Sequence record: NC_019719.1 | Length of the DNA stretch: 41,528 nucleotides | Strand: one strand, 5' to 3' | From: Escherichia phage HK633 | Part shown: positions 1-41,528 of the stretch, piece after piece | How the letters are laid out: the number at the start of each line of letters is the position of its first letter | Position numbering within the stretch: the stretch's first letter is position 1 | The notes under the pieces: model-generated | Databases searched by the model: none | What the model was told of the DNA's origin: nothing | What the model saw: the letters and a program-made list of their open reading frames with translations, nothing else | Program-made: the position numbers and the translations under genes

Positions 1-52
1 ACTGTTTGAATTTAACGCTAACCCGATTTTTTTAGTTTTAAGGTGTTGACAT

Positions 53-538
53 ATGGCAGATAAACGAATCCGTTCCGACAGTTCGGCGGCAGCGGTTCAG
101 GCCATGAAAAATGCAGCTGTGGACACCATCGATCCGCCGTCCCATGCAGGTTTGGAGAAAAAAGCCGAACCATTCTGGCATGACAATATCAGATCGAAAG
201 CTCTGGACAGCTGGACGCCTGCCGACCTTCTAGCCGCCGTAGAACTTGCTAATAATCAGCTCTATATCACCGTTTTACGCAAGGATTTACGCAAAGAAGA
301 GCGCATACGCGGGGAGGAGCGAGACGAAGGCCTTATAAAAGACCTCCGCAAGCAAATTGTTGAGCTACAACGAACTATCCTGGCTCAGCGCCGCGACCTC
401 CAGATCCACTCCCACGCAACCAACGGCGAAAGTCGCGACCAGAAGAAACGTAATCAGAACGATCGTGATGCACGGAATACCAAAAACGAGCATCAGGACC
501 AGGACGATAACCTGATCGCCTTTCCCAAGCACGGATAA
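53..538 (+). CDS. Terminase small subunit (P27/HK97-type)
   Basis: First gene of the packaging module, directly upstream of TerL; AAGGTG RBS 7 nt before ATG at 53; 161 aa with charged C-terminal half typical of HK97-type TerS. Family assignment from recall, not a search. Confidence 0.75.
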   Translation: MADKRIRSDSSAAAVQAMKNAAVDTIDPPSHAGLEKKAEPFWHDNIRSKALDSWTPADLLAAVELANNQLYITVLRKDLRKEERIRGEERDEGLIKDLRKQIVELQRTILAQRRDLQIHSHATNGESRDQKKRNQNDRDARNTKNEHQDQDDNLIAFPKHG

Positions 539-544
539 AAGACT

Positions 545-2059
545 ATGACGCGAGGTGAGCGTGTAATAGCGTTCATTGAGCGCTTTTGCATCGTGCCAGA
601 AGGCAAGCTTATCGGCCAACCTATGCGGTTGGACCCCTTTCAGAAAGATTTCATCCTGGCGGTTTACGACAATCCAGCCGGAACGGATATGGCGATCCTC
701 TCCATCGCCCGAAAAAATGGTAAGACTGGCCTGATTGCCGGAATTCTGCTGGCTCACCTGGTGGGGCCTGAAGCGGTGCAGAACACGCAGATTGTCAGCG
801 GTGCACTCAGCCGGGAACAGGCGGCCATCGTTTTTAACCTCGCGGTGAAGATGGTTAACCTGAACCCCAAGCTGCAGGAGATTGTGCACATTACGCCCAG
901 CGGCAAAAAGCTGATCGGCCTGCCGTGTAACGTCGAATACAAGGCTTTATCCGCAGAAGGTAAGACGACGCACGGCCTTTCCCCCATTCTGGCCATTCTC
1001 GATGAAACAGGGCAGGTTAGGGGTCCGCAGGATGATTTTATCGATGCAATAACTACGGCGCAGGGGGCTCATGAAAACCCGCTGCTAATCGTTATCAGTA
1101 CGCAGGCAGCAAACGATGCTGACCTGCTTAGCATCTGGATTGATGATGCGGTCAAATCGAAAGATCCGCACATCGTGTGCCACGTTTATGAAGCGCCAAA
1201 AGACGCTGATATCAGTAAACGCGAGTCCTGGCTGGCTGCGAACCCGGCACTGGGAACATTCAGGTCAGAAAAAGACATGGCGCGCCAGGCTGAGAAAGCT
1301 TGCCGAATGCCAAGCTTCGAAAACACCTTCCGAAACCTCAACCTCAATCAGCGCGTGTCTACCGTATCGCCGTTTATCTCCCGCAGCGTGTGGGAGCTTT
1401 GCGGAGAGATGCCGATTAACACCCCGAGGAAGTGGTACGCGGGGCTGGATCTGTCAGCCAGGAACGACTTAACGGCGCTGGTTATCGCTGGTGAAGCAGA
1501 TGATGGTGTCTGGGATGTTTTCCCCTTCTTCTGGACACCGCAAAAGACTCTTGAAGAGCGAACCAAAACGGACCGAGCACCCTATGACGTTTGGGTGAGG
1601 GAGGGGCTGCTGCGCACCACGCCAGGAGCTTCGGTGGATTACTCATTCGTCGTTGCGGATATCGCTGAAATTATCGGTGATTTCGACCTTACCTCGATGG
1701 CTTTTGACCGCTGGCGCATTGACCAGTTCAGGAAGGATGCCGATGCCATTGGGCTGAGCCTCCCGCTGGTCGAGTTCGGCCAGGGCTTTAAGGATATGGG
1801 GCCAGCTGTAGACACGCTGGAGTCTCTGATGCTTAACGGGCGCGTGAGGCATGGCATGCACCCTGTATTAACGATGTGTGCTGTGAATGCGGTGGTGGTG
1901 AAAGATGCTGCTGGCAACCGCAAGCTCGATAAATCCAAAGCAACGGGCCGTATTGATGGCATGGTCGCAATGACAATGTCCGTTGGTGCTGCTAATGGGG
2001 AAGTTACCGAACAGGGTGGTGACTTCGACGACTTCATTTTCCGACCGCTGAGCATGTGA
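545..2059 (+). CDS. Terminase large subunit
   Basis: 504 aa; Walker-A-like ARKNGKTG near N-terminus; nuclease-domain length; follows TerS and precedes portal. Confidence 0.9.
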   Translation: MTRGERVIAFIERFCIVPEGKLIGQPMRLDPFQKDFILAVYDNPAGTDMAILSIARKNGKTGLIAGILLAHLVGPEAVQNTQIVSGALSREQAAIVFNLAVKMVNLNPKLQEIVHITPSGKKLIGLPCNVEYKALSAEGKTTHGLSPILAILDETGQVRGPQDDFIDAITTAQGAHENPLLIVISTQAANDADLLSIWIDDAVKSKDPHIVCHVYEAPKDADISKRESWLAANPALGTFRSEKDMARQAEKACRMPSFENTFRNLNLNQRVSTVSPFISRSVWELCGEMPINTPRKWYAGLDLSARNDLTALVIAGEADDGVWDVFPFFWTPQKTLEERTKTDRAPYDVWVREGLLRTTPGASVDYSFVVADIAEIIGDFDLTSMAFDRWRIDQFRKDADAIGLSLPLVEFGQGFKDMGPAVDTLESLMLNGRVRHGMHPVLTMCAVNAVVVKDAAGNRKLDKSKATGRIDGMVAMTMSVGAANGEVTEQGGDFDDFIFRPLSM

Positions 2060-3333
2060 TGGAAGAACCTAAATACACGATTGACCTGCGAACCAATAAC
2101 GGCTGGTGGGCAAGGCTGCAGTCCTGGTTTGTCGGCGGGCGTTTAGTCACCCCAAATCAGGGCTCACAGACGGGGCCTGTTTCGGCCCACGGACACCTGG
2201 GCGATTCATCCATTAACGATGAACGGATACTGCAAATTTCGACTGTGTGGCGCTGCGTGAGCCTGATTTCAACGCTCACGGCATGCTTACCGCTTGATGT
2301 CTTCGAAACAGACCAGAATGACAACCGTAAAAAAGTGGATTTGAGCAATCCACTGGCGCGACTGCTGCGCTACTCACCGAATCAGTACATGACCGCCCAA
2401 GAATTCAGGGAGGCCATGACGATGCAGCTCTGTTTCTACGGTAACGCATATGCACTTGTGGACCGCAACAGCGCAGGTGACGTGATCAGCCTTCTCCCGC
2501 TTCAGTCTGCCAATATGGATGTGAAGCTCGTCGGAAAAAAAGTGGTTTATCGCTATCAACGCGACAGCGAATACGCCGACTTTTCGCAGAAAGAGATTTT
2601 TCATCTTAAAGGCTTCGGATTCACCGGGCTTGTAGGCCTGTCACCCATTGCTTTTGCCTGTAAATCGGCAGGTGTGGCAGTTGCGATGGAGGACCAGCAG
2701 CGAGATTTCTTTGCCAACGGCGCCAAGTCTCCGCAAATCCTCTCAACTGGCGAAAAAGTGCTAACTGAACAGCAGCGCTCCCAGGTCGAAGAGAACTTCA
2801 AAGAGATCGCCGGCGGCCCGGTAAAAAAACGCCTCTGGATTCTGGAAGCGGGTTTTTCTACATCGGCAATTGGCGTAACTCCGCAGGATGCCGAAATGAT
2901 GGCGTCCCGAAAATTTCAGGTAAGTGAACTGGCGCGATTCTTTGGCGTACCGCCTCACCTTGTCGGCGACGTCGAGAAATCAACGAGCTGGGGATCGGGC
3001 ATCGAGCAGCAGAATCTCGGCTTCCTGCAGTACACCCTGCAGCCCTATATCTCCAGGTGGGAAAACAGCATTCAGCGGTGGCTTATTCCTGCTAAGGATG
3101 TTGGCCGCATTCATGCTGAGCACAACCTCGACGGCCTGCTGAGGGGCGATTCGGCATCCCGCGCTGCCTTTATGAAGGCAATGGGAGAGGCAGGGCTACG
3201 CACCATCAACGAGATGCGACGAACGGACAACCTCCCGCCATTGCCGGGTGGCGATGTGGCAATGCGCCAGTCGCAATACGTGCCGATCACCGATTTAGGA
3301 ACCAACAAAGAGCCCCGTAATAACGGGGCTTAA
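2059..3333 (+). CDS. Portal protein (HK97 family)
   Basis: 424 aa from ATG 2059 (ORF track begins at GTG 2056); start overlaps TerL stop (TGATG); conserved position between TerL and prohead protease. Confidence 0.88.
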   Translation: MEEPKYTIDLRTNNGWWARLQSWFVGGRLVTPNQGSQTGPVSAHGHLGDSSINDERILQISTVWRCVSLISTLTACLPLDVFETDQNDNRKKVDLSNPLARLLRYSPNQYMTAQEFREAMTMQLCFYGNAYALVDRNSAGDVISLLPLQSANMDVKLVGKKVVYRYQRDSEYADFSQKEIFHLKGFGFTGLVGLSPIAFACKSAGVAVAMEDQQRDFFANGAKSPQILSTGEKVLTEQQRSQVEENFKEIAGGPVKKRLWILEAGFSTSAIGVTPQDAEMMASRKFQVSELARFFGVPPHLVGDVEKSTSWGSGIEQQNLGFLQYTLQPYISRWENSIQRWLIPAKDVGRIHAEHNLDGLLRGDSASRAAFMKAMGEAGLRTINEMRRTDNLPPLPGGDVAMRQSQYVPITDLGTNKEPRNNGA

Positions 3334-3350
3334 TTTTTATGGGGGCCGTA

Positions 3351-4028
3351 ATGCCTGAAATCGTAAAAACGCTGTCCTTCGACGAGACAGAAATCAAATT
3401 CACCGGTGACGGTAAACAGGGGATTTTTGAAGGCTACGCCTCTGTTTTTAATAACACCGATTCCGATGGCGACATCATTCTGCCCGGGGCGTTTAAAAAC
3501 GCGCTGGCGAACCAGACCCGAAAAGTGGCGATGTTTTTTAACCACAGGACGTGGGAACTGCCGGTTGGCAAATGGGACAGCCTGGCTGAGGACGAAAAAG
3601 GCCTGTATGTGCGCGGTCAACTTACCCCAGGACACAGCGGCGCCGCTGACCTGAAAGCGGCAATGCAGCACGGTACGGTTGAAGGTATGTCGGTTGGCTT
3701 TTCCGTTTCGAAAGACGATTACACCATCATTCCAACAGGCCGCATTTTTAAGAATATCCAGGCTCTGCGCGAAATCAGCGTCTGCACTTTCCCCGCCAAC
3801 GAACAGGCTGGCATCGCAGCCATGAAAAGTGTCGATGGTATTGAAACGATTCGTGATGTGGAGAACTGGCTGAGGGATTCAGTCGGCCTCACCAAATCAC
3901 AGGCAGTTGGGCTAATTGCCCGGTTTAAGTCAGCGATTCGGAGCGAGTCCGAGGGCGACGGAAACGAAGCACAAATAAACGCTCTGCTTCAGAGCATCAA
4001 ATCTTTCCCTTCTAACTTAGGTAAATAA
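3351..4028 (+). CDS. Prohead maturation protease (HK97 gp4-like)
   Basis: ATG 3351 preceded by GGGGG 5 nt upstream gives 225 aa, the size I recall for HK97 gp4; ORF track starts 12 nt earlier at 3339. Confidence 0.85.
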   Translation: MPEIVKTLSFDETEIKFTGDGKQGIFEGYASVFNNTDSDGDIILPGAFKNALANQTRKVAMFFNHRTWELPVGKWDSLAEDEKGLYVRGQLTPGHSGAADLKAAMQHGTVEGMSVGFSVSKDDYTIIPTGRIFKNIQALREISVCTFPANEQAGIAAMKSVDGIETIRDVENWLRDSVGLTKSQAVGLIARFKSAIRSESEGDGNEAQINALLQSIKSFPSNLGK

Positions 4029-4030
4029 TT

Positions 4031-5188
4031 ATGTCTGAACTCGCTCTCATTCAAAAAGCTATCGAAGAATCCCAGCAGAAAATGACCCAGCTTTTCGATG
4101 CGCAGAAAGCAGAAATCGAAAGCACAGGCCAGGTTTCCAAACAGTTGCAGTCCGACCTGATGAAAGTACAGGAAGAGCTGACCAAATCCGGCACTCGCCT
4201 CTTCGATCTGGAACAGAAACTGGCATCCGGCGCTGAGAATCCTGGTGAGAAGAAATCCTTCTCTGAACGGGCTGCTGAAGAGCTTATTAAGTCATGGGAC
4301 GGTAAACAGGGCACCTTTGGCGCTAAAACGTTTAACAAGTCACTAGGCAGTGACGCTGATTCGGCTGGCTCACTGATCCAGCCTATGCAGATCCCAGGCA
4401 TCATCATGCCAGGCCTGCGCCGTCTTACCATTCGTGATCTGCTGGCTCAGGGCCGCACTTCCAGTAACGCTCTGGAATATGTGCGTGAAGAGGTGTTTAC
4501 CAATAACGCCGACGTGGTGGCAGAGAAAGCACTGAAGCCAGAATCGGATATCACCTTCAGCAAACAAACCGCGAACGTGAAGACCATCGCGCACTGGGTG
4601 CAGGCATCACGTCAGGTGATGGATGATGCGCCAATGCTTCAGTCCTACATTAACAACCGCCTCATGTACGGCCTGGCACTGAAGGAAGAGGGCCAGCTGC
4701 TGAACGGCGACGGTACCGGGGATAACCTGGAAGGGCTGAACAAAGTGGCAACCGCCTATGACACCTCGCTGAATGCCACCGGCGACACCCGCGCTGACAT
4801 TATCGCTCACGCTATTTATCAGGTGACCGAGTCTGAGTTCAGCGCTTCCGGTATCGTCCTGAACCCGCGCGACTGGCACAACATCGCGTTGCTGAAAGAC
4901 AATGAAGGCCGCTATATCTTCGGTGGTCCTCAGGCATTCACCAGTAACATCATGTGGGGCTTGCCAGTGGTTCCGACTAAGGCGCAGGCCGCCGGCACCT
5001 TTACCGTAGGCGGTTTCGATATGGCCTCACAGGTCTGGGATCGCATGGATGCCACCGTGGAAGTTAGCCGTGAAGACCGCGATAACTTCGTGAAAAACAT
5101 GCTGACCATCCTGTGCGAAGAGCGTCTGGCGCTGGCGCATTATCGCCCGACAGCAATCATCAAGGGCACCTTCTCTTCTGGCTCATGA
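4031..5188 (+). CDS. Major capsid protein (HK97 gp5 type)
   Basis: 385 aa; counting residues gives Lys103 (delta-domain cleavage boundary), Lys169, Asn356 and Glu363 at the positions known for HK97 isopeptide crosslinking. Confidence 0.95.
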   Translation: MSELALIQKAIEESQQKMTQLFDAQKAEIESTGQVSKQLQSDLMKVQEELTKSGTRLFDLEQKLASGAENPGEKKSFSERAAEELIKSWDGKQGTFGAKTFNKSLGSDADSAGSLIQPMQIPGIIMPGLRRLTIRDLLAQGRTSSNALEYVREEVFTNNADVVAEKALKPESDITFSKQTANVKTIAHWVQASRQVMDDAPMLQSYINNRLMYGLALKEEGQLLNGDGTGDNLEGLNKVATAYDTSLNATGDTRADIIAHAIYQVTESEFSASGIVLNPRDWHNIALLKDNEGRYIFGGPQAFTSNIMWGLPVVPTKAQAAGTFTVGGFDMASQVWDRMDATVEVSREDRDNFVKNMLTILCEERLALAHYRPTAIIKGTFSSGS

Positions 5189-5194
5189 TGGAGG

Positions 5195-5216
5195 GGGCGG
5201 GGAAACCCGCCCTTTT
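5195..5216 (+). terminator. Intrinsic terminator-like hairpin after capsid gene (GGGCGGG-GAAA-CCCGCCC + TTTT)
   Basis: 7-bp GC stem, GAAA loop and T4 run read directly from sequence, 6 nt after the capsid stop and 5 nt before the next ATG. Confidence 0.5.
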
Positions 5217-5221
5217 AACGT

Positions 5222-5548
5222 ATGGCGATAGATGTTCTGGATGTAATTTCCCTCAGTCTGTTTAAGCAGCAGATTGAGTTTGAGGAAGACGACAGGGACG
5301 AGCTGATCACGCTGTACGCCCAGGCCGCTTTTGACTACTGCATGCGCTGGTGCGATGAACCAGCATGGAAGGTTGCGGCTGATATTCCTGCCGCCGTTAA
5401 GGGCGCCGTTCTGCTTGTCTTTGCTGACATGTTTGAACACCGGACGGCACAAAGCGAAGTGCAGCTTTATGAGAATGCAGCCGCCGAACGCATGATGTTC
5501 ATTCATCGCAACTGGCGCGGTAAAGCCGAATCAGAGGAGGGCTCCTGA
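5222..5548 (+). CDS. Head-tail connector / DNA-packaging protein (gp6-like)
   Basis: 108 aa directly after capsid gene; position and size match head-completion genes of HK97-like modules. Confidence 0.65.
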   Translation: MAIDVLDVISLSLFKQQIEFEEDDRDELITLYAQAAFDYCMRWCDEPAWKVAADIPAAVKGAVLLVFADMFEHRTAQSEVQLYENAAAERMMFIHRNWRGKAESEEGS

Positions 5549-5886
5549 TGGAACCAGGACGATTCAGGCACCGGGTAAAAATTCTCACCTTCACGACTTC
5601 GCGCGATCCATCTGGTCAGCCGGTTGAATCGTGGACAGGTGGCAACCCGGTCCCGGCTGAGGTAAAGGGGATCAGCGGCAGAGAGCAGCTTTCAGGCGGC
5701 GCGGAAACGGCGCAGGCAACGATTCGCGTCTGGATGCGCTTCAGGTCAGAGCTGAATGCCTCTTCTCGTCTGGAAGTGCTCAGCGGCCCGTATAAAGGTC
5801 AGGTGCTAAATATCATCGGTCCTCCTGTAGCAAATGCGACTGGCACTCGCCTGGAAATTCTTTGCAAAACGGGAGCTGAAAAATGA
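5548..5886 (+). CDS. Head-tail adaptor / head closure protein
   Basis: 112 aa; GAGGAGG RBS; TGATG overlap with previous gene. Confidence 0.65.
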   Translation: MEPGRFRHRVKILTFTTSRDPSGQPVESWTGGNPVPAEVKGISGREQLSGGAETAQATIRVWMRFRSELNASSRLEVLSGPYKGQVLNIIGPPVANATGTRLEILCKTGAEK

Positions 5887-6332
5887 TTGAGACGAGCCTC
5901 GATTTTTCCGGGTTAAATGACATCGCAAAGGATCTGGAGGCGCTTAGCCGCGCTGAAAACAATAAGGTTCTTCGTGATGCCACCCGCGCCGGCGCGGAAG
6001 TGCTTAAGGAAGAAGTGATCGCCCGCGCTCCGGTGCGTACCGGGAAACTGAAAAAAAACGTGGTGGTGGTGACCCAAAAAAGCCGTCGCCGCGGGGAAAT
6101 TTCTTCCGGCGTCCATATTCGTGGCGTTAACCCGCGCACCGGAAACAGCGATAACACGATGAAGGCTAATAACCCGAGAAACGCCTTTTACTGGCGATTC
6201 GTTGAGCTGGGTACCGCGAACATGCCTGCACATCCGTTTGTGCGACCCGCTTACGATACTCGCGAGGAAGAGGCCGCCAGCGTCGCCATTGCCAGGATGA
6301 ATCAGGCTATTGATGAGGTATTGAGCAAGTGA
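5883..6332 (+). CDS. Tail component (HK97 gp10-like)
   Basis: 149 aa; ATGA overlap with upstream gene; position in head-tail joining block. Confidence 0.6.
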   Translation: MIETSLDFSGLNDIAKDLEALSRAENNKVLRDATRAGAEVLKEEVIARAPVRTGKLKKNVVVVTQKSRRRGEISSGVHIRGVNPRTGNSDNTMKANNPRNAFYWRFVELGTANMPAHPFVRPAYDTREEEAASVAIARMNQAIDEVLSK

Positions 6333-6676
6333 ATGAAGATAATATCTACGCCTTGCTTTCTCCCCTGGCAGAAGGACGGGTATATCCCTATGTTGCGCCA
6401 TTAGGTAGTGACGGTAAACCGTCTGTCTCTCCACCCTGGATTATCTTTTCCATCGTCGATGATGTTTCCGCTGACGTGCTGTGTGGTCAGGCAGAGAGCA
6501 GGGTTTCCGTTCAGGTCGATGTGTATTCCACTTCGATCGCTGAATCACGATCCCTGAGAGATTTGGTGCTCGCTTCGCTTGAGCCGTTAACCCCTACAGA
6601 GGTGGTAAAAATCCCCGGGTACGAGCCAGATTATCGGCTCTACCGTGCCACCCTGGATTTTAAAGTTACCCCCTGA
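6329..6676 (+). CDS. Tail completion protein (DUF3168-like)
   Basis: 115 aa; GTG start overlapping upstream stop (GTGA); immediately upstream of major tail protein. Confidence 0.55.
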   Translation: MNEDNIYALLSPLAEGRVYPYVAPLGSDGKPSVSPPWIIFSIVDDVSADVLCGQAESRVSVQVDVYSTSIAESRSLRDLVLASLEPLTPTEVVKIPGYEPDYRLYRATLDFKVTP

Positions 6677-6695
6677 CAATTAATTCACCCAACGA

Positions 6696-6722
6696 ACCCG
6701 CCAGATGGCGGGTTTTCTTTTT
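6696..6722 (+). terminator. Terminator-like hairpin (ACCCGCC-AGAT-GGCGGGT + T-rich run) before major tail gene
   Basis: 7-bp stem, 4-nt loop, TTTTCTTTTT tail read from sequence. Confidence 0.5.
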
Positions 6723-6735
6723 CCAGGAGACAGCT

Positions 6736-7440
6736 ATGTCTGCACTTTATGAAAAATCGCAGCTGACGAAGATCCTTATTTCCTCCCTGCCGTCCACCAA
6801 AGAAACGATGGATTCCGCCACCTTTCTCGATCTGAGTTGCACCATCAAAGAAATTCAGTTCACTGGTGGCCAGAAGCAGGATATCGACGTAACAACACTT
6901 TGCTCTACCGAGCAGGAGAACATCAACGGCCTGCCTTCTCCGTCAGAAATCTCTCTGTCCGGCAACTTCTACAATAATCCAGCGCAGGACGCCTTGCGTG
7001 ATGCGTATGACAACGACACCACTTACGGCTTCCAGATCATCTTCCCGTCAGGTAATGGTTTTAAGTTCCTGGCCGAAGTTCGCCAGCATACCTGGTCATC
7101 TGGTACCAATGGTGTTGTGGCAGCTACATTCTCACTGCGCCTTAAAGGCAAGCCTGTCCCGATTGACTCTGTACTTAAACTGACCACTGATCTTCCTTCC
7201 TCACTGTCTGTAGCGGTGGGGGCTGCGATCAGCATGGCTGTAGTAGCTGCCGGTGGTAAGCCTCCGTATGCCTACACCTGGAAGAAGGCAGGTAGCACCG
7301 TCAGCGGGCAGACATCCGATACCTTTAATAAAGCCACCGCAGTTTCAGGTGATGCAGGTGATTACACCTGTGTGGTTACGGATTCTTCTTCTCCGGTCAA
7401 AACGGTTACCTCAGCTGCCTGCACCCTTACTATCAGTTAA
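6736..7440 (+). CDS. Major tail protein with C-terminal Ig-like domain
   Basis: GGAG RBS; 234 aa; C-terminal ~80 aa resembles Big_2/Ig-like decoration domain as in lambda gpV. Confidence 0.8.
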   Translation: MSALYEKSQLTKILISSLPSTKETMDSATFLDLSCTIKEIQFTGGQKQDIDVTTLCSTEQENINGLPSPSEISLSGNFYNNPAQDALRDAYDNDTTYGFQIIFPSGNGFKFLAEVRQHTWSSGTNGVVAATFSLRLKGKPVPIDSVLKLTTDLPSSLSVAVGAAISMAVVAAGGKPPYAYTWKKAGSTVSGQTSDTFNKATAVSGDAGDYTCVVTDSSSPVKTVTSAACTLTIS

Positions 7441-7474
7441 TGGAGATGCCGGGTTGTCCCGGCATGGATAAGCG

Positions 7475-7861
7475 ATGTCGCAAACTTTAAAACAATTAGC
7501 CATGGCGAAAATGGCTGGCTTTCGCCATAAGACGGTCGTTGTCCCTGAGTGGGAAGGTGTCAAAGTGGTTCTCCGTGAGCCGTCAGGTGAAGCCTGGCTG
7601 CGCTGGCAGGAGGTGGTGAAAGGGGGGGCCGACGATGAAAATGTGTCGGTATCGGAAAAGGCGCACCGTAATCTTTGCGCTGACGTGGTGCTCTTCATTG
7701 ACGTTCTGTGTGACACCGATAAGCAACCGGTATTCAGCGTAGACGAAGAAGAGCAGGTGCGTGAAATCTACGGGCCCGTGCACTCACGTCTGCTCAAACA
7801 GGCGCTTGACCTGATCAACAATGCGGACGAAGCGCGGGAAAAGTCTCAACCCCCGGCGTAA
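7475..7861 (+). CDS. Tail assembly chaperone (gpG-like)
   Basis: 128 aa between major tail and tape measure; the -1 frame is open from 7810 into the next ORF. Confidence 0.75.
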   Translation: MSQTLKQLAMAKMAGFRHKTVVVPEWEGVKVVLREPSGEAWLRWQEVVKGGADDENVSVSEKAHRNLCADVVLFIDVLCDTDKQPVFSVDEEEQVREIYGPVHSRLLKQALDLINNADEAREKSQPPA

Positions 7862-8148
7862 AGTTTCTGATGTCGCTTGCGCTCCGGATGGGGCGCACGC
7901 TCTCAGAGCTTCGGCAGAATATGACGGCAAGCGAGCTTCTGATGTGGATTGAGTACGACAGGCAAAGCCCGGTTGGCGATATTCGCGGTGATATCCATGC
8001 AGCGCAGATTGTCTCTGCCATCTACGGCTCGCAGGGGGCAAAAGTACCGCTGGACGATGCGATCCTGCGCTGGGGTGGTGATGAGCAATCAGAACCGAAG
8101 GACCCGTTTGCAGGGCTTGAGGCGGCACTTACAGCTGCGACACAATAA
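7810..8148 (+). CDS. Tail assembly chaperone T-frame segment (expected G-T fusion via programmed -1 frameshift)
   Basis: -1 frame relative to G is open from 7810; G-rich/A-run GGGAAAAG at 7836-7843 and C5 run at 7850-7854 lie in the overlap; conserved G/GT arrangement in long-tailed phages. Confidence 0.6.
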   Translation, partial: PDQQCGRSAGKVSTPGVKFLMSLALRMGRTLSELRQNMTASELLMWIEYDRQSPVGDIRGDIHAAQIVSAIYGSQGAKVPLDDAILRWGGDEQSEPKDPFAGLEAALTAATQ

Positions 8149-8205
8149 TTGCTTCACATGCCTTCAATGTAGCGATACGCTCTTTCCTTAAGTAAAGGAG
8201 GCGTT

Positions 8206-8394
8206 ATGGAACCACTGGTAGTAGTGTTTGGAATATTCGGCTGGCTGATAAATCTAATTGTGATTTTTTATTTATTACGGTTTAGCACAAGGGCAAATGA
8301 ACAAGTTGAAGCCCTTAAAGAGATAAATAAAAAGCAAGATGCGCAAATAGATTTATTAATACAAGTCGCTCACCAAAGAAAAGACAGTTTATAA
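8206..8394 (+). CDS. Small inner-membrane protein, YebO / HK97 gp15-like moron
   Basis: 62 aa; AAGGAGG RBS 4 nt before ATG; N-terminal TM helix then R-x-S-x-RAN-x-QVE motif; own terminator follows; sits between G/T and tape measure as HK97 gp15 does. Confidence 0.75.
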   Translation: MEPLVVVFGIFGWLINLIVIFYLLRFSTRANEQVEALKEINKKQDAQIDLLIQVAHQRKDSL

Positions 8395-8400
8395 CTCACG

Positions 8401-8425
8401 ACCCGCTATCAAGCGGGTTTTTTTT
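8401..8425 (+). terminator. Intrinsic terminator (ACCCGCT-ATCA-AGCGGGT + T8)
   Basis: Perfect 7-bp stem, 4-nt loop, 8 T residues; ends at tape-measure start. Confidence 0.8.
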
Positions 8426-8437
8426 ATGGGTGAAAAT

Positions 8438-11400
8438 ATGGCTACGTTGCGCGAACTGATCATCAAAATATCTGCAAACTCTCAGTCATTCCAGTCTGAA
8501 ATTTCTCGTGCTTCAAGAATGGGGAATGACTATTACCGGGTAATGCAGACTGGAGGACGCCAATCGGCCGCAGCTTCGCGTGAAACTCAGCGTGCCTTGG
8601 CTGAGGTAACTAGTCAAATAAACACCGCGAAGGCCTCAGCACTGGGAATGGCTGGTGCATTTGCTGGAGCATTTGCGACTGGTCATCTTATATCGCTGGC
8701 CGATGAATGGAGCTCTGTTAATGCCAGGCTAAAGCAGGCTTCCCAGTCGTCAGATGATTTCACGGAGTCCCAGCGGGCGCTGATGGATATTAGCCAGCGA
8801 ACCGGAACCGCCTTCTCTGATAATGCGAGTCTTTTTGCGCGTTCAGCCGCTTCTATGCGTGAATATGGCTACAGTTCAGAAGAGGTTCTGAAGGTAACCG
8901 AGGCTATATCAACAGGGCTTAAGCTGTCAGGCGCAAGCGCGTCTGAAGCGAGTTCGGTAATCACGCAGTTCAGCCAGGCTCTGGCGCAGGGTGTTCTTCG
9001 AGGCGAGGAATTTAACTCCGTCAACGAAAACGGTGATCGAGTTATCCGTGCTCTTGCCGCAGGGATGGGTGTAGCTCGTAAAGATCTGAAGGCAATGGCC
9101 GATCAGGGGATGCTAACCGCAGATAAAGTTGTCCCGGCCCTGATAAGTCAACTTGGCACTATGCGTGGTGAATTTGAGGCAATGCCGCAGACCGTTTCTG
9201 CTGCCACGACGAAAGTCGAAAATGCTTTCATGGCATGGGTAGGTGGCGCTAATGAAGCCACTGGTGCGACAAGTACTCTTGTTGCCGTATTGAATACGGT
9301 TTCTGACAATATAGACACTGTGGCTACGGCTGCCGGAGCTTTGGCTGCGATAGGTGGAGCTCGCTATCTTGGAGGGATGTTTGGCGATCTTGGGAACCAG
9401 ACGGCGCAATTAATAGATGCCAGAAAGAACGAAATTGCGCTCGCAGCTGCAAGGGCTGAATCTGCTACCCAATCACAACGCAAGGCCGCCGCCGATGCTA
9501 TTGCTGCTGAGCGAGCTTACCAGCTTGCTCAGTCAGAACTTGTGCTGGCAAAGAATACTAATGCTGAGGCTACTGCCACTCAAAATGCCATATCCAAGCG
9601 CCGGGCAATGATTACAGCAAATGCGGCACTGGTACAGTCAAACAGAGCCGTTGCAGCCTCTCAGCAGGCACTTAACTCTGCAACATCAGTGCTGGGGCTT
9701 GTAAAAACTGGCGCTACGGGTCTTTTGTCGTTAGTTGGTGGTTTGCCAGGAATTTTAATGTTGGGTGCTGGGGCGTGGTACACGATGTATCAACGCCAAG
9801 AACAAGCCAGGGAATCTGCAATCCAATATGCGGACACAATCGAGCAGGTACGAGATAATCTGAAATCAATGTCTCAGACGCAGATATCCGCCAACCTTGG
9901 ACAGGCGAATATTTCACTGGATGCTCAGAATAGTGCGATTGAACAGCAGAAGCAGAAAGTTGCTGAATTATCCAATCAACTTTATAACGCAAAATTAGCA
10001 GCCAATTCTGCTTCAGAGGGGACATGGCTGTATAACGATGCGGTTGAGAAAGCCGCAGACTTTGCTTCAGAACTTGCGGTTGAAGAAGGCCGACTTGAGC
10101 AAATGCTCAATAAAAGAAAGCAAACACAACAGTTAATAAACGACATAACTGATCAGGCTATAAATAAAACAGTAGAAATGGCTGGCGCCGTAAGTTCTCT
10201 TACAGAGATGTATGACCGGCTGAACAAGGTTTCCAGACAGTCTACAGCAGTGTCCCCACCAAAATATGCAGGACCTGTACTTCCTGCGCTTGATAATAAG
10301 CAACAACAAGCTATTGAGAAAGCACAGCGACAGCTTGAGCTATCTGGCCTTCAGGGTTTGGATAAGGCTCGAAAGCAGGCAGAATTCGATGCATCTGATC
10401 TGAACCTTCCAGCTGGTTGGCGTGAGAAATATGTCAGCATGGAAGTTGAGTCTGCCAGGCAATTACAAGCAATTCGTAACTCAAGCCGCCATAAGGGTGG
10501 AAAATCCGAGGCGGAAAAAACAGCTGATACCTATGACAAGCTGATCAAGCAGCAAAAAGAGCAGATCGCTCTGCAAGGGCAGAATACCGAGCTGGCAAAG
10601 GTTAAATATCAGGTAAGCCAGGGTGAGCTTTCTACGCTAAGTCAGGCCCAGAAAGCCGAAGTTATGCGTAATGCTGCTCTCATCGATCAGGTTAAATTGC
10701 GTGAGCAACTGCGAAATTACGAAGCCAACCTTGCTGACAGTAACGACAGCGCCCGCGCAGCCAATGAAGCGCAACTGCTGGGCTACGGGCAGGGAACCAG
10801 GTTCCGTGAAAGACTTCAGGAGCAGTTCAATCTGCGTAAGGAGTTTGAGCAGAAGAATACCGATCTTCTCCGCCAGCGTCAGGCTGGTGAAATCGACGAG
10901 ACGTTCTATCAGCAGGGGCTGGCACTTAATAAGCGCTACCTCGAAGAGCGCCTGCGCGACCAGGAGGGATATTACGCAGCTTCTGATGCGCAGCGTGACG
11001 ACTGGATGACGGGACTGTCTGAGGGTTATGCGAACTGGGTGGATGAAGCGACAGATTACTCCTCCATGGCAGCTGACGGGATGAAGCAGGCAATGGGTGG
11101 GGCGGTAACTTCGATTACTGACATGCTCAATGGTAACGTCGACAGCTGGAAGGACTGGGGTGTCAGCGTACTGAAGATCATCCAGAATGTTCTGGTCAAT
11201 ATGGCTGTTGCTAACGGCGTCAGTTCAATTGGTTCTCTCTTCAGCTTTGGCGCATCTTCCGCCGCTGCCGCCAGTAGCGGTACTGCAATTCAGAACGCTG
11301 GCGCGAACTTCACCTTTAACGCGAAGGGTAATGTTTACGACTCTCCGTCCCTGAGCGCATACAGCAATGGCGTGTTTCAGACCCCTCAGCTTTTTGCTTT

Positions 11401-11704
11401 TGCCAAAGGAGCGGGTGTGTTTGCAGAGGCTGGACCTGAAGCCATTATGCCGCTTACCCGTGCTGCTGATGGTTCGCTTGGCGTTCGGGCTGTTGGCACT
11501 GGTGGTGGTCAGGCTGTATCTTCGGCTCCACAGGTTTACATCACCATCGATGGCAACGGAAATACTTCCACGCAGACTTCACCCGGCCTTGAGCAATTTG
11601 GTGCTGATGTCGGTAAATATATTGATCAGCGATATAAGCAGAACATCATGCGAGATATTCGGCCTGGCGGTGACATCTGGAACGCAATGAAAGGAACCCG
11701 ATAA
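8438..11704 (+). CDS. Tail tape measure protein
   Basis: 1088 aa from ATG 8438 (track starts at 8426 inside the terminator T-run); long Ala/Gln-rich coiled-coil region; position between G/T and gpM. Confidence 0.9.
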   Translation: MATLRELIIKISANSQSFQSEISRASRMGNDYYRVMQTGGRQSAAASRETQRALAEVTSQINTAKASALGMAGAFAGAFATGHLISLADEWSSVNARLKQASQSSDDFTESQRALMDISQRTGTAFSDNASLFARSAASMREYGYSSEEVLKVTEAISTGLKLSGASASEASSVITQFSQALAQGVLRGEEFNSVNENGDRVIRALAAGMGVARKDLKAMADQGMLTADKVVPALISQLGTMRGEFEAMPQTVSAATTKVENAFMAWVGGANEATGATSTLVAVLNTVSDNIDTVATAAGALAAIGGARYLGGMFGDLGNQTAQLIDARKNEIALAAARAESATQSQRKAAADAIAAERAYQLAQSELVLAKNTNAEATATQNAISKRRAMITANAALVQSNRAVAASQQALNSATSVLGLVKTGATGLLSLVGGLPGILMLGAGAWYTMYQRQEQARESAIQYADTIEQVRDNLKSMSQTQISANLGQANISLDAQNSAIEQQKQKVAELSNQLYNAKLAANSASEGTWLYNDAVEKAADFASELAVEEGRLEQMLNKRKQTQQLINDITDQAINKTVEMAGAVSSLTEMYDRLNKVSRQSTAVSPPKYAGPVLPALDNKQQQAIEKAQRQLELSGLQGLDKARKQAEFDASDLNLPAGWREKYVSMEVESARQLQAIRNSSRHKGGKSEAEKTADTYDKLIKQQKEQIALQGQNTELAKVKYQVSQGELSTLSQAQKAEVMRNAALIDQVKLREQLRNYEANLADSNDSARAANEAQLLGYGQGTRFRERLQEQFNLRKEFEQKNTDLLRQRQAGEIDETFYQQGLALNKRYLEERLRDQEGYYAASDAQRDDWMTGLSEGYANWVDEATDYSSMAADGMKQAMGGAVTSITDMLNGNVDSWKDWGVSVLKIIQNVLVNMAVANGVSSIGSLFSFGASSAAAASSGTAIQNAGANFTFNAKGNVYDSPSLSAYSNGVFQTPQLFAFAKGAGVFAEAGPEAIMPLTRAADGSLGVRAVGTGGGQAVSSAPQVYITIDGNGNTSTQTSPGLEQFGADVGKYIDQRYKQNIMRDIRPGGDIWNAMKGTR

Positions 11705-11706
11705 AA

Positions 11707-12045
11707 ATGGCTATCGAAACTTTCACCTGGTGCCCACGACTTAACGCTGAGGCAGATATAAATTTCCGCGTCAGGAAAGCACAGTTTGGTGATGGATATG
11801 AGCAGGTTTCAGGGGATGGATTGAATACCAGAACCCAGCAGTGGACGCTCAACTTTACTGGCAACGAAACCTACATTTCCGCCATTAAATCTTTTCTCGA
11901 CAGGCATGAAGGAACGAAAGCCTTTCAATGGAAGCCGCCGCTCGAGCCTTTGGGTTTGTATCGTTGCGAAACGTATAAACCCACCGGGCTGGGTGCGGGA
12001 AAATTCAACCTTGAAGCAACATTCATCCAGGCATTTAAACCATGA
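11707..12045 (+). CDS. M: Minor tail protein M
   Basis: 112 aa directly after tape measure; lambda gpM-like order and size. Confidence 0.8.
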   Translation: MAIETFTWCPRLNAEADINFRVRKAQFGDGYEQVSGDGLNTRTQQWTLNFTGNETYISAIKSFLDRHEGTKAFQWKPPLEPLGLYRCETYKPTGLGAGKFNLEATFIQAFKP

Positions 12046-12800
12046 GCTTAAACGCAGACTATCAGAAGCTTGAATCCGGAAACGATGTTCGTCTGATTGA
12101 GGTGGACGGTTCTTCCTTTGGGCTAACGGACGTTCTCCGCTTTCACAATTACCGCATTCCCCACACGGAAGCGGAAATCATCGCCGCTGGTGGGGATGAG
12201 TCCAAGCTTCCGGCGAAACCAATCTGGTGGCAGGGAAATGAATACGCCGCCTGGCCGTATCAGCTGGAAGGCCTGGAAAAATCAACCAGTGGGAGCAATG
12301 CAACGCCATCACTGACGGTTGCGAACATCGAAAGCTCTATTTCTGCCATGTGTCTTGCGTATGACGATCTGCTGCAGGCGAAAGTCACTATTCACGACAC
12401 AAAAGAGAAATATCTCGATGCCAGAAATTTCGCGGACGGCAACCCCACAGCAGACCCGACTCAGGAAAAGCTGCAGGTCTGGTATATCGACGGGAAAACT
12501 GGCGAGCTTGCCGGTGAAACCGTTGAATTTGTTCTGTCCAGCCCGATGGACCTGCAGGGGCAAATGATCCCGACGCGACAGCTTCATTCCCTGTGTACCT
12601 GGTGCATCCGAAATAAATATCGTACCGGCGACGGCTGCGACTATGCCGGCACCCGCTATTTCGATAAAAACAACAACCCGGTAAGCGATCCGTCGCTGGA
12701 TGAATGCAATGGCACGCTGACGGCCTGCAAACTCCGATTCGGCGAAAATAACGAACTCTCGTTTGGTGGCTTCCCTGGTACGTCGCTGATCAGGAGTTGA
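12042..12800 (+). CDS. L: Minor tail protein L
   Basis: 252 aa; ATGA overlap; C-terminal Cys cluster (C-x2-C ... C ... C) consistent with the gpL Fe-S site. Confidence 0.85.
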   Translation: MSLNADYQKLESGNDVRLIEVDGSSFGLTDVLRFHNYRIPHTEAEIIAAGGDESKLPAKPIWWQGNEYAAWPYQLEGLEKSTSGSNATPSLTVANIESSISAMCLAYDDLLQAKVTIHDTKEKYLDARNFADGNPTADPTQEKLQVWYIDGKTGELAGETVEFVLSSPMDLQGQMIPTRQLHSLCTWCIRNKYRTGDGCDYAGTRYFDKNNNPVSDPSLDECNGTLTACKLRFGENNELSFGGFPGTSLIRS

Positions 12801-12801
12801 T

Positions 12802-13512
12802 ATGCGTCAGAAAACCATCGATGCGATTATGGCGCATGCTGCAGCTGAATATCCTCGTGAGTGTTGTGGCGTGGTGGCGCAAAAGAGCCGGGTAGAGAAA
12901 TATTTTCCATGTAGTAACCTCGCTACCGAGCCGACAGAACATTTTCACCTGTCTCCAGAAGACTATGCAGCTGCTGAGGACTGGGGTACGGTGATCGCCA
13001 TCGTTCACAGTCACCCTGACGCCACAACGCAGCCGAGCGAACTGGATAAAGCGCAATGCGACGCAACGCTTTTACCCTGGCATATTGTGAGCTGGCCGGA
13101 GGGGGATTTACGCACCATCCAGCCGCGCGGAGAACTGCCACTGCTGGAGCGTCCGTTTGTGCTTGGACACTTCGACTGCTGGGGGCTGGTAATGAGCTAT
13201 TTCCGGCAAACGCATGGTATCGAGCTCCACGATTACCGGGTGGATTATCCCTGGTGGGAAAACGCCTATCCGGACAATTTTTATCAGGATTGCTGGTATG
13301 AATGCGGATTCAGGGAGTTTGACGGCCCGCCTCAGGAAGGGGACCTCGTCATCATGCAGGTGCAGGCCGATAAGTGGAATCATGCCGGGATTTTACTGGA
13401 GGGTAACATGCTGCTGCACCACCTGTACGGACATCTGAGCCAGCGCGTGCCGTATGGGGGCTACTGGCAGGAAAGGACGATGAAGATTCTTAGACATCAG
13501 AATTTTATTTAA
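12802..13512 (+). CDS. K: Tail tip assembly protein K (JAB/MPN + NlpC/P60)
   Basis: GGAG RBS; HSHPD JAMM-type motif in N-terminal half, Cys/His-containing C-terminal half. Confidence 0.85.
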   Translation: MRQKTIDAIMAHAAAEYPRECCGVVAQKSRVEKYFPCSNLATEPTEHFHLSPEDYAAAEDWGTVIAIVHSHPDATTQPSELDKAQCDATLLPWHIVSWPEGDLRTIQPRGELPLLERPFVLGHFDCWGLVMSYFRQTHGIELHDYRVDYPWWENAYPDNFYQDCWYECGFREFDGPPQEGDLVIMQVQADKWNHAGILLEGNMLLHHLYGHLSQRVPYGGYWQERTMKILRHQNFI

Positions 13513-13559
13513 CAAACTGTCACTGATACTATCGTGTAGCACACAGCAAGGAGAACGAT

Positions 13560-13784
13560 ATGTATACAGTTGGGTTTGGTTGGATCTTCGTCGGTATTTT
13601 TATTGGGTTAATTCTCTGGTTTTTCATCAACCGCGCCAGCGTCAGAGCGAACAGGCAGGTTGAATTACTTGAGTCTATCGACCAGAAATTATCAAAAATA
13701 GTAGATCCAAACTTCGAGGCAAATAACAAAGACCAGTCGAAAGAAAACTACCTTGAAGAAGCAAGGAAAAAAGCTGGGCTTTGA
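13560..13784 (+). CDS. Second YebO / gp15-like small membrane protein (paralogous moron)
   Basis: 74 aa; AAGGAGA RBS; N-terminal TM helix (GLILWFFINRAS) and RAN-x-QVE motif shared with ORF 8206-8394; GATACT -10-like hexamer at 13525-13530; own terminator. Confidence 0.7.
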   Translation: MYTVGFGWIFVGIFIGLILWFFINRASVRANRQVELLESIDQKLSKIVDPNFEANNKDQSKENYLEEARKKAGL

Positions 13785-13800
13785 GAGCGTAAATTAACAA

Positions 13801-13822
13801 ACCACCTACGGGTGGTTTTTTT
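13801..13822 (+). terminator. Intrinsic terminator (ACCACC-TACG-GGTGGT + T7)
   Basis: Perfect 6-bp stem, tetraloop, T7 read from sequence. Confidence 0.8.
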
Positions 13823-13833
13823 ATGGGGGCAGC

Positions 13834-14442
13834 ATGCAAGAGGTAATGACAAGAATTGAGCTAAGTGGCGTGCTAGCTAAGACATATGGAAGGGTTCATC
13901 ACCGTCTGGTTCTCACTACTGCTGAAGCCATTAATGCACTCGCGAAAACCATCAATGGATTCGAGAAATTCTTAAACACAAGCAAAGCCCGAGGGCTGAC
14001 GTATGCCGTTTATAGAGATAAAAAGAATATTGGCGTTGATGATCTCGGCTTTCCCGTCACCGGCGAAGTGATCCGGATTGTCCCTGTAGTAATAGGGAGT
14101 AAAAAGGCTGGTCTTTTGCAGACGATCTTGGGGGCCGTGCTTATTACTGCTGCTGTGTTGACTGGCCCCGGCGGTATTGGCGCTGCTTTCGCTGCTGGTG
14201 GATTGACGGGGTTTGCTGCTGCCACTGGTGCCTCGTTGGTCCTCGGTGGGGTTATTCAGCTTCTTTCACCACAGCCATCAGGCATAGCCAGCAAACAAAG
14301 CGCAGATAACCGTGCATCGTATGCATTCGGCGGTGTTACAAACACCGCGGCACAGGGGTACCCGGTGCCTCTGCTTTATGGTAAGCGTCGAATCGGCGGA
14401 GCGATTATTTCTGCCGGAATTTATGTCGAAGATCAGCAGTAG
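13834..14442 (+). CDS. I: Tail assembly protein I
   Basis: 202 aa; N-terminal ubiquitin-like region and Gly/Ala-rich hydrophobic C-terminal half; between K and J. Confidence 0.8.
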   Translation: MQEVMTRIELSGVLAKTYGRVHHRLVLTTAEAINALAKTINGFEKFLNTSKARGLTYAVYRDKKNIGVDDLGFPVTGEVIRIVPVVIGSKKAGLLQTILGAVLITAAVLTGPGGIGAAFAAGGLTGFAAATGASLVLGGVIQLLSPQPSGIASKQSADNRASYAFGGVTNTAAQGYPVPLLYGKRRIGGAIISAGIYVEDQQ

Positions 14443-14460
14443 ATAACAAACCTTTTTACA

Positions 14461-14484
14461 AGCCACCTCCGGGGGGCTTTTTTT
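14461..14484 (+). terminator. Terminator-like hairpin (GC-rich stem with bulge + T7) before J
   Basis: AGCCACCTCCGGGGGGCT followed by TTTTTTT. Confidence 0.5.
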
Positions 14485-14495
14485 ATGGACGCAAT

Positions 14496-17400
14496 ATGGC
14501 AACTGCAACCGCGATTAAAGGCCGCAAAGGCGGTAGTTCAAAGACACGCACTCCAACTGAACAGCCCGATGATCTGCAGTCAGTTGCGAAGGCGAAAATT
14601 TTAATCGCCCTTGGCGAGGGCGAGTTCTCCGGGCAATTAACCGGCAAAGATATCTACCTGGACGGAACAGCGCTGGAGAACGCCGACGGCTCCCAAAACT
14701 TCAGCGGCGTTACGTGGGAATTTCGCGCGGGAACGCAGGCGCAAAAATATATTCAGGGTATTCCCGGTACCGAAAACGAGATCAGCGTAGGAACTGAGGT
14801 ATCAAGTGCCACAGCCTGGACGCGCACGTTTACCAATACGCAGCTTTCAGCAGTTCGCCTGCGTCTTAAATGGCCCTCGCTTTTCAAACAGGAAGACGAC
14901 GGCGATCTGGTGGGTTACTCGGTCAATTATGCGATTGACCTGCAGACTGACGGCGGCACATGGCAGACGGTACTCAATACCAGCGTGACCGGCAAAACGA
15001 CGTCTGGTTATGAGCGCAGCCACCGTATCGATTTACCGCAGGCTGGCAGCACCTGGACAATACGTCTGCGTAAGATTACCTCTGACGCCAACAGCGCGAA
15101 GATCGGCGACACGATGATGCTGCAGAGCTTCACCGAGGTGATTGACGCCAAACTGCGCTACCCGAACACCGCGCTGCTCTACGTCGAATTCGACTCAAGC
15201 CAGTTCAACGGCTCTATTCCTCAAATTTCATGCGAACCGCGCGGCCGCGTTATCCGCGTTCCAGATACCTACGACCCTGAAACCCGCACTTATAGCGGTA
15301 CATGGACCGGTGCGTTTAAGTGGGCATGGACGGATAACCCTGCGTGGATTTTTTACGACCTGGTTGTTTCTGACCGGTTCGGCCTTGGGCACCGTTTGAC
15401 CGCTGCGAATATTGATAAATGGACGCTTTATCAGGTTGCTCAGTATTGTGATCAGATGGTGCCAGACGGCAAAGGGGGCAACGGTACAGAACCACGTTAT
15501 ACCTGCAACGTGTACATTCAGGACCGGAACGACGCCTACACAGTCCTGCGTGATTTTGCCGCTATCTTCCGTGGCATGACCTACTGGGGCGGGGATCAGA
15601 TTGTGGCCCTGGCTGACATGCCGCGCGATGTTGATTACAGCTATACGCGCGCTAACGTTGTTGGCGGTCGCTTCACCTATTCGAGCAGCACCACGAAAAG
15701 CCGCTACACCACAGCGCTGGTTTCATGGTCAGACCCGGGTAACGCTTATGCCGACGCGATGGAGCCGGTATTTGAGCAGGCGCTGGTGGCGCGGTACGGC
15801 TTCAATCAGCTGGAAATGACAGCCATCGGCTGCACCAGGCAGTCAGAGGCGAACCGAAAGGGGCGCTGGGGTATTCTCACCAATAACAAGGATCGCGTTG
15901 TTTCGTTTGATGTCGGGCTGGACGGAAACATTCCGCAGCCGGGCTACATCATCGCCGTGGCAGACGAGCTGCTTTCCGGAAAGGTTATGGGCGGCCGCAT
16001 CAGCGCCGTTAACGGTCGCGTTATCAAACTTGACCGCGTAGCTGATGCAGCACCAGGTGATCGCCTTATTCTCAACCTTCCCTCCGGAGCGTCGCAGAGC
16101 AGGACCATTCAGGCCGTGAACGGGGAATCAGTCACAGTCACCACGGCATACAGTGAGACGCCACAGGCCGAAGCTGTTTGGGTGGTTGAATCTGACGAGC
16201 TTTACGCGCAGCAGTATCGTGTTGTCAGCGTTTCCGATAACAATGATGGCACTTTCTCGATTACCGGCGCATGGCACGACCCGGATAAATATGCCCGTAT
16301 CGATACCGGAGCCATCATTGACCAACGGCCGGTGAGCGTGATCCCGCCGGGCAACCAGTCGCCGCCTGCGAATATCGTGATCAGCTCGTTTTCCGTGGTT
16401 CAGCAAAATATCAGCGTCGAAACGATGCGCGTGAGCTGGGACCAGGCGCAGAACGCTATCGCCTATGAAGCACAATGGCGCCGCAACGACGGGAACTGGG
16501 TTAACGTGCCGCGCACCTCCACCACGTCATTCGACGTCCCGGGGATTTATGCCGGGCGCTACCTGGTGCGCGTGCGCGCAATCAATGCCGCAGAAATTTC
16601 ATCTGGATGGGGCTACTCAGAAGAGAAAACGCTGACGGGTAAAGTGGGCAATCCACCGAAGCCGGTTGGCTTTATCGCTTCTGAAAACGTGGTATTCGGT
16701 ATCGAGCTGAATTGGGGATTCCCGGCGAATACCGACGACACGCTGAAGACGGAAATTCAGTACAGTCTGACCGGTACCGAAGACGATGCGATGCTGCTGG
16801 CCGATGTGCCTTACCCGCAGCGCAAATATCAGCAGATGGGCCTTAAGGCTGGGCAGATTTTCTGGTACCGCGCGCAGCTGGTTGACCGCAGCGGTAACGA
16901 GTCAGGTTATACCGGCTGGGTTCGTGGGCAGGCCAGTATCGATGTTTCTGACATCACAGATGTGATCCTTGAAGACATCAAAGGGTCTGAGACGTTCAAA
17001 GACCTGATCGAGAACGCTGTGGACAGCAATGAAAAAATTGCTGGCATGGCTGACGACATCAAACAGGCCAACGATGAACTTGAACTCCAGGCGCAGGAAA
17101 TCGCAAAAAACGCGCAGGACATCGGGCAGGTTCAGACCAGCGTTAATGAGCTTTCTAGCACGGTCGGTGATGTGTCGTCTTCTCTCTCAGATCTTGAGCA
17201 GACTGTTGCGACTGCTGATACCGCACTGGGCCAGCGAATCGACAGCATCAGCGTGTCTATGGACGGCATGACGGGCGGGGTGAAGAACTCTGCTATCGCA
17301 ATTATCCAGAACGGGCTGGCACAAGTGGCTACGCGTAAATCGTTGTCAGCTTCGGTCGCAGGGAACAGTGCGCAGCTGGATCGTATTGATGAGGTAATCG

Positions 17401-18047
17401 TTAACGAGAAGGAGGCAACGGCGCGTTCTCTGCTGAGCCTGCAGACGGATGTCAACGGCAACAAGGCATCCATAAACAGCCTGAATCAGACGTTCTCCGA
17501 CTATCAGCAGGCTACGGCCACGCAGATAAACGGCATAACGGCGACGGTGAACGGGCATACCTCCGCCATCACCACTAACGCTCAGGCGATAGCCAACGTT
17601 AATGGCGACCTCAGCGCGATGTACAACATCAAGGTTGGCGTTTCCAGCAACGGTCAGTATTACGCCGCGGGGATGGGTATCGGCGTGGAGAATACGCCAT
17701 CCGGCATGCAGTCGCAGGTTATCTTCCTGGCTGATCGCTTCGCCGTCACCACGGCAGCCGGTAACAGCGTGGCTTTGCCGTTTGTGATCCAGAATGGACA
17801 GACATTCATCCGGGCCAGTTTCATCCAGGACGGCACTATCAGCAACGCAAAGATTGGTAATTTTATCCAGTCGAACAATTATGTTGCTGGTTCTGCTGGC
17901 TGGAAGCTTGATAAAGGGGGGACGTTTGAGAACTACGGTTCGACTGCTGGTGAGGGAGCCATGAAACTGACAAATCAGACGATCAGCGTCAAAGATGGCA
18001 GTAATGTTCTTAGGGTGCAGGTTGGCCGATTAACGGGAGTATTCTGA
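14496..18047 (+). CDS. J: Central tail fibre / host specificity protein J
   Basis: 1183 aa; N-terminus resembles lambda gpJ; fibronectin-III-like middle region; largest tail gene after I. Confidence 0.9.
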   Translation: MATATAIKGRKGGSSKTRTPTEQPDDLQSVAKAKILIALGEGEFSGQLTGKDIYLDGTALENADGSQNFSGVTWEFRAGTQAQKYIQGIPGTENEISVGTEVSSATAWTRTFTNTQLSAVRLRLKWPSLFKQEDDGDLVGYSVNYAIDLQTDGGTWQTVLNTSVTGKTTSGYERSHRIDLPQAGSTWTIRLRKITSDANSAKIGDTMMLQSFTEVIDAKLRYPNTALLYVEFDSSQFNGSIPQISCEPRGRVIRVPDTYDPETRTYSGTWTGAFKWAWTDNPAWIFYDLVVSDRFGLGHRLTAANIDKWTLYQVAQYCDQMVPDGKGGNGTEPRYTCNVYIQDRNDAYTVLRDFAAIFRGMTYWGGDQIVALADMPRDVDYSYTRANVVGGRFTYSSSTTKSRYTTALVSWSDPGNAYADAMEPVFEQALVARYGFNQLEMTAIGCTRQSEANRKGRWGILTNNKDRVVSFDVGLDGNIPQPGYIIAVADELLSGKVMGGRISAVNGRVIKLDRVADAAPGDRLILNLPSGASQSRTIQAVNGESVTVTTAYSETPQAEAVWVVESDELYAQQYRVVSVSDNNDGTFSITGAWHDPDKYARIDTGAIIDQRPVSVIPPGNQSPPANIVISSFSVVQQNISVETMRVSWDQAQNAIAYEAQWRRNDGNWVNVPRTSTTSFDVPGIYAGRYLVRVRAINAAEISSGWGYSEEKTLTGKVGNPPKPVGFIASENVVFGIELNWGFPANTDDTLKTEIQYSLTGTEDDAMLLADVPYPQRKYQQMGLKAGQIFWYRAQLVDRSGNESGYTGWVRGQASIDVSDITDVILEDIKGSETFKDLIENAVDSNEKIAGMADDIKQANDELELQAQEIAKNAQDIGQVQTSVNELSSTVGDVSSSLSDLEQTVATADTALGQRIDSISVSMDGMTGGVKNSAIAIIQNGLAQVATRKSLSASVAGNSAQLDRIDEVIVNEKEATARSLLSLQTDVNGNKASINSLNQTFSDYQQATATQINGITATVNGHTSAITTNAQAIANVNGDLSAMYNIKVGVSSNGQYYAAGMGIGVENTPSGMQSQVIFLADRFAVTTAAGNSVALPFVIQNGQTFIRASFIQDGTISNAKIGNFIQSNNYVAGSAGWKLDKGGTFENYGSTAGEGAMKLTNQTISVKDGSNVLRVQVGRLTGVF

Positions 18048-18048
18048 A

Positions 18049-18351
18049 ATGGCTTATGGAATACAGACCTGGGATGCTTCAGGAAAACCCAACAACTATG
18101 GCATCAAACCCGTTTCCGTCGTTGGGCGAATACAGCTGGCTGCCGGGCAAACCTCAGGCAGCTGGTCTTTTACGGTGCCCTCAGGAATGAAAGTTGGTTT
18201 TGTTCTTTCACTTGATGAAGGAGGTAACAGCGTAGGGCGGCGCATTGTCGCGTCAGGGAGCACAATAACCGTAAGCGCTGCATCTTCTGTAGGTCTGGGT
18301 AATTATCCGGCCTCAAAGTGTGAAGTGGTCGTTTTCATGGAGAAAGCATAA
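18049..18351 (+). CDS. Hypothetical protein, translationally coupled to J
   Basis: 100 aa; starts 2 nt after J stop; beta-rich composition. Confidence 0.55.
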   Translation: MAYGIQTWDASGKPNNYGIKPVSVVGRIQLAAGQTSGSWSFTVPSGMKVGFVLSLDEGGNSVGRRIVASGSTITVSAASSVGLGNYPASKCEVVVFMEKA

Positions 18352-18989
18352 TGGCCGAATTTGGCGCGATGATATTAATGGACAACGGGAACCCATTTGT
18401 AACGCCCCAGTCAACGCCTTTTTGTCTTTACGGCAAGTACACTTTCAACTCCTCTGCTAATGGCAGTTCGCAGCAGGTTGCTCAGAATATTGCATTAAAT
18501 GCTGACTACCCTGTGATGGTATTTATCAGGACCACAAATACCGCCCAGCCCACGCCAGTAATATCTTACCGGAACGGCGGAAATATATATGTCGCGGGGG
18601 TTAATCCCTATAACCAGAGCTTCACGTTAACCGCATATATTTTTGCCATATTTCCCCAGACGTTACCGAAATGGGGGATGGCCATCTGGGATTCGAGCGG
18701 GAAGCTGGTACTCACTAATGAGTCCCGCGTGCTGTCAGACTTGCAGACAATCGGAACGCCTGGAGCAAACGGCGGGATTAACATTGACCAGACGCTTGAT
18801 GGTTCATGGGCAGTGGCTCCATCAAGGCTGGGGCAAGTGAACAGAAACGACGCTTACTCATCTTGTAGGTATTCAGGCACAAGTACAAGAATAAACGCCG
18901 GTACAGCCGCAAATACACCTGGCGGTGCTGGAGGGGTGATAAATAATGGAATTATCCTGACAGCAATTAAAACAGACGCCTATGACTGA
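18351..18989 (+). CDS. Hypothetical protein (possible tail-associated)
   Basis: 212 aa; TAATG overlap with upstream ORF; Gly/Asn/Thr-rich. Confidence 0.55.
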   Translation: MAEFGAMILMDNGNPFVTPQSTPFCLYGKYTFNSSANGSSQQVAQNIALNADYPVMVFIRTTNTAQPTPVISYRNGGNIYVAGVNPYNQSFTLTAYIFAIFPQTLPKWGMAIWDSSGKLVLTNESRVLSDLQTIGTPGANGGINIDQTLDGSWAVAPSRLGQVNRNDAYSSCRYSGTSTRINAGTAANTPGGAGGVINNGIILTAIKTDAYD

Positions 18990-19096
18990 TTGTTTTGAGC
19001 GATCAATAACAAATAATTTATCTATCTAATCAATTATACCCATCGATTATGTATTGGTATCTTCGAAGCTACTGAATACCTCTGGATACTATCAAA

Positions 19097-19330
19097 ATGA
19101 AAAGGCTAATTATCTGCATAGCGGGCGCTTTAATGCTGTCTGGTTGTGCTGGTGTACTTGAGAAACAGAAACCGATTTGCAGCGGCACGGCATATATGGG
19201 TGGCCATGAGAATACCGTTATGATTTACGCCGTTCGAAAGCAAAACAACCAGACGCAATACCGGGCCGGATATCCCTTTAACTGGCGCTGGGTAAGTGCG
19301 AACACATTCACAAGCACGACATGTAAATAA
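19097..19330 (+). CDS. Small lipoprotein moron (candidate Cor-type exclusion lipoprotein)
   Basis: 77 aa; signal peptide with lipobox LSGC; AT-rich upstream region 18990-19096; own terminator. Cor assignment is positional only. Confidence 0.65.
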   Translation: MKRLIICIAGALMLSGCAGVLEKQKPICSGTAYMGGHENTVMIYAVRKQNNQTQYRAGYPFNWRWVSANTFTSTTCK

Positions 19331-19350
19331 CTCATGATTTTCAATGCAAA

Positions 19351-19372
19351 CCTCGCCTCGGCGGGGTTTTTT
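19351..19372 (+). terminator. Intrinsic terminator (CCTCGC-CTCG-GCGGGG + T6)
   Basis: GC stem with one G-U pair followed by TTTTTT. Confidence 0.65.
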
Positions 19373-19388
19373 ATTGCCTGGAGAAAAT

Positions 19389-20660
19389 ATGCTTTATAAC
19401 ACTGGAACCATCGCCATTAACGGAAACAGCGCCACCGGCACGGGCACGAACTGGACGGCACCCGCCAGCCAGGTTCGCGCTGGCCAGACGATTATCGTGA
19501 TGTCTAACCCGGTGCAGCTGTTTCAGATTTCATCCGTGAACAGCGCCACGTCAATGACGGTTACTCCAGCTGCTTCCCCGGCGCTGAGCGGCCAGAAGTA
19601 CGGCATTCTTGTTACTGATAGTCTCTCGGTTGATGGCCTGGCGCAGAGCATGTCTCAGCTCATCAACGAGTATGACGAGAACATCGGCGCCTGGGAGACA
19701 TTTGCCACCACCTCAGCAAATCAGAACATCACCGTTACCATCAACGGCGCTCGTGTAACCATTCCGGCGATCGGCAAACTGGTCCAGAAAGGGAGCAATG
19801 GGGCGGTTGGAGTTTCGGACGGCGGGACCGGGGCAACGAATGCCGCTGACGCTCGCACAAACCTCGGTTTGGTTAAACAGACTTCTATTGATGACGGCAC
19901 ACCGGGTCGATTACTTACTACCGAGTATTCCTTCGGGCTAGGACCAGCGCCCAGATCAACATATCCAATGGGTCAGGGAACACAGTTTTTGATTTATGCA
20001 TCAACACCCAGCAACGGAGAGACTCCGGATTCTTCACTCGGTTGCGGCGTGCAGGTCGCATACGATTCTACAAGAAGGGCTCAATATTTCATAAAAACTA
20101 ATGGATATTTTTATAGTCGGTTTTCACTAACATCAGGAATTCTTGATGCATCCACTGCGTGGAATATGCACTATACAACCAAGAATACTACTAAATCTAG
20201 CGATGGAACCCTTAAGGCTGCGTCTCCGGTTGCCCGTATTGTAGCGAGCCAAGAAGCCTGCCAGCGCTCAGATATAACTGAGGATGGTTTCTCCTGGTGC
20301 GGCTGCGGTACGGCGAATGCAGAAGCTGAAGGTATCAGCATATCTCGTCTTGATGTAGGTGTTTATACGCTTACCGGTTCAGCAGGCCTGGCTTCTTCTG
20401 GCTGGCAACTCTTACCACCTATGGATCCTGGTGGTATGGGGGAGCTAGGTGTCGTTGAGGCAGAGCAAGCCGAAAGCGGCGACCTGACGATTCGCCTGTA
20501 TAAACGCAAATATATCCTAAGCGATGAAGGTGAGATCGTCAAAACCAAAGGTGAATTGATGGACGTGCCGGCGAACAGTTGGATCGATGTGCGTCTCGAT
20601 ATGCCTGAAAGCAGTGCCTGGAATCAGCGTCAGAAAGAGGCGGCTGAGCCTGCTTCGTAA
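19389..20660 (+). CDS. Tail fibre-like protein (putative receptor-binding)
   Basis: 423 aa from ATG 19389 (GGAG RBS); track start 19344 lies inside the terminator; Gly/Thr/Ser-rich, last structural gene before the attachment region. Confidence 0.55.
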   Translation: MLYNTGTIAINGNSATGTGTNWTAPASQVRAGQTIIVMSNPVQLFQISSVNSATSMTVTPAASPALSGQKYGILVTDSLSVDGLAQSMSQLINEYDENIGAWETFATTSANQNITVTINGARVTIPAIGKLVQKGSNGAVGVSDGGTGATNAADARTNLGLVKQTSIDDGTPGRLLTTEYSFGLGPAPRSTYPMGQGTQFLIYASTPSNGETPDSSLGCGVQVAYDSTRRAQYFIKTNGYFYSRFSLTSGILDASTAWNMHYTTKNTTKSSDGTLKAASPVARIVASQEACQRSDITEDGFSWCGCGTANAEAEGISISRLDVGVYTLTGSAGLASSGWQLLPPMDPGGMGELGVVEAEQAESGDLTIRLYKRKYILSDEGEIVKTKGELMDVPANSWIDVRLDMPESSAWNQRQKEAAEPAS

Positions 20661-20831
20661 AAGAAACCGCCGTCTGTCGTATGCAAGAACGGGCGGCGGC
20701 TGGCTGGCGAACTTACGATAGTGCGAGTATTGAATGATTTCCAGCCGTTACCGATTTTACTATGTTTTCAGTAGAACACTCAGACAAAACTGAGACACAC
20801 AAAGCTTTGTACTGGATTGCAAGACTTTGTG

Positions 20832-22013
20832 CTATCTGAGATATAGCAATGTTGGTTGCTCCACCTTTTCATCAACCCAATCCGCCCACCACTGCATCAT
20901 TTCTCTGCGCTTATCGAGATACTGAGCATGGTTGTAAATCCCACGCACAGATCCGCCGTTGGCATGTGCCAGTTGCACTTCAATAGCATCAGCAGGCCAT
21001 TCGTGCTCGTTCATAATCGTGCTGAATTCATGCCTGAATCCGTGACCGCTTTCCAGACCTTCATAGCCGATTTGTTTGATCACAAGCAATACCGCGTTCT
21101 CGCAGATTGGCTTCTTCTTATCGTTGCGCCCGGCAAAAACAAACTCTGATACTGGTTTAGTGATGGAGCTTAGCGTAGTGAGAAGTTCAACCACCTGGTC
21201 TGACATAGGAACAACATGAATCTTGCGTCCCTTCATCACACTGGCGTCGATAGTGATAATCCTGTTTTCAAAATCGACGTTCTTCCATTGCATGGAACGA
21301 AGCTCTTTCGTTCTTAGGGCTGTGTAGCGTAAAACTTTGGTCGCAATGAGCGATACGATGCTTCCTGAAAATGTTGCCAGTGCTTTGTTGAATGCCGGGA
21401 TCTGGTCTGCAGGAAGAAACGGGAAGTTCTTCTTGCGGTATCCCTTCATGGCGTCAGCAAGGTCAGGTGCCGGGTTATATTTAGCCCTTCCGGTGACAAT
21501 AGCGTAACGGAAAACCTCGCCGCATCTTCTGCGGGCTTTGTTGGCTCGCTCCATTGCACCGCGATCTTCAAATCTGCGGATTACTTCCAACAGTTGCATC
21601 GGCTCAATATCCTGAATCTCAAGACCGCCGATGATGGGTAAAATGTCGTCATCAAACATTTTTGCAAGTTCATTTGCATAGCCTACTGACCAGACTTGCT
21701 TCTTGTGCTCGTACCATTCCTTGTAAATGGCGCTAAAGGAATTGTTGTTAGACGAAGCCTTTTTCGCTTTTACCGGATCGATGCCAACCGAGATGTCTTT
21801 CCTCGCGGTCCATGCTTTATCCCTTGCCTCCTGCAAAGTCATAAGCGGATATTTTCCTACGGTCAGGATTTTCTCCTTACCGTCAATCTTGTAGCGAAGC
21901 TGCCATACCTTTTTCCCTGACACAGGGACAAAAAGGTACAGGCCATTACCATCGAGAAGGCGGTATGGTTTTTCTTTCGGCTTTGCTGCTTCTATCTGCT
22001 TAACGGTGAGCAT
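20832..22013 (-). CDS. int: Tyrosine integrase (P4-type)
   Basis: N-terminal AKPKEKPYRLLDGNGLYL arm-binding motif; C-terminal HxxR and RGIYNHAQY catalytic region; ATG 22013 preferred over the GTG at 22049. Confidence 0.85.
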   Translation of the reverse strand: MLTVKQIEAAKPKEKPYRLLDGNGLYLFVPVSGKKVWQLRYKIDGKEKILTVGKYPLMTLQEARDKAWTARKDISVGIDPVKAKKASSNNNSFSAIYKEWYEHKKQVWSVGYANELAKMFDDDILPIIGGLEIQDIEPMQLLEVIRRFEDRGAMERANKARRRCGEVFRYAIVTGRAKYNPAPDLADAMKGYRKKNFPFLPADQIPAFNKALATFSGSIVSLIATKVLRYTALRTKELRSMQWKNVDFENRIITIDASVMKGRKIHVVPMSDQVVELLTTLSSITKPVSEFVFAGRNDKKKPICENAVLLVIKQIGYEGLESGHGFRHEFSTIMNEHEWPADAIEVQLAHANGGSVRGIYNHAQYLDKRREMMQWWADWVDEKVEQPTLLYLR

Positions 22014-22262
22014 GGGTAAAAATCCGGTGGGTAAAATTATTTTATCCACTTTTTACCCGTCATGGAGTGCGGCTGTCAACGATCTGAAGCGAACTATTAC
22101 GAACGGTGAATCTACGGAAAGCTTGATATTCAGGGAATTTTGCGGACTGGTACGGATGGGGGCGAACTGATAAATGGTGTCCCCTGCAGACATCTACTTG
22201 AAGCAGCAGGGGATTGATTGGAATGGTGTTTTTTAGATGTGAGAAATATTTTACCCGCTATT

Positions 22263-22463
22263 TTACCCATTGGCGCGGCTTAAGAGCTTATTTTTGAATT
22301 CACAATGGTCACGATATAACCATCTTGCTCGACCGTGGATAACTTTGGCTTTTGGCAGGTCGCCGGACTTAATCCGGTCATAGATGAAGGTTTTACCGAA
22401 GCCAGTATCGGCCATGATGAATTTCAAATCAACCAGTGAATCAGGCTGTAGTTCGTGTTGCAT
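22263..22463 (-). CDS. xis: AlpA-family excisionase / transcriptional regulator
   Basis: 66 aa, GGAGAT RBS; helix-turn-helix; adjacent to and upstream of int. Confidence 0.75.
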   Translation of the reverse strand: MQHELQPDSLVDLKFIMADTGFGKTFIYDRIKSGDLPKAKVIHGRARWLYRDHCEFKNKLLSRANG

Positions 22464-22594
22464 GAGTGCTATCTCCGAATAGGGAATCGAACCTGCAAAT
22501 CAGGCAATAAAAAACCGCCATCAGGCGGCTTGGTGTTCTTTCAGTTCTTCAATTCGAATATTGGTTACATTGTTTTCATATATGAATAAATAAA

Positions 22595-22774
22595 TTAGCT
22601 TTTTTCGTTGCCTTCGCTTTCTTTATTAATTTTAACAAACTCGTTTTTACCACGCTCTCCAAATGCGTCTTTAGAGTCGTTGTATCCGCAATCGCAGCAC
22701 ACATAATCACCAGACCATCCACGCATTGTTTTTTCTTTTGCAATATTTCCAGAACCGCATTTTGGACAAGACAT
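22595..22774 (-). CDS. Small zinc-ribbon protein
   Basis: 59 aa from ATG 22774 with GGAGGT RBS 6 nt upstream; CPKCG ... CCDCG four-Cys motif. Confidence 0.55.
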   Translation of the reverse strand: MSCPKCGSGNIAKEKTMRGWSGDYVCCDCGYNDSKDAFGERGKNEFVKINKESEGNEKS

Positions 22775-22870
22775 ATCACTACCTCCAAAGCATGAGTGAG
22801 ATGACAACGTAACATTGATTGGAGATTAACAATAGATTGCTGATGTAAAAGATATGTATAAGCTTCGCTT

Positions 22871-23404
22871 TCAAAGTGGAGGCTCTGGTAGCGGCATCCA
22901 GTGTGACGGTTTCCACGACGCACCAGGAATTATCCACCCATCATTAGCGTCAGGATGACCCGGGATGTAAGTCGCCCATTTCATTCGCCAGTCACCTTTC
23001 CTGTCAAACTCCACGGCAACAAGAACGGCTGTTTTGGTATCCGGCATTCGATCACTACAGCTTATCCAACCATCCGGAGTTACCGGAGAGTTGCCATTTA
23101 CATCGAAGTTTGGCTCTGCGTCCTGAACCAGGAGGATGTAACCATTCTTGGCAGTATCAAGTTCTAACGCCTCGGTGACGGTACCGAAATAGCGATTACC
23201 TAAATCCGCATCACAAGTGCTTACATCAATGGAAACCTCCATGCCTTCGATTAATTCTGGCAAGTTGTAAGTTTGGCTTACAGGTTCTGCTCCCAGTGAT
23301 GCCAGTGCAATCCGTGCCACTTCCATTTGTTCGCCACGGGTAAGCCCGTTATCAAGCGGATTTTTAATGAATAATTCGATACGTTCTTTGGTAATAGTGG
23401 TCAT
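22871..23404 (-). CDS. DUF551-like protein
   Basis: 177 aa; AAGGTGA RBS; C-terminal W-rich segment ending HWMPLPEPP typical of DUF551 phage proteins. Confidence 0.6.
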   Translation of the reverse strand: MTTITKERIELFIKNPLDNGLTRGEQMEVARIALASLGAEPVSQTYNLPELIEGMEVSIDVSTCDADLGNRYFGTVTEALELDTAKNGYILLVQDAEPNFDVNGNSPVTPDGWISCSDRMPDTKTAVLVAVEFDRKGDWRMKWATYIPGHPDANDGWIIPGASWKPSHWMPLPEPPL

Positions 23405-23406
23405 AG

Positions 23407-23598
23407 CTATTTCACCTTAATCTCAACATTTCGCAGCTTTAGCTCTACTGGCAGGTCTGACTTTCCTGTTAATGCTAATGCGAGATTTTCTGGGGTAATG
23501 AGAGCAGTTATTGCTTTCCCCATTGCCAGACGAATAATTATTCGTATTTCGCGATCGTCACATGCTCCTGGTCGAACGATTGATATTTGTCCGTCCAT
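23407..23598 (-). CDS. Hypothetical protein
   Basis: 63 aa; AAGGAGAG RBS; tightly packed between neighbours. Confidence 0.5.
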   Translation of the reverse strand: MDGQISIVRPGACDDREIRIIIRLAMGKAITALITPENLALALTGKSDLPVELKLRNVEIKVK

Positions 23599-23599
23599 C

Positions 23600-24316
23600 T
23601 CACTCTCCTTTGATGCGAATGCCAGCGGCGCGGATTGCAGCGATGACTTCAGAAACTTTGTATGCCATTACCGTTTGGTAATCATCGTGAAAATCTGTTC
23701 GATGAAGCATGCTGCTACGTTCTGGGAGCAGTATTTCCCGATCCTCCAGTTCTGCAATGCGCTTCTCTGCGGCTTCCAGCTTCTCGCGCATATCGTCAAC
23801 GTACTCGACCAGAGAACCGCCAGCAGGAATTTCGCACTCCTCGACCAGTTGGAAGTAGATATCAGCTGCGGCCCGTGTGTTGCTATGCCTAGCGTCGCCC
23901 ATCTCACCTTCACGAAGAGCATCGCGTTCGGCGGTAAGATTGGCTATTTTGCTGTCTTTGCCTTCCAGCTCAACGCGCAGCCTCCCTACCGTTAGCGCAA
24001 TTTCCTCGTTCTCCTGGTCGCGGCGTTTGATGTATTGCTGTTTTCTTTCCAGCTCATCCAGCAGCGCCAAGACGGTAGCAGGATTGGCTGCGGCGATGAA
24101 TTCAGCATTGGCCTGCTGTTCCATTTGGAAATCTTCATCGAAACCGCTTTCTGGGTGCGCTCCTTCAATTCTGCAAATGGGAAGATATCCAACAACTTCA
24201 CGATGAATTAGCGCATCATCAGCATCAAATCTCTCCTCTCCATATTCGAGCGACCACACACCACTCGTTGCTTTCTCTGCCTTTTCACGCAGTGCCTGAT
24301 AGTCAATCTTGCTCAC
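23600..24316 (-). CDS. Ea22-like coiled-coil protein
   Basis: 238 aa; GTG start with AAGGAGG RBS 6 nt upstream, overlapping upstream stop (GTGA); acidic coiled-coil composition. Confidence 0.55.
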   Translation of the reverse strand: MSKIDYQALREKAEKATSGVWSLEYGEERFDADDALIHREVVGYLPICRIEGAHPESGFDEDFQMEQQANAEFIAAANPATVLALLDELERKQQYIKRRDQENEEIALTVGRLRVELEGKDSKIANLTAERDALREGEMGDARHSNTRAAADIYFQLVEECEIPAGGSLVEYVDDMREKLEAAEKRIAELEDREILLPERSSMLHRTDFHDDYQTVMAYKVSEVIAAIRAAGIRIKGE

Positions 24317-24795
24317 TGGCTGCCTCCTTTGCGAAGCTGGTCGGCGAACAAACGTACACTAGACGCTTCACTGCGTAGAAACTTAACGGCATAATCAAAA
24401 CCACCTCGTTCTGCGTCGTCTGCTACGTTGTCGAGGTTATCTGCGTACATCTCTACCCCCTGCGCCCGTACTTCAGCCAGGAAAGCGTCGGTAGTTGGGG
24501 TTTCAGTAACATCATCTTCCCATTCGCTAAACTCCTCACGACAAAAGTCATTAAATTCCTTCTCAGATTGCTTAAGCGAGGTATTTTCAGCAGCCATCTT
24601 CGCGCATTTAGCCTCAAGGTTATCAATCGTGATTCCAGCAGAACGACACTCCCGCAACGCCGTTTCCAGTTTTGATTCAAGTTCACCGAACTTACGCACC
24701 AGATATTCAGCGTTTGTTTCGTTAACCTTTAAATCTCGTGGGAAGCATTTACCTTTCAGAAAACCATCCATCTCAATTAGTGACATTTGTTTCAT
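24313..24795 (-). CDS. Hypothetical coiled-coil protein
   Basis: 160 aa from ATG 24795, which overlaps the stop of the upstream small ORF (ATGA). Confidence 0.5.
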
Positions 24796-24956
24796 TTCTT
24801 CCCACTCCGCCACATCGCATTCAGATATTTGTTGTCATTAACAGAACCGAAACTATTTCTCTTAAGCAATTCCTCTCTCGATGGCATTGGCTTTACGCGT
24901 TGGCGAATAATCATTTCTGCCGGAAGAATGCCGGGATTGTATGCAAGTCCTCTCAT
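24792..24956 (-). CDS. Small hypothetical protein
   Basis: 54 aa from ATG 24956 with GAGGA RBS; stop overlaps next start (ATGA). Track ORF 24792-25106 begins at a TTG. Confidence 0.35.
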
Positions 24957-24966
24957 GGTAAATTCC

Positions 24967-25260
24967 TCAGTCATTACTGATAGCGCCATAGCGTGATCGA
25001 TAATTACGCAGGCGCGGGTCAATTTCAGGGAAGTGGGTATATGTGGCTTTGCGGAATGGTCGGATTGATGTCTGGTAAATTCGCTCGCGTTCTTCTTTCT
25101 CTGCAAGCCATATACAATGGCGAAATTCCTTTTCCTCTTTCGTTTCCTGCGGTAGCGACATTATCCGATCGTAGTTTTTTCTGAATTTATCCAGCACCTC
25201 CGATACGGAATTGCCGGAACAGCGGCGCGGGTCATCCGCACCATACAGAGGCGCTGGCAT
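24967..25260 (-). CDS. Hypothetical protein
   Basis: 97 aa from ATG 25260 with AAGGA RBS; track start at 25281 is TTG. Confidence 0.45.
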
Positions 25261-25283
25261 AATGGAATCCTTATTTTGCAAAT

Positions 25284-25667
25284 CTAGAAGGGAATTGAAT
25301 CGTCGTATTCAGGATGATTTTGATGATTGCTACTTTGCTGCTGTTGGCTGTTTCCTGAAGTTGCAAATCCAATCTTTGCATTCAGTAATTCAAGATTGAT
25401 TGATTGACCATTTTGCCCCTGATAAACATCAACCCTGATGTTTTCTCCGGTAATTTCAACAATGCCACCTTCAACAAGAACACTACGGTAGTAATCCGCT
25501 TGCGCTCCCGGCTTGGCAAATACAACGGCGCTGTAGTTTGTCCATTCTTTCTTTTTTGTCTGGCGATCGTAATACTGAACGCCAGCACGGATGTTGAATC
25601 CGATATTTTCCCCGGCCTGAAACTCTCTTGCGGGTTTGTTTAGTCTTACTGTAATCGAATGTGCCAT
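25284..25667 (-). CDS. Single-stranded DNA-binding protein-like (OB fold, acidic DSIPF tail)
   Basis: 127 aa; C-terminus ...EYDDSIPF resembles the SSB partner-binding tip; TAATG coupling to erf. Confidence 0.6.
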   Translation of the reverse strand: MAHSITVRLNKPAREFQAGENIGFNIRAGVQYYDRQTKKKEWTNYSAVVFAKPGAQADYYRSVLVEGGIVEITGENIRVDVYQGQNGQSINLELLNAKIGFATSGNSQQQQSSNHQNHPEYDDSIPF

Positions 25668-26272
25668 TAAGCAGCCGCTCCTTCTAATTCGTCTCGTCTG
25701 ATGTTGTAAACGTCCTGCGCTTTATGCTGCTCCGGTGTGCCTTCGAGCATCTTCCACGCTTTGGCGAACGCCTGTTTAAGCTCTTCTACGGTGTTTTTCT
25801 GCATTGCTGCGTCAGTGAATGCTTTTAGAACCTGTTCAGGTGTAGGTGATGGTTTTGATTGCTTTGCTGCTGCGTTCTGCTGATGTTTATGCTCGTCGGT
25901 ATCTGCATCTTTAGCATCATCAATGCCGAACAAACCATTGAGGCAATACTTGCGTGCATAAGAGCTTGTAGCTCCCGTAACTTGTGCAGAATCCATTCCT
26001 TTCTTGCTTTCTTCCTCTCGTGCTAGCGCGGTTGCCGTATGACTGTTTTCGCCATCAGTAATAGTTGCCGTGGCTTTCACGTAATACCGATCACCAATCA
26101 ACACAACTTCATCGCTGATTGATAAAAACAGACCATTCAGTAACGGCTTAACGCCTTCAAGAATGTCTTCGCAGCTTCTGTATTTATATTTGCCGAATGA
26201 GTTGTACTGATTCTTTGGCGCGTTCAGATTCTCCTGAATAGCTGCCAGTCTTGCGTAAAATTCTTTGCTCAT
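25667..26272 (-). CDS. erf: ERF-family single-strand annealing protein
   Basis: 201 aa from ATG 26272 (track start 26302 is TTG); conserved central region and Lys/Ala-rich C-terminus as in P22 Erf. Confidence 0.7.
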   Translation of the reverse strand: MSKEFYARLAAIQENLNAPKNQYNSFGKYKYRSCEDILEGVKPLLNGLFLSISDEVVLIGDRYYVKATATITDGENSHTATALAREEESKKGMDSAQVTGATSSYARKYCLNGLFGIDDAKDADTDEHKHQQNAAAKQSKPSPTPEQVLKAFTDAAMQKNTVEELKQAFAKAWKMLEGTPEQHKAQDVYNIRRDELEGAAA

Positions 26273-26361
26273 ATGATTGTTCTCAGAATGGACACGGCCC
26301 AAGGAAATAACGCTGATTTAATACTTCAGTCTTTGCCGCATTTAAAAATACGCGAACACCT

Positions 26362-26532
26362 TCACGATCTCCCTTCTGGCGATACATTAACGCCTGCTGC
26401 GTGTACATGCGTCTCTGTAACTTGCTCTCCTTCACTGTGGTTGCAAGTGACATGAATATCTCCTTCGTTACCGATTAAATCTTTCATCTGACGAATGAAT
26501 TCTTCGTCTGACCAGTTATCTGTAAAACTCAT
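26362..26532 (-). CDS. Small acidic protein (position of P22 arf)
   Basis: 56 aa from ATG 26532, overlapping kil-like stop (ATGA); track start is GTG at 26547. Confidence 0.4.
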   Translation of the reverse strand: MSFTDNWSDEEFIRQMKDLIGNEGDIHVTCNHSEGEQVTETHVHAAGVNVSPEGRS

Positions 26533-26681
26533 TTCCTGCGATACCACGGAAGGTTGATAGCTGATTTCATAGCTTTATTTGCTTCAAGCCACATTTTTGA
26601 ATCACCAATAAATCTGGCTATTACTGCTTTGTTCTGTGCTGCACGAAGCATCTGGTGATTGATGGCTATTTCATTGCGCAT
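26529..26681 (-). CDS. kil: Kil-like small protein
   Basis: 50 aa, hand-translated; GAGG RBS 7 nt upstream; motif IARFIGDSKMW resembles lambda Kil; not in ORF track (below 60 aa). Confidence 0.45.
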   Translation of the reverse strand: MRNEIAINHQMLRAAQNKAVIARFIGDSKMWLEANKAMKSAINLPWYRRK

Positions 26682-26797
26682 AATAAGACCTCAACTCTTT
26701 TCCATCCGTCACGTAATTTACGGGTGATTCGTTCAAGTAAAGATTCATTTAGTTGGAAGGCACCCATGCGAGCGCCTCCCGCGATTGCGTAAATCAT
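26666..26797 (-). CDS. cIII: cIII-like FtsH inhibitor
   Basis: 43 aa, hand-translated; AAGGAA RBS 6 nt upstream; core ESLLERITRKLRDGWKR matches lambda cIII as recalled. Confidence 0.65.
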   Translation of the reverse strand: MIYAIAGGARMGAFQLNESLLERITRKLRDGWKRVEVLLCAMK

Positions 26798-26821
26798 GGG
26801 TGGTTCCTTATGTTGGTTTTA

Positions 26822-27724
26822 TTAGTAGGTTATTTTTGTTGCGAATACTTCGCCTTTTACGATGGCTGTTATGATATTTTTAGCAACATCTTCTGATGCG
26901 CCAACCTTGATAAGGTCAGCAAGTATTTTGTTATTTACTTCTTTCCGGTGAGCTTTATCCTTTGCTCTACGCTCTTCTTCGTCCTTGATTCTTTTTTCTT
27001 CTGCTATTCTGGCTTGCTCTTTTGCTTCAGCCTCGCGACGGATTCGTTCAGCCTCCTCCTGTGCTTTTCTGCGTTCTGCTTCAATTGCTGCCTGCTTTTC
27101 TCTTTCAGCTCGTTCTGCTGCGGCCTTAGCTTCTGCTTCTCGCCTTGCTGCTGCTTCAATTTCGGCTTTTGCCTTTGCTTCGGCTTCTGCTCTGGCTTTC
27201 TCTTCAGCTTCTCTTTTTAATCGTTCTTCATGCTCTCGCTTTTCCTGCTCCGCTTTGAGTCTTGCCTCTTCTCTTTGGCGGTCAAATTCGCGATCCATCA
27301 AAATCGCTATTTCATGGTCAGACTCAATTTGCTTTGCGAGAGCTTCAGCTGCTGCCTTAGCTTCTTCTTCGGCTTTAATCCGCGCCTGTTCTTCCTCATA
27401 ATCAGTAAGAGGCTGGCGCGCCTTGGCTTTCAGTTCATCAAGGCGATCGCGCACTGTCTTGCGGTTGGCATCAATTAGCTTTGGAATTTCCTTCAGTTCA
27501 GCAACAAGGTCTTTGCCAAGACCATCGAGATATGTTTTCGTCTGCGCAACTTTATACGCCAGAGAAGCGATCTCCTTTCTGCCCTTTGCCGTTGTGATAT
27601 CAGGCACAAAGGACATAACTTCACGTTCAACCTTTTGAAGGATTTCTTCAATCTGGTCGGCAGACTGAAATACAGTCATTGCATTTGATTTTTCAATAAC
27701 AACTAAATCTGTTACTTCACTCAT
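26822..27724 (-). CDS. Hypothetical protein with N-terminal globular domain and E/A/K/R-rich low-complexity helical region
   Basis: 300 aa from ATG 27724 (GGAGGA RBS); roughly 150 aa of EAKR repeats (TolA-like composition); first gene after the leftward terminator. Confidence 0.6.
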   Translation of the reverse strand: MSEVTDLVVIEKSNAMTVFQSADQIEEILQKVEREVMSFVPDITTAKGRKEIASLAYKVAQTKTYLDGLGKDLVAELKEIPKLIDANRKTVRDRLDELKAKARQPLTDYEEEQARIKAEEEAKAAAEALAKQIESDHEIAILMDREFDRQREEARLKAEQEKREHEERLKREAEEKARAEAEAKAKAEIEAAARREAEAKAAAERAEREKQAAIEAERRKAQEEAERIRREAEAKEQARIAEEKRIKDEEERRAKDKAHRKEVNNKILADLIKVGASEDVAKNIITAIVKGEVFATKITY

Positions 27725-27736
27725 ATATCCTCCATC

Positions 27737-27763
27737 AAAAAAATTGCCCTCACACTGGAGGGC
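27737..27763 (-). terminator. Intrinsic terminator on minus strand (GCCCTC-CAGTGT-GAGGGC + AA + T7), tL-like
   Basis: Perfect 6-bp stem; U7 tail on the minus strand; between the PL-proximal genes and the recombination cassette. Confidence 0.65.
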
Positions 27764-27912
27764 AAAGAAGATTTCCAATAATCAGAACAAGTCGGCTCCT
27801 GTTTAGTTACGAGCGACATTGCTCCGTGTATTCACTCGTTGGAATGAATACAAAGTGCAGTGTTTATTCTGTTGTTTGTGCCAAAAATAAAGGCCGACTA
27901 TGCGTCCTGAAA

Positions 27913-28278
27913 TTACTTAACCAATGATGCTGCATATTCGATAAGGTAAAGTTTTGGAGCAAGCCAAATTTTCAGCCAGTCGAAATAATTGAAGAAAACA
28001 ACAATAGAAGTAATCGCTATTCCTGATGTGACAAGTAGTGATAAAAGAACAATATCTGCATCATCTCCTTTATTCCATGCAAAAATCATCAGATAAACAC
28101 ACGCTATAATCACCAATACACAGATAGCCTGAATTCCAGCTGATGATACGGCGTGCCACATCAAAAGCTGATGGATGACATCAGGAATCTGTGCCTGGCT
28201 AAATGAAACAGCCGCGTCTATTCCATTGCTGGCTTTTTGCAGTAGTTCTACGAGAATCTTGTTTGCTTGTTCTTCCAT
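27913..28278 (-). CDS. Small integral membrane protein (sieB-position; function unknown)
   Basis: 121 aa; AAGGTGA RBS; two to three hydrophobic helices; flanked by 13-bp direct repeats. Confidence 0.6.
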   Translation of the reverse strand: MEEQANKILVELLQKASNGIDAAVSFSQAQIPDVIHQLLMWHAVSSAGIQAICVLVIIACVYLMIFAWNKGDDADIVLLSLLVTSGIAITSIVVFFNYFDWLKIWLAPKLYLIEYAASLVK

Positions 28279-28588
28279 ATATCACCTTGATTGTAATAAG
28301 CATGAAATTATTTACGGCTAAAAAATAAAGGCCACCATCAGCAGCCTTGTTGTAAATGTTGCAGGTATCAAGTAAGTAATTAGATGGAGCGCCATAAATT
28401 ATGAATTCATCGTTTGTCGGATCCATCTCCATCTCTTGGCCTATTGCCATTCTTGCGTCAGTGTCATCAGCGGCGAAGCATAAAACAGCCCACGCTCCCA
28501 TTGTTTTAAAAAGAACTGCAATTGGCTGTGGTTTTACTGAATTTGCGTTAGCGCGAAAATCACAAATCGCACTTTCATGAAATTCCAT
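28199..28588 (-). CDS. Hypothetical protein
   Basis: 129 aa from ATG 28588 (GAGGT RBS), 8 nt after N stop; C-terminal 80 nt overlaps the membrane-protein gene in another frame. Confidence 0.45.
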   Translation of the reverse strand: MEFHESAICDFRANANSVKPQPIAVLFKTMGAWAVLCFAADDTDARMAIGQEMEMDPTNDEFIIYGAPSNYLLDTCNIYNKAADGGLYFLAVNNFMLITIKVIYGRTSKQDSRRTTAKSQQWNRRGCFI

Positions 28589-28596
28589 ATCTAACC

Positions 28597-28923
28597 TCAA
28601 ATAAGTGGTTTGCTGCCTAGTTTCATTTTCTGGCGACCAACACAAGTCACACCCATTTCACTGCGTGGCTTGCTGTACCATGTGCGCTGATTCTTGCGCT
28701 CAATACGTTGCAGGTTGCTTTCAATCTGTTCGTGGTATTCAGCCAGCACTGTAAGGTCTATCGGATTCAGTGCGCTTTCTACTCGTGATTTCGGTTTGCG
28801 ATTCAGCGAGAGAATAGGGCGGTTAACTGGTTTTGCGCTTACCCCAACTAACAGGGGATTTGCTGCTTTCCATTGAGCCTGTTTCTCTGCGCGACGTTCG
28901 CGGCGGCGTGTTTGTGCATCCAT
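28597..28923 (-). CDS. N: Antitermination protein N
   Basis: 108 aa; N-terminal arginine-rich motif MDAQTRRRERRAEKQAQWK and most of the sequence match lambda N as recalled. Confidence 0.9.
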   Translation of the reverse strand: MDAQTRRRERRAEKQAQWKAANPLLVGVSAKPVNRPILSLNRKPKSRVESALNPIDLTVLAEYHEQIESNLQRIERKNQRTWYSKPRSEMGVTCVGRQKMKLGSKPLI

Positions 28924-29191
28924 CTGGATTCTCCTGTCAGTTAGCTTTGGTGGTGTGGTGGCTGGTAGTCTAGCTCCAGCTTGTTGAGTCTCATTCGGAG
29001 GGGTATAACCGGCACCCCAGCGATTTTTCCATGCGACAACGTGCGCGTTATGGCGGCCTTATCGCCCGCGGCTCCCCATCTCGTCCACGCTATTGCTAGC
29101 GTTGGGAGCGCTTCACCGCTCAACAGTAGGTAAGCACTTGCCAGTGACTAGCTGGCTTCACCACACCCCAAAGCCTTCTGCTTTGAATGCT

Positions 29192-29222
29192 GCCCTTCTT
29201 CAGGGCTTAATTTTTAAGAGCC
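29192..29222 (-). promoter_or_regulatory. nutL (boxA GCTCTTA + boxB GCCCTGAAGAAGGGC)
   Basis: Minus strand reads GGCTCTTAAAAATTAAGCCCTGAAGAAGGGC, the lambda nutL sequence. Confidence 0.85.
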
Positions 29223-29266
29223 TCACCTTCATGGTGGTCAGTGCGTCCTGCTGATGGCTTAAAATT

Positions 29267-29334
29267 ACAAGAAAGATTGTATGTTGTAAACAAGAAATAT
29301 TGTAAAAAGGGGCGTGAAAAACAAACTCCATTGT
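29267..29334. promoter_or_regulatory. OL operator cluster (three 14-bp ACAA-N6-TTGT sites) with PL
   Basis: ACAAGAAAGATTGT 29267-29280, ACAAGAAATATTGT 29290-29303, ACAAACTCCATTGT 29321-29334; phage-434 operator architecture. Confidence 0.75.
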
Positions 29335-29383
29335 TTTTAAATGAACAATAGTTTGTTTTTGGTTATCGAGATTGAGGTGGGGA

Positions 29384-29784
29384 TTACTGGTTGCAGGTTC
29401 CGACTACATCACCAACAAATGATTTGGTTGATGTAAGTTGTTGCATACCTGGGATATTCATTACTTTGGAGTAAAGAGCTTTTTTGTCTGTAGTGATTGA
29501 CCAAGTTTCAACGGTTATTCCTCCTCCAGACTGGTATTCTCCTACCATAGTGTTCGATGACAAAGCAGTGTATTTCATCTCTGGATAGACGCCAGAAACT
29601 GATTCATAAACTGATGATTTATCGCCATTTATTGTTACGTGGAAAACGGAATCTTCCGTGCTGTCTTTTGTAAACTCGTAACGATCGCCATTCATTGACC
29701 CGTACCCGTGCAGGTTTGTGACAATCCAGCATTCAGAATTGGCGCTGGTAGTTAAGAGTATTGAGAGTAGCGCCGCAATCCTGA

Positions 29785-29788
<4 letters not shown>
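29384..29788 (-). CDS. Secreted protein of unknown function at the rex position, coupled to cI
   Basis: 134 aa from ATG 29788, which overlaps the cI stop (ATGA); signal peptide MIRIAALLSILLTTSANS; two Cys in the mature part; between cI and OL. Confidence 0.65.
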
Positions 29789-30736
<948 letters not shown>

Positions 30737-30744
30737 GACATTCC

Positions 30745-30776
30745 CGCTCTTACACATCCCAGCCCTGAAAAAGGGC
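30745..30776 (+). promoter_or_regulatory. nutR (boxA CGCTCTTA + boxB GCCCTGAAAAAGGGC)
   Basis: Exact lambda nutR elements read on the plus strand downstream of cro. Confidence 0.85.
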
Positions 30777-30844
30777 ATCAAATTAAACCACACCTATGGT
30801 GTATGCATTTATTTGCATACATTCAATCAATTGTTATCTAAGGA

Positions 30845-30890
30845 AATACTTACATATGGTTCGTGCAAACAAACGCAACGAGGCTCTACG
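30845..30890 (-). promoter_or_regulatory. PRE with CII binding site TTGC-N6-TTGC
   Basis: Minus strand reads TTGCGTTTGTTTGC at 30875-30888, inside the 5' end of cII. Confidence 0.6.
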
Positions 30891-31149
30891 AATCGAGAGT
30901 GCGTTGCTTAACAAAATCGCAATGCTTGGAACTGAGAAGACAGCGGAAGCTGTGGGAGTTGATAAGTCGCAGATCAGCAGGTGGAAGAGGGATTGGATTC
31001 CAAAGTTCTCAATGCTGCTTGCTGTTCTTGAATGGGGTGTCGTTGACGACGACATGGCTCGATTGGCACGACAAGTTGCTTCGATTCTCACCAATAAAAA
31101 ACGCCCGGCGGCAACCGAGCGTTCTGAACAAATCCAGATGGAATTCTGA
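30856..31149 (+). CDS. cII: Transcriptional activator CII
   Basis: 97 aa from ATG 30856 (AAGGA RBS); MVRANKRNEALRIESALLNKIAMLGTEKTAEAVGVDKSQISRWKRDW... matches lambda CII as recalled; track ORF starts upstream at 30796. Confidence 0.9.
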   Translation: MVRANKRNEALRIESALLNKIAMLGTEKTAEAVGVDKSQISRWKRDWIPKFSMLLAVLEWGVVDDDMARLARQVASILTNKKRPAATERSEQIQMEF

Positions 31150-31175
31150 GGTCATTACTGGATCAATCCACAGGA
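31095..31175 (-). ncRNA. oop: OOP-like antisense RNA with conserved terminator
   Basis: Minus strand GGUUGCCGCCGGGCGUUUUUUAUU at about 31095-31118 matches the lambda oop terminator inside the 3' end of cII; 5' end inferred from lambda. Confidence 0.45.
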
Positions 31176-31181
31176 GTAATT

Positions 31182-31343
31182 ATGACAAAACGTCGTAAGA
31201 AATACCAGGAAAAAGAAGAGATTCGACACCCTGATTCACCTGAGGGATTAGTGGTAGCCGCAGCAAATAACAGGGCGTTCGCAGAACGCCTTGTTGGTGT
31301 TTACAGACTAGCCAAAGCAGGAGTGAAACATGGGCGTCGTTAA
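31182..31343 (+). CDS. Small basic ORF at the position of the lambda O start
   Basis: 53 aa; GGAG RBS 5 nt upstream; begins at the conserved lambda-like AGGAGTnATTATGACAAA context. Confidence 0.3.
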   Translation: MTKRRKKYQEKEEIRHPDSPEGLVVAAANNRAFAERLVGVYRLAKAGVKHGRR

Positions 31344-32220
31344 GTTAGCTGATTACAGGCATAACCCTGTACAACATCAGGAGGCATCCAGTATGGGGTA
31401 TGTCTCTATACACCGCCAGTTTATGGACAGCAGGCTCTATAAGGACTCTCAGGCAGTACATCTTTGGCTTCACTTAATCCTCAAGGCTAATCACGAATCT
31501 ACTGTCGTCAATACGGATATCGGTCCGATAACTGTTGATCGCGGTCAGATGATAACTGGACGCCCGTCTCTGGTCAGAGAAACATTCATCCCCGACAACA
31601 AAGTTCGGAGCTTATTACGGACTTTTGAGTCGAAAGGGATGCTTAATATTTGCTCGATGGGGAAGAAATTTAGCCTGTTTACAATCGTTAAATATGACGA
31701 TTTTCAGGCAAAAAATTGTCCAACGGTTGTCCAACGGTTGTCCAACGCAAACACCAGTAATGGCGCGGCTCTCAGCGGAGATTGTCCAACTGCTGTCCAA
31801 CGGTTGTCCATAAACAATAATATAAATAATATCTCTAATACTGACGTATTAGAGAGTGCAACAGCAGACAAAAAGTCTGACAAGAAAAAACCTTCCGTTA
31901 GCTGTCAGGATGTTGTCGATGCTTACCACGAAATCCTTCCTGAAGCGCCAAGAATCCGCGCACTGAATGACAAGCGTAAAAACCAGATCCGAACGTTCTG
32001 GCGCAAAGCCGGAGTGATAACCCGCCAGCTTGACGGGCATGGGTTCACGATGCAGGACTGGAGAAATTATTTGAGCTACGTAGGCGAAAATTGCCGATGG
32101 ATGTTCGAAGAACGCCCAAACCATCAACGCGGAACCGTCTGGCACAAAAAGGGATTTGATTTCCTGCTTAACGACAATACCTACCTGAAAGTTCGTGAGG
32201 GTGAACACGATGACCGATAA
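31330..32220 (+). CDS. Replication initiator (O-like, iteron-binding)
   Basis: 296 aa; contains the origin iterons within the coding sequence; directly upstream of the helicase gene. Confidence 0.75.
   Translation: MGVVKLADYRHNPVQHQEASSMGYVSIHRQFMDSRLYKDSQAVHLWLHLILKANHESTVVNTDIGPITVDRGQMITGRPSLVRETFIPDNKVRSLLRTFESKGMLNICSMGKKFSLFTIVKYDDFQAKNCPTVVQRLSNANTSNGAALSGDCPTAVQRLSINNNINNISNTDVLESATADKKSDKKKPSVSCQDVVDAYHEILPEAPRIRALNDKRKNQIRTFWRKAGVITRQLDGHGFTMQDWRNYLSYVGENCRWMFEERPNHQRGTVWHKKGFDFLLNDNTYLKVREGEHDDR
31716..31845. repeat. Replication origin: TTGTCCAACGG iterons plus AT-rich region
   Basis: At least five copies of (T)TGTCCAAC between 31716 and 31811, followed by AACAATAATATAAATAATATCTCTAATA. 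Confidence 0.75.
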
Positions 32221-33646
32221 TTTTTATGCGCCGCCCCATAGCATCGAGGCAGAGCAGGCGGTGATTGGTGGATTGCTTCTGGATGATGACAGCAGTGAGC
32301 GCGTCCAGAAAGTTCTGGCGATGCTGAAGCCTGATTCATTTTACAGCCGACCACACAAAATCCTTTTCGAAGAAATAACCAGAATGCACCGTGAGCAAAA
32401 GCCAGTAGATGGCCTGACGCTTTTCGATGAACTGGAGCGTAAATCGTTAACGGCGTCTGTTGGCGGTTTTGCTTATATCGCTGAGATCGCAAAGAACACG
32501 CCGAGCGCCGCAAACATCGTTGCCTATGCAATGCAGGTTCGTGAAACCGCAATGGAACGCTACGCCATCAACCGCATGACTGAAGCGACGGAATTGCTCT
32601 ATTCCCGCAACGGAATGACTGCAACGCAGAAGTACGAAGCTATTCAGGCGATTTTCACGCAACTGACAGACCATGCAAAAACCGGATCGCGTCGCGGCCT
32701 TCGCTCATTTGGTGAGGTCATGGAAGACTGGGTTAGCGACCTTGAGAAGCGATTTGACCCGTCAGGCGAACAGCGAGGAATGAGCACAGGGATCCCATCG
32801 CTGGACAGGATGCTGTCACCGAAAGGTCTGGTGAAAGGTTCTCTGTTTGTCATTGGCGCTCGCCCTAAGATGGGGAAAACGACGCTATACAGCCAGATGG
32901 CAATCAACTGCGCAGTGCATGAGAAAAAGCCCGCTCTGATGTTCAGCCTTGAAATGCCAGGTGACCAGATACTGGAAAAACTGGTAGGGCAGAAGTCTGG
33001 TGTTAACCCGAATATTTTTTACCTTCCGGCGACAAATGACGCTGATGACGGCTATCAGGGTGATTACGATGGTGACTTCAACAGGGCGATCGAAACAGCC
33101 AATCGCTTGAGTGAAATCGACATGCTTTACATCGACGACACGCCGGGATTATCTCTGGCTCAAATCGTCAGCGAAAGCCGTCGAATCAAGCGAGAAAAAG
33201 GATGTGTTGGCATGATTCTGGTCGATTACCTGACACTAATGACCGCTGAAAAGGCCGATCGCAACGACCTTGCTTACGGCATGATCACCAAAGGACTGAA
33301 GAACCTTGCCAAAGAGCTTGATTGCGTTGTTGTGCTTCTGACGCAGCTTAACCGCGCATTGGAAAGCAGAACCAATAAACGCCCATTACCAAGTGACTCA
33401 CGAGATACAGGGCAGATTGAACAGGATTGCGATTATTGGGTGGGGATCCATCGTGAAGGTGCTTTTGATGACAGTGTTCCACCTGGTGAAACCGAACTAA
33501 TCCTTCGTCTCAATCGTCATGGCAATACCGGCACGGTGTATTGCATTCAGGCAAATGGCGCTATTTATGACACAGACCAACAGTCCGCTGAAATGCGCCG
33601 CCGTGAACGCGAGGAACCGCAATCCAAGAAGAAAGGAGGATTCTGA
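32210..33646 (+). CDS. Replicative DNA helicase (DnaB-like)
   Basis: 478 aa from ATG 32210 (GAGGGTG RBS); N-terminal PPHSIEAEQAVIGGLL DnaB motif; Walker A GARPKMGKT. Confidence 0.9.
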   Translation: MTDNFYAPPHSIEAEQAVIGGLLLDDDSSERVQKVLAMLKPDSFYSRPHKILFEEITRMHREQKPVDGLTLFDELERKSLTASVGGFAYIAEIAKNTPSAANIVAYAMQVRETAMERYAINRMTEATELLYSRNGMTATQKYEAIQAIFTQLTDHAKTGSRRGLRSFGEVMEDWVSDLEKRFDPSGEQRGMSTGIPSLDRMLSPKGLVKGSLFVIGARPKMGKTTLYSQMAINCAVHEKKPALMFSLEMPGDQILEKLVGQKSGVNPNIFYLPATNDADDGYQGDYDGDFNRAIETANRLSEIDMLYIDDTPGLSLAQIVSESRRIKREKGCVGMILVDYLTLMTAEKADRNDLAYGMITKGLKNLAKELDCVVVLLTQLNRALESRTNKRPLPSDSRDTGQIEQDCDYWVGIHREGAFDDSVPPGETELILRLNRHGNTGTVYCIQANGAIYDTDQQSAEMRRREREEPQSKKKGGF

Positions 33647-33729
33647 TGACCATCTACATCACTGAGCTTGTAACAGGCCTGCTGGTAATCGCAGGCCTTT
33701 TTATTTGGGGGAGAGTAAATCGTGGCTGA
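33646..33729 (+). CDS. Possible 27-aa hydrophobic peptide
   Basis: AGGAGG RBS 6 nt upstream of ATG 33646, which overlaps the helicase stop (TGATG). Confidence 0.3.
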   Translation: MTIYITELVTGLLVIAGLFIWGRVNRG

Positions 33730-33928
33730 GTTTATGCTCGTCGCACTCAAATGCGTTGGCGTTGGATGGATTCTTCTGACGTTTTTTATTGTTCTGCATA
33801 GCTACATTCGTCTTGTGAATGACGGTAAAGACCCATGGTATACGTTGTTTGGCGCTGCATTTGTCTGGGTGATTATCGGTGTTATGCCTGTTGTCGTAGC
33901 AAAAGTGGCGTGGCGTTTTGTGAGTTGA
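33722..33928 (+). CDS. Small membrane protein
   Basis: 68 aa from GTG 33722 (GGGGGAGAG upstream) or 64 aa from ATG 33734; two hydrophobic helices. Confidence 0.45.
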   Translation: MAEFMLVALKCVGVGWILLTFFIVLHSYIRLVNDGKDPWYTLFGAAFVWVIIGVMPVVVAKVAWRFVS

Positions 33929-33935
33929 GGTAACG

Positions 33936-34346
33936 ATGAAGCAAACAATCTTCCTCCGAAGTAAGCAACAACAGCAAGCCGCAATCAACGCCATCCTCGA
34001 AACTCCTCTCGATAAAGACAAGCCAGTCACCATCCGCATTACTGACTACAAGCGCAACCTTGACCAGAACGCAAAATTTCACGCGATGCTGGCGGATATC
34101 GCTTGTCAGGTTCAATGGTGCGGCAAATGGTTAAAACCAGAGCAATGGAAGGTTTTGTTGATCAGCGGTCATGCAGTGGCAACAAAGCAGGAAGCTGATG
34201 TTTTGCCCGGGCTTGAAGGCGAATACGTCAACATTCGCGAAAGCAGCGCGCAGATGAGTGTGAAGCGTATGGCAAGTCTGATCGAGTACACAACAGCCTG
34301 GGCTATTGGTCAGGGTGTCAGATTTACCGACAGGAGGTATGAATGA
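33936..34346 (+). CDS. ninB: NinB recombination protein
   Basis: 136 aa; GAGG RBS; resembles lambda NinB. Confidence 0.8.
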
Positions 34347-34525
34347 GGCGACAGCGACGAAGTATCACCGACATCATCTGCGAAAACTGCAAATACCTTC
34401 CAACGAAACGCTCCAGAAATAAACGCAAGCCAATCCCAAAAGAATCTGACGTAAAAACCTTCAACTACACGGCTCACCTGTGGGATATCCGGTGGCTTAG
34501 AGAACGTGCGAGGAAAACAAGGTGA
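34343..34525 (+). CDS. ninE: NinE
   Basis: 60 aa; [51 protein letters not shown] matches lambda NinE as recalled; ATGA overlap with ninB. Confidence 0.75.
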
Positions 34526-34692
34526 TTGACCCAAATCGAAGTTACGAACAAGAAAGCGTCGAGCGGGCTTTAACGTGCGCTAACTGCGGTCAGAAGCTGC
34601 ATGTGCTGGAAATTCACGTGTGTGAGCACTGCTGCGCAGAACTGATGAGCGATCCGAATAGCTCAATGTACGAGGAAGAAGACGATGAATGA
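34522..34692 (+). CDS. ninF: NinF
   Basis: 56 aa from GTG 34522 (GAGGAA RBS); [37 protein letters not shown] zinc-ribbon motif as in lambda NinF. Confidence 0.6.
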
Positions 34693-35407
34693 GTTAATAA
34701 ATGGCAATGCCATCAAAATGACAAGCATTGAAATCGCTGAGTTGGTGGGTAAGCGTCATGACAATGTGAAACGTACCATCGAAACGCTGGCTAAAAATGG
34801 TGTTATCCGGCTTCCTCAAATTGAGGTTTCCGAAAGAATCAATAACTTAGGGTTCAATGTTCAGTACGAGCATTACGTCTTCGAGGGCGAACAAGGTAAG
34901 CGAGACAGTATTGTCGTTGTTGCCCAGTTGTCGCCAGAGTTCACCGCTCGCCTTGTTGACCGCTGGCGAGAGCTTGAAGAAACTGCGGTTAATATCCCCA
35001 AAACGCTACCAGAAGCGTTGCGCCTTGCTGCTGATCTTGCTGAGCAGAAAATGCAACTGGAAAACCAGCTCGCAATTGCCGCACCTAAAGTTGAGTTTGC
35101 CGATCGCGTTGGCGAGGCCAGCGGAATTTTGATTGGAAACTTTGCAAAGGTTGTTGGAATTGGTCCAAACAAACTGTTTGCGTGGATGCGCGATCACAAA
35201 ATCCTTATTGCTTCAGGTTCCCGGCGCAATGTGCCAATGCAGGAATATATGGAGCGCGGCTATTTCACAGTGAAAGAAACAGCGGTCAACACAAATCACG
35301 GAATACAGATATCGTTCACCACAAAAATCACCGGGCGTGGTCAACAGTGGCTGACCAGAAAGCTGCTCGATAACGGAATGCTGAAAGTAACAGGTGAGGC
35401 TGCTTAA
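34685..35407 (+). CDS. Rha-family regulator / phage antirepressor (KilAC-type C-terminus)
   Basis: 240 aa; N-terminal MTSIEIAELVGKRHDNVKRTIETL Rha-like motif. Confidence 0.7.
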   Translation: MNELINGNAIKMTSIEIAELVGKRHDNVKRTIETLAKNGVIRLPQIEVSERINNLGFNVQYEHYVFEGEQGKRDSIVVVAQLSPEFTARLVDRWRELEETAVNIPKTLPEALRLAADLAEQKMQLENQLAIAAPKVEFADRVGEASGILIGNFAKVVGIGPNKLFAWMRDHKILIASGSRRNVPMQEYMERGYFTVKETAVNTNHGIQISFTTKITGRGQQWLTRKLLDNGMLKVTGEAA

Positions 35408-35697
35408 TGGCTAACCTACGCAAAGAAGCACGCGGCAGAGAATGTCAGGTACGTATTTACGGCGTATGCAATGGCAATCCTGAAACTACAGTTCTGGCAC
35501 ATTACCGGATGGCTGGAATTTGCGGAACGGGAATGAAACCTGACGACCTGATCGGCGCATGGGCTTGTAGTGACTGCCACGCGGAGATCGACCGGCGCAC
35601 CCATAACCTCGACAACAAAGACGCCAGACTTTACCACCTCGAAGGCGTGATCAGGACGCAGGCGATACTGCTGAAGGAGGGGAAGATTAAGCCATGA
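35407..35697 (+). CDS. DUF1364 / YbcO-like putative nuclease
   Basis: 96 aa; Cys/His-rich (C-x..C, C-x2-C-H); typical nin-region gene upstream of rusA. Confidence 0.55.
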   Translation: MANLRKEARGRECQVRIYGVCNGNPETTVLAHYRMAGICGTGMKPDDLIGAWACSDCHAEIDRRTHNLDNKDARLYHLEGVIRTQAILLKEGKIKP

Positions 35698-36056
35698 ACG
35701 AATATCAGTTTGTGCTTCCTTACCCGCCGTCGGTGAATACCTACTGGCGAAGACGGGGGAGTCAATACTACATCAGCGATAAAGGCCAGAAATACCGAAA
35801 AGACGTTCAGCAAATCATCCGCCAACTCAAGTTAGACATTTTCACCAAATCACGACTCCGCATCAAAGTCATCGCAGACGTTCCAGACTCCCGCCGCCGC
35901 GACCTCGATAACATCCTGAAAGGTTTACTCGATTCCCTTATCCACGCCGGATTTGCGGAAGACGACGAGCAATTCGATGACATTCGCGTAATTCGTGGTG
36001 TGAAAGTACCAGGCGGACGGCTTGGAATAAAAATCACCGAACTGGAGAACGCATGA
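35694..36056 (+). CDS. rusA: Holliday junction resolvase RusA
   Basis: 120 aa; LPYPPSVN N-terminus and DxDN region (RRRDLDNILKGLLDSL) typical of RusA. Confidence 0.85.
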   Translation: MNEYQFVLPYPPSVNTYWRRRGSQYYISDKGQKYRKDVQQIIRQLKLDIFTKSRLRIKVIADVPDSRRRDLDNILKGLLDSLIHAGFAEDDEQFDDIRVIRGVKVPGGRLGIKITELENA

Positions 36057-36241
36057 ACGCCACAATTCAAACGATACCAGAGCTTCTTATCCAGACACGA
36101 GGCAATCAGACCGAAGTGGCGAGGATGCTTTCCTGCGCAAGAGGAACGGTGCTCAAGTACAACCGAGATAGCAAAGGCGAGCGTCACGTAATAGTTAACG
36201 GCGTCCTGATGGTCAAACAGGGCAAGAGGGGAAGACGATGA
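36053..36241 (+). CDS. ninH: NinH
   Basis: 62 aa; GNQTEVARMLSCARGTVLKY helix-turn-helix as in lambda NinH. Confidence 0.7.
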   Translation: MNATIQTIPELLIQTRGNQTEVARMLSCARGTVLKYNRDSKGERHVIVNGVLMVKQGKRGRR

Positions 36242-36861
36242 GACTCGAAAGCGTAGCTAAATTTCATTCGCCAAAAAGCCCGATGATGAGCGACTCACCA
36301 CGGGCCACGGCTTCTGACTCTCTTTCCGGTACTGATGTGATGGCTGCTATGGGGATGGCGCAATCACAAGCCGGATTTGGAATGGCTGCATTCTGTGGTA
36401 AGCACGAACTCAGCCAGAACGACAAACAAAAGGCTATCAACTATCTGATGCAATTTGCACACAAGGTATCGGGGAAATACCGTGGTGTGGCAAAGCTCGA
36501 AGGAAATACTAAGGCAAAGGTGCTGCAAGTGCTCGCAACATTCGCTTATGCGGATTATTGCCGTAGTGCCGCGACGCCGGGCGCAAGATGCAGAGATTGT
36601 CACGGTACTGGCCGGGCCGTTGATATTGCCAAAACAGAACGGTGGGGGAGAGTTGTCGAGAAAGAGTGCGGAAGATGCAAAGGCGTCGGCTATTCAAGGA
36701 TGCCAGCAAGCGCAGCATATCGCGCTGTAACGATGCTAATCCCAAACCTTACTCAACCCACCTGGTCACGCACTGTTAAGCCGCTGTATGACGCTCTGGT
36801 GGTGCAATGCCACAAAGAAGAGTCAATCGCAGACAACATTTTGAGTGCGGTCACACGTTAG
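36238..36861 (+). CDS. Q: Late antiterminator Q
   Basis: 207 aa; matches lambda Q as recalled, including the CRDCHGTG ... CGRCKG zinc site. Confidence 0.9.
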   Translation: MRLESVAKFHSPKSPMMSDSPRATASDSLSGTDVMAAMGMAQSQAGFGMAAFCGKHELSQNDKQKAINYLMQFAHKVSGKYRGVAKLEGNTKAKVLQVLATFAYADYCRSAATPGARCRDCHGTGRAVDIAKTERWGRVVEKECGRCKGVGYSRMPASAAYRAVTMLIPNLTQPTWSRTVKPLYDALVVQCHKEESIADNILSAVTR

Positions 36862-36903
36862 CGGCATGATTGCCACGGATGGCAACATCTTTACGGCATG
36901 ATA

Positions 36904-36940
36904 TTGACTTTTTGAATAAAGTTGGGTAAATTTGACCCAA
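36904..36940 (+). promoter_or_regulatory. Late promoter PR' (TTGACT -35, TAAATT -10, 17-bp spacer) with qut region
   Basis: TTGACT at 36904-36909 and TAAATT at 36927-36932; same layout as lambda PR'. Confidence 0.7.
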
Positions 36941-36968
36941 CGATGGATAAATGCACTCGTTAAATAAA

Positions 36969-36996
36969 GCCCTGAGTTAATAGCTCGGGGCTTTTT
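36969..36996 (+). terminator. tR'-like intrinsic terminator close to PR'
   Basis: GCCCTGAG-TTAATAG-CTCGGGGC (one G-U pair) followed by TTTTT, about 30-60 nt downstream of the predicted start. Confidence 0.55.
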
Positions 36997-37882
36997 CATT
37001 TCTGCAATCCGGTCAGGACTTTCGAGTTAATGCGTGCTGCACGACACGTTGACACTCATACGCGAGAGCCCTGAGCCAGATTGAAGGCTATCAGGTAAGA
37101 GCATATCGACGCACTGATAGGGCTGGATTGGAAGATCATTCAGAGACCCGGCAGACAGATGTGTTCTTTCCGATGGTTTTCGTAAGCGACTTTGCGGTTT
37201 TTTAGAAACTGATCACAAAGATAAATGCAAACGAAGAAATGTATCTGGCCGTAGCTTAACCGCTAAACACCAGTGAGGTATTCCAGTTCCTCATCAACGA
37301 ATCTGGCGCACTGGCCCGGTGTGATTAATAATGGGCACACAACAGGTAAGAGCATTAAAGAACTGGCAAAGAGCTTAACGGTCTGCGAAAGCATTTCTTA
37401 GTGGCACAACTGGCCGGTACAACTGAGTGCTCTTTCCGGTGTGGTGAATGCGCAGGCTGATGCGCGCAGGAGAGCTTCGGAAGAACAAGGTGCCTGTATA
37501 CAAGCCGGAGATCAGCGCCGGCCACCACAGCCAAATCCACCCAGAGCAAAACCGTTGTTCATCCTTACCATTCCCTCAGTATTTTGGGCTACAACCCTCA
37601 GCCCATTTTTTAAAGCGTACTTCCACCAAGAACCAGACCTAACCAACTCATTGCTGACACTCTGTGGATACGGTTGTCTAGTGCGCTTTAAAAAAGAAAA
37701 CCCAGCATCAATGGCTGGGCTTCGTGATATGAGCGGCATGTATTGTTGGCGCAATCCACGCCTGATTTGCTCATGAATGCGGTCACGAACAAACCCGTTA
37801 CAAATCAACCGTAACCCGGATTTGTTCAAGCGACCATATCCATAATTCCTAATTTGAACAGATCCCCTTCTGGGGGTAAGAC

Positions 37883-38206
37883 ATGAAGATGCCAGAAAAA
37901 AATGACCTGTTAGCCGCCATTCTCGCGGCAAAGGAACAAGGCATCGGGGCAATCCTTGCGTTTGCAATGGCGTACCTTCGCGGCAGATATAATGGCGGTG
38001 CGTTTACAAAAACAGTAATCGACGCAACGATGTGCGCCATTATCGCCTGGTTCATTCGTGACCTTCTCGACTTCGCCGGACTAAGTAGCAATCTCGCTTA
38101 TATAACGAGCGTGTTTATCGGCTACATCGGTACTGACTCGATTGGTTCGCTTATCAAACGCTTCGCTGCTAAAAAAGCCGGAGTAGAAGATGGTGGAAAT
38201 CAATAA
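37883..38206 (+). CDS. S: Holin S (class I, dual-start)
   Basis: 107 aa; begins MKMPEKN (Met1-Lys2-Met3 dual start as in lambda S105/S107); three TM segments. Confidence 0.95.
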
Positions 38207-38666
38207 TCAACGCAAGGCGTTCCTCGATATGCTGGCGTGGTCAGAGGGAACTGATAACGGACGTCAGAAAACCAGAAATCATGGTTATGACGTCATTGTT
38301 GGCGGAGAGCTATTCACTGATTACTCCGATCACCCTCGCAAACTTGTCACGCTAAACCCCAAACTCAAATCAACAGCAGCCGGACGTTACCAGCTTCTTT
38401 CCCGTTGGTGGGATGCCTATCGTAAGCAGCTTGGCCTGAAAGACTTCTCTCCGAAAAGCCAGGACGCTGTGGCATTGCAGCAGATTAAAGAGCGTGGCGC
38501 TTTACCGATGATTGATCGGGGTGATATTCGTCAGGCTATTGATCGTTGCAGCAATATTTGGGCTTCATTGCCCGGTGCTGGCTACGGTCAGTATGAACAC
38601 AAGATCGATAGTCTGATTGCCAAATTCAAAGAAGCTGGCGGGGTGGTTAATGAAACTTCGCTATAA
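38190..38666 (+). CDS. R: Endolysin R (lytic transglycosylase)
   Basis: 158 aa; matches lambda R as recalled ([24 protein letters not shown]...). Confidence 0.95.
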
Positions 38667-39111
38667 GCTGGTTATTTCTGCTTTCCTCCTGACTTTATTC
38701 GGTTCTCTCGTCTGGTCAGCTAATCATTACCACAATAAAGCCATTGAATACAAAAAACAGCGCGACGAAAACGCTATGGCATTAGATTCGGCTATGGCGA
38801 CGATCTCTGATATGCAGAAGCGTCAACGTGACGTAGCAGAACTCGATGCCAGATATACAAAGGAGCTTGCTGATGCTAACGCGACTATCGAAAGTCTCCG
38901 TGCTGATGTTTCTGCTGGTCGTAAGCGCCTGCAAGTCGCCGCCACCTGTGCAAAGTCAACGACCGGAGCCAGCAGCATGGGCGATGGAGAAAGCCCAGGA
39001 CTTACAGCAGATGCTGAACTCAATTATTACCGTCTCCGAAGTGGAATCGACAAGATAACCGCGCAGGTTAACTACCTGCAGGAATACATCAGGACGCAAT
39101 GCCTGAAATAA
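38650..39111 (+). CDS. Rz: Spanin inner-membrane subunit Rz
   Basis: 153 aa from ATG 38650; N-terminal TM helix then coiled coil; overlaps R 3' end. Confidence 0.8.
   Translation: MKLRYKLVISAFLLTLFGSLVWSANHYHNKAIEYKKQRDENAMALDSAMATISDMQKRQRDVAELDARYTKELADANATIESLRADVSAGRKRLQVAATCAKSTTGASSMGDGESPGLTADAELNYYRLRSGIDKITAQVNYLQEYIRTQCLK
38873..39058 (+). CDS. Rz1: Spanin outer-membrane lipoprotein Rz1 (embedded in Rz, +1 frame)
   Basis: 61 aa from ATG 38873 with AAGGAG RBS 7 nt upstream; lipobox VVSAC then Pro-rich region. Confidence 0.65.
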   Translation: MLTRLSKVSVLMFLLVVSACKSPPPVQSQRPEPAAWAMEKAQDLQQMLNSIITVSEVESTR

Positions 39112-39142
39112 TTTTTTTGCAAATCACAAAGTCAATTTAATG

Positions 39143-39168
39143 AGCCTCGCGAAAAGCGGGGCTTTTTT
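39143..39168 (+). terminator. Intrinsic terminator after lysis genes (AGCCTCGC-GAAAA-GCGGGGCT + T6)
   Basis: 8-bp stem with one G-U pair, 5-nt loop, TTTTTT. Confidence 0.7.
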
Positions 39169-39318
39169 ATGTCCGCAGTAAACGCGCATTCTCGTGCGCA
39201 TATCAACCAAGAGCTTTTCGGGATATGAGACAGAGACAGGACGGTGGCTTACATCGTGCCGCTCTTGGGCTGTCCATGTCTGCGAGAACTGGCTCATATC
39301 ACCAAAAAGGTAAATACG

Positions 39319-39549
39319 ATGTCCAATATCATCCCGATTGATTTCGAAGGCCATCCCATGCGTTTTTCTGACGATGGCTGGTTTGACGCGACTGCGGCAG
39401 CTGACAAGTTCAACAAGGAGCCGGCTCAGTGGCTTAGGCTTCCTGAGACTGTCCGTTACATCGAGGCGTTAAAGAGTAGATATGGGAATATCACATATGT
39501 AAAAACCAGCCGCGCTCGCAAAGAAAGTGCCTGGTGGAAGCATAAATAA
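39319..39549 (+). CDS. KilA-N domain protein
   Basis: 76 aa from ATG 39319; motif GWFDATAAADKFNKEPAQWLRLPETVRYIEAL resembles the KilA-N/APSES core. Confidence 0.5.
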   Translation: MSNIIPIDFEGHPMRFSDDGWFDATAAADKFNKEPAQWLRLPETVRYIEALKSRYGNITYVKTSRARKESAWWKHK

Positions 39550-39560
39550 CTGGAGGACTT

Positions 39561-39896
39561 ATGATTTCGTATGAGGTTGAGTTTCCGACCCATAAATCGT
39601 TTAGCTTAAAAATTAATGGTTACTCTTCAACAGAGGGGCTGGATTGTAAAACGGTTGAGGCTATTGGCGGAGACGTCAACGTGCGGCTCGAAAAGAAGAC
39701 TCTGTTGATGGTCCCTTATCATGAAGACATCACGCCAGATTTCACCTTGGAAGGTTACAAGCAGCGCGCTGAAACTTACGCGAAAACTGTGATCGATCAG
39801 ATTGTTAATGCGGCTCAGCACCGAGCCGCTGACGATTTAATTCAGGAAGTTACGAACGCGGTTACTTCTTCTGAATTATTTTCTCAACTCTCTTAA
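39561..39896 (+). CDS. Hypothetical protein
   Basis: 111 aa; GGAGG RBS 4 nt upstream of ATG. Confidence 0.5.
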   Translation: MISYEVEFPTHKSFSLKINGYSSTEGLDCKTVEAIGGDVNVRLEKKTLLMVPYHEDITPDFTLEGYKQRAETYAKTVIDQIVNAAQHRAADDLIQEVTNAVTSSELFSQLS

Positions 39897-40107
39897 TCGC
39901 CTCGTGAGCATCTGGGGCCGATGAAATTTCAGGCGGTGTAACCTCCTTCAGTACATCCATCAGAACGTCCCTAACATTCTGTTTTGGTGACAGTTTGTTA
40001 ACAGCTTCAATAATCAGAGAAAAAACCAGTTTATTGGTGGCTTTTTCAATCTGTAATTCACGTTGTAAATCTGCAACTGCTTTTTCCAGTTCTGACATGG
40101 AACCCAT
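39862..40107 (-). CDS. Hypothetical helical protein on the opposite strand (convergent moron)
   Basis: 81 aa; AGGA-type RBS; 3' end overlaps 39561-39896 by 35 nt; antisense to late transcription. Confidence 0.4.
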   Translation of the reverse strand: MGSMSELEKAVADLQRELQIEKATNKLVFSLIIEAVNKLSPKQNVRDVLMDVLKEVTPPEISSAPDAHEAIKRVEKIIQKK

Positions 40108-40236
40108 GGGTATTTTCCTTTTCAGAGGTAATCAGCCATCCCTCCGCATTGAATGCGCCAGTGTCCCACCACTGACGGGCTGAATGCTTACCTTAACCAG
40201 GGTTAATGAGAAGTAACACCCTGATATTCAGACAGT

Positions 40237-40259
40237 AGCCGCCATCGTGCGGCTTTTTT
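40237..40259 (+). terminator. Intrinsic terminator (AGCCGC-CATCGT-GCGGCT + T6)
   Basis: Perfect 6-bp stem and T6 run, 16 nt before the next gene. Confidence 0.7.
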
Positions 40260-40274
40260 ATTAGAGATTCGCTG

Positions 40275-40862
40275 GTGGCTGAAGACATAAAATTTGTGGT
40301 GGTCGGCCATCACATCCGCTTAGGACATGCACAACGTCTTGCTGCGCTGCTGCATGCTCATCTGCTGGTTGATGACGATAACCACGGCGCGAACTGGAAT
40401 CATCGCCGCGCGCTTGAGTGGGCAGCAGAACAAACCTGCCGGGTAGTGGTGTTGGAAGACGACGCACTGCCAGTACATGGATTCGCCGAAAAGGTAACGT
40501 ACTGGCTGGCGCGCTTCCCTGACGACATGCTGAGCTTTTATCTCGGTACCGGCCGACCGCCGCAGTATCAGAAAGAGATTGCCGGAATGCTGGTGGAATC
40601 AGACAGAGTAAACGCTGATTACCTTGTTCTTAACAAACTGATTCACGGCGTATGTTATAGCCCTCCTCAGGGCAGGCTGGCGCGCATGCTTAACGCATGG
40701 AATAAAACGCTGGCAGCTGATTACGCCGTCGGTGAGGCATTCGGTGGCCGGGTGATTTATCCGTGTTACTCGCTGGTGGATCACGCTGACCTCCCGACGG
40801 TTGAGCGTCACCCTGACAACGAACCGAGGACGGAACGCCGCCGCGCATGGAGACTGGCATGA
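40275..40862 (+). CDS. Hypothetical alpha/beta protein translationally coupled to HNH endonuclease
   Basis: 195 aa from GTG 40275 (no in-frame ATG for about 90 codons); stop overlaps HNH ATG (ATGA); beta-alpha-beta pattern with DDD and VVVLEDD acidic motifs. Confidence 0.5.
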   Translation: MAEDIKFVVVGHHIRLGHAQRLAALLHAHLLVDDDNHGANWNHRRALEWAAEQTCRVVVLEDDALPVHGFAEKVTYWLARFPDDMLSFYLGTGRPPQYQKEIAGMLVESDRVNADYLVLNKLIHGVCYSPPQGRLARMLNAWNKTLAADYAVGEAFGGRVIYPCYSLVDHADLPTVERHPDNEPRTERRRAWRLA

Positions 40863-41200
40863 ACAAAGAGCCCCGCGTATATGGCAGCCGATGGGATAAG
40901 GCCCGTCTGCGTTTCCTGCAGCAGCACCCACTATGTGTGATGTGCGAGCAGCAGGGGCGCATAACACCAGCAACGGTGGTCGACCATATCGTGCCCCACA
41001 AACTGAAAGATGCGCTTAAGTCAGGTAACCCTCTGGCCATATCGAAAGCACAGCTCCTGTTCTGGAGTAAAGAGAACTGGCAGCCACTGTGCAAAGCGCA
41101 TCATGACTCAACGAAACAGAGAATGGAGAAGAGCGGCGCGGTAATCGGTTGTGATGCCAACGGCTACCCGCTCGATCCTGCGTCTCACTGGAGCACGTAA
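40859..41200 (+). CDS. HNH endonuclease (terminase-associated, HK97 gp74-like)
   Basis: 113 aa from ATG 40859 (GGAGA RBS); C-x2-C ... H ... H-N-H zinc-finger pattern (CVMCEQQGR...VDHIVPH...CKAHH). Confidence 0.8.
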   Translation: MNKEPRVYGSRWDKARLRFLQQHPLCVMCEQQGRITPATVVDHIVPHKLKDALKSGNPLAISKAQLLFWSKENWQPLCKAHHDSTKQRMEKSGAVIGCDANGYPLDPASHWST

Positions 41201-41403
41201 TGAAAGACCTCATCATTGAATACCGAGACGGTAAGTTTGTTCAGCTGGCGATTGATGGCGTGGAGATGAAGCGCGTAACGTCTATCCAGTTCTCCCACAC
41301 CTTAGGCGAGGACGTACCGACATTGACCGTGTCAGGACATGTGTGGTCCGAGTATGGGAAAGGCGATCACAAACTCGAACAGGTAGACAAACATTCGGCA
41401 TAG
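41200..41403 (+). CDS. Hypothetical small protein
   Basis: 67 aa; TAATG overlap with HNH stop; last ORF before the genome end. Confidence 0.45.
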   Translation: MKDLIIEYRDGKFVQLAIDGVEMKRVTSIQFSHTLGEDVPTLTVSGHVWSEYGKGDHKLEQVDKHSA

Positions 41404-41528
41404 CGCGGCGGCGGCAAGTCGATTATCTATCATGTGAAATCATTTCAAATGCAACGATATCAAATGAGAATGAATCGCATTCAGGGCAGGGGGGGGATCA
41501 AATCTTCAAAACCTTTGCCCTAAATGAC

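Follow-up and report, generated by a model that had tools for sequence, protein, structure and literature searches.

The region considered here belongs to the early-left (PL) operon of a P22-like/lambdoid phage, Escherichia phage HK633, and was analysed within a stretch of 41,528 nucleotides, hereafter the window, whose closest relatives over this half are HK620, HK542 and Sf6. On the minus strand, the order is nutL, N, a homolog of the VT2-Sakai gene H0090, a terminator-like hairpin called T_up, a gene for a small membrane protein, a second terminator-like hairpin called T_cas, a conserved spacer of about 118 nt that extends from the first copy of a 13-bp repeat to tL2a, the tL2a hairpin itself and a coiled-coil gene. 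The lambda-type antiterminator gene N (28597-28923, minus strand) is recognized by Pfam N36 and shares 98.9% DNA identity with lambda. The nutL site (29192-29221, minus strand) is also of the lambda type, with GCCCTGAAGAAGGGC as boxB. At the boxA position it carries GCTCTTAA, which we take to be one base short of the lambda consensus. At the other end, the next gene of the PL operon is the coiled-coil 'TolA-like' gene (26822-27724, minus strand), a homolog of Sf6 gp33 (phrog_1376) whose real start is the ATG at 27724. The membrane gene (27913-28278, minus strand) is an intact open reading frame for a 121-aa protein with two transmembrane segments, a member of phrog_3054, and it sits between two genes that adjoin in related phages.

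This gene is bracketed by an exact direct repeat of 13 bp. The 13-mer AAAAATAAAGGCC on the plus strand, which reads GGCCTTTATTTTT on the transcribed minus strand, is found at 27883-27895 (copy 1) and at 28321-28333 (copy 2). As the first-pass annotation had reported, the two copies enclose the membrane gene, and they are the only sites in the window even when one mismatch is allowed. The same annotation had considered the repeat unlikely by chance. This holds for the given 13-mer, for which 0.06 second copies are expected in the window, but not for any repeat of this kind, given that 30% of dinucleotide-shuffled versions of the whole window contain at least one exact direct repeat of 13 bp within 500 bp, with a mean of 0.51 per shuffle. 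The real window contains three such loci. The repeat alone is weak statistical evidence and it is comparative genomics that carries the case. Past the 13 bp, no significant identity between the copies was detected when 24 nt on each side were aligned and compared with shuffles in the window, CUS-3 and Gally (p = 0.19-0.99). Both copies are kept at the same positions in N7, Sf6, CUS-3 and Gally. A short ATAGT beside the 13-mer is common to T_up of the lambda type and T_cas and was judged too short to count. In parallel, a 12-nt repeat, TGAAATTAYTTA, located just inside both 13-mers was considered as a second duplication and set aside, its order being not collinear and its significance doubtful.

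Each copy of the 13-mer corresponds to the 3' arm and the T-tract of a hairpin. T_up (28321-28348, minus strand) comprises a stem-loop at 28328-28348 and a T-tract, and it reads AAGGCTGC(C)TGATGGTGGCCTT, copy 2 supplying the T-tract and the final six bases of the stem. A G+C-rich stem-loop directly followed by a run of T is thus present in T_up of the window, which folds with 9 pairs at -10.3 kcal/mol and has TATTTTTT as its tail; the value in HK106 is -13.9 kcal/mol, and the homolog in mEp234 is annotated as a rho-independent terminator. Of 91 T_up sequences sampled, some 40% have a folding energy of about -14 kcal/mol, and roughly half, those of the lambda type, have a degenerate stem and hardly fold. 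In relatives, T_up homologs also encode the last codons and the stop (NKAA*, NKAA-TGA) of either ral or the 83-aa form of the upstream ORF; this NKAA*-hairpin sequence is the common end of ral and H0090, two unrelated genes. T_cas (AGGaCGCATAGTCGGCCTTTATTTTT; 27883-27908, minus strand) is built as AGGCCGCATAGTCGGCCT, with copy 1 as the source of the 3' arm and T-tract and a 5' arm that differs from that of T_up. Its 6-bp stem is intact in CUS-3, in Gally and in about 31 of 45 sampled relatives. In the window it is degenerate, base 27905 breaking the stem, so only 3 bp pair and the terminator form is absent; the SPN9CC-type allele is likewise changed at 27905 and has lost the fold too. Fold z-scores are modest, from -1.3 to -2.2. 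For both hairpins, 'terminator' is a description of form as read from the sequence, and this is why they are named terminator-like: termination is putative, and neither T_up of the lambda type nor T_cas of the window has a stable fold.

Copy 1 also forms the 5' edge of a conserved block. Positions 27725-27901 show 94.9% identity over 178 nt to the lambda interval between ral and ea10. In lambda, this interval contains LPR1/PreS, an Hfq-bound small RNA of about 88 nt that is processed to about 68 nt, has tL2a as its 3' end, is made in the lytic cycle only and raises the translation of host dnaN (bioRxiv 10.1101/2024.10.31.621285). On the basis of the identity to lambda, a PreS/LPR1 homolog can therefore be placed at roughly 27737-27824 (minus strand), the 5' end being approximate and positioned by length. 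Its 3' end is the tL2a hairpin (27744-27765, minus strand), annotated as tL2A in Sf6, which folds at -13.2 kcal/mol and carries a T7 tail. The PreS homolog falls within the block annotated in Sf6 as 'boundary sequence bsq4', and the strong conservation of that block is accounted for by its encoding the PreS small RNA. A search of 27500-29400 with Rfam found no family, with a library that holds neither PreS nor nutL. PreS and tL2a, which lie directly downstream of copy 1 as a homologous block, are outside the insert and form the conserved border of the variable slot on that side.

On the other side of the membrane gene, the upstream ORF (28199-28588, minus strand) is a frameshift-extended homolog of VT2-Sakai H0090 (phrog_2471), which normally has 83 aa and ends at about 28338 and has 129 aa here. 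Running from the ATG at 28588 to 28199, it overlaps the membrane gene by 80 nt, and this overlap had been interpreted as a junction disturbed by insertion. Relatives that carry the same insertion speak against this interpretation. They were found to possess an intact upstream ORF of 252 nt (83 aa, WP_000394299 or its close variant WP_000394305) at 59 nt from the membrane gene, as checked by sequence in L130, L131 and L026 and by annotation in L132 and L133. At this point the sequenced relatives read CAGGCAGCC and the window alone reads CAGCAGCC, with one G fewer. Loss of this G at 28341/28342 puts the TGA out of frame, thereby extending the upstream ORF to 129 aa, and it also shortens the loop of the hairpin. 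From the sequences compared, the overlap is a private frameshift or a sequencing error, not an effect of the junction.

The presence of the membrane gene is polymorphic among related phages. In HK106, mEp234 and VT2-Sakai, alignment showed that the flanks are collinear with and nearly identical to those of the window and that they are joined via a single 13-mer, with no membrane gene in between. The window has exactly 438 bases more than these empty relatives, which amounts to one repeat unit plus 425 bp. Lambda is also empty, between ea10 and ral, and its single copy of the 13-mer is located at NC_001416 34070-34082. In all four phage genomes, the boundary of the indel meets the repeat to the base. 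A scan of IMG/VR using the left flank and the 13-mer as pattern returned at least 120 loci, of which 113 had enough sequence to be classified. Among the matches listed, 73 of the 113 classified loci were empty and 40 were filled, proportions that are not population frequencies since the sample was picked by a pattern containing the 13-mer and comprises the matches listed only. Parts of the region were matched in 2,241 of 5,426 complete E. coli genomes, and the whole arrangement of H0090, T_up, membrane gene and T_cas was found in only 18. The first-pass annotation had proposed to look among relatives without the insert for an empty site marked by one repeat copy, and such a site does exist in lambda, HK106, mEp234, VT2-Sakai and the empty IMG/VR loci; the repeats are accompanied by an insertion polymorphism whose boundary falls exactly on them. 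Variants of the 13-mer were found in empty and filled genomes alike, and the direction of the change, gain or loss, is thus not polarised. HK620, the closest overall relative of the window, has another arrangement in the region, with the sieB-like hkaP, and is uninformative in this respect.

The slot can hold other genes. Among the matches listed in IMG/VR, T_cas and copy 1 also end three genes other than that of phrog_3054, namely an Nmad5 gene (207 aa; PF18757, E = 1.3e-70), a phrog_1372 gene (107 aa) and a phrog_37822 gene (60 aa), the last having its 3' end at T_cas and copy 1. The stop codon lies in the hairpin in the Nmad5 cargo (..EAA-TAG) and in the phrog_1372 cargo (..DKAE*/DKAA*, TAG). 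In the membrane-gene module, about 4 nt separate the stop codon from T_cas and 17 nt separate it from the 13-mer. The constant block is joined at the 5' edge of T_cas. Depending on the cargo, the copies are spaced by 438, 494-496, 521 or 658 bp, and at least five states of the slot between the hairpin of the upstream gene and the PreS block were observed, both among the matches listed. Likewise, in the classified IMG/VR loci among the matches listed, copy 2 always has ral or H0090 upstream where the upstream gene is identifiable; in four loci with copy 2 at the spacing of 521, neither a ral nor an H0090 motif was found within the 1300 nt examined. What is kept between genomes with unrelated neighbours is short sequence, consisting of the 13-mer and T_up after ral or H0090, and of the 13-mer and T_cas after four unrelated genes.

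The membrane gene is also found with copy 1 only, as in SPN9CC, L066, L069, L075 and L078. In Salmonella P22-like phages (SPN9CC), the phrog_3054 gene stands beside sieB and copy 2 is absent. In L066 and L078 it comes directly after N, again with no copy 2 and with the start context AGGTGATATATG as in H0090. The match of the window to Salmonella phages, at 98.9%, spans 27739-28288 and ends in the Shine-Dalgarno region, not at the 13-mer. As homology ends at about 28288, the end of the SPN9CC match, the latest exchange in the lineage of the window used another boundary.

The membrane gene is preceded by a 5' leader (28279-28320, minus strand) that is common to the Sf6, CUS-3, Gally and N7 alleles and contains the Shine-Dalgarno sequence AAGGTG at 28283-28288. 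The G+C content of the insert is 0.38, compared with 0.50 for the window and 0.42 for the neighbouring H0090 and PreS segments. The protein matches the phrog_3054 profile from end to end (E = 9.3e-47), its residues 1-121 aligning with profile positions 1-137; PHROGs lists no function for this family, and no match to the 121-aa protein was found in Pfam or NCBIfam. When 1.84 billion representatives of 50%-identity clusters were searched with a profile, 4,652 members of the family were recovered at E <= 1e-3. The best 150 of these 4,652 members are all stand-alone proteins of 103-185 aa, with no informative fusions. Homologs are distributed in temperate enterobacterial phages as well as in virulent phages, including phi92-like myoviruses, Ithacavirus (N4-like) podoviruses and many Vibrio phages, and in the virulent phages they are placed among early, replication or recombination genes.

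In the alignment of the family, the first 45 and last 23 residues are nearly invariant and the two hydrophobic helices, at about 46-68 and 76-98, are hypervariable together with their connecting loop of 7-38 aa. AlphaFold predicts three helices (2-70, 74-97 and 100-120) with a mean pLDDT of 77. Foldseek retrieved generic helical hairpins only from the PDB (E >= 0.75) and uncharacterised family members only from BFVD. The topology prediction suggested by the first-pass annotation supports two hydrophobic helices, but their orientation is contradictory between alleles under the positive-inside rule, short loops being acidic and long loops basic next to TM1. The protein would be a two-transmembrane hairpin of the inner membrane in which the conserved N- and C-terminal helices may provide the functional surfaces while the transmembrane segments would serve as a freely varying anchor.

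No sigma-70-like promoter was found on the minus strand of 28279-28420 by a consensus scan and by eye, which points to expression of the membrane gene from PL via N antitermination. RNA polymerase would start at PL and, owing to the action of N at the lambda-type nutL, read through T_up, T_cas and tL2a. With such read-through and no promoter-like site of its own, the gene is expected to give an early lytic product rather than one expressed from the prophage, and it is probably silent in the lysogen. A membrane-level early function, for example the exclusion of superinfecting phages or an effect on a host membrane protein, can tentatively be suggested for its product.

The more specific possibility that it is a sieB-type abortive-infection or superinfection-exclusion gene appears unlikely. 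The first-pass annotation had pointed to the position between N and the recombination genes, and the location stands: like SieB of lambda and P22, the product is a small inner-membrane protein encoded in the interval where lambda and P22-like phages have sieB. Its variable transmembrane and loop region could reflect an arms race, and PADLOC returned matches to '2TM effector' models, which with E values of 0.06-0.09 are weak and far below significance. However, the resemblance does not extend to sequence, strand or size. BLASTP gave no alignment of the 121-aa protein to lambda SieB at E <= 100, SieB has 184 aa, and sieB is on the plus strand in lambda and SPN9CC whereas the membrane gene is on the minus strand of PL. 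Moreover, the two genes coexist side by side in SPN9CC, the probable silence in the lysogen is ill suited to such a role, and homologs are common in virulent phages.

Altogether, the locus is best explained by ordinary lambdoid module shuffling at terminator-like gene ends in the PL operon and not by a mobile cassette, a reading to which we assign a probability of about 0.75. The 13-mer would be the descending stem arm and T-tract of hairpins that close small gene modules in the stretch from N to PreS. Because two such modules stand in tandem, the H0090-like ORF with T_up and the phrog_3054 gene followed by T_cas, the arm occurs twice, 438 bp apart. The polymorphism would arise by recombination across the 13-bp identity, either as a precise deletion between the copies or as the reverse step, the latter through exchange between co-infecting phages or prophages. 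Ordinary homologous recombination would account for the later spread, using the long stretches of conserved sequence on either side, the PreS block on one and ral, H0090 or N on the other. The identity over 13 bp of two otherwise dissimilar hairpins could be the trace of a founding event.

Other origins of the repeat were weighed against module shuffling. That it is a chance match of two A+T-rich sequences, unrelated to the presence of the gene, would agree with the frequency of such repeats in shuffled windows and with the lack of significant similarity past 13 bp. It is nevertheless next to negligible as an explanation given that four independent phage genomes place the indel boundary on the repeat with single-base precision and that both copies keep their positions in N7, Sf6, CUS-3 and Gally. 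A target-site duplication, left by a transposon-like or homing element that entered the T-tract of a terminator as a mobile cassette, would produce just what the comparison showed, one copy in empty sites and exactly one extra repeat unit in filled ones, and the low G+C content of the insert would fit as well. Yet the neighbouring segments are also G+C-poor, no terminal inverted repeats were found at the insert ends (27896.. and ..28320) by repeat search and inspection, and the 425 bp hold only the gene for the 121-aa protein, with no transposase, integrase, recombinase or homing endonuclease. In addition, copy 1 with its hairpin is also the 3' end of three unrelated genes, and where the membrane gene stands next to sieB or right behind N, only one copy is present. 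Such an origin is hence very improbable. What remains of the earlier proposal that the gene was acquired as a cassette is an optional module with a boundary exactly on the repeat; an insertion that created the repeats is contradicted by hairpins that pre-exist, by unrelated genes that end there and by the gene being present elsewhere with one copy.

A different role was considered for the hairpin ending in GGCCTTTATTTTT, namely that of a dedicated recombination joint comparable to the attC site of integrons, at which a phage recombinase would swap cassettes upstream of PreS. A hairpin with one and the same 3' arm comes immediately after at least five unrelated genes (ral, H0090, Nmad5, phrog_1372 and phrog_37822) and, beyond a 17-nt spacer, after the phrog_3054 gene, the 5' arms of T_up and T_cas differ, and the slot has its five or more states, all of which such a joint could explain. 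Nevertheless, the interval from N to the coiled-coil gene contains no recombinase gene, and in many genomes the hairpin is degenerate. The latest junctions in the lineage of the window map to the Shine-Dalgarno region (about 28288) rather than to the 13-mer, and long homologous flanks suffice for the modules to move. A dedicated joint of this type seems quite improbable. The related proposition that the hairpin is a selected, reusable joint at which lambdoid and P22-like phages exchange the small accessory genes that occupy the slot upstream of PreS is a long shot as well. If it were true, the slot would be a cassette-exchange hotspot with a defined signature, and its cargo, the phrog_3054 membrane protein, Nmad5, phrog_1372 and phrog_37822, would form a pool of early host-takeover or exclusion functions.

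Module shuffling at gene ends has close parallels in known systems. Mosaic modules of lambdoid and P22-like phages are exchanged via homologous recombination at short conserved sequences between genes (PMC3233612). Boundary sequences bsq4 and bsq5 are annotated in Sf6 and CUS-3, and bsq4 of Sf6 makes one side of the slot described here. As in boundary-sequence mosaicism, unrelated genes alternate in one slot and the junctions are at gene ends; unlike in the known cases, the joint can here be pinned to 13 identical bp that make up half of a hairpin, and the conserved block is explained by PreS. A comparison can also be made with deletions between short direct repeats, which occur by slipped mispairing or short-homology recombination. 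Removing one repeat and the DNA between the copies from the filled allele gives the empty one, a likeness seen in the sequences compared. Morons, reportedly described by Juhala et al. in 2000, are extra genes of some lambdoid genomes that are said to carry classically their own promoter and terminator and to be of atypical composition. The membrane gene resembles them in being optional, precisely absent in close relatives, lower in G+C and followed by a terminator-like hairpin. It differs in that no promoter of its own was detected, that the hairpin belongs to the resident downstream block and that expression is probably lytic and not from the prophage.

Lambdoid mosaicism at conserved gene boundaries is a known phenomenon, and the details added here are modest: a joint resolved to the base as half of a hairpin, a list of alternative cargo, the location of the slot next to PreS, and the size and conservation pattern of one cargo family. 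Still, the locus is a clean textbook case in which a presence/absence boundary in the PL operon can be read to the base on a 13-bp identity, and it offers a concrete substrate to test how short a homology phage recombination systems use in building mosaics. Two by-products, the slot adjacent to PreS and the cargo family, may be more useful than the genomic event itself. The family, with its 4,652 representatives in temperate and virulent phages and no Pfam model, combines invariant termini with a hypervariable membrane core, which is an unusual pattern. As for the slot, it lies about 58 nt upstream of PreS, so that this small RNA is found behind different genes and hairpins in different phages, and these differences could affect the production of PreS from the PL transcript.

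The slot homologous to 27896-28320 of the window, the variable position between the terminator-like hairpin T_up and the PreS block, holds other cargo in a number of IMG/VR loci (L010, L022, L051, L088, L115 and others). Among these, the cargo includes a 207-aa Nmad5-domain protein (PF18757), a 107-aa protein (phrog_1372) and a 60-aa protein (phrog_37822), and all three genes carry the same hairpin at their 3' end. In two further loci, L066 and L078, a gene of phrog_3054, the family of the window's membrane protein, lies directly after N, with the same junction as the start of the H0090-like ORF (phrog_2471), which is the ORF upstream of the membrane gene. This placement suggests that the Shine-Dalgarno/ATG region served as a second recombination boundary. 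In the window, the sequences around the start codons of the membrane gene (28273-28287, AGGTGATATATGGAA) and the H0090-like ORF (28583-28597, AGGTTAGATATGGAA) resemble each other.

Two 12-mers of the TGAAATTACTTA and TGAATTATTTA type (27908-27919 and 28303-28314), identical at 11 of 12 positions, were observed directly inside the 13-mer direct repeats that bracket the gene. Both are conserved in other alleles; the pair is not collinear with the 13-mer repeat and is possibly due to chance. At 28341-28342, one G is absent from CAGGCAGCC in comparison with all relatives examined at sequence level. The 83-aa phrog_2471 ORF thereby loses its stop codon, and the T_up hairpin has a shorter loop. The deletion could be a genuine mutation or a sequencing error.

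The conservation of the block annotated in Sf6 as the boundary 'bsq4' is accounted for by a homolog of the lambda Hfq-dependent small RNA PreS/LPR1 (27737-27824, minus strand), whose 3' end is the tL2a hairpin (27744-27765) and whose 5' end (27824) is only an estimate based on the roughly 88 nt published for this RNA. At this estimated 5' end, or just upstream of it, sits a hairpin rich in A+T with a perfect 8-bp stem (27816-27863; arms TGTATTCA ... TGAATACA, 10-nt loop), which may be part of a PreS precursor or a processing signal. In Citrobacter phage vB_CfrS_K1M (locus L136, region 1962-2866), a 71% identical homolog of the membrane protein is encoded directly after a gene annotated as DNA polymerase III beta-subunit (sliding clamp); in lambdoid phages the membrane gene adjoins PreS, which up-regulates host dnaN. 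This parallel is probably a coincidence.

Elsewhere in the window, 11-bp iterons (TTGTCCAACGG) form two clusters of three (31704-31821) within the O-like replication gene (31330-32220), and this iteron region is presumably the replication origin. Another exact 13-mer direct repeat, CAGGTAAGAGCAT, occurs at 37092-37104 and 37343-37355, with a spacing of 251 bp. Finally, between PL/nutL and the repressor gene, a position corresponding to that of rexAB in lambda, a 158-aa ORF of phrog_2651 (29384-29860, minus strand; PHROG function unknown) displays a signal-peptide- or lipoprotein-like N-terminus, MIRIAALLSILLTTSANSEC, and is a candidate accessory gene expressed from the prophage.

What the first reader, a model, noticed from the sequence alone, without database searches (positions are those of the whole stretch)
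31150..31343. Mosaic junction at the start of the replication module with a possible 53-aa ORF
Sequence through the cII-O intergenic region, including the oop terminator and the AGGAGTnATTATGACAAA start context, is lambda-like, but the reading frame that begins there runs only 53 codons before the unrelated iteron-type initiator gene starts at 31330. This looks like a recombination joint where the lambda O start was retained upstream of a P22-type replication module. Whether the highly basic 53-aa product is made or functional is open.
Basis: partly seen in the sequence, partly recalled or inferred. Interest (0 to 1): 0.4.

Follow-up and report, generated by a model that had tools for sequence, protein, structure and literature searches.

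The report
Known lambdoid junction with conserved small gene
The site is the well-known recombination joint between the cII/oop region and the replication genes of lambda-like phages, and the 53-codon frame is not a leftover but a conserved, already catalogued small gene of unknown function (HK97 gp53 / Sf6 gp42) that always overlaps the start of the replication initiator gene.

Summary
Identity to lambda (325/334) runs through cII, oop, the ribosome-binding site and ATGACAAA, then stops at 31189/31190. A 53-codon ORF (31182-31343) overlaps the initiator start (31330) by 14 nt.

The shared start context is the roughly 35-nt lambdoid "boundary sequence", annotated as bsq5 in Sf6 and described by Hayes et al. 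2012. P22, HK022, HK97 and ES18 share it whatever lies on either side.

The ORF is a real gene:
- It is 100% identical to HK97 gp53 / Sf6 gp42 and matches PHROG 1331.
- It is in 571 of 5426 complete E. coli genomes.
- Median dN/dS is 0.11 across diverged Enterobacterales relatives.
- It always directly precedes and overlaps an initiator, of at least four classes.

P22 and HK022 carry an unrelated small ORF (orf48, DUF2740) in the same slot.

Not described in any paper I found, and only moderately supported:
- Both ORF families embed a conserved mRNA hairpin inside an extended stem-loop predicted to cover the initiator's ribosome-binding site. This suggests structure-gated translational coupling.
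- In 17 of 20 relatives the cassette includes the initiator's first ten codons (MGVVKLADYR). This peptide resembles the lambda O ClpX degron.

The protein's own function remains unknown.

The parts
31095..31171 (-). oop antisense RNA equivalent (lambda 38599-38675), overlapping the 3' end of cII; terminator stem-loop at 31098-31125
   Evidence: 74/77 identical to lambda by anchored alignment. Terminator-like hairpin plus T-run found on the minus strand. The HK629 record annotates the same stretch as oop-like.
31157..31191 (+). Lambdoid boundary sequence (Sf6 'bsq5'; 'sequence 5' of Clark 2001 / Hayes 2012). It holds the oop 5' end, the pO -10 (CATAAT on the minus strand, 31179-31184), the SD AGGAG (31172-31176) and the ATG used by lambda O, P22 orf48 or gp53.
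   Evidence: 34/35 identical to P22 with unrelated flanks (10/57 and 42/152). 30/33 identical to lambda over 31157-31189. Annotated in the Sf6 record. Described in PMC3349717.
31182..31343 (+). Small gene of the HK97 gp53 / Sf6 gp42 / ES18 gp58 family (PHROG 1331): 53 aa, pI 10.7. Predicted as a disordered basic N-tail (1-19) followed by a two-helix hairpin (20-28, 31-50).
   Evidence: PHROG match at E 1.4e-37. 100% identical protein in HK97, Sf6, HK629, HK106 and Stx phages. Median dN/dS 0.11 and all indels in frame. AF2 mean pLDDT 68.
31203..31214 (.). TACCAGGAAAAA block with no synonymous variation. It overlaps the position expected for the pO -35 (31202-31207, TGGTAT on the minus strand). 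The same ACCAGGAnAAA block sits at the same offset in the unrelated orf48 ORFs.
   Evidence: Codon tables give TAC 12/12, CAG 14/14, GAA 13/13 and AAA 12/12, while neighbouring K and E codons vary. The block is seen in orf48 alignments. The P22 record annotates the oop promoter at the equivalent place. The function is inferred.
31224..31339 (+). Predicted extended mRNA stem-loop. Its base pairs gp53 codons 15-21 with the initiator's SD (31319-31323), AUG and codons 2-4.
   Evidence: Minimum-free-energy fold of the window leader. 82.9% of cells paired in 15 diverged relatives against 29-48% for slid controls; covariation 0.170 against 0.145 (0/500 shuffles reach it). The structure was derived from the window itself, and a shuffle control of the long-range duplex is weak. 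Moderately supported.
31268..31296 (+). Apex hairpin, core GGGCGTTC-GCA-GAACGCC. It encodes N-R-A-F-A-E-R-L.
   Evidence: -17.3 kcal/mol in the window. More stable than at least 95% of synonymous recodings in 13 of 17 relatives. Compensatory changes are present. The plus strand is more stable than the minus strand in 16 of 17.
31319..31343 (+). Coupling junction: internal SD AGGAG (31319-31323), initiator ATG (31330) and small-ORF stop TAA (31341-31343), giving a 14-nt overlap.
   Evidence: The same 14-nt overlap occurs in 17 of 17 relatives. The Gly49 codon is only GGA or GGG (8/8), whereas other Gly codons vary freely.
31330..31360 (+). First ten codons of the initiator (MGVVKLADYR), which travel with the small gene. 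The right-hand mosaic joint is at 31360/31361.
   Evidence: HK97, Stx-phage and ES18 homology ends here, while their initiators belong to other classes. LADYR is conserved with free synonymous change. It resembles the lambda O degron TNTAKILNFGR; this resemblance is an inference.
31330..32220 (+). Replication initiator (Sf6 gp43 / HK022 O type, PHROG 345) with the iteron origin at about 31716-31814.
   Evidence: 100% identical to Sf6 gp43 and 67% to HK022 O. PHROG 345 at E 5.9e-85. Iterons read directly from the sequence. The Sf6 rep_origin annotation maps here.

Best explanation
Shown: this is the standard joint between the cII/oop segment and the replication module of lambdoid phages.
- The two sides meet in a roughly 35-nt sequence conserved across lambdoid phages.
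- That sequence carries the oop 5' end, the pO -10, a strong Shine-Dalgarno and an ATG.
- It therefore serves as a recurrent site of homologous exchange.

Shown: what follows the shared ATG differs between phages.
- In lambda the ATG opens O.
- In P22 and HK022 it opens orf48 (DUF2740).
- Here it opens the 53-codon HK97 gp53-family gene.
- That gene is a genuine, selected protein-coding gene. It is the first cistron of the replication cluster and always abuts and overlaps an initiator gene.

Inferred, the most likely mechanism:
- The small cistron is translated from the strong boundary-sequence ribosome-binding site.
- Its mRNA folds into an extended stem-loop whose base occludes the initiator's SD and AUG.
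- Ribosomes translating codons 15-21 open this structure and terminate 11 nt past the initiator AUG.
- Initiator synthesis would then be coupled to, and set by, translation of the small gene.

Inferred:
- The cassette usually also supplies the initiator's first ten residues (GVVKLADYR). These probably replace the lambda O N-terminal ClpX degron.
- The basic helical protein itself probably acts with the initiator at or before origin loading. Its target is unknown.
For: Joint and boundary sequence:
- Lambda identity is 325/334 up to 31189, then 42/154. P22 is identical only across 31157-31191, 34/35.
- The boundary is annotated as bsq5 in Sf6. The cII-oop-'orf'-O-P organisation is described in PMC3349717.

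Real gene:
- PHROG 1331 at E 1.4e-37.
- Found in 95 phage records and 571 of 5426 complete E. coli genomes.
- Substitutions fall 42/25/104 by codon position, and median dN/dS is 0.11 over 105 pairs.

Always with an initiator:
- A 14-nt overlap in 17 of 17 relatives, across window/HK022-type, lambda O/P22 gp18-type and ENT1-type initiators.
- Distant members overlap by 26 nt (Phage_rep_O initiator) or 4 nt (HTH_36/DnaD_N initiator).
- DUF2740 ORFs stay next to the initiator even when another gene separates them from cII.

Coupling:
- The internal SD is kept by a codon choice restricted to GGA/GGG.
- The window's minimum-free-energy fold pairs 31224-31242 with 31318-31339.
- 82.9% of cells are paired across 15 relatives, against 29-48% for slid controls.
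- The upstream segment most complementary to the ribosome-binding site is the same aligned segment in 16 of 17 sequences.
- The unrelated orf48 family has the same architecture. Its RNAalifold consensus is -29.8 kcal/mol, with a CGUGAUC/GGUCAUG stem over the initiator AUG.
- The apex hairpins beat synonymous recodings in both families.

N-terminal tag:
- LADYR is conserved with synonymous variation.
- ES18 gp59 is lambda O with residues 1-18 replaced by MGVVKLADYRPLEPVV.
- The lambda O degron is TNTAKILNFGR.
Against: - No expression or functional data exist for this protein in the libraries searched.
- The long-range pairing is not clearly better than chance in controls. Dinucleotide shuffles of the upstream part reach the observed duplex energy in 4-224 of 300 trials, depending on the sequence. 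Synonymous recoding puts only 7 of 17 sequences at or below 0.05.
- The tested structure was taken from the window's own fold, which favours it.
- The initiator has its own good SD, so it could be translated independently.
- One distant relative (L026) lacks the MGVVKLADYR tag, and ENT1 keeps only MGVVKLAD.
- Two unrelated proteins occupy the same slot and lambda has none. This argues that the protein's function is dispensable or accessory rather than core to replication.
Confidence: 0.75

Rival explanations
1. The ORF is a meaningless by-product of recombination. On this view the lambda O start was left upstream of a foreign initiator, and the frame happens to stay open for 53 codons.
For: The lambda identity does end eight bases into the ORF. 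Lambda itself has no such gene.
Against: - Median dN/dS is 0.11, with a strong third-position bias and only in-frame indels, across genera whose synonymous sites are saturated.
- The same protein is present where the upstream DNA is not lambda-like.
- The profile search of 1.84 billion representative proteins finds a coherent family of short proteins.
Confidence: 0.02
2. The ORF is only a leader cistron. On this view what matters is that it is translated, delivering ribosomes and opening the structure at the initiator start. This is how tap/repA works in IncFII plasmids and repY/repZ in IncI plasmids. The peptide itself would have no role.
For: The invariant overlap, the embedded SD and the predicted occlusion of the ribosome-binding site. 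Two unrelated peptides fill the same slot with the same RNA architecture.
Against: Amino-acid conservation extends over segments with free synonymous change, such as P20, G22, L23, V24 and A27. A mere spacer would not show dN/dS of 0.1. No antisense RNA targets the leader's own start, because oop runs the other way.
Confidence: 0.12
3. The protein is an independent accessory gene, for example for host takeover, counter-defence or modulation of the lysis-lysogeny decision. On this view it merely occupies a permissive, variable slot at a module boundary, and its link to the initiator is positional only.
For: The slot is variable: empty in lambda, DUF2740 in P22 and HK022, gp53 here. This is typical of accessory regions. 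The family is narrow, orphan and confined to Enterobacterales prophages. There are no replication-related domains.
Against: It never occurs away from an initiator start in any of the 20 loci examined. In 17 of 20 relatives it travels with a conserved N-terminal peptide of the initiator, across initiator classes. There are no PADLOC matches, although anti-defence proteins are not in that library.
Confidence: 0.25
4. The conserved hairpin and extended stem-loop is not a translational gate. It could instead be an RNase III or RNase E processing or stability element, or a weak transcription attenuator, on the pR transcript between cII and the initiator.
For: It is a long irregular stem of about 44 pairs, of the kind RNase III cuts in phage early mRNAs. 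The plus-strand hairpin is conserved in both ORF families. In the window the hairpin is followed by UUGUUGGUGUUU.
Against: The U-tract is too poor for the terminator scan on the plus strand and is absent after the orf48 hairpin. There is no Rfam match. The base of the stem coincides with the initiator ribosome-binding site in both families, which a mere processing site would not require.
Confidence: 0.2

Closest known systems
HK97 gp53 / Sf6 gp42 / ES18 gp58 / ST104 orf27 (PHROG 1331), a conserved hypothetical protein between cII and the initiator
   Same: The protein sequence is identical to HK97, Sf6, HK629 and HK106. The position, the 14-nt overlap with the initiator and the boundary sequence upstream are the same.
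   Different: Nothing of substance differs. Here it is combined with a lambda/434-type cII-oop segment on the left and the Sf6/HK022-type initiator on the right. HK97 has its own cII and a P22 gp18-like O.
Lambdoid boundary sequence 5 (bsq5) at the cII-oop/O junction, as in lambda, P22 and HK620 (Clark et al. 2001; Hayes et al. 2012, PMC3349717)
   Same: The same conserved 33-35 nt run from the oop 5' end to the ATG. Flanks are unrelated in different phages. The hybrid pO has a lambda-type -10 and a non-lambda -35.
   Different: In lambda the ATG opens O directly. Here it opens the small gene.
P22 orf48 / HK022 and HK620 hkaW (Pfam DUF2740)
   Same: Shared features:
- the same slot and the same SD/ATG;
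- the same ACCAGGAnAAA block at +22;
- a similar length of 47-48 aa;
- a stop overlapping the initiator start;
- an embedded plus-strand hairpin about 35 nt before the initiator AUG, and predicted occlusion of that AUG.
   Different: There is no detectable sequence or profile similarity (hhalign probability 0.6%). The overlap is 8 nt (ATGAGTAA), not 14. No conserved initiator N-terminal peptide extends beyond the overlap.
Leader-peptide-coupled Rep translation in plasmids (IncFII tap-repA; IncI/IncB repY-repZ). This comparison rests on established knowledge and was not tested here.
   Same: A short ORF immediately upstream of and overlapping a replication initiator gene, with the initiator's ribosome-binding site predicted to be closed by mRNA structure unless the leader is translated.
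   Different: The plasmid systems are controlled by an antisense RNA against the leader region. Here oop is antisense to cII instead. In this family the peptide is also strongly conserved as a protein.
Lambda O N-terminal ClpX degron (N-motif 1, TNTAKILNFGR; PMC12723719)
   Same: Extreme N-terminal position on an origin-binding initiator. The pattern is similar: small/hydrophobic, then K, then I/L, then L/A, then N/D, then F/Y, then an optional G, then R. In ES18 this peptide occupies the place of lambda O residues 1-18.
   Different: This is only a resemblance between short peptides. No degradation data exist, and the sequence is not alignable with statistical support.

Membership tests
HK97 gp53 family (PHROG 1331) | Full-length match to the family profile, or identity to named members | tested here: met
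   PHROG 1331 at E 1.4e-37, residues 1-53 of 53. 100% identity to HK97 gp53 and Sf6 gp42.
HK97 gp53 family (PHROG 1331) | Located directly upstream of, and overlapping, a replication initiator gene and downstream of a cII-like gene | tested here: met
   Window anatomy. The same arrangement is found in 17 close and 3 distant relatives.
HK97 gp53 family (PHROG 1331) | Evolves as a protein-coding sequence | tested here: met
   Substitutions by codon position are 42/25/104. Median dN/dS is 0.11.
Lambdoid boundary sequence 5 (bsq5) | A conserved block of about 33-35 nt spanning the oop 5' end to the first ATG of the replication region | tested here: met
   31157-31191 is 34/35 identical to P22. 30/33 is identical to lambda over 31157-31189. 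The block is identical in HK97, HK022 and ES18. Sf6 annotates it as bsq5.
Lambdoid boundary sequence 5 (bsq5) | Sequence on either side is unrelated between phages that share the block | tested here: met
   P22 flanks are 10/57 and 42/152 identical. The lambda right flank is 42/154.
Lambda oop RNA / pO | 77-nt antisense transcript region with a rho-independent terminator inside the cII 3' end | tested here: met
   74/77 identity to lambda 38599-38675. Terminator found at 31125..31098.
Lambda oop RNA / pO | A functional promoter with -10 and -35 elements upstream of the oop start | tested here: inconclusive
   The -10 CATAAT is kept (31179-31184). The -35 position reads TGGTAT, only 2/6 to consensus, and the promoter scan did not call it. 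P22 is annotated with TGGTCA at the same place. The block 31203-31214 is invariant at synonymous sites.
Lambda oop RNA / pO | The transcript is actually made | not testable with these tools
   No expression data are available. Rfam has no matching family.
DUF2740 (P22 orf48) | Sequence or profile similarity to PF10872 | tested here: not met
   No Pfam hit. hhalign of A1 against A2 gives probability 0.6% with 1 aligned column.
P22-type replication module (gp18 + gp12) | Initiator homologous to P22 gp18 | tested here: not met
   Only 25% identity over 116 C-terminal residues, E 0.002. By contrast it is 100% identical to Sf6 gp43 and 67% to HK022 O.
P22-type replication module (gp18 + gp12) | A DnaB-type helicase gene follows the initiator, rather than a lambda P-type loader | tested here: met
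   DnaB and DnaB_C domains at E 3e-31 and 3e-60. 31% identity to P22 gp12 and 99.6% to HK022 P.
Leader-ORF translational coupling of a replication initiator (works like IncFII tap-repA) | The leader stop overlaps or abuts the initiator start | tested here: met
   A 14-nt overlap in 17 of 17 relatives; 4 or 26 nt in distant members.
Leader-ORF translational coupling of a replication initiator (works like IncFII tap-repA) | The initiator's ribosome-binding site is sequestered in mRNA structure that leader translation would open | tested here: inconclusive
   Predicted in the window's minimum-free-energy fold. 82.9% paired in relatives against 29-48% for slid controls. The orf48 consensus shows the analogous stem. 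However, the shuffle and recoding controls are weak.
Leader-ORF translational coupling of a replication initiator (works like IncFII tap-repA) | An antisense RNA acts on the leader region | tested here: not met
   oop starts at 31171 and runs leftwards into cII, away from the leader.
ClpX N-motif-1 degron (lambda O tag) | Unstructured extreme N-terminal peptide resembling TNTAKILNFGR | tested here: inconclusive
   GVVKLADYR shares the K-[IL]-[LA]-[ND]-[FY]-(G)-R pattern. It is too short for statistical support.
ClpX N-motif-1 degron (lambda O tag) | ClpXP-dependent degradation conferred by the peptide | not testable with these tools
   This needs in vivo half-life measurements or in vitro ClpXP assays.

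The most novel reading that the evidence does not exclude
The slot between cII and the initiator in lambdoid phages is a structured translational gate rather than a passive junction. Two unrelated small genes (the gp53 family and DUF2740/orf48) have each been laid over the same RNA design. That design is an apex hairpin about 35 nt before the initiator AUG, inside an extended stem-loop whose base hides the initiator's ribosome-binding site. Initiator synthesis would therefore depend on translation of the small gene. The gp53 cassette additionally carries a portable N-terminal degron-like tag (GVVKLADYR) that it donates to initiators of several unrelated classes. The basic gp53 protein may act on that tag, or on its own mRNA hairpin, to tune initiator level.
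Probability: 0.3. Interest if true: 0.5.

Novelty: already known. Interest (0 to 1): 0.25.

Why it matters
As submitted, the finding matters little. The joint and the ORF are textbook lambdoid mosaicism, already annotated (Sf6 bsq5, HK97 gp53) and discussed in print.

What could matter is the control logic. If initiator translation in a large group of temperate phages is gated by a small upstream cistron, that would add a post-transcriptional checkpoint between the cII lysogeny decision and replication. The group includes many Stx-converting phages and prophages in about 10% of complete E. coli genomes.

The same would hold if the cassette supplies a ClpXP degron. Together these would explain why this junction is so conserved. 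They would also give a function to two widespread orphan protein families.

Tried and rejected
- Domain and structure searches gave nothing for the 53-aa protein. This covers Pfam, NCBIfam and PADLOC, PDB by sequence profile and Foldseek against PDB with the AF2 model.
- A profile search of 1.84 billion representative proteins found only 28 proteins, nearly all short, and no link to a larger family.
- Remote homology between the gp53 family and DUF2740 was rejected by hhalign.
- Rfam gave no hit at E<=1 over 30400-32300.
- A canonical sigma-70 pO promoter was not called by the scan, because the -35 is poor.
- The internal hairpin is not an intrinsic terminator. The plus-strand U-tract is too weak, and the orf48 hairpin has none.
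- A minus-strand reading of the hairpin is disfavoured. The minus strand is less stable in 16 of 17 and 8 of 8 sequences.
- A frameshift fusion of gp53 to the initiator is unlikely. The initiator is in the +1 frame, and I saw no slippery run on reading the overlap.
- The long-range pairing with the initiator's ribosome-binding site could not be made statistically convincing by dinucleotide shuffles or synonymous recoding.
- Literature searches for HK97 gp53, DUF2740 and translational coupling in lambdoid replication found no functional study. The 'orf48' of Silas et al. is an unrelated numbering.
- A scan of viral contigs for DUF2740 relatives returned only near-identical copies. Diverged ones were therefore fetched one at a time.
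- In one search I gave cII in the wrong frame (30857 instead of 30856). That null result for cII is meaningless.
Full report
**1. What is in the sequence.**

The window is a mosaic lambdoid, P22-like phage genome. Its closest relatives over the right half are HK620, HK542 and Sf6. Across the finding itself the best match is vB_EcoP-683R2, at 99.4%.

Around the finding the order of features is as follows:
- 434-type cro, 30522-30736;
- a lambda/434-type nutR-cII segment, with cII at 30856-31149 differing from lambda cII by one residue;
- the oop region;
- a 53-codon ORF, 31182-31343;
- a 296-aa iteron-type initiator, 31330-32220;
- a DnaB-type helicase, 32210-33646.

- AGGAG at 31172-31176;
- ATG at 31182;
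- the oop terminator at 31125..31098 on the minus strand;
- the initiator ATG at 31330, overlapping the small ORF's TAA by 14 nt.

**2. Where the homology breaks.**

I anchored ungapped alignments on the ATG.
- Lambda is 325/334 identical from the cII start to ATGACAAA (31189). It is 42/154 identical afterwards.
- The lambda-like block begins at about 30742, just after the 434-type cro.
- P22 is identical only across 31157-31191 (34/35), with random-level flanks.
- HK022, HK97 and ES18 share the same roughly 35 nt whatever precedes or follows.

The Sf6 GenBank record annotates this block as "bsq5; boundary sequence". Hayes et al. 2012 (PMC3349717) make three relevant points:
- They describe a 33-nt conserved sequence in 23 lambdoid phages.
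- They state that its ATG is the start of lambda O, of P22 orf48 homologues, or of HK97 gp53 homologues.
- They note that a lambda/P22 hybrid has a lambda -10 and a P22 -35 for pO.

The joint is therefore real, but it is a known and recurrent one.

**3. The ORF is a gene.**

Identity and distribution:
- It matches PHROG 1331 over its whole length at E 1.4e-37.
- The protein is 100% identical in HK97 (gp53), Sf6 (gp42), HK629, HK106 and several Stx phages.
- tblastn finds it in 95 phage records.
- The DNA is in 571 of 5426 complete E. coli genomes.

Selection:
- I collected diverged copies from Edwardsiella, Trabulsiella, Yokenella, Enterobacter, Citrobacter, Chimaeribacter, Entomohabitans, Cronobacter and Erwinia.
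- In 17 sequences the minimum substitutions by codon position are 42/25/104, and all indels are in frame.
- Nei-Gojobori dN/dS has a median of 0.11 and a maximum of 0.29 over 105 pairs.

Breadth and fold:
- The family is narrow. There are 68 clusters at 90% identity and 28 representatives at 50% identity, nearly all short, all in Enterobacterales, and none named.
- There is no Pfam, NCBIfam, PADLOC or PDB relative.
- AlphaFold2 predicts a disordered basic tail (residues 1-19) and a two-helix hairpin (20-28, 31-50), with mean pLDDT 68.

**4. It belongs with the initiator.**

- In all 17 relatives the stop overlaps the initiator ATG by the same 14 nt.
- The initiators fall into at least three classes: window/HK022-like, lambda O/P22 gp18-like, and an ENT1 type.
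- Two more distant members overlap a Phage_rep_O initiator by 26 nt and an HTH_36/DnaD_N initiator by 4 nt.
- The Gly49 codon that forms the internal SD is only GGA or GGG. Other Gly codons use all four.

**5. A second joint and a travelling N-terminal tag.**

Homology with HK97, the Stx phages and ES18 continues to 31360, ten codons into the initiator. It then stops.

- The decapeptide MGVVKLADYR is kept in front of different initiator classes.
- LADYR lies beyond the overlap and shows free synonymous change, so it is selected as protein.
- ES18 gp59 is lambda O with residues 1-18 replaced by MGVVKLADYRPLEPVV.
- Lambda O residues 2-12 (TNTAKILNFGR) are the N-motif-1 ClpX degron (PMC12723719).
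- The two peptides share the pattern K-[IL]-[LA]-[ND]-[FY]-(G)-R.

I infer, and have not shown, that the tag is the functional counterpart of the lambda O degron.

**6. The same slot in P22 and HK022.**

P22 orf48 and an unannotated HK022 ORF use the same SD/ATG and overlap the initiator by 8 nt.
- They belong to Pfam DUF2740.
- They are unrelated to gp53 by profile comparison.
- In Klebsiella, Cronobacter, Pluralibacter and metagenomic relatives they always abut the initiator. This holds even where another gene lies between them and cII.

**7. Nucleic-acid signals inside the ORFs.**

(a) An invariant block.
- Codons 8-11 (TACCAGGAAAAA, 31203-31214) show no synonymous change.
- The same ACCAGGAnAAA block sits at the same offset in orf48.
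- It overlaps the expected pO -35, by analogy with the P22 annotation.
- However, it is also kept where no cII/oop precedes the ORF. Its role is therefore unsettled.

(b) An apex hairpin.
- A plus-strand hairpin lies at 31268-31296, at -17.3 kcal/mol.
- It is more stable than at least 95% of synonymous recodings in 13 of 17 relatives.
- It shows compensatory changes. For example, when residue 32 changes from Ala to Pro or Ser, Arg36 is CGG in 4 of 4 cases. When residue 32 is Ala, CGG occurs in 0 of 11.
- orf48 ORFs carry a different hairpin at the equivalent place. It too beats recodings, and it is stronger on the plus strand.

(c) An extended stem-loop.
- In the window's minimum-free-energy fold the hairpin caps a stem-loop spanning 31224-31339. 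Its base pairs codons 15-21 with the initiator SD, AUG and codons 2-4.
- Projected on 15 relatives, 82.9% of cells pair, against 29-48% in slid controls. Covariation exceeds all 500 shuffles.
- RNAalifold on the orf48 family gives a -29.8 kcal/mol consensus with a CGUGAUC/GGUCAUG stem over the initiator AUG.

Caveats:
- The projected structure came from the window itself.
- Dinucleotide-shuffle and recoding controls of the long-range duplex are weak.

I rate the apex hairpin as supported. I rate the occlusion of the ribosome-binding site as plausible.

**8. Mechanism proposed.**

Shown:
- a recombination-prone boundary sequence;
- a selected small gene;
- an obligatory overlap with the initiator.

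Inferred:
- The small gene is translated from the strong boundary ribosome-binding site, and its translation opens the structure that hides the initiator's ribosome-binding site.
- The cassette supplies a degron-like N-terminus.
- The basic protein acts with the initiator.

Rivals, in the order I rank them:
- an independent accessory protein that merely occupies a variable slot;
- an RNA processing or attenuation role for the stem-loop;
- a leader-only role for the ORF;
- an accidental ORF, which the codon-level evidence rejects.

**9. Verdict.**

The feature itself is already known and annotated, so interest is low. The structured-gate and portable-tag readings are appear in none of the papers my searches returned and are testable.

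Noticed in passing
window 30241-30243 (minus strand), within cI 29785-30417: The 434-type cI repressor gene has an in-frame TGA where Sf6's identical repressor has Trp (…GVSVD*LLNG against …GVSVDWLLNG). The repressor is therefore truncated after 58 residues. This could be a clear-plaque allele, a defective prophage or a sequencing error.
   Followed up: partly
window about 30737-30745: There is another sharp mosaic joint. 434-type cro ends at 30736, and near-perfect lambda identity starts at about 30742. This is the classical right boundary of the imm434 region.
   Followed up: partly
window 31203-31214; P22 locus L012 about 1370-1382: The block (T/G)ACCAGGA(A/C)AAA is invariant at synonymous sites in two unrelated small-ORF families. 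It is also kept in L111 and L113, where no cII/oop lies directly upstream. A role as the pO -35 therefore does not fully explain it.
   Followed up: partly
window 31268-31296; L012 1425-1454 and relatives: The two unrelated small ORFs (the gp53 family and DUF2740) each embed a conserved plus-strand GC-rich hairpin about 35 nt upstream of the initiator AUG. These hairpins coincide with their most conserved amino-acid blocks, FAER and QPGRFRAE.
   Followed up: yes
L014 (MAG labelled Bacillota) and L017 (assembly labelled Chryseobacterium): Contigs assigned to non-enterobacterial taxa carry the enterobacterial gp53 cassette at 100% and 83% protein identity. The L017 contig also carries a window-type initiator; the L014 initiator was not examined. 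Contamination or mis-binning is the likely cause.
   Followed up: no
L111 655-1191 and L113 407-1204: In a Cronobacter prophage and a metagenomic phage, an extra gene lies between cII and the DUF2740 ORF. The extra gene encodes 178 aa of unknown function in one case and a 265-aa ParB-like HTH protein in the other. This shows that the cII-initiator interval can accept further insertions, while the small ORF stays glued to the initiator.
   Followed up: no
window 31715-31810 (minus strand): The promoter scan reports two sigma-70-like matches (TGGACA-18-GACAAT) inside the iterons, pointing leftwards. They are probably a by-product of the repeated iteron sequence.
   Followed up: no
L001 (Sf6 RefSeq record) 1146-1800: The Sf6 repressor (gene 39) is not listed as a CDS in the RefSeq feature table. 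My translation of that stretch goes out of frame after about residue 140. This may be a frameshift in the deposited sequence or a pseudogene call.
   Followed up: no

Follow-up and report, generated by a model that had tools for sequence, protein, structure and literature searches.

The closest described counterparts of the locus reported here are gene pairs of phages HK97 and HK022, whose records (AF069529 and AF069308) label HK97 gene 22 'moron product' and gene 23 'reverse moron product', and list HK022 genes 22 and 23 ('srb'). The moron labels of these two phages are said to go back to Juhala et al. in 2000, and the ES18 record labels gp24 and gp25 'possible moron'. Phage lambda carries the lysogen-expressed gene bor on the opposite strand between Rz and cos, and its product Bor is a secreted lipoprotein. 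A further system is the phi80 taiEcA/atiEcA 'noncontiguous operon' for tail assembly inhibition, in which the reverse gene sits inside the late operon that depends on Q, with small forward genes alongside and the packaging module directly downstream; taiEcA is expressed in lysogens, and its expression is reduced when Q is overexpressed (PMC11364771).

A comparable segment is present in the window, by which we mean the whole stretch of Escherichia phage HK633 DNA that was analyzed (NC_019719.1, 41,528 nt). The initial annotation had described the DNA between the lysis genes and the HNH-terminase module as accessory, which is borne out by the GenBank records of HK97 and HK022, where a homologous or analogous pair is labeled as morons. 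The coordinates that it gave for all ORFs, for the 35-nt overlap between the two convergent genes, for the GGAGG ribosome-binding site and for both terminators were confirmed, and so was its analogy to lambda bor, which the HK633 reverse gene matches in position and strand. The likeness to bor comprises the late-operon position, the orientation and the accessory status, whereas the 81-aa reverse protein of HK633 is unrelated in sequence to Bor and has neither a signal peptide nor a lipobox.

Results

The accessory segment is bounded by two plus-strand intrinsic terminators. The left one, after Rz (39142–39170), consists of a hairpin at 39142–39164 with a 9-pair stem that includes 6 GC pairs, followed by TTTTTAT, and a terminator is annotated at the equivalent post-Rz place in HK97, HK75 and mEp phages. 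The right one (40237–40260) is formed by a hairpin at 40237–40254 and the subsequent TTTTTTAT; it is annotated as 'terminator' in HK97 and ES18, and it provides the segment with the terminator of its own that characterizes morons. Terminator-like sites are frequent in the region (14, with 4.1 expected from shuffles), and the terminator scan found no canonical terminator for the minus-strand 81-aa gene. Two further moron characteristics are extra DNA and base composition. HK97-type phages have Rz followed by the KilA-N gene gp73, and in HK97 the HNH gene gp74 comes next; in comparison with these phages, positions 39525 to ~40270 of HK633 are additional and unrelated. The GC content is 0.415–0.455 over 39500–40200 as compared with 0.50–0.61 in the region of the 195-aa and HNH genes, a contrast that is weaker against the lysis genes (0.43–0.545). 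In these respects, the cluster is an ordinary accessory "moron" patch of a kind already annotated in HK97 and HK022. Directly to the right of it, a plus-strand Chi site (GCTGGTGG, 40271–40278) is found, one of 7 in the window that all lie on the plus strand, where 1.1 would be expected. A minus-strand ORF of 76 aa at 39124–39354 was rejected as spurious, as it has no family match and overlaps the terminator and the KilA-N start.

The resemblance to HK97 and HK022 includes both gene arrangement and sequence. In these phages, too, a forward gene is followed convergently by an overlapping small reverse gene, HK97 gp22 is homologous to the 111-aa protein of HK633, and the conserved non-coding element that is described below stands with its plus-strand terminator upstream of the reverse gene, at 77–84% identity. 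However, the HK97 and HK022 pairs are located between the tail genes I and J, whereas the HK633 pair is located between Rz and the HNH-terminase module, and the reverse proteins of HK97 and HK022 are not detectably related to the 81-aa protein. The gp71–gp72 pair of mEp213 and mEp043 follows the Rz terminator, precedes the packaging region and has the element upstream, as in HK633, but mEp213 gp71 has only 52 aa, and the gene downstream is phi80 orf66-like instead of 195-aa GT-like. With a gp22-family-like N-terminus and a cassette-encoded tail (...SSVFSQL), mEp213 gp71 looks like a deletion remnant.

The first plus-strand ORF of the segment (39319–39549, 76 aa, ATG at 39319) had been annotated as a KilA-N gene. 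Its coordinates and the motif hold, but rather than a cargo gene in its own right, the ORF is a truncated and chimeric remnant with a gp73-type N-terminus and a glycosyltransferase 3' end. Pfam KilA-N (PF04383) matches the product with 35.3 bits at a cut-off of 23.8, but only model positions 4–76 of 107 are covered, so that the domain is incomplete, and the match to phrog_1136 covers positions 1–70 of 244. HK97 gp73-type KilA-N proteins have ~242 aa and comprise the KilA-N and a C-terminal domain; in comparison, the HK633 ORF is truncated inside the KilA-N domain, and the C-terminal two-thirds are absent. Residues 1–69 correspond to the N-terminal part of a gp73-type protein, with DNA that is 98–99.8% identical to HK97, HK022, HK75 and mEp phages, and they are near-identical (by direct comparison identical) to those of the KilA-N protein of the E. 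coli AMSCJX03 prophage. The final 7 residues (ESAWWKHK tail) stem from the 3' end of a gene that encodes a GT2-like glycosyltransferase of 485 aa. Beyond ...SRARK, the full-length KilA-N protein is different, and the glycosyltransferases terminate in ...NAWWKHK. On the DNA level, HK97, HK022 and mEp phages remain near-identical up to 39524 and the glycosyltransferase 3' ends of Enterobacter prophages are identical from 39518 on, and direct sequence comparison shows the junction at 39518–39524 to be a 7-nt microhomology, GCAAAGA, that is present in both parents. Judged by these comparisons, the KilA-N "gene" is a recombination scar that joins a gp73-type start to the last 7 glycosyltransferase codons. 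Given that the 76-aa product also matches a small PHROG of 84-aa proteins (phrog_13826), some kind of residual function is still conceivable.

The 111-aa gene (39561–39896, plus strand) could be assigned to the HK97 gp22 ('moron product') family by PHROG, blastp and fold alike. Its product matches phrog_11851 (E = 1e-43), shares 28% identity over 64 aa with HK97 gp22 (blastp, E = 5e-4), and has HK97 Gp22 (Q9MCR9) as its best BFVD fold match (Foldseek, probability 1.00), which means that the family relation holds in sequence as well as in fold. The AlphaFold2 model shows a four-stranded sheet and a long helix (pLDDT 79). Searching 1.84 billion representatives with a gp22-family profile retrieved 19 clusters only and no informative fusion. 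Both ORFs are conserved in relatives: there are 89 database relatives of the 111-aa protein and 64 of the 81-aa protein, with median dN/dS values of 0.27 and 0.14, respectively, and the two ORFs are thus real genes under purifying selection and not chance frames. In the 111-aa protein, a core from residue 1 to about 92 is conserved; the C-terminal tail is specific to the cassette, and part of it is encoded antisense to the reverse gene. The GGAGG ribosome-binding site (39552–39556) lies 4 nt before the ATG, and the gene begins 11 nt after the upstream ORF, which is the identical spacing that is found after the 485-aa glycosyltransferase gene in relatives. The ribosome-binding site was inherited with this glycosyltransferase–gp22 gene junction; the junction ...TAAATAAC(A/T)GGAGG(T/A)CTTATG is also found in the Enterobacter prophage L008. 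The promoter search on the plus strand gave nothing for the 111-aa gene, and since a promoter region of its own is lacking, the gene more probably belongs to the late operon than to the cargo expressed in lysogens.

The 81-aa gene on the minus strand (39862–40107; HK633_067, WP_016063541.1) has a Shine-Dalgarno sequence AAGGAA at 40115–40120, and AAGGA-like sequences occur at this position in nearly all 80 aligned copies. Sequence comparison identified its product as a homologue of mEp213 gp72, with 35% identity (E = 1e-14) and a common PHROG, phrog_21164, which the HK633 protein matches with E = 4e-44. The AlphaFold2 model has four long helices and one short helical turn (pLDDT 70), and the product is predicted to be a small all-helical cytoplasmic protein.

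A functional relationship of the two genes could be that of a defense/counter-defense pair like phi80 taiEcA/atiEcA, with the 81-aa protein as an anti-phage factor of the lysogen and the 111-aa protein as the late antidote for the phage's own lytic cycle. The architecture and the genome position match phi80, as the gene order of HK633 also has a reverse gene that interrupts the late operon upstream of the packaging module, and a gp22-family gene is present in 12 of the 15 loci with an 81/85-aa-type reverse gene. HK97 also pairs gp22 with its own reverse gene 23. However, the gp22 family adjoins three other unrelated reverse ORF families, and therefore at least four, and it usually follows 11 nt after the 485-aa glycosyltransferase gene, as if the latter were its partner. 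Three of the 15 loci have no gp22-family gene at all, mEp213 only has the 52-aa remnant, and in one E. coli prophage the 111-aa gene is shortened to 92 aa, next to an identical 81-aa gene. Furthermore, TaiEcA (204 aa) and AtiEcA (76 aa) resemble the HK633 proteins neither in sequence nor by profile: blastp and hmmsearch comparisons of phi80 orf62–66 with the HK633 proteins gave nothing, the blastp matches at E <= 1 being weak (E >= 0.05) and to other loci, and PADLOC had no match for any of the proteins, including the 485-aa glycosyltransferase and a 193-aa reverse gene of relatives. From this comparison of loci, the 111-aa and 81-aa genes are not an obligate pair, and a Tai/Ati-like function of the two is unlikely. 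We prefer to see the segment as a mosaic, in which the reverse gene belongs to an exchangeable cassette.

The most distinctive feature of the segment, and the main new point of this study, is a conserved non-coding element of ~140 nt upstream of the reverse gene (40121–40262, minus strand), which would provide the reverse gene with a promoter and a structured 5' leader, and whose far end is formed by the plus-strand terminator. The element is 77–95% identical in HK97, HK022, ES18, Oslo, SPN3UB, mEp213, mEp043, CharmingMan and Enterobacter prophages, and the adjacent ORFs are unrelated. In 128 phage loci from IMG/VR, it precedes at least 15 unrelated families of small reverse ORFs. The forward genes next to it vary as well and belong to the tail, the terminase region and other parts of the genome; on its right side, the neighbor can be the 195-aa GT-like gene, an L-like or J-like tail gene, or some other gene. 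When a reverse-moron cassette of the gene-23 type (after gene 23 of HK97 and HK022) is defined operationally by the element directly upstream of a small ORF that runs against the late operon, HK633 has such a cassette, with the ATG at 40107 being located 15 nt past helix S of the element. Among 5426 complete E. coli genomes, 225 (about 4%) contain the element, and it is annotated in none of them. The lambda record was not among the 24 matches of the element search, and no copy was found in phi80. The covariance model R1 scored 120 bits at 40116–40220 on the minus strand and, when about 0.9 Mb of loci were searched with it, retrieved two extra copies only (L024 and L055), without new covariation; a match in Brenneria was rejected as a chance partial match. 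Literature searches on the element sequence, 'reverse moron', HK022 'srb' and HK633 gave nothing functional.

When both strands were inspected by eye for sigma-70 and sigma-54 promoters, only a minus-strand TAnnnT box was found to be conserved. In HK633 this box reads TAAGGT (40190–40195), and its T, A and final T (alignment columns T72, A73 and T77) are invariant in 80 of 80 copies, with varying neighbors. We regard it as the putative −10 box of the reverse-gene promoter. A possible −35 box, TTACTT (40211–40216; TTGCTT in most copies), is weak and separated by a short spacer of 15 nt, and each of the two hexamers has 3 of 6 matches, with the promoter being missed by a consensus scan. A sigma-54-like TGGCGC-N5-ATGC of HK633 was discarded, as it is not conserved in other copies of the element. 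Downstream of the −10 box, the minus-strand leader can form helix C, an 8-bp GC-rich hairpin (CGUCAGUG-GUGGGA-CACUGGCG, 40156–40177) with 99.8% of cells paired, and helix S, a hairpin directly 5' of the Shine-Dalgarno sequence (40123–40146), in which three pairs change on both sides, one of them being AU in 34 copies, GU in 21 and GC in 11. The loop GGCUGA of helix S (40132–40137) can pair with UCAGCC at 40178–40183, and a pseudoknot with this nearly invariant helix is possible. Helix C and pseudoknot A are the best conserved and nearly invariant, and thus give no covariation. All five structure measures were above the shuffle means, four of them being reached by at most 1 of 500 shuffles and the further pair types by 17 of 500; the slide control is biased, because the structure of the element had been taken from the sequence of the window.

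It is also conceivable that the element is a plus-strand sRNA gene, or gives rise to a 3'-UTR-derived sRNA of late or moron transcripts that ends at the 40237–40254 terminator, and that the reverse ORFs are incidental. The plus-strand fold consists of three hairpins and concludes with this canonical terminator, at a folding z of −2.7 (minus strand: −1.85), the terminator stem covaries (GC in 60 and AU in 16 of the 80 aligned copies) with wobbles that favor the plus strand, and the element is more conserved than the flanking coding DNA. However, the non-Watson-Crick variants in helices C, D and S almost all are G-U wobbles in the minus strand, which far outnumber A-C and would be A-C mismatches on the plus strand; a U-G to C-G change in 7 copies of helix C likewise fits minus-strand RNA pairing only. 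In addition, all 128 copies with enough left flank lead into a Shine-Dalgarno sequence and a minus-strand ORF within about 15–25 nt, and there is no conserved plus-strand promoter upstream, because the DNA there is variable cargo. Rfam 15 has no family that matches the element, and the search of 37000–41528 gave at E <= 1 only two sub-threshold tmRNA-like matches elsewhere. We therefore judge an origin as a plus-strand sRNA to be quite improbable and continue to view the element as the putative expression signal of a reverse-moron cassette.

Discussion

We consider it likely that the segment is a mosaic of a recombination scar, a gp22-family gene and a portable reverse-moron cassette, and this includes the following model for expression. 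The first 69 KilA-N codons would have been joined at the 7-nt microhomology to the last glycosyltransferase codons in a dead-end event that deleted the glycosyltransferase gene normally preceding the 111-aa gene. Having no promoter region of its own, the 111-aa gene is probably part of the late transcript and read when this is antiterminated by Q. The cassette would consist of the ~140-nt element and a small cargo ORF, here of 81 aa, that faces against late transcription, and the element would contribute the putative TAnnnT promoter and the structured 5' leader up to the Shine-Dalgarno sequence, together with a terminator on the other strand. Related phages appear to retain the element and to exchange the cargo by recombination, for which the element serves on the right and the neighboring forward gene on the left. 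The 111-aa frame would then run on into whichever cassette is present, which would generate the variable tail and the 35-nt overlap. In lysogens, the 81-aa gene may be transcribed from the element, and late transcription that reads through in the opposite direction may switch it down, by the same logic as in the case of lambda bor and phi80 taiEcA. There is a precedent at exactly this genome position for a reverse gene that is on in lysogens and silenced by the late transcript (PMC11364771). The helical 81-aa product could bind a protein of the host or of an incoming phage and thereby serve host modulation or phage exclusion.

A wider reading, which we put forward tentatively and with rather low confidence, is that the element may represent a dedicated portable expression platform for exchangeable lysogen-expressed cargo at several late-operon positions in the HK97-like and lambda-like phages that infect Enterobacterales, with a promoter and a structured leader, perhaps pseudoknotted, that is recognized by a host or phage factor, with late read-through as the off-switch, and with the at least 15 cargo families as an uncharted pool of host-modulating or anti-phage functions. 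CsrA-type binding to the GGA motifs of the element is among the candidates for such a recognition.

The mosaic reading also accounts for the convergent overlap, which the initial annotation had taken as a typical layout of accessory cargo. While accessory DNA of the moron type is indeed present, the idea of a toxin-antitoxin-like design, or of mutually antisense-regulated genes that use the 35-nt 3' overlap (39862–39896) as a regulatory device, is largely refuted by the comparative data, and we regard it as highly improbable. Convergent 3' overlaps do recur in HK97 (123 nt), HK022 (81 nt) and mEp213 (65 nt), but members of the gp22 family have overlaps of anything from −37 to +47 nt, and the absence of any overlap is the second commonest arrangement (11 of 28). 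Moreover, the partners reassort, the obligate co-occurrence of a toxin-antitoxin pair is not found, and neither protein matches a toxin-antitoxin or defense family (Pfam, PADLOC). Each tail type of the gp22 family pairs one to one with a reverse ORF type, and in a comparison with the Enterobacter prophage L008, only 39770–40123 cannot be aligned. Because the reverse gene and the variable tail of the 111-aa protein always move together, the overlap can be understood as a by-product of cassette swapping, and read-through into a swapped cassette fully explains it.

The 81-aa protein as an IraP-type anti-adaptor that binds RssB and stabilizes RpoS in lysogens is equally far-fetched and was rejected: UniRef does name a 96%-identical Enterobacter protein (A0A0H3CJB5_ENTCC) 'Anti-adapter protein IraP', and the proteins are of similar size (81–85 vs. 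86 aa), both helical and alike at their C-termini (KKQPRS vs. KHPRQ), but PF10796, which every genuine IraP protein carries, and the NCBIfam IraP family have no match even at E <= 1. The blastp alignment with E. coli IraP spans 28 residues at E = 0.42, and in a comparison with an IraP alignment of 16 members, hhalign assigned a probability of 0.13%.

The gene cluster as such is routine mosaic phage DNA of a type that has been recognized since the comparison of HK97 and HK022. It shows that convergent overlaps and hypervariable tails can arise purely by cassette exchange, which cautions against reading such overlaps as regulatory design. The element, in turn, is a sequence handle that marks small backward-facing genes in the late operons of prophages of E. 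coli and many other Enterobacterales, and small reverse genes in late operons are the class that is most likely expressed in lysogens. If the element is a true shared promoter and leader, it would explain how accessory genes can be on in lysogeny and off in lytic growth, and it would permit a cheap listing of candidate genes for exclusion, defense and host modulation. Should it even be a portable platform, the pool of cargo genes would be found simply by searching for the element.

Results

The segment 39143–40275 is flanked on the left by a lambda-type holin, endolysin and Rz, and on the right by a 195-aa protein that is followed by an HNH endonuclease and a 67-aa protein. All features described in the initial annotation were found at their places: a KilA-N ORF (39319–39549, +), a 111-aa ORF (39561–39896, +) with its GGAGG ribosome-binding site (39552–39556, +), an 81-aa ORF (39862–40107, −) overlapping the 111-aa ORF by 35 nt in the ORF listing, and two plus-strand terminators (39142–39164 and 40237–40254). 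The 111-aa and 81-aa ORFs are real genes, as evidenced by PHROG matches (E ~1e-43 and 4e-44), 89 and 64 database relatives, mainly from Enterobacter, Escherichia, Salmonella, Citrobacter and Kosakonia, and median pairwise dN/dS values of 0.27 and 0.14, respectively. For the 81-aa minus-strand product, an identical protein is recorded in Escherichia phage HK633, namely HK633_067 (WP_016063541.1). A 76-aa minus-strand ORF (39124–39354) shares sequence with both the post-Rz terminator and the start of the KilA-N ORF. It matched no family and is unlikely to be a gene; a promoter-like minus-strand site lies at 39135–39108. Between the Q region and the holin, weak tmRNA-like Rfam matches (37131–37278, +; E = 0.2–0.4, far under the gathering score) probably reflect chance similarity or what is left of a decayed gene. 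ARAGORN detected no tRNA or tmRNA there, and a related E. coli prophage (L141) has tRNA-Asn and tRNA-Thr at the equivalent position.

The KilA-N ORF had been regarded as a cargo gene, but its sequence join marks it as a remnant, a recombination scar connecting a KilA-N gene to the 3′ end of a glycosyltransferase gene. HK97, HK022, HK75 and mEp phages are nearly identical to the window (98–99.8%) in Rz, across the terminator and in the first part of the KilA-N gene, where this identity ends at 39524. Their intact gene encodes a product of ~242 aa, as in one E. coli prophage, whereas the HK633 ORF matches only positions 1–70 of 244 in PHROG 1136 and 4–76 of 107 in Pfam KilA-N. From 39518 on, the window corresponds to the final ~30 nt of an Enterobacter prophage gene for a 485-aa product, which has a weak N-terminal GT2 glycosyltransferase signature and is labelled “glycosyltransferase” in phage CharmingMan. 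The full-length KilA-N protein continues with SRARKDRGGG, and the HK633 product instead ends with SRARKESAWWKHK and a stop; the CharmingMan glycosyltransferase C-terminus is KENAWWKHK, and the DNA at glycosyltransferase 3′ ends reads GCCTGGTGGAAACATAA. GCAAAGA (39518–39524) is common to both parental sequences at the junction. The GGAGG and the 11-nt spacing before the 111-aa gene were inherited from a glycosyltransferase-to-gp22 junction. HK633 thus lacks the 485-aa gene, which almost all relatives (13 of 14 loci) have in front of the 111-aa gene and which was lost here.

The 111-aa protein has a relative in HK97 gp22, which the HK97 record calls “moron product”, as indicated by blastp (28% identity over 64 residues, E = 5e-4) and by the top BFVD structural match (HK97 Gp22, probability 1.00). 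In its AF2 model (pLDDT 79), a four-stranded sheet leads into a long helix, and the PDB holds no meaningful match. The family is narrow, as a profile search against 1.84 billion representative proteins returned only 19 clusters. Residues 1 to ~92 form a conserved core, and the C-terminal ~20 residues are swapped wholesale among relatives; in one E. coli prophage, the allele is 92 aa long. The 52-aa gp71 of mEp213 (L021, 2140–2298) has an N-terminus, MTLEER..LE, resembling several family members, and a C-terminal SSVFSQL resembling the cassette-encoded tail of the HK633 protein; from these ends, it looks like an internal-deletion remnant of the family.

A gp22-family gene converges on the reverse ORF in 28 of the 85 loci with enough flanking sequence, and these 28 loci contain four unrelated reverse ORF families and overlaps from −37 to +47 nt. 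Tail type and reverse ORF type correspond one to one: DDLIQEVTNAVxSSELFSQLS always occurs with the MGSMSELEK-type reverse gene, and EGEINVT always with the MSNHEIK-type. When the window was compared with an Enterobacter prophage (L008), 39770–40123 alone could not be aligned, which is the 3′ third of the 111-aa gene together with the reverse ORF. This co-variation and the alignment gap indicate that “tail plus reverse ORF” is the exchanged unit, bounded on the right by a conserved non-coding element. The forward frame simply continues into the swapped cassette as far as the next stop, and such an origin of the overlap removes the case for an antisense or toxin–antitoxin design. The toxin–antitoxin-like or regulatory pair that had initially been proposed is therefore abandoned, as the overlap varies and tail and reverse ORF swap together; the 111-aa and 81-aa genes are not a functional couple.

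The 81-aa protein is a clear homologue of mEp213 gp72, which is encoded at the equivalent place between Rz and the packaging region, and the ES18 gp25 family is distantly linked to it (hhalign probability 73%). Its AF2 model is all-helical (pLDDT 70), and searches of Pfam, NCBIfam, PADLOC and folds gave no match. An Enterobacter protein with 96% identity carries the UniRef name “Anti-adapter protein IraP”, but this identity was rejected: neither PF10796 nor an NCBIfam model matched, blastp against E. coli IraP gave E = 0.42, and profile–profile comparison with a bona fide IraP alignment gave a probability of 0.13%.

The 160 nt from the 81-aa start codon to the 195-aa gene match other phages despite different adjoining genes. 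Identity of the element therein (40121–40262) to HK633 is 92–95% in CharmingMan and SaltyDalty, 85.5–87% in ES18, Oslo, phage 29485, mEp213 and mEp043, 84% in HK022, 79% in SPN3UB and 77% in HK97. In all annotated cases, it lies directly upstream of a small gene facing against the late genes, with a plus-strand terminator labelled at the far end of the element; such genes are HK97 gene 23 (“reverse moron product”, between I and J), HK022 gene 23 (“srb”), ES18 gene 25 (between M and L) and mEp213 gene 72 (after Rz). A search with an exact 18-mer of its core recovered more than 100 IMG/VR contigs. In 128 of 128 instances with enough flank, an AAGGA-like SD and a minus-strand ORF of 69–169 aa follow within ~15–25 nt, and these ORFs belong to at least 15 families, including a DUF1883 protein and a retropepsin-like protein; the HK633 type is second most common (28/128). 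The right-hand neighbour varies as well, with the 195-aa glycosyltransferase-like gene being commonest (36 of 85 loci), besides tail genes of the L-like or J-like kind and further genes. The element is present once in HK633 and twice in some phages, so that one genome can hold two reverse cassettes; copies 2–4 kb apart are seen in phage contigs L024 (2256–2360, 4308–4412) and L055 (276–382, 4400–4507). Among species-representative genomes, the element is confined to Enterobacterales. Of 5426 complete E. coli genomes, 225 carry it, annotated in none of these, and neither an Rfam family nor the literature searched contained it.

We built an alignment of 80 distinct copies, each oriented like the reverse ORF. 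The T, A and T of TAnnnT (40195–40190) are the only invariant bases within an otherwise variable stretch, a putative −10 signature, and TTGCTT or TTACTT is found 15 nt upstream. This putative minus-strand promoter is weak, and a consensus scan missed the pair. Downstream follow helix C (an 8-bp GC-rich hairpin), a variable linker, and helix S, a hairpin that stops a few bases before the SD. The helix S loop, GGCUGA, is able to pair with the UCAGCC that immediately precedes helix C, and the result would be either a pseudoknot or an alternative long-range helix. Helix S covaries: both sides change at three of its pairs, and one pair is AU, GU or GC (34, 21 and 11 copies, respectively). The best-conserved helices do not vary and carry no covariation information. 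Five measures were all above their shuffle means, with at most 1 of 500 shuffles reaching the observed value for four of them and 17 of 500 for further pair types. Paired cells amounted to 94% versus 25–44% for slid partners, in a structure drawn from the window's own sequence. When the minus strand is read, G–U makes up nearly all non-Watson–Crick variants of helices C, D and S, and the terminator stem has the opposite pattern. In our reading, the left ~100 nt would provide the reverse gene with its minus-strand promoter and leader, and the right ~25 nt would be a plus-strand terminator. The minus-strand leader also contains three GGA motifs, in AGGGAUGG (40132–40146), the loop GUGGGA (40164–40169) and the SD AAGGAA (40115–40120), with a spacing that may be reminiscent of CsrA-repressed leaders.

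Discussion

The HK633 segment is real but an ordinary member of an already known kind. The same arrangement is annotated as moron plus reverse moron in HK97 and HK022, where it sits elsewhere; in HK633 it lies at the position at which lambda carries bor. The closest functional precedent is, by analogy, taiEcA/atiEcA of phi80, where lysogens express a reverse gene that lies upstream of the packaging module, with lower expression on Q overexpression, and the antidote gene lies within the late operon (PMC11364771). The architecture is common to both phages, but neither the proteins nor the conserved element are, and phi80 therefore serves as a model for regulation and not for family assignment; the HK633 reverse gene is probably regulated like taiEcA.

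In relatives, two putative glycosyltransferases flank the cassette, the 485-aa GT2-like gene on one side and the 195-aa gene on the other. The latter (40275–40862, +; phrog_854 “glucosyltransferase”) overlaps the HNH start at 40847, carries an LEDD motif, gave no match in Pfam or NCBIfam, and is inherited as a block with HNH, the 67-aa gene, TerS and TerL. In some Enterobacter prophages (L002, L005–L007 at 7089–7670, L012 at 2873–3454), a 193-aa reverse-strand gene separates the lysis genes from the 485-aa gene; its product is similar in length to phi80 TaiEcA, with no blastp similarity to it and no match in family and PADLOC searches.

Seven Chi sites (GCTGGTGG) lie on the plus strand of the window (2102, 12186, 14194, 15782, 40271, 40589 and 40772) and none on the other, with 1.1 expected. 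Three are within the last 1.3 kb, one of them 11 nt right of the cassette terminator T-run and 17 nt from the terminator stem. This distribution fits the described Chi-rich class of lambdoid phages (PMC12315714), and the sites could favour RecBCD-driven exchange across the cassette.

As far as our tools could show, the unreported aspect is the conserved element with its exchangeable cargo, and it is this part of the segment that would deserve an experiment.

Follow-up and report, generated by a model that had tools for sequence, protein, structure and literature searches.

What does HK633 make from the open reading frame that runs into the start of its HNH endonuclease gene, and of what use would the product be to the phage? 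The stretch of DNA analysed here (the window; 41,528 nucleotides of Escherichia phage HK633, NC_019719.1) holds, cut at cos, the whole genome of a temperate phage of the HK97/HK022 type (Hendrixvirinae); in it the run of TerS, TerL, portal, protease and capsid genes begins at base 53 and the lysis genes lie at 37.9-39.1 kb. An earlier note, made from the letters alone, had left the product of the reading frame unassigned, guessed at an alpha/beta fold of the kind found in nucleotide- or sugar-transferring enzymes, and offered a DNA-modifying or packaging-accessory role as a possibility.

The reading frame itself is intact in the ORF listing of the window (195 aa, GTG start; Table 1). Its closest in-frame stop on the 5' side is the TAG at 40236-40238, and the GTG at 40275 is the first candidate start thereafter, no ATG, GTG or TTG lying in frame between the two. 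A terminator-like hairpin at 40237-40254 (6 bp, 5 of them G-C) is followed by TTTTTTATT, so the earlier description of a GTG placed right after a terminator was accurate, and its statement that no in-frame ATG follows for about 90 codons was roughly so, the first internal ATG being codon 85 as read off the translation. Comparison also backs the use of this GTG, because about 20 related loci with a matching upstream cassette share a GTG start and the N-terminus V-A-E-[DE]-I-K-F, and one such locus (L093) has ATG in place of GTG at the same codon (MAEDIKF). At the other end the TGA at 40860-40862 overlaps the HNH start at 40859 as ATGA, just as had been claimed. The annotated 113-aa HNH of HK542 and ECP1 is the same as here, with an identical 4-nt overlap, and an ATGA-type overlap is present at most of the 80 related loci. 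Measured against relatives, the dN/dS of the gene is 0.13-0.24, a range that points to purifying selection.

Rfam gave no match over 39500-41528, and no sigma-70-like promoter was seen directly 5' of the gene, where there is a terminator only; hairpin and T-run are kept together with the cassette in SaltyDalty and on contig L009. Since the gene follows the lysis genes as well as a Q-like antiterminator, and no promoter-like site directly precedes it, it would seem to be expressed late, with the antiterminator presumably carrying transcription through the hairpin into the glycosyltransferase, HNH and terminase genes.

Table 1. Features of the HK633 window that bear on the small glycosyltransferase (small GT) and on its larger partner (big GT).
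Feature	Position	Strand	Remarks
Major capsid protein	4031..5188	+	100% identical to HK97 gp5; ends ...KGTFSSGS
Head-tail adaptor (gp6-like)	5222..5548	+	Ends ...SEEGS
Major tail protein	6736..7440	+	100% identical to that of HK97; ends ...CTLTIS; cassette-negative type
Q-like late antiterminator	36238..36861	+	Candidate for read-through of the hairpin
Truncated KilA-N-like ORF	39319-39549	+	Ends in the fused big-GT remnant
Big-GT remnant, ...KESAWWKHK*	39518..39549	+	3' end of the 485-aa partner GT, fused in frame to the KilA-N-like ORF
111-aa ORF	39561..39896	+	phrog_11851; between big and small GT genes in L006
81-aa ORF, moron-like insert	39862..40107	-	phrog_21164; between the GT genes in L006, L040, L082 and L101
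Terminator-like hairpin and T-run	40237..40262	+	AGCCGC-CATCGT-GCGGCT; T-run 13 nt before the GTG
Small glycosyltransferase gene	40275..40862	+	195 aa, GTG; Che8 gp110 family / PHROG 854; GT-A
EDD motif (E61-D62-D63) of the small GT	40455-40463	+	Family alignment
Invariant H170 of the small GT	40782-40784	+	Family alignment
HNH endonuclease	40859..41200	+	113 aa; ATG overlaps the small-GT stop

To what family does the protein belong? Scans against Pfam, NCBIfam and PADLOC gave no match (for Pfam not even at E <= 1), and a single-sequence search of the PDB returned chance-level matches only (methyltransferase, proteasome subunits, beta-lactamase; all E > 0.1). PHROG 854, 'glucosyltransferase', matches residues 5-194 with E = 4e-72, and RefSeq gives the same name to the orthologues in HK542, ECP1, ENT39118 and mEp390, so the product can no longer be called unassigned. 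The family is a large one: 1764 homologues were found in a clustered protein collection (498 clusters at 50% identity), and tblastn against phage genomes placed it in 717 records, of which Mycobacterium phages account for 662. In an alignment of 73 diverse members, R15, D63, Y89, G91, D149, S166, H170 and R189 are invariant and H12, D33, G38, H43, D62, A64 and P66 are among the near-invariant positions; the window protein retains all eight of the former and all of the latter. The two acidic motifs that had been picked out by eye, LLVDDD and VVVLEDD, are indeed meaningful, D33 within the first being conserved in at least 90% of family sequences and E61-D62-D63 within the second forming the EDD/DXD motif of the family, of which D63 is the invariant residue.

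An AlphaFold (AF2) model built on the same 73-member alignment (pLDDT 96.1, pTM 0.92) has an alternating beta/alpha architecture, and a Foldseek search with it returned GT-A glycosyltransferases, closest to those of GT25 type, which bears out the guess of a sugar-transferring fold. The top PDB matches were Mimivirus R655 (9crz; E = 7e-7, TM 0.61), the LH3 glycosyltransferase domain, POMGnT1, GnT-I, COLGALT1 (TM 0.59), STIV A197 and GalNAc-T2. Among viral models A0A6G5YIP4 (TM 0.93) and mycobacteriophage Ardmore gp87 (TM 0.90) lead, and after the members of the family itself come many giant-virus 'family 25' glycosyltransferases. The family profile aligns its VLEDDA onto the EDD motif of R655 and COLGALT1, and 25 of the 73 relatives have weak matches to PF01755 (GT25), the best at 8.6e-8. 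From the model and these alignments the 195-aa protein is predicted to be a minimal GT-A enzyme, distantly GT25-like, with VVVLEDD as its DXD motif.

The likeness to CAZy GT25 / PF01755 enzymes (COLGALT1/GLT25D1, Mimivirus R655, bacterial LOS galactosyltransferases) extends to the GT-A fold, an EDD at the same position and a TM of about 0.6, and several GT25 members O-glycosylate proteins. Unlike them, the window protein has no PF01755 match of its own, shares only 9-14% identity and measures 195 aa against 310-520 aa; its probable acceptor, a C-terminal serine, also differs from the hydroxylysine or lipid-linked sugar of GT25. STIV A197 (PDB 2c0n) is likewise a viral GT-A domain that stands by itself and is about 195 aa long (TMt 0.56), but it belongs to an archaeal virus and has no detectable sequence relationship to the window protein. 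The membrane-bound GtrA, GtrB and GtrC of the GtrABC trio are different again, the window protein being a compact 195-aa GT-A domain with no Gtr-type family match.

Of the relatives that have been characterised, gp110 of mycobacteriophage Che8 stands closest; the small GT is related to it over its full length (33% identity over 192 aa, pairwise BLASTP E = 3e-23; 195 against 211 aa), with conserved residues and predicted fold in common. An all-vs-all BLAST of cassette proteins relates it also to Krili gp35, Phendrix gp80 and Doug gp99. Experimental proof of virion glycosylation is known from mycobacteriophages only; there the modification shields particles against antibodies, the glycans reportedly sit on the C-terminus of capsid and tail-tube subunits, and little evidence is said to exist for glycosylation beyond actinobacteriophages. 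In PMC12363180, Che8 gp110 is termed essential for capsid glycosylation, and gp110, Corndog gp38 and Krili gp35 are given as virion O-glycosylation glycosyltransferases (Freeman et al., 2023, as cited there). Further papers cite the same study when they state that phage-encoded glycosyltransferases O-glycosylate the capsid and the tail tube (Freeman et al., 2023).

The resemblance between the two phages includes the neighbourhood. Che8 has gp108, gp109 and gp110 (all GTs), gp111, gp112 (HNH), cos and TerS in that order; the window parallels this with small GT, HNH, a 67-aa ORF, cos and TerS, and in both phages the gene stands at the right genome end just 5' of HNH, cos and terminase, while the capsid protein has a Gly-Ser end. 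They differ in that the host here is Gram-negative, the window tail tube lacks a Gly-Ser end, the partners gp108 and gp109 have no counterpart in the window genome, and for HK97-like phages virion glycosylation is a prediction from their genes. Set against a gp110-type system, HK633 has the sequence, fold and motifs, is missing the partner GT, and combines a capsid ending SSGS with a tail tube ending TIS.

Which partners, then, does a small GT normally have? Across phages it is the only universal member of the cassette in the all-vs-all BLAST, the partners differing from phage to phage: a GT of 445-540 aa in HK542, ECP1, SaltyDalty, FSL SP-016, ENT47670, the Klebsiella jumbo phage FBKp24 and mycobacteriophage Doug (42-44% identity between the versions from enterobacterial and from mycobacterial phages); gp108 and gp109 in Che8; a methyltransferase together with a pair of GTs in Krili; and, in the Gordonia phage Phendrix, gp79. 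Che8 gp108 and gp109 were considered as homologues of the enterobacterial big GT, and no homology was found. In the nearest relatives of HK633 the pairing is regular. HK542 gp55, ECP1 gp23 and the ENT39118 protein are orthologues of the window protein (84-87% aa identity), occupy the same slot in the late operon and have the ATGA overlap with the same HNH, and they are paired with a 445-486-aa 'glycosyltransferase' that is deleted in the window. The HK542-type small GT starts with ATG, overlapping the 3' end of the big GT, whereas in the window the start is GTG and other ORFs and a terminator precede it. A search for related loci with a 12-sequence alignment, which returned only close enterobacterial relatives, found the big GT within 1.2 kb upstream at 79 of 80 IMG/VR loci. 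Small GT and large partner occur together commonly among the HK97-like prophages carried by Escherichia, Enterobacter, Citrobacter and Cronobacter.

By tblastn the window contains nothing of the big GT besides its last 10 codons, and the place of the loss can be read from the flanks. The KilA-N-like ORF terminates in TSRARK joined to ESAWWKHK*, the junction falling at a common GCAAAGA. Homology to HK542 covers the lysis genes and the KilA-N-like gene, breaks off at 39524, and restarts at 40290, the exact counterpart of the base that follows the big-GT stop codon in HK542. Contig L006, which still has the big GT, has the order big GT (485 aa), 111-aa ORF, 81-aa ORF (minus strand), small GT, HNH; from its position 5244, with 31 nt of the big GT still to come, it is 96% identical to the window from 39518. 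The big GT is missing from L005, L007 and L008 as well as from the window, and because the in-frame deletion junction of L008 is distinct from that of the window, it has been lost at least twice. The identical 195-aa protein is found on 10 contigs. Taken together the sequences indicate that the HK633 small GT is an orphan, the surviving half of a two-enzyme cassette from which the larger member has been deleted.

What ties the cassette to the virion in enterobacterial phages? In the cassette-positive phages examined, capsid and tail-tube proteins all end in Ser, usually Gly-Ser (capsid and tail tube, respectively: TGS and DGS in Che8, VGS and GDS in Krili, GGS and GGS in Sparky, AGS and PGS in FSL SP-016, ATS and PSS in ENT47670, AGS and AGS in phiGD20-1), and Phendrix has four successive virion proteins ending SGS, TGS, TGS and AGS. 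No Gly-Ser-type end was seen in the other structural proteins of these phages, nor on the capsid and tail-tube proteins of mycobacteriophages L5, TM4 and Giles, which were compared by their protein ends. The comparison leaves out FBKp24 and Cane17, where no capsid genes were located, and the metagenomic contigs of the distant representatives P0186, P0138 and P0146, which do not extend as far as the capsid genes; the pattern it covers is seen in phages of three host phyla or orders.

Among HK97-like phages, surveyed as genomes anchored on the HNH gene together with HK97, HK022, mEpX2, HK106 and HK544, the tail tube ends in GS in 48 of 49 cassette-positive genomes and in none of 6 cassette-negative ones (Fisher p = 2.4e-7), and the capsid in 53 of 54 against 5 of 7 (p = 0.03), p-values that overstate independence since the genomes share kinship. 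The GS-ended tail tubes are of several distinct sequence types (KRIYASGS, PENIESGS, PQKIDPGS, RIRVQQGS); in cassette-negative phages the tail tube is either long, as in HK97, and ends TIS, or of the HK022 type, and ends VTP. The capsid end does not discriminate, because HK97, HK022, mEpX2 and HK544 have no cassette and yet their capsids end SSGS. The long tail tube, whose S/T-rich C-terminal extension is taken to be an Ig-like domain, is seen in HK97-like phages where the cassette is absent or broken. Within the window, the capsid is the sole canonical Gly-Ser-COOH candidate acceptor among capsid and tail-tube proteins, and the head-tail adaptor is a possible further one.

Because the cassette tracks Gly-Ser ends in this way, I infer that the small GT recognises a free ...Gly-Ser-COOH end and primes the glycan, which the variable partners then extend; its initiating role is suggested by two things, its universality and the word 'essential' used of gp110. 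The explanation that I consider probable for HK633 is accordingly one in which the gene is expressed late and its product, a GT-A enzyme of the gp110 family, starts the O-glycosylation of virion proteins but has been orphaned here, with at most a short glycan on the capsid C-terminus as the outcome. The enzyme is GT25-like and an orthologue of Che8 gp110, which forms the conserved core of the phage cassettes for virion O-glycosylation; it would be soluble and would probably use a nucleotide sugar and a metal ion. Its gene would lie at the far end of the Q-dependent late operon, just before the HNH, terminase and head genes, and because of that placement it would be made alongside the structural proteins. 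What the family would recognise is the Gly-Ser-COOH that capsid and tail-tube subunits expose at their C-termini, and there the first sugar would be attached, variable partner GTs and methyltransferases lengthening the chain thereafter. In HK633 a deletion between short GCAAAGA repeats took out the 485-aa partner, and the structural arm is HK97-type (capsid SSGS, adaptor EEGS, tail tube TIS); the small GT is for these two reasons an orphan, and it could add a short (mono)saccharide at most, to the capsid C-terminus and perhaps to the adaptor.

A wider version of the same explanation is one that I put forward only tentatively, and would sooner doubt than assert: that HK97-like enterobacterial phages glycosylate the Gly-Ser ends of capsid and tail tube via a two-enzyme module of mycobacteriophage type, initiated by the gp110-family small GT; that the orphan still places one sugar on Ser385 of the capsid protein, itself identical to HK97 gp5; and that glycans on GS-ended tail tubes and the Ig-like extension are alternative surface decorations.

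The strongest challenge to residual activity in HK633 is that the enzyme, of the same family, is inert there, a recent relic left after deletion of the partner and acquisition of an HK97-type arm and not yet mutated. This is a serious alternative but a distinctly less probable one. Speaking for it are the loss of the big GT, when both genes have been retained at 79 of 80 related loci, the fate of the small GT on contig L134, truncated at both ends where the big GT is absent, and the cassette-negative type of the window tail tube; the pairing and the truncated copy also suggest that the small enzyme may be of little use alone. An intact ORF with all invariant residues, the conserved start and the ATGA overlap argues against a relic. 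Window gene and L006 copy do not differ at a single nucleotide, so that the deletion is very recent and the intact ORF is uninformative about selection in the orphan state. Further observations weigh against inertness: at least two independent deletions (the window type and the L008 type) left the small GT whole, the orphan arrangement occurs on several contigs from different samples, and the capsid still ends SSGS.

Could the acceptor be a glycan of the host envelope rather than a virion protein? A GT25-like enzyme acting at the cytoplasmic face on LPS core, O-antigen or an ECA intermediate might alter receptors and so bring about superinfection exclusion or serotype conversion, and it would suit the name of the nearest Pfam family among relatives (PF01755, 'LPS biosynthesis protein'), the moron-rich region from the lysis genes to cos in which the gene sits, and the many homologues in prophages. 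I consider this improbable. The two-GT module is common to mycobacterial and enterobacterial phages, whose envelopes have no common acceptor, with 42-44% identity for its big GT; ENT47670, Krili and Phendrix each have the cassette within a structural module; the Gly-Ser signature that co-varies with it is one of virion proteins; and directly before the gene a terminator but no sigma-70-like promoter was seen. In addition, the Cronobacter phage ENT47670 has a separate GtrABC O-antigen conversion module besides its GT pair.

There remain the roles that the earlier note had thought possible. For DNA glycosylation against restriction, or service as an accessory to HNH and terminase in packaging, there is the overlap with the HNH start just 5' of cos and terminase, a neighbourhood that the cassette has in Hendrixvirinae and also in FSL SP-016, Che8 and two metagenomic lineages (contigs L030 and L033). 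The check on synteny that the note had proposed goes the other way: in ENT47670 the small GT lies 3' of the gene for the major tail protein, in Krili it is flanked by the portal and protease genes and in Phendrix by those for adaptor and tail, in each case apart from HNH, and no HNH stands beside it in FBKp24 or Cane17. HK97, HK022 and mEpX2 have a near-identical HNH and package their DNA although they lack the GT; over the HNH gene and the region downstream of it, the window has 98.9-99.1% DNA identity with HK022 and mEpX2. Because the placement varies and these three phages use HNH without the GT, a functional tie to the packaging nuclease is contradicted and the accessory role largely refuted; adjacency to HNH reflects position, one of several placements by the structural operon, and not function. 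The DNA-modifying role fares little better. The known DNA glucosyltransferases of phages are GT-B enzymes, like T4 AGT/BGT, and the window enzyme is predicted to be GT-A; its top structural matches include several protein-glycosylating enzymes and, within the top 50 Foldseek PDB matches, no DNA glucosyltransferase. The ten largest remaining non-structural ORFs are those of an ordinary lambdoid phage (tail fibre, integrase, Erf, O, DnaB, Ant, Q and proteins of unknown function), with no hydroxymethylase or other base-modification gene among them, and the relative Che8 gp110 acts on virion proteins. Both roles are thus very improbable.

As judged from its sequence, the HK633 gene joins the known Che8 gp110 / PHROG 854 family as the leftover of a known type of system, and not as a packaging factor. 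The HK633 copy itself matters less, being the surviving half of a broken cassette. Of more interest is that the cassette co-varies with a simple and testable acceptor signature, Gly-Ser ends on capsid and tail tube, in HK97-like enterobacterial phages, which have until now been taken to be unglycosylated. The signature lends itself to direct experiment on HK97 gp5, the best understood of capsid systems, and may open a route to glyco-engineered coliphage particles for therapy or display. No paper on these points, nor one on a glycosyltransferase of HK542, was found in the literature searched; the wide occurrence of the module in these phages, its co-variation with capsid and tail-tube Gly-Ser, and the finding of the long tail tube with its apparent Ig-like extension where HK97-like phages have no cassette or a broken one may be new.

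One other family member deserves mention. P0172 (649 aa) was considered as a fusion of the HK542-type big GT with the small GT and rejected as such, since its N-terminal part is a pair of GT2-like domains that have no relationship to the big GT; it backs only a general tie of the family to multi-GT pathways.

The 485-aa partner glycosyltransferase (big GT) of the 195-aa small glycosyltransferase (small GT) has been deleted from the window, and its remnant survives in a KilA-N-like ORF that is itself a chimera. The missing gene's 3' end supplies the final eight codons of this ORF (ESAWWKHK, followed by the stop) as well as what lies downstream of them, and GCAAAGA, common to both sides, is the joining point. 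Contig L008, a related locus, also carries an in-frame KilA-N::GT junction, but one that differs from that of the window, and therefore big GT has been lost at least twice independently. Across about 485 aa, big GT of mycobacteriophage Doug (gp97, L003) shares 42-44% identity with the enterobacterial-phage versions (L001, L002, L004, L019, L020), and both retain the C-terminal WW(K/R)HK. For an accessory gene, such cross-phylum conservation is unusually high.

What can become of an orphaned small GT is illustrated by locus L134, which lacks big GT. Its small GT is short of ~21 residues at the N-terminus and ~8 at the C-terminus, does not overlap an HNH endonuclease gene, and is a case of an orphaned gene decaying. 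The metagenomic protein P0172 (649 aa), in which two GT2-like domains are naturally fused to a C-terminal small-GT domain (residues 446-641), ties the family to multi-step glycan assembly. Escherichia phage SaltyDalty (L004, PP925825) encodes an intact small GT on the plus strand, at a site where the deposited annotation places a minus-strand 193-aa 'hypothetical protein'; the antisense frame there is open over 256 codons, and this openness is due to chance.

Tail tubes of HK97-like phages (the window; loci L117-L188 and L189-L192) have two kinds of C-terminus, Gly-Ser or a longer extension, taken as Ig-like, that ends in TIS. The Gly-Ser ends, on several sequence types, belong to genomes with the cassette (small GT plus partner GTs), and some of these proteins match their HK97 counterpart, in its N-terminal domain, at 92-94% identity; TIS ends occur mostly in cassette-negative genomes. 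L132 is an exception, being cassette-positive with a tail tube that ends in CTLTVN. This split suggests that glycans and the longer extension may be alternative tail decorations. The 384-aa HK97-like capsid proteins of L008, L118 and HK106 (L191) end in ...KGTFSAD rather than ...KGTFSSGS, and big GT is missing from all three. Gordonia phage Phendrix (L028) has Gly-Ser ends on four virion proteins encoded in a row, with the GT pair gp79-gp80 directly downstream.

Upstream of small GT in the window, where Rfam gave no match for the candidate antisense region, a plus-strand promoter-like site and a terminator could bound an antisense RNA of ~240 nt over the 5' end of an 81-aa gene.

Coordinates of the features discussed
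Feature	Genome or locus	Position	Strand	Remark
Tail tube	window	6736-7440
KilA-N-like ORF	window	39319-39549		chimera
Junction	window	near 39518-39524
81-aa ORF	window	39862-40107	-	phrog_21164
Promoter-like site	window	39987-40014	+	10/12 match; within 81-aa ORF
Terminator	window	40237-40262	+
Span from 81-aa ORF to terminator	window	39862-40262	both
Small GT	SaltyDalty	3092-3751	+	intact
Small GT	L134	9420-9944		truncated
Gly-Ser-ended virion proteins	Phendrix	36572-40388		major head protein gp74, gp75, gp76 (annotated major tail protein), adaptor gp77
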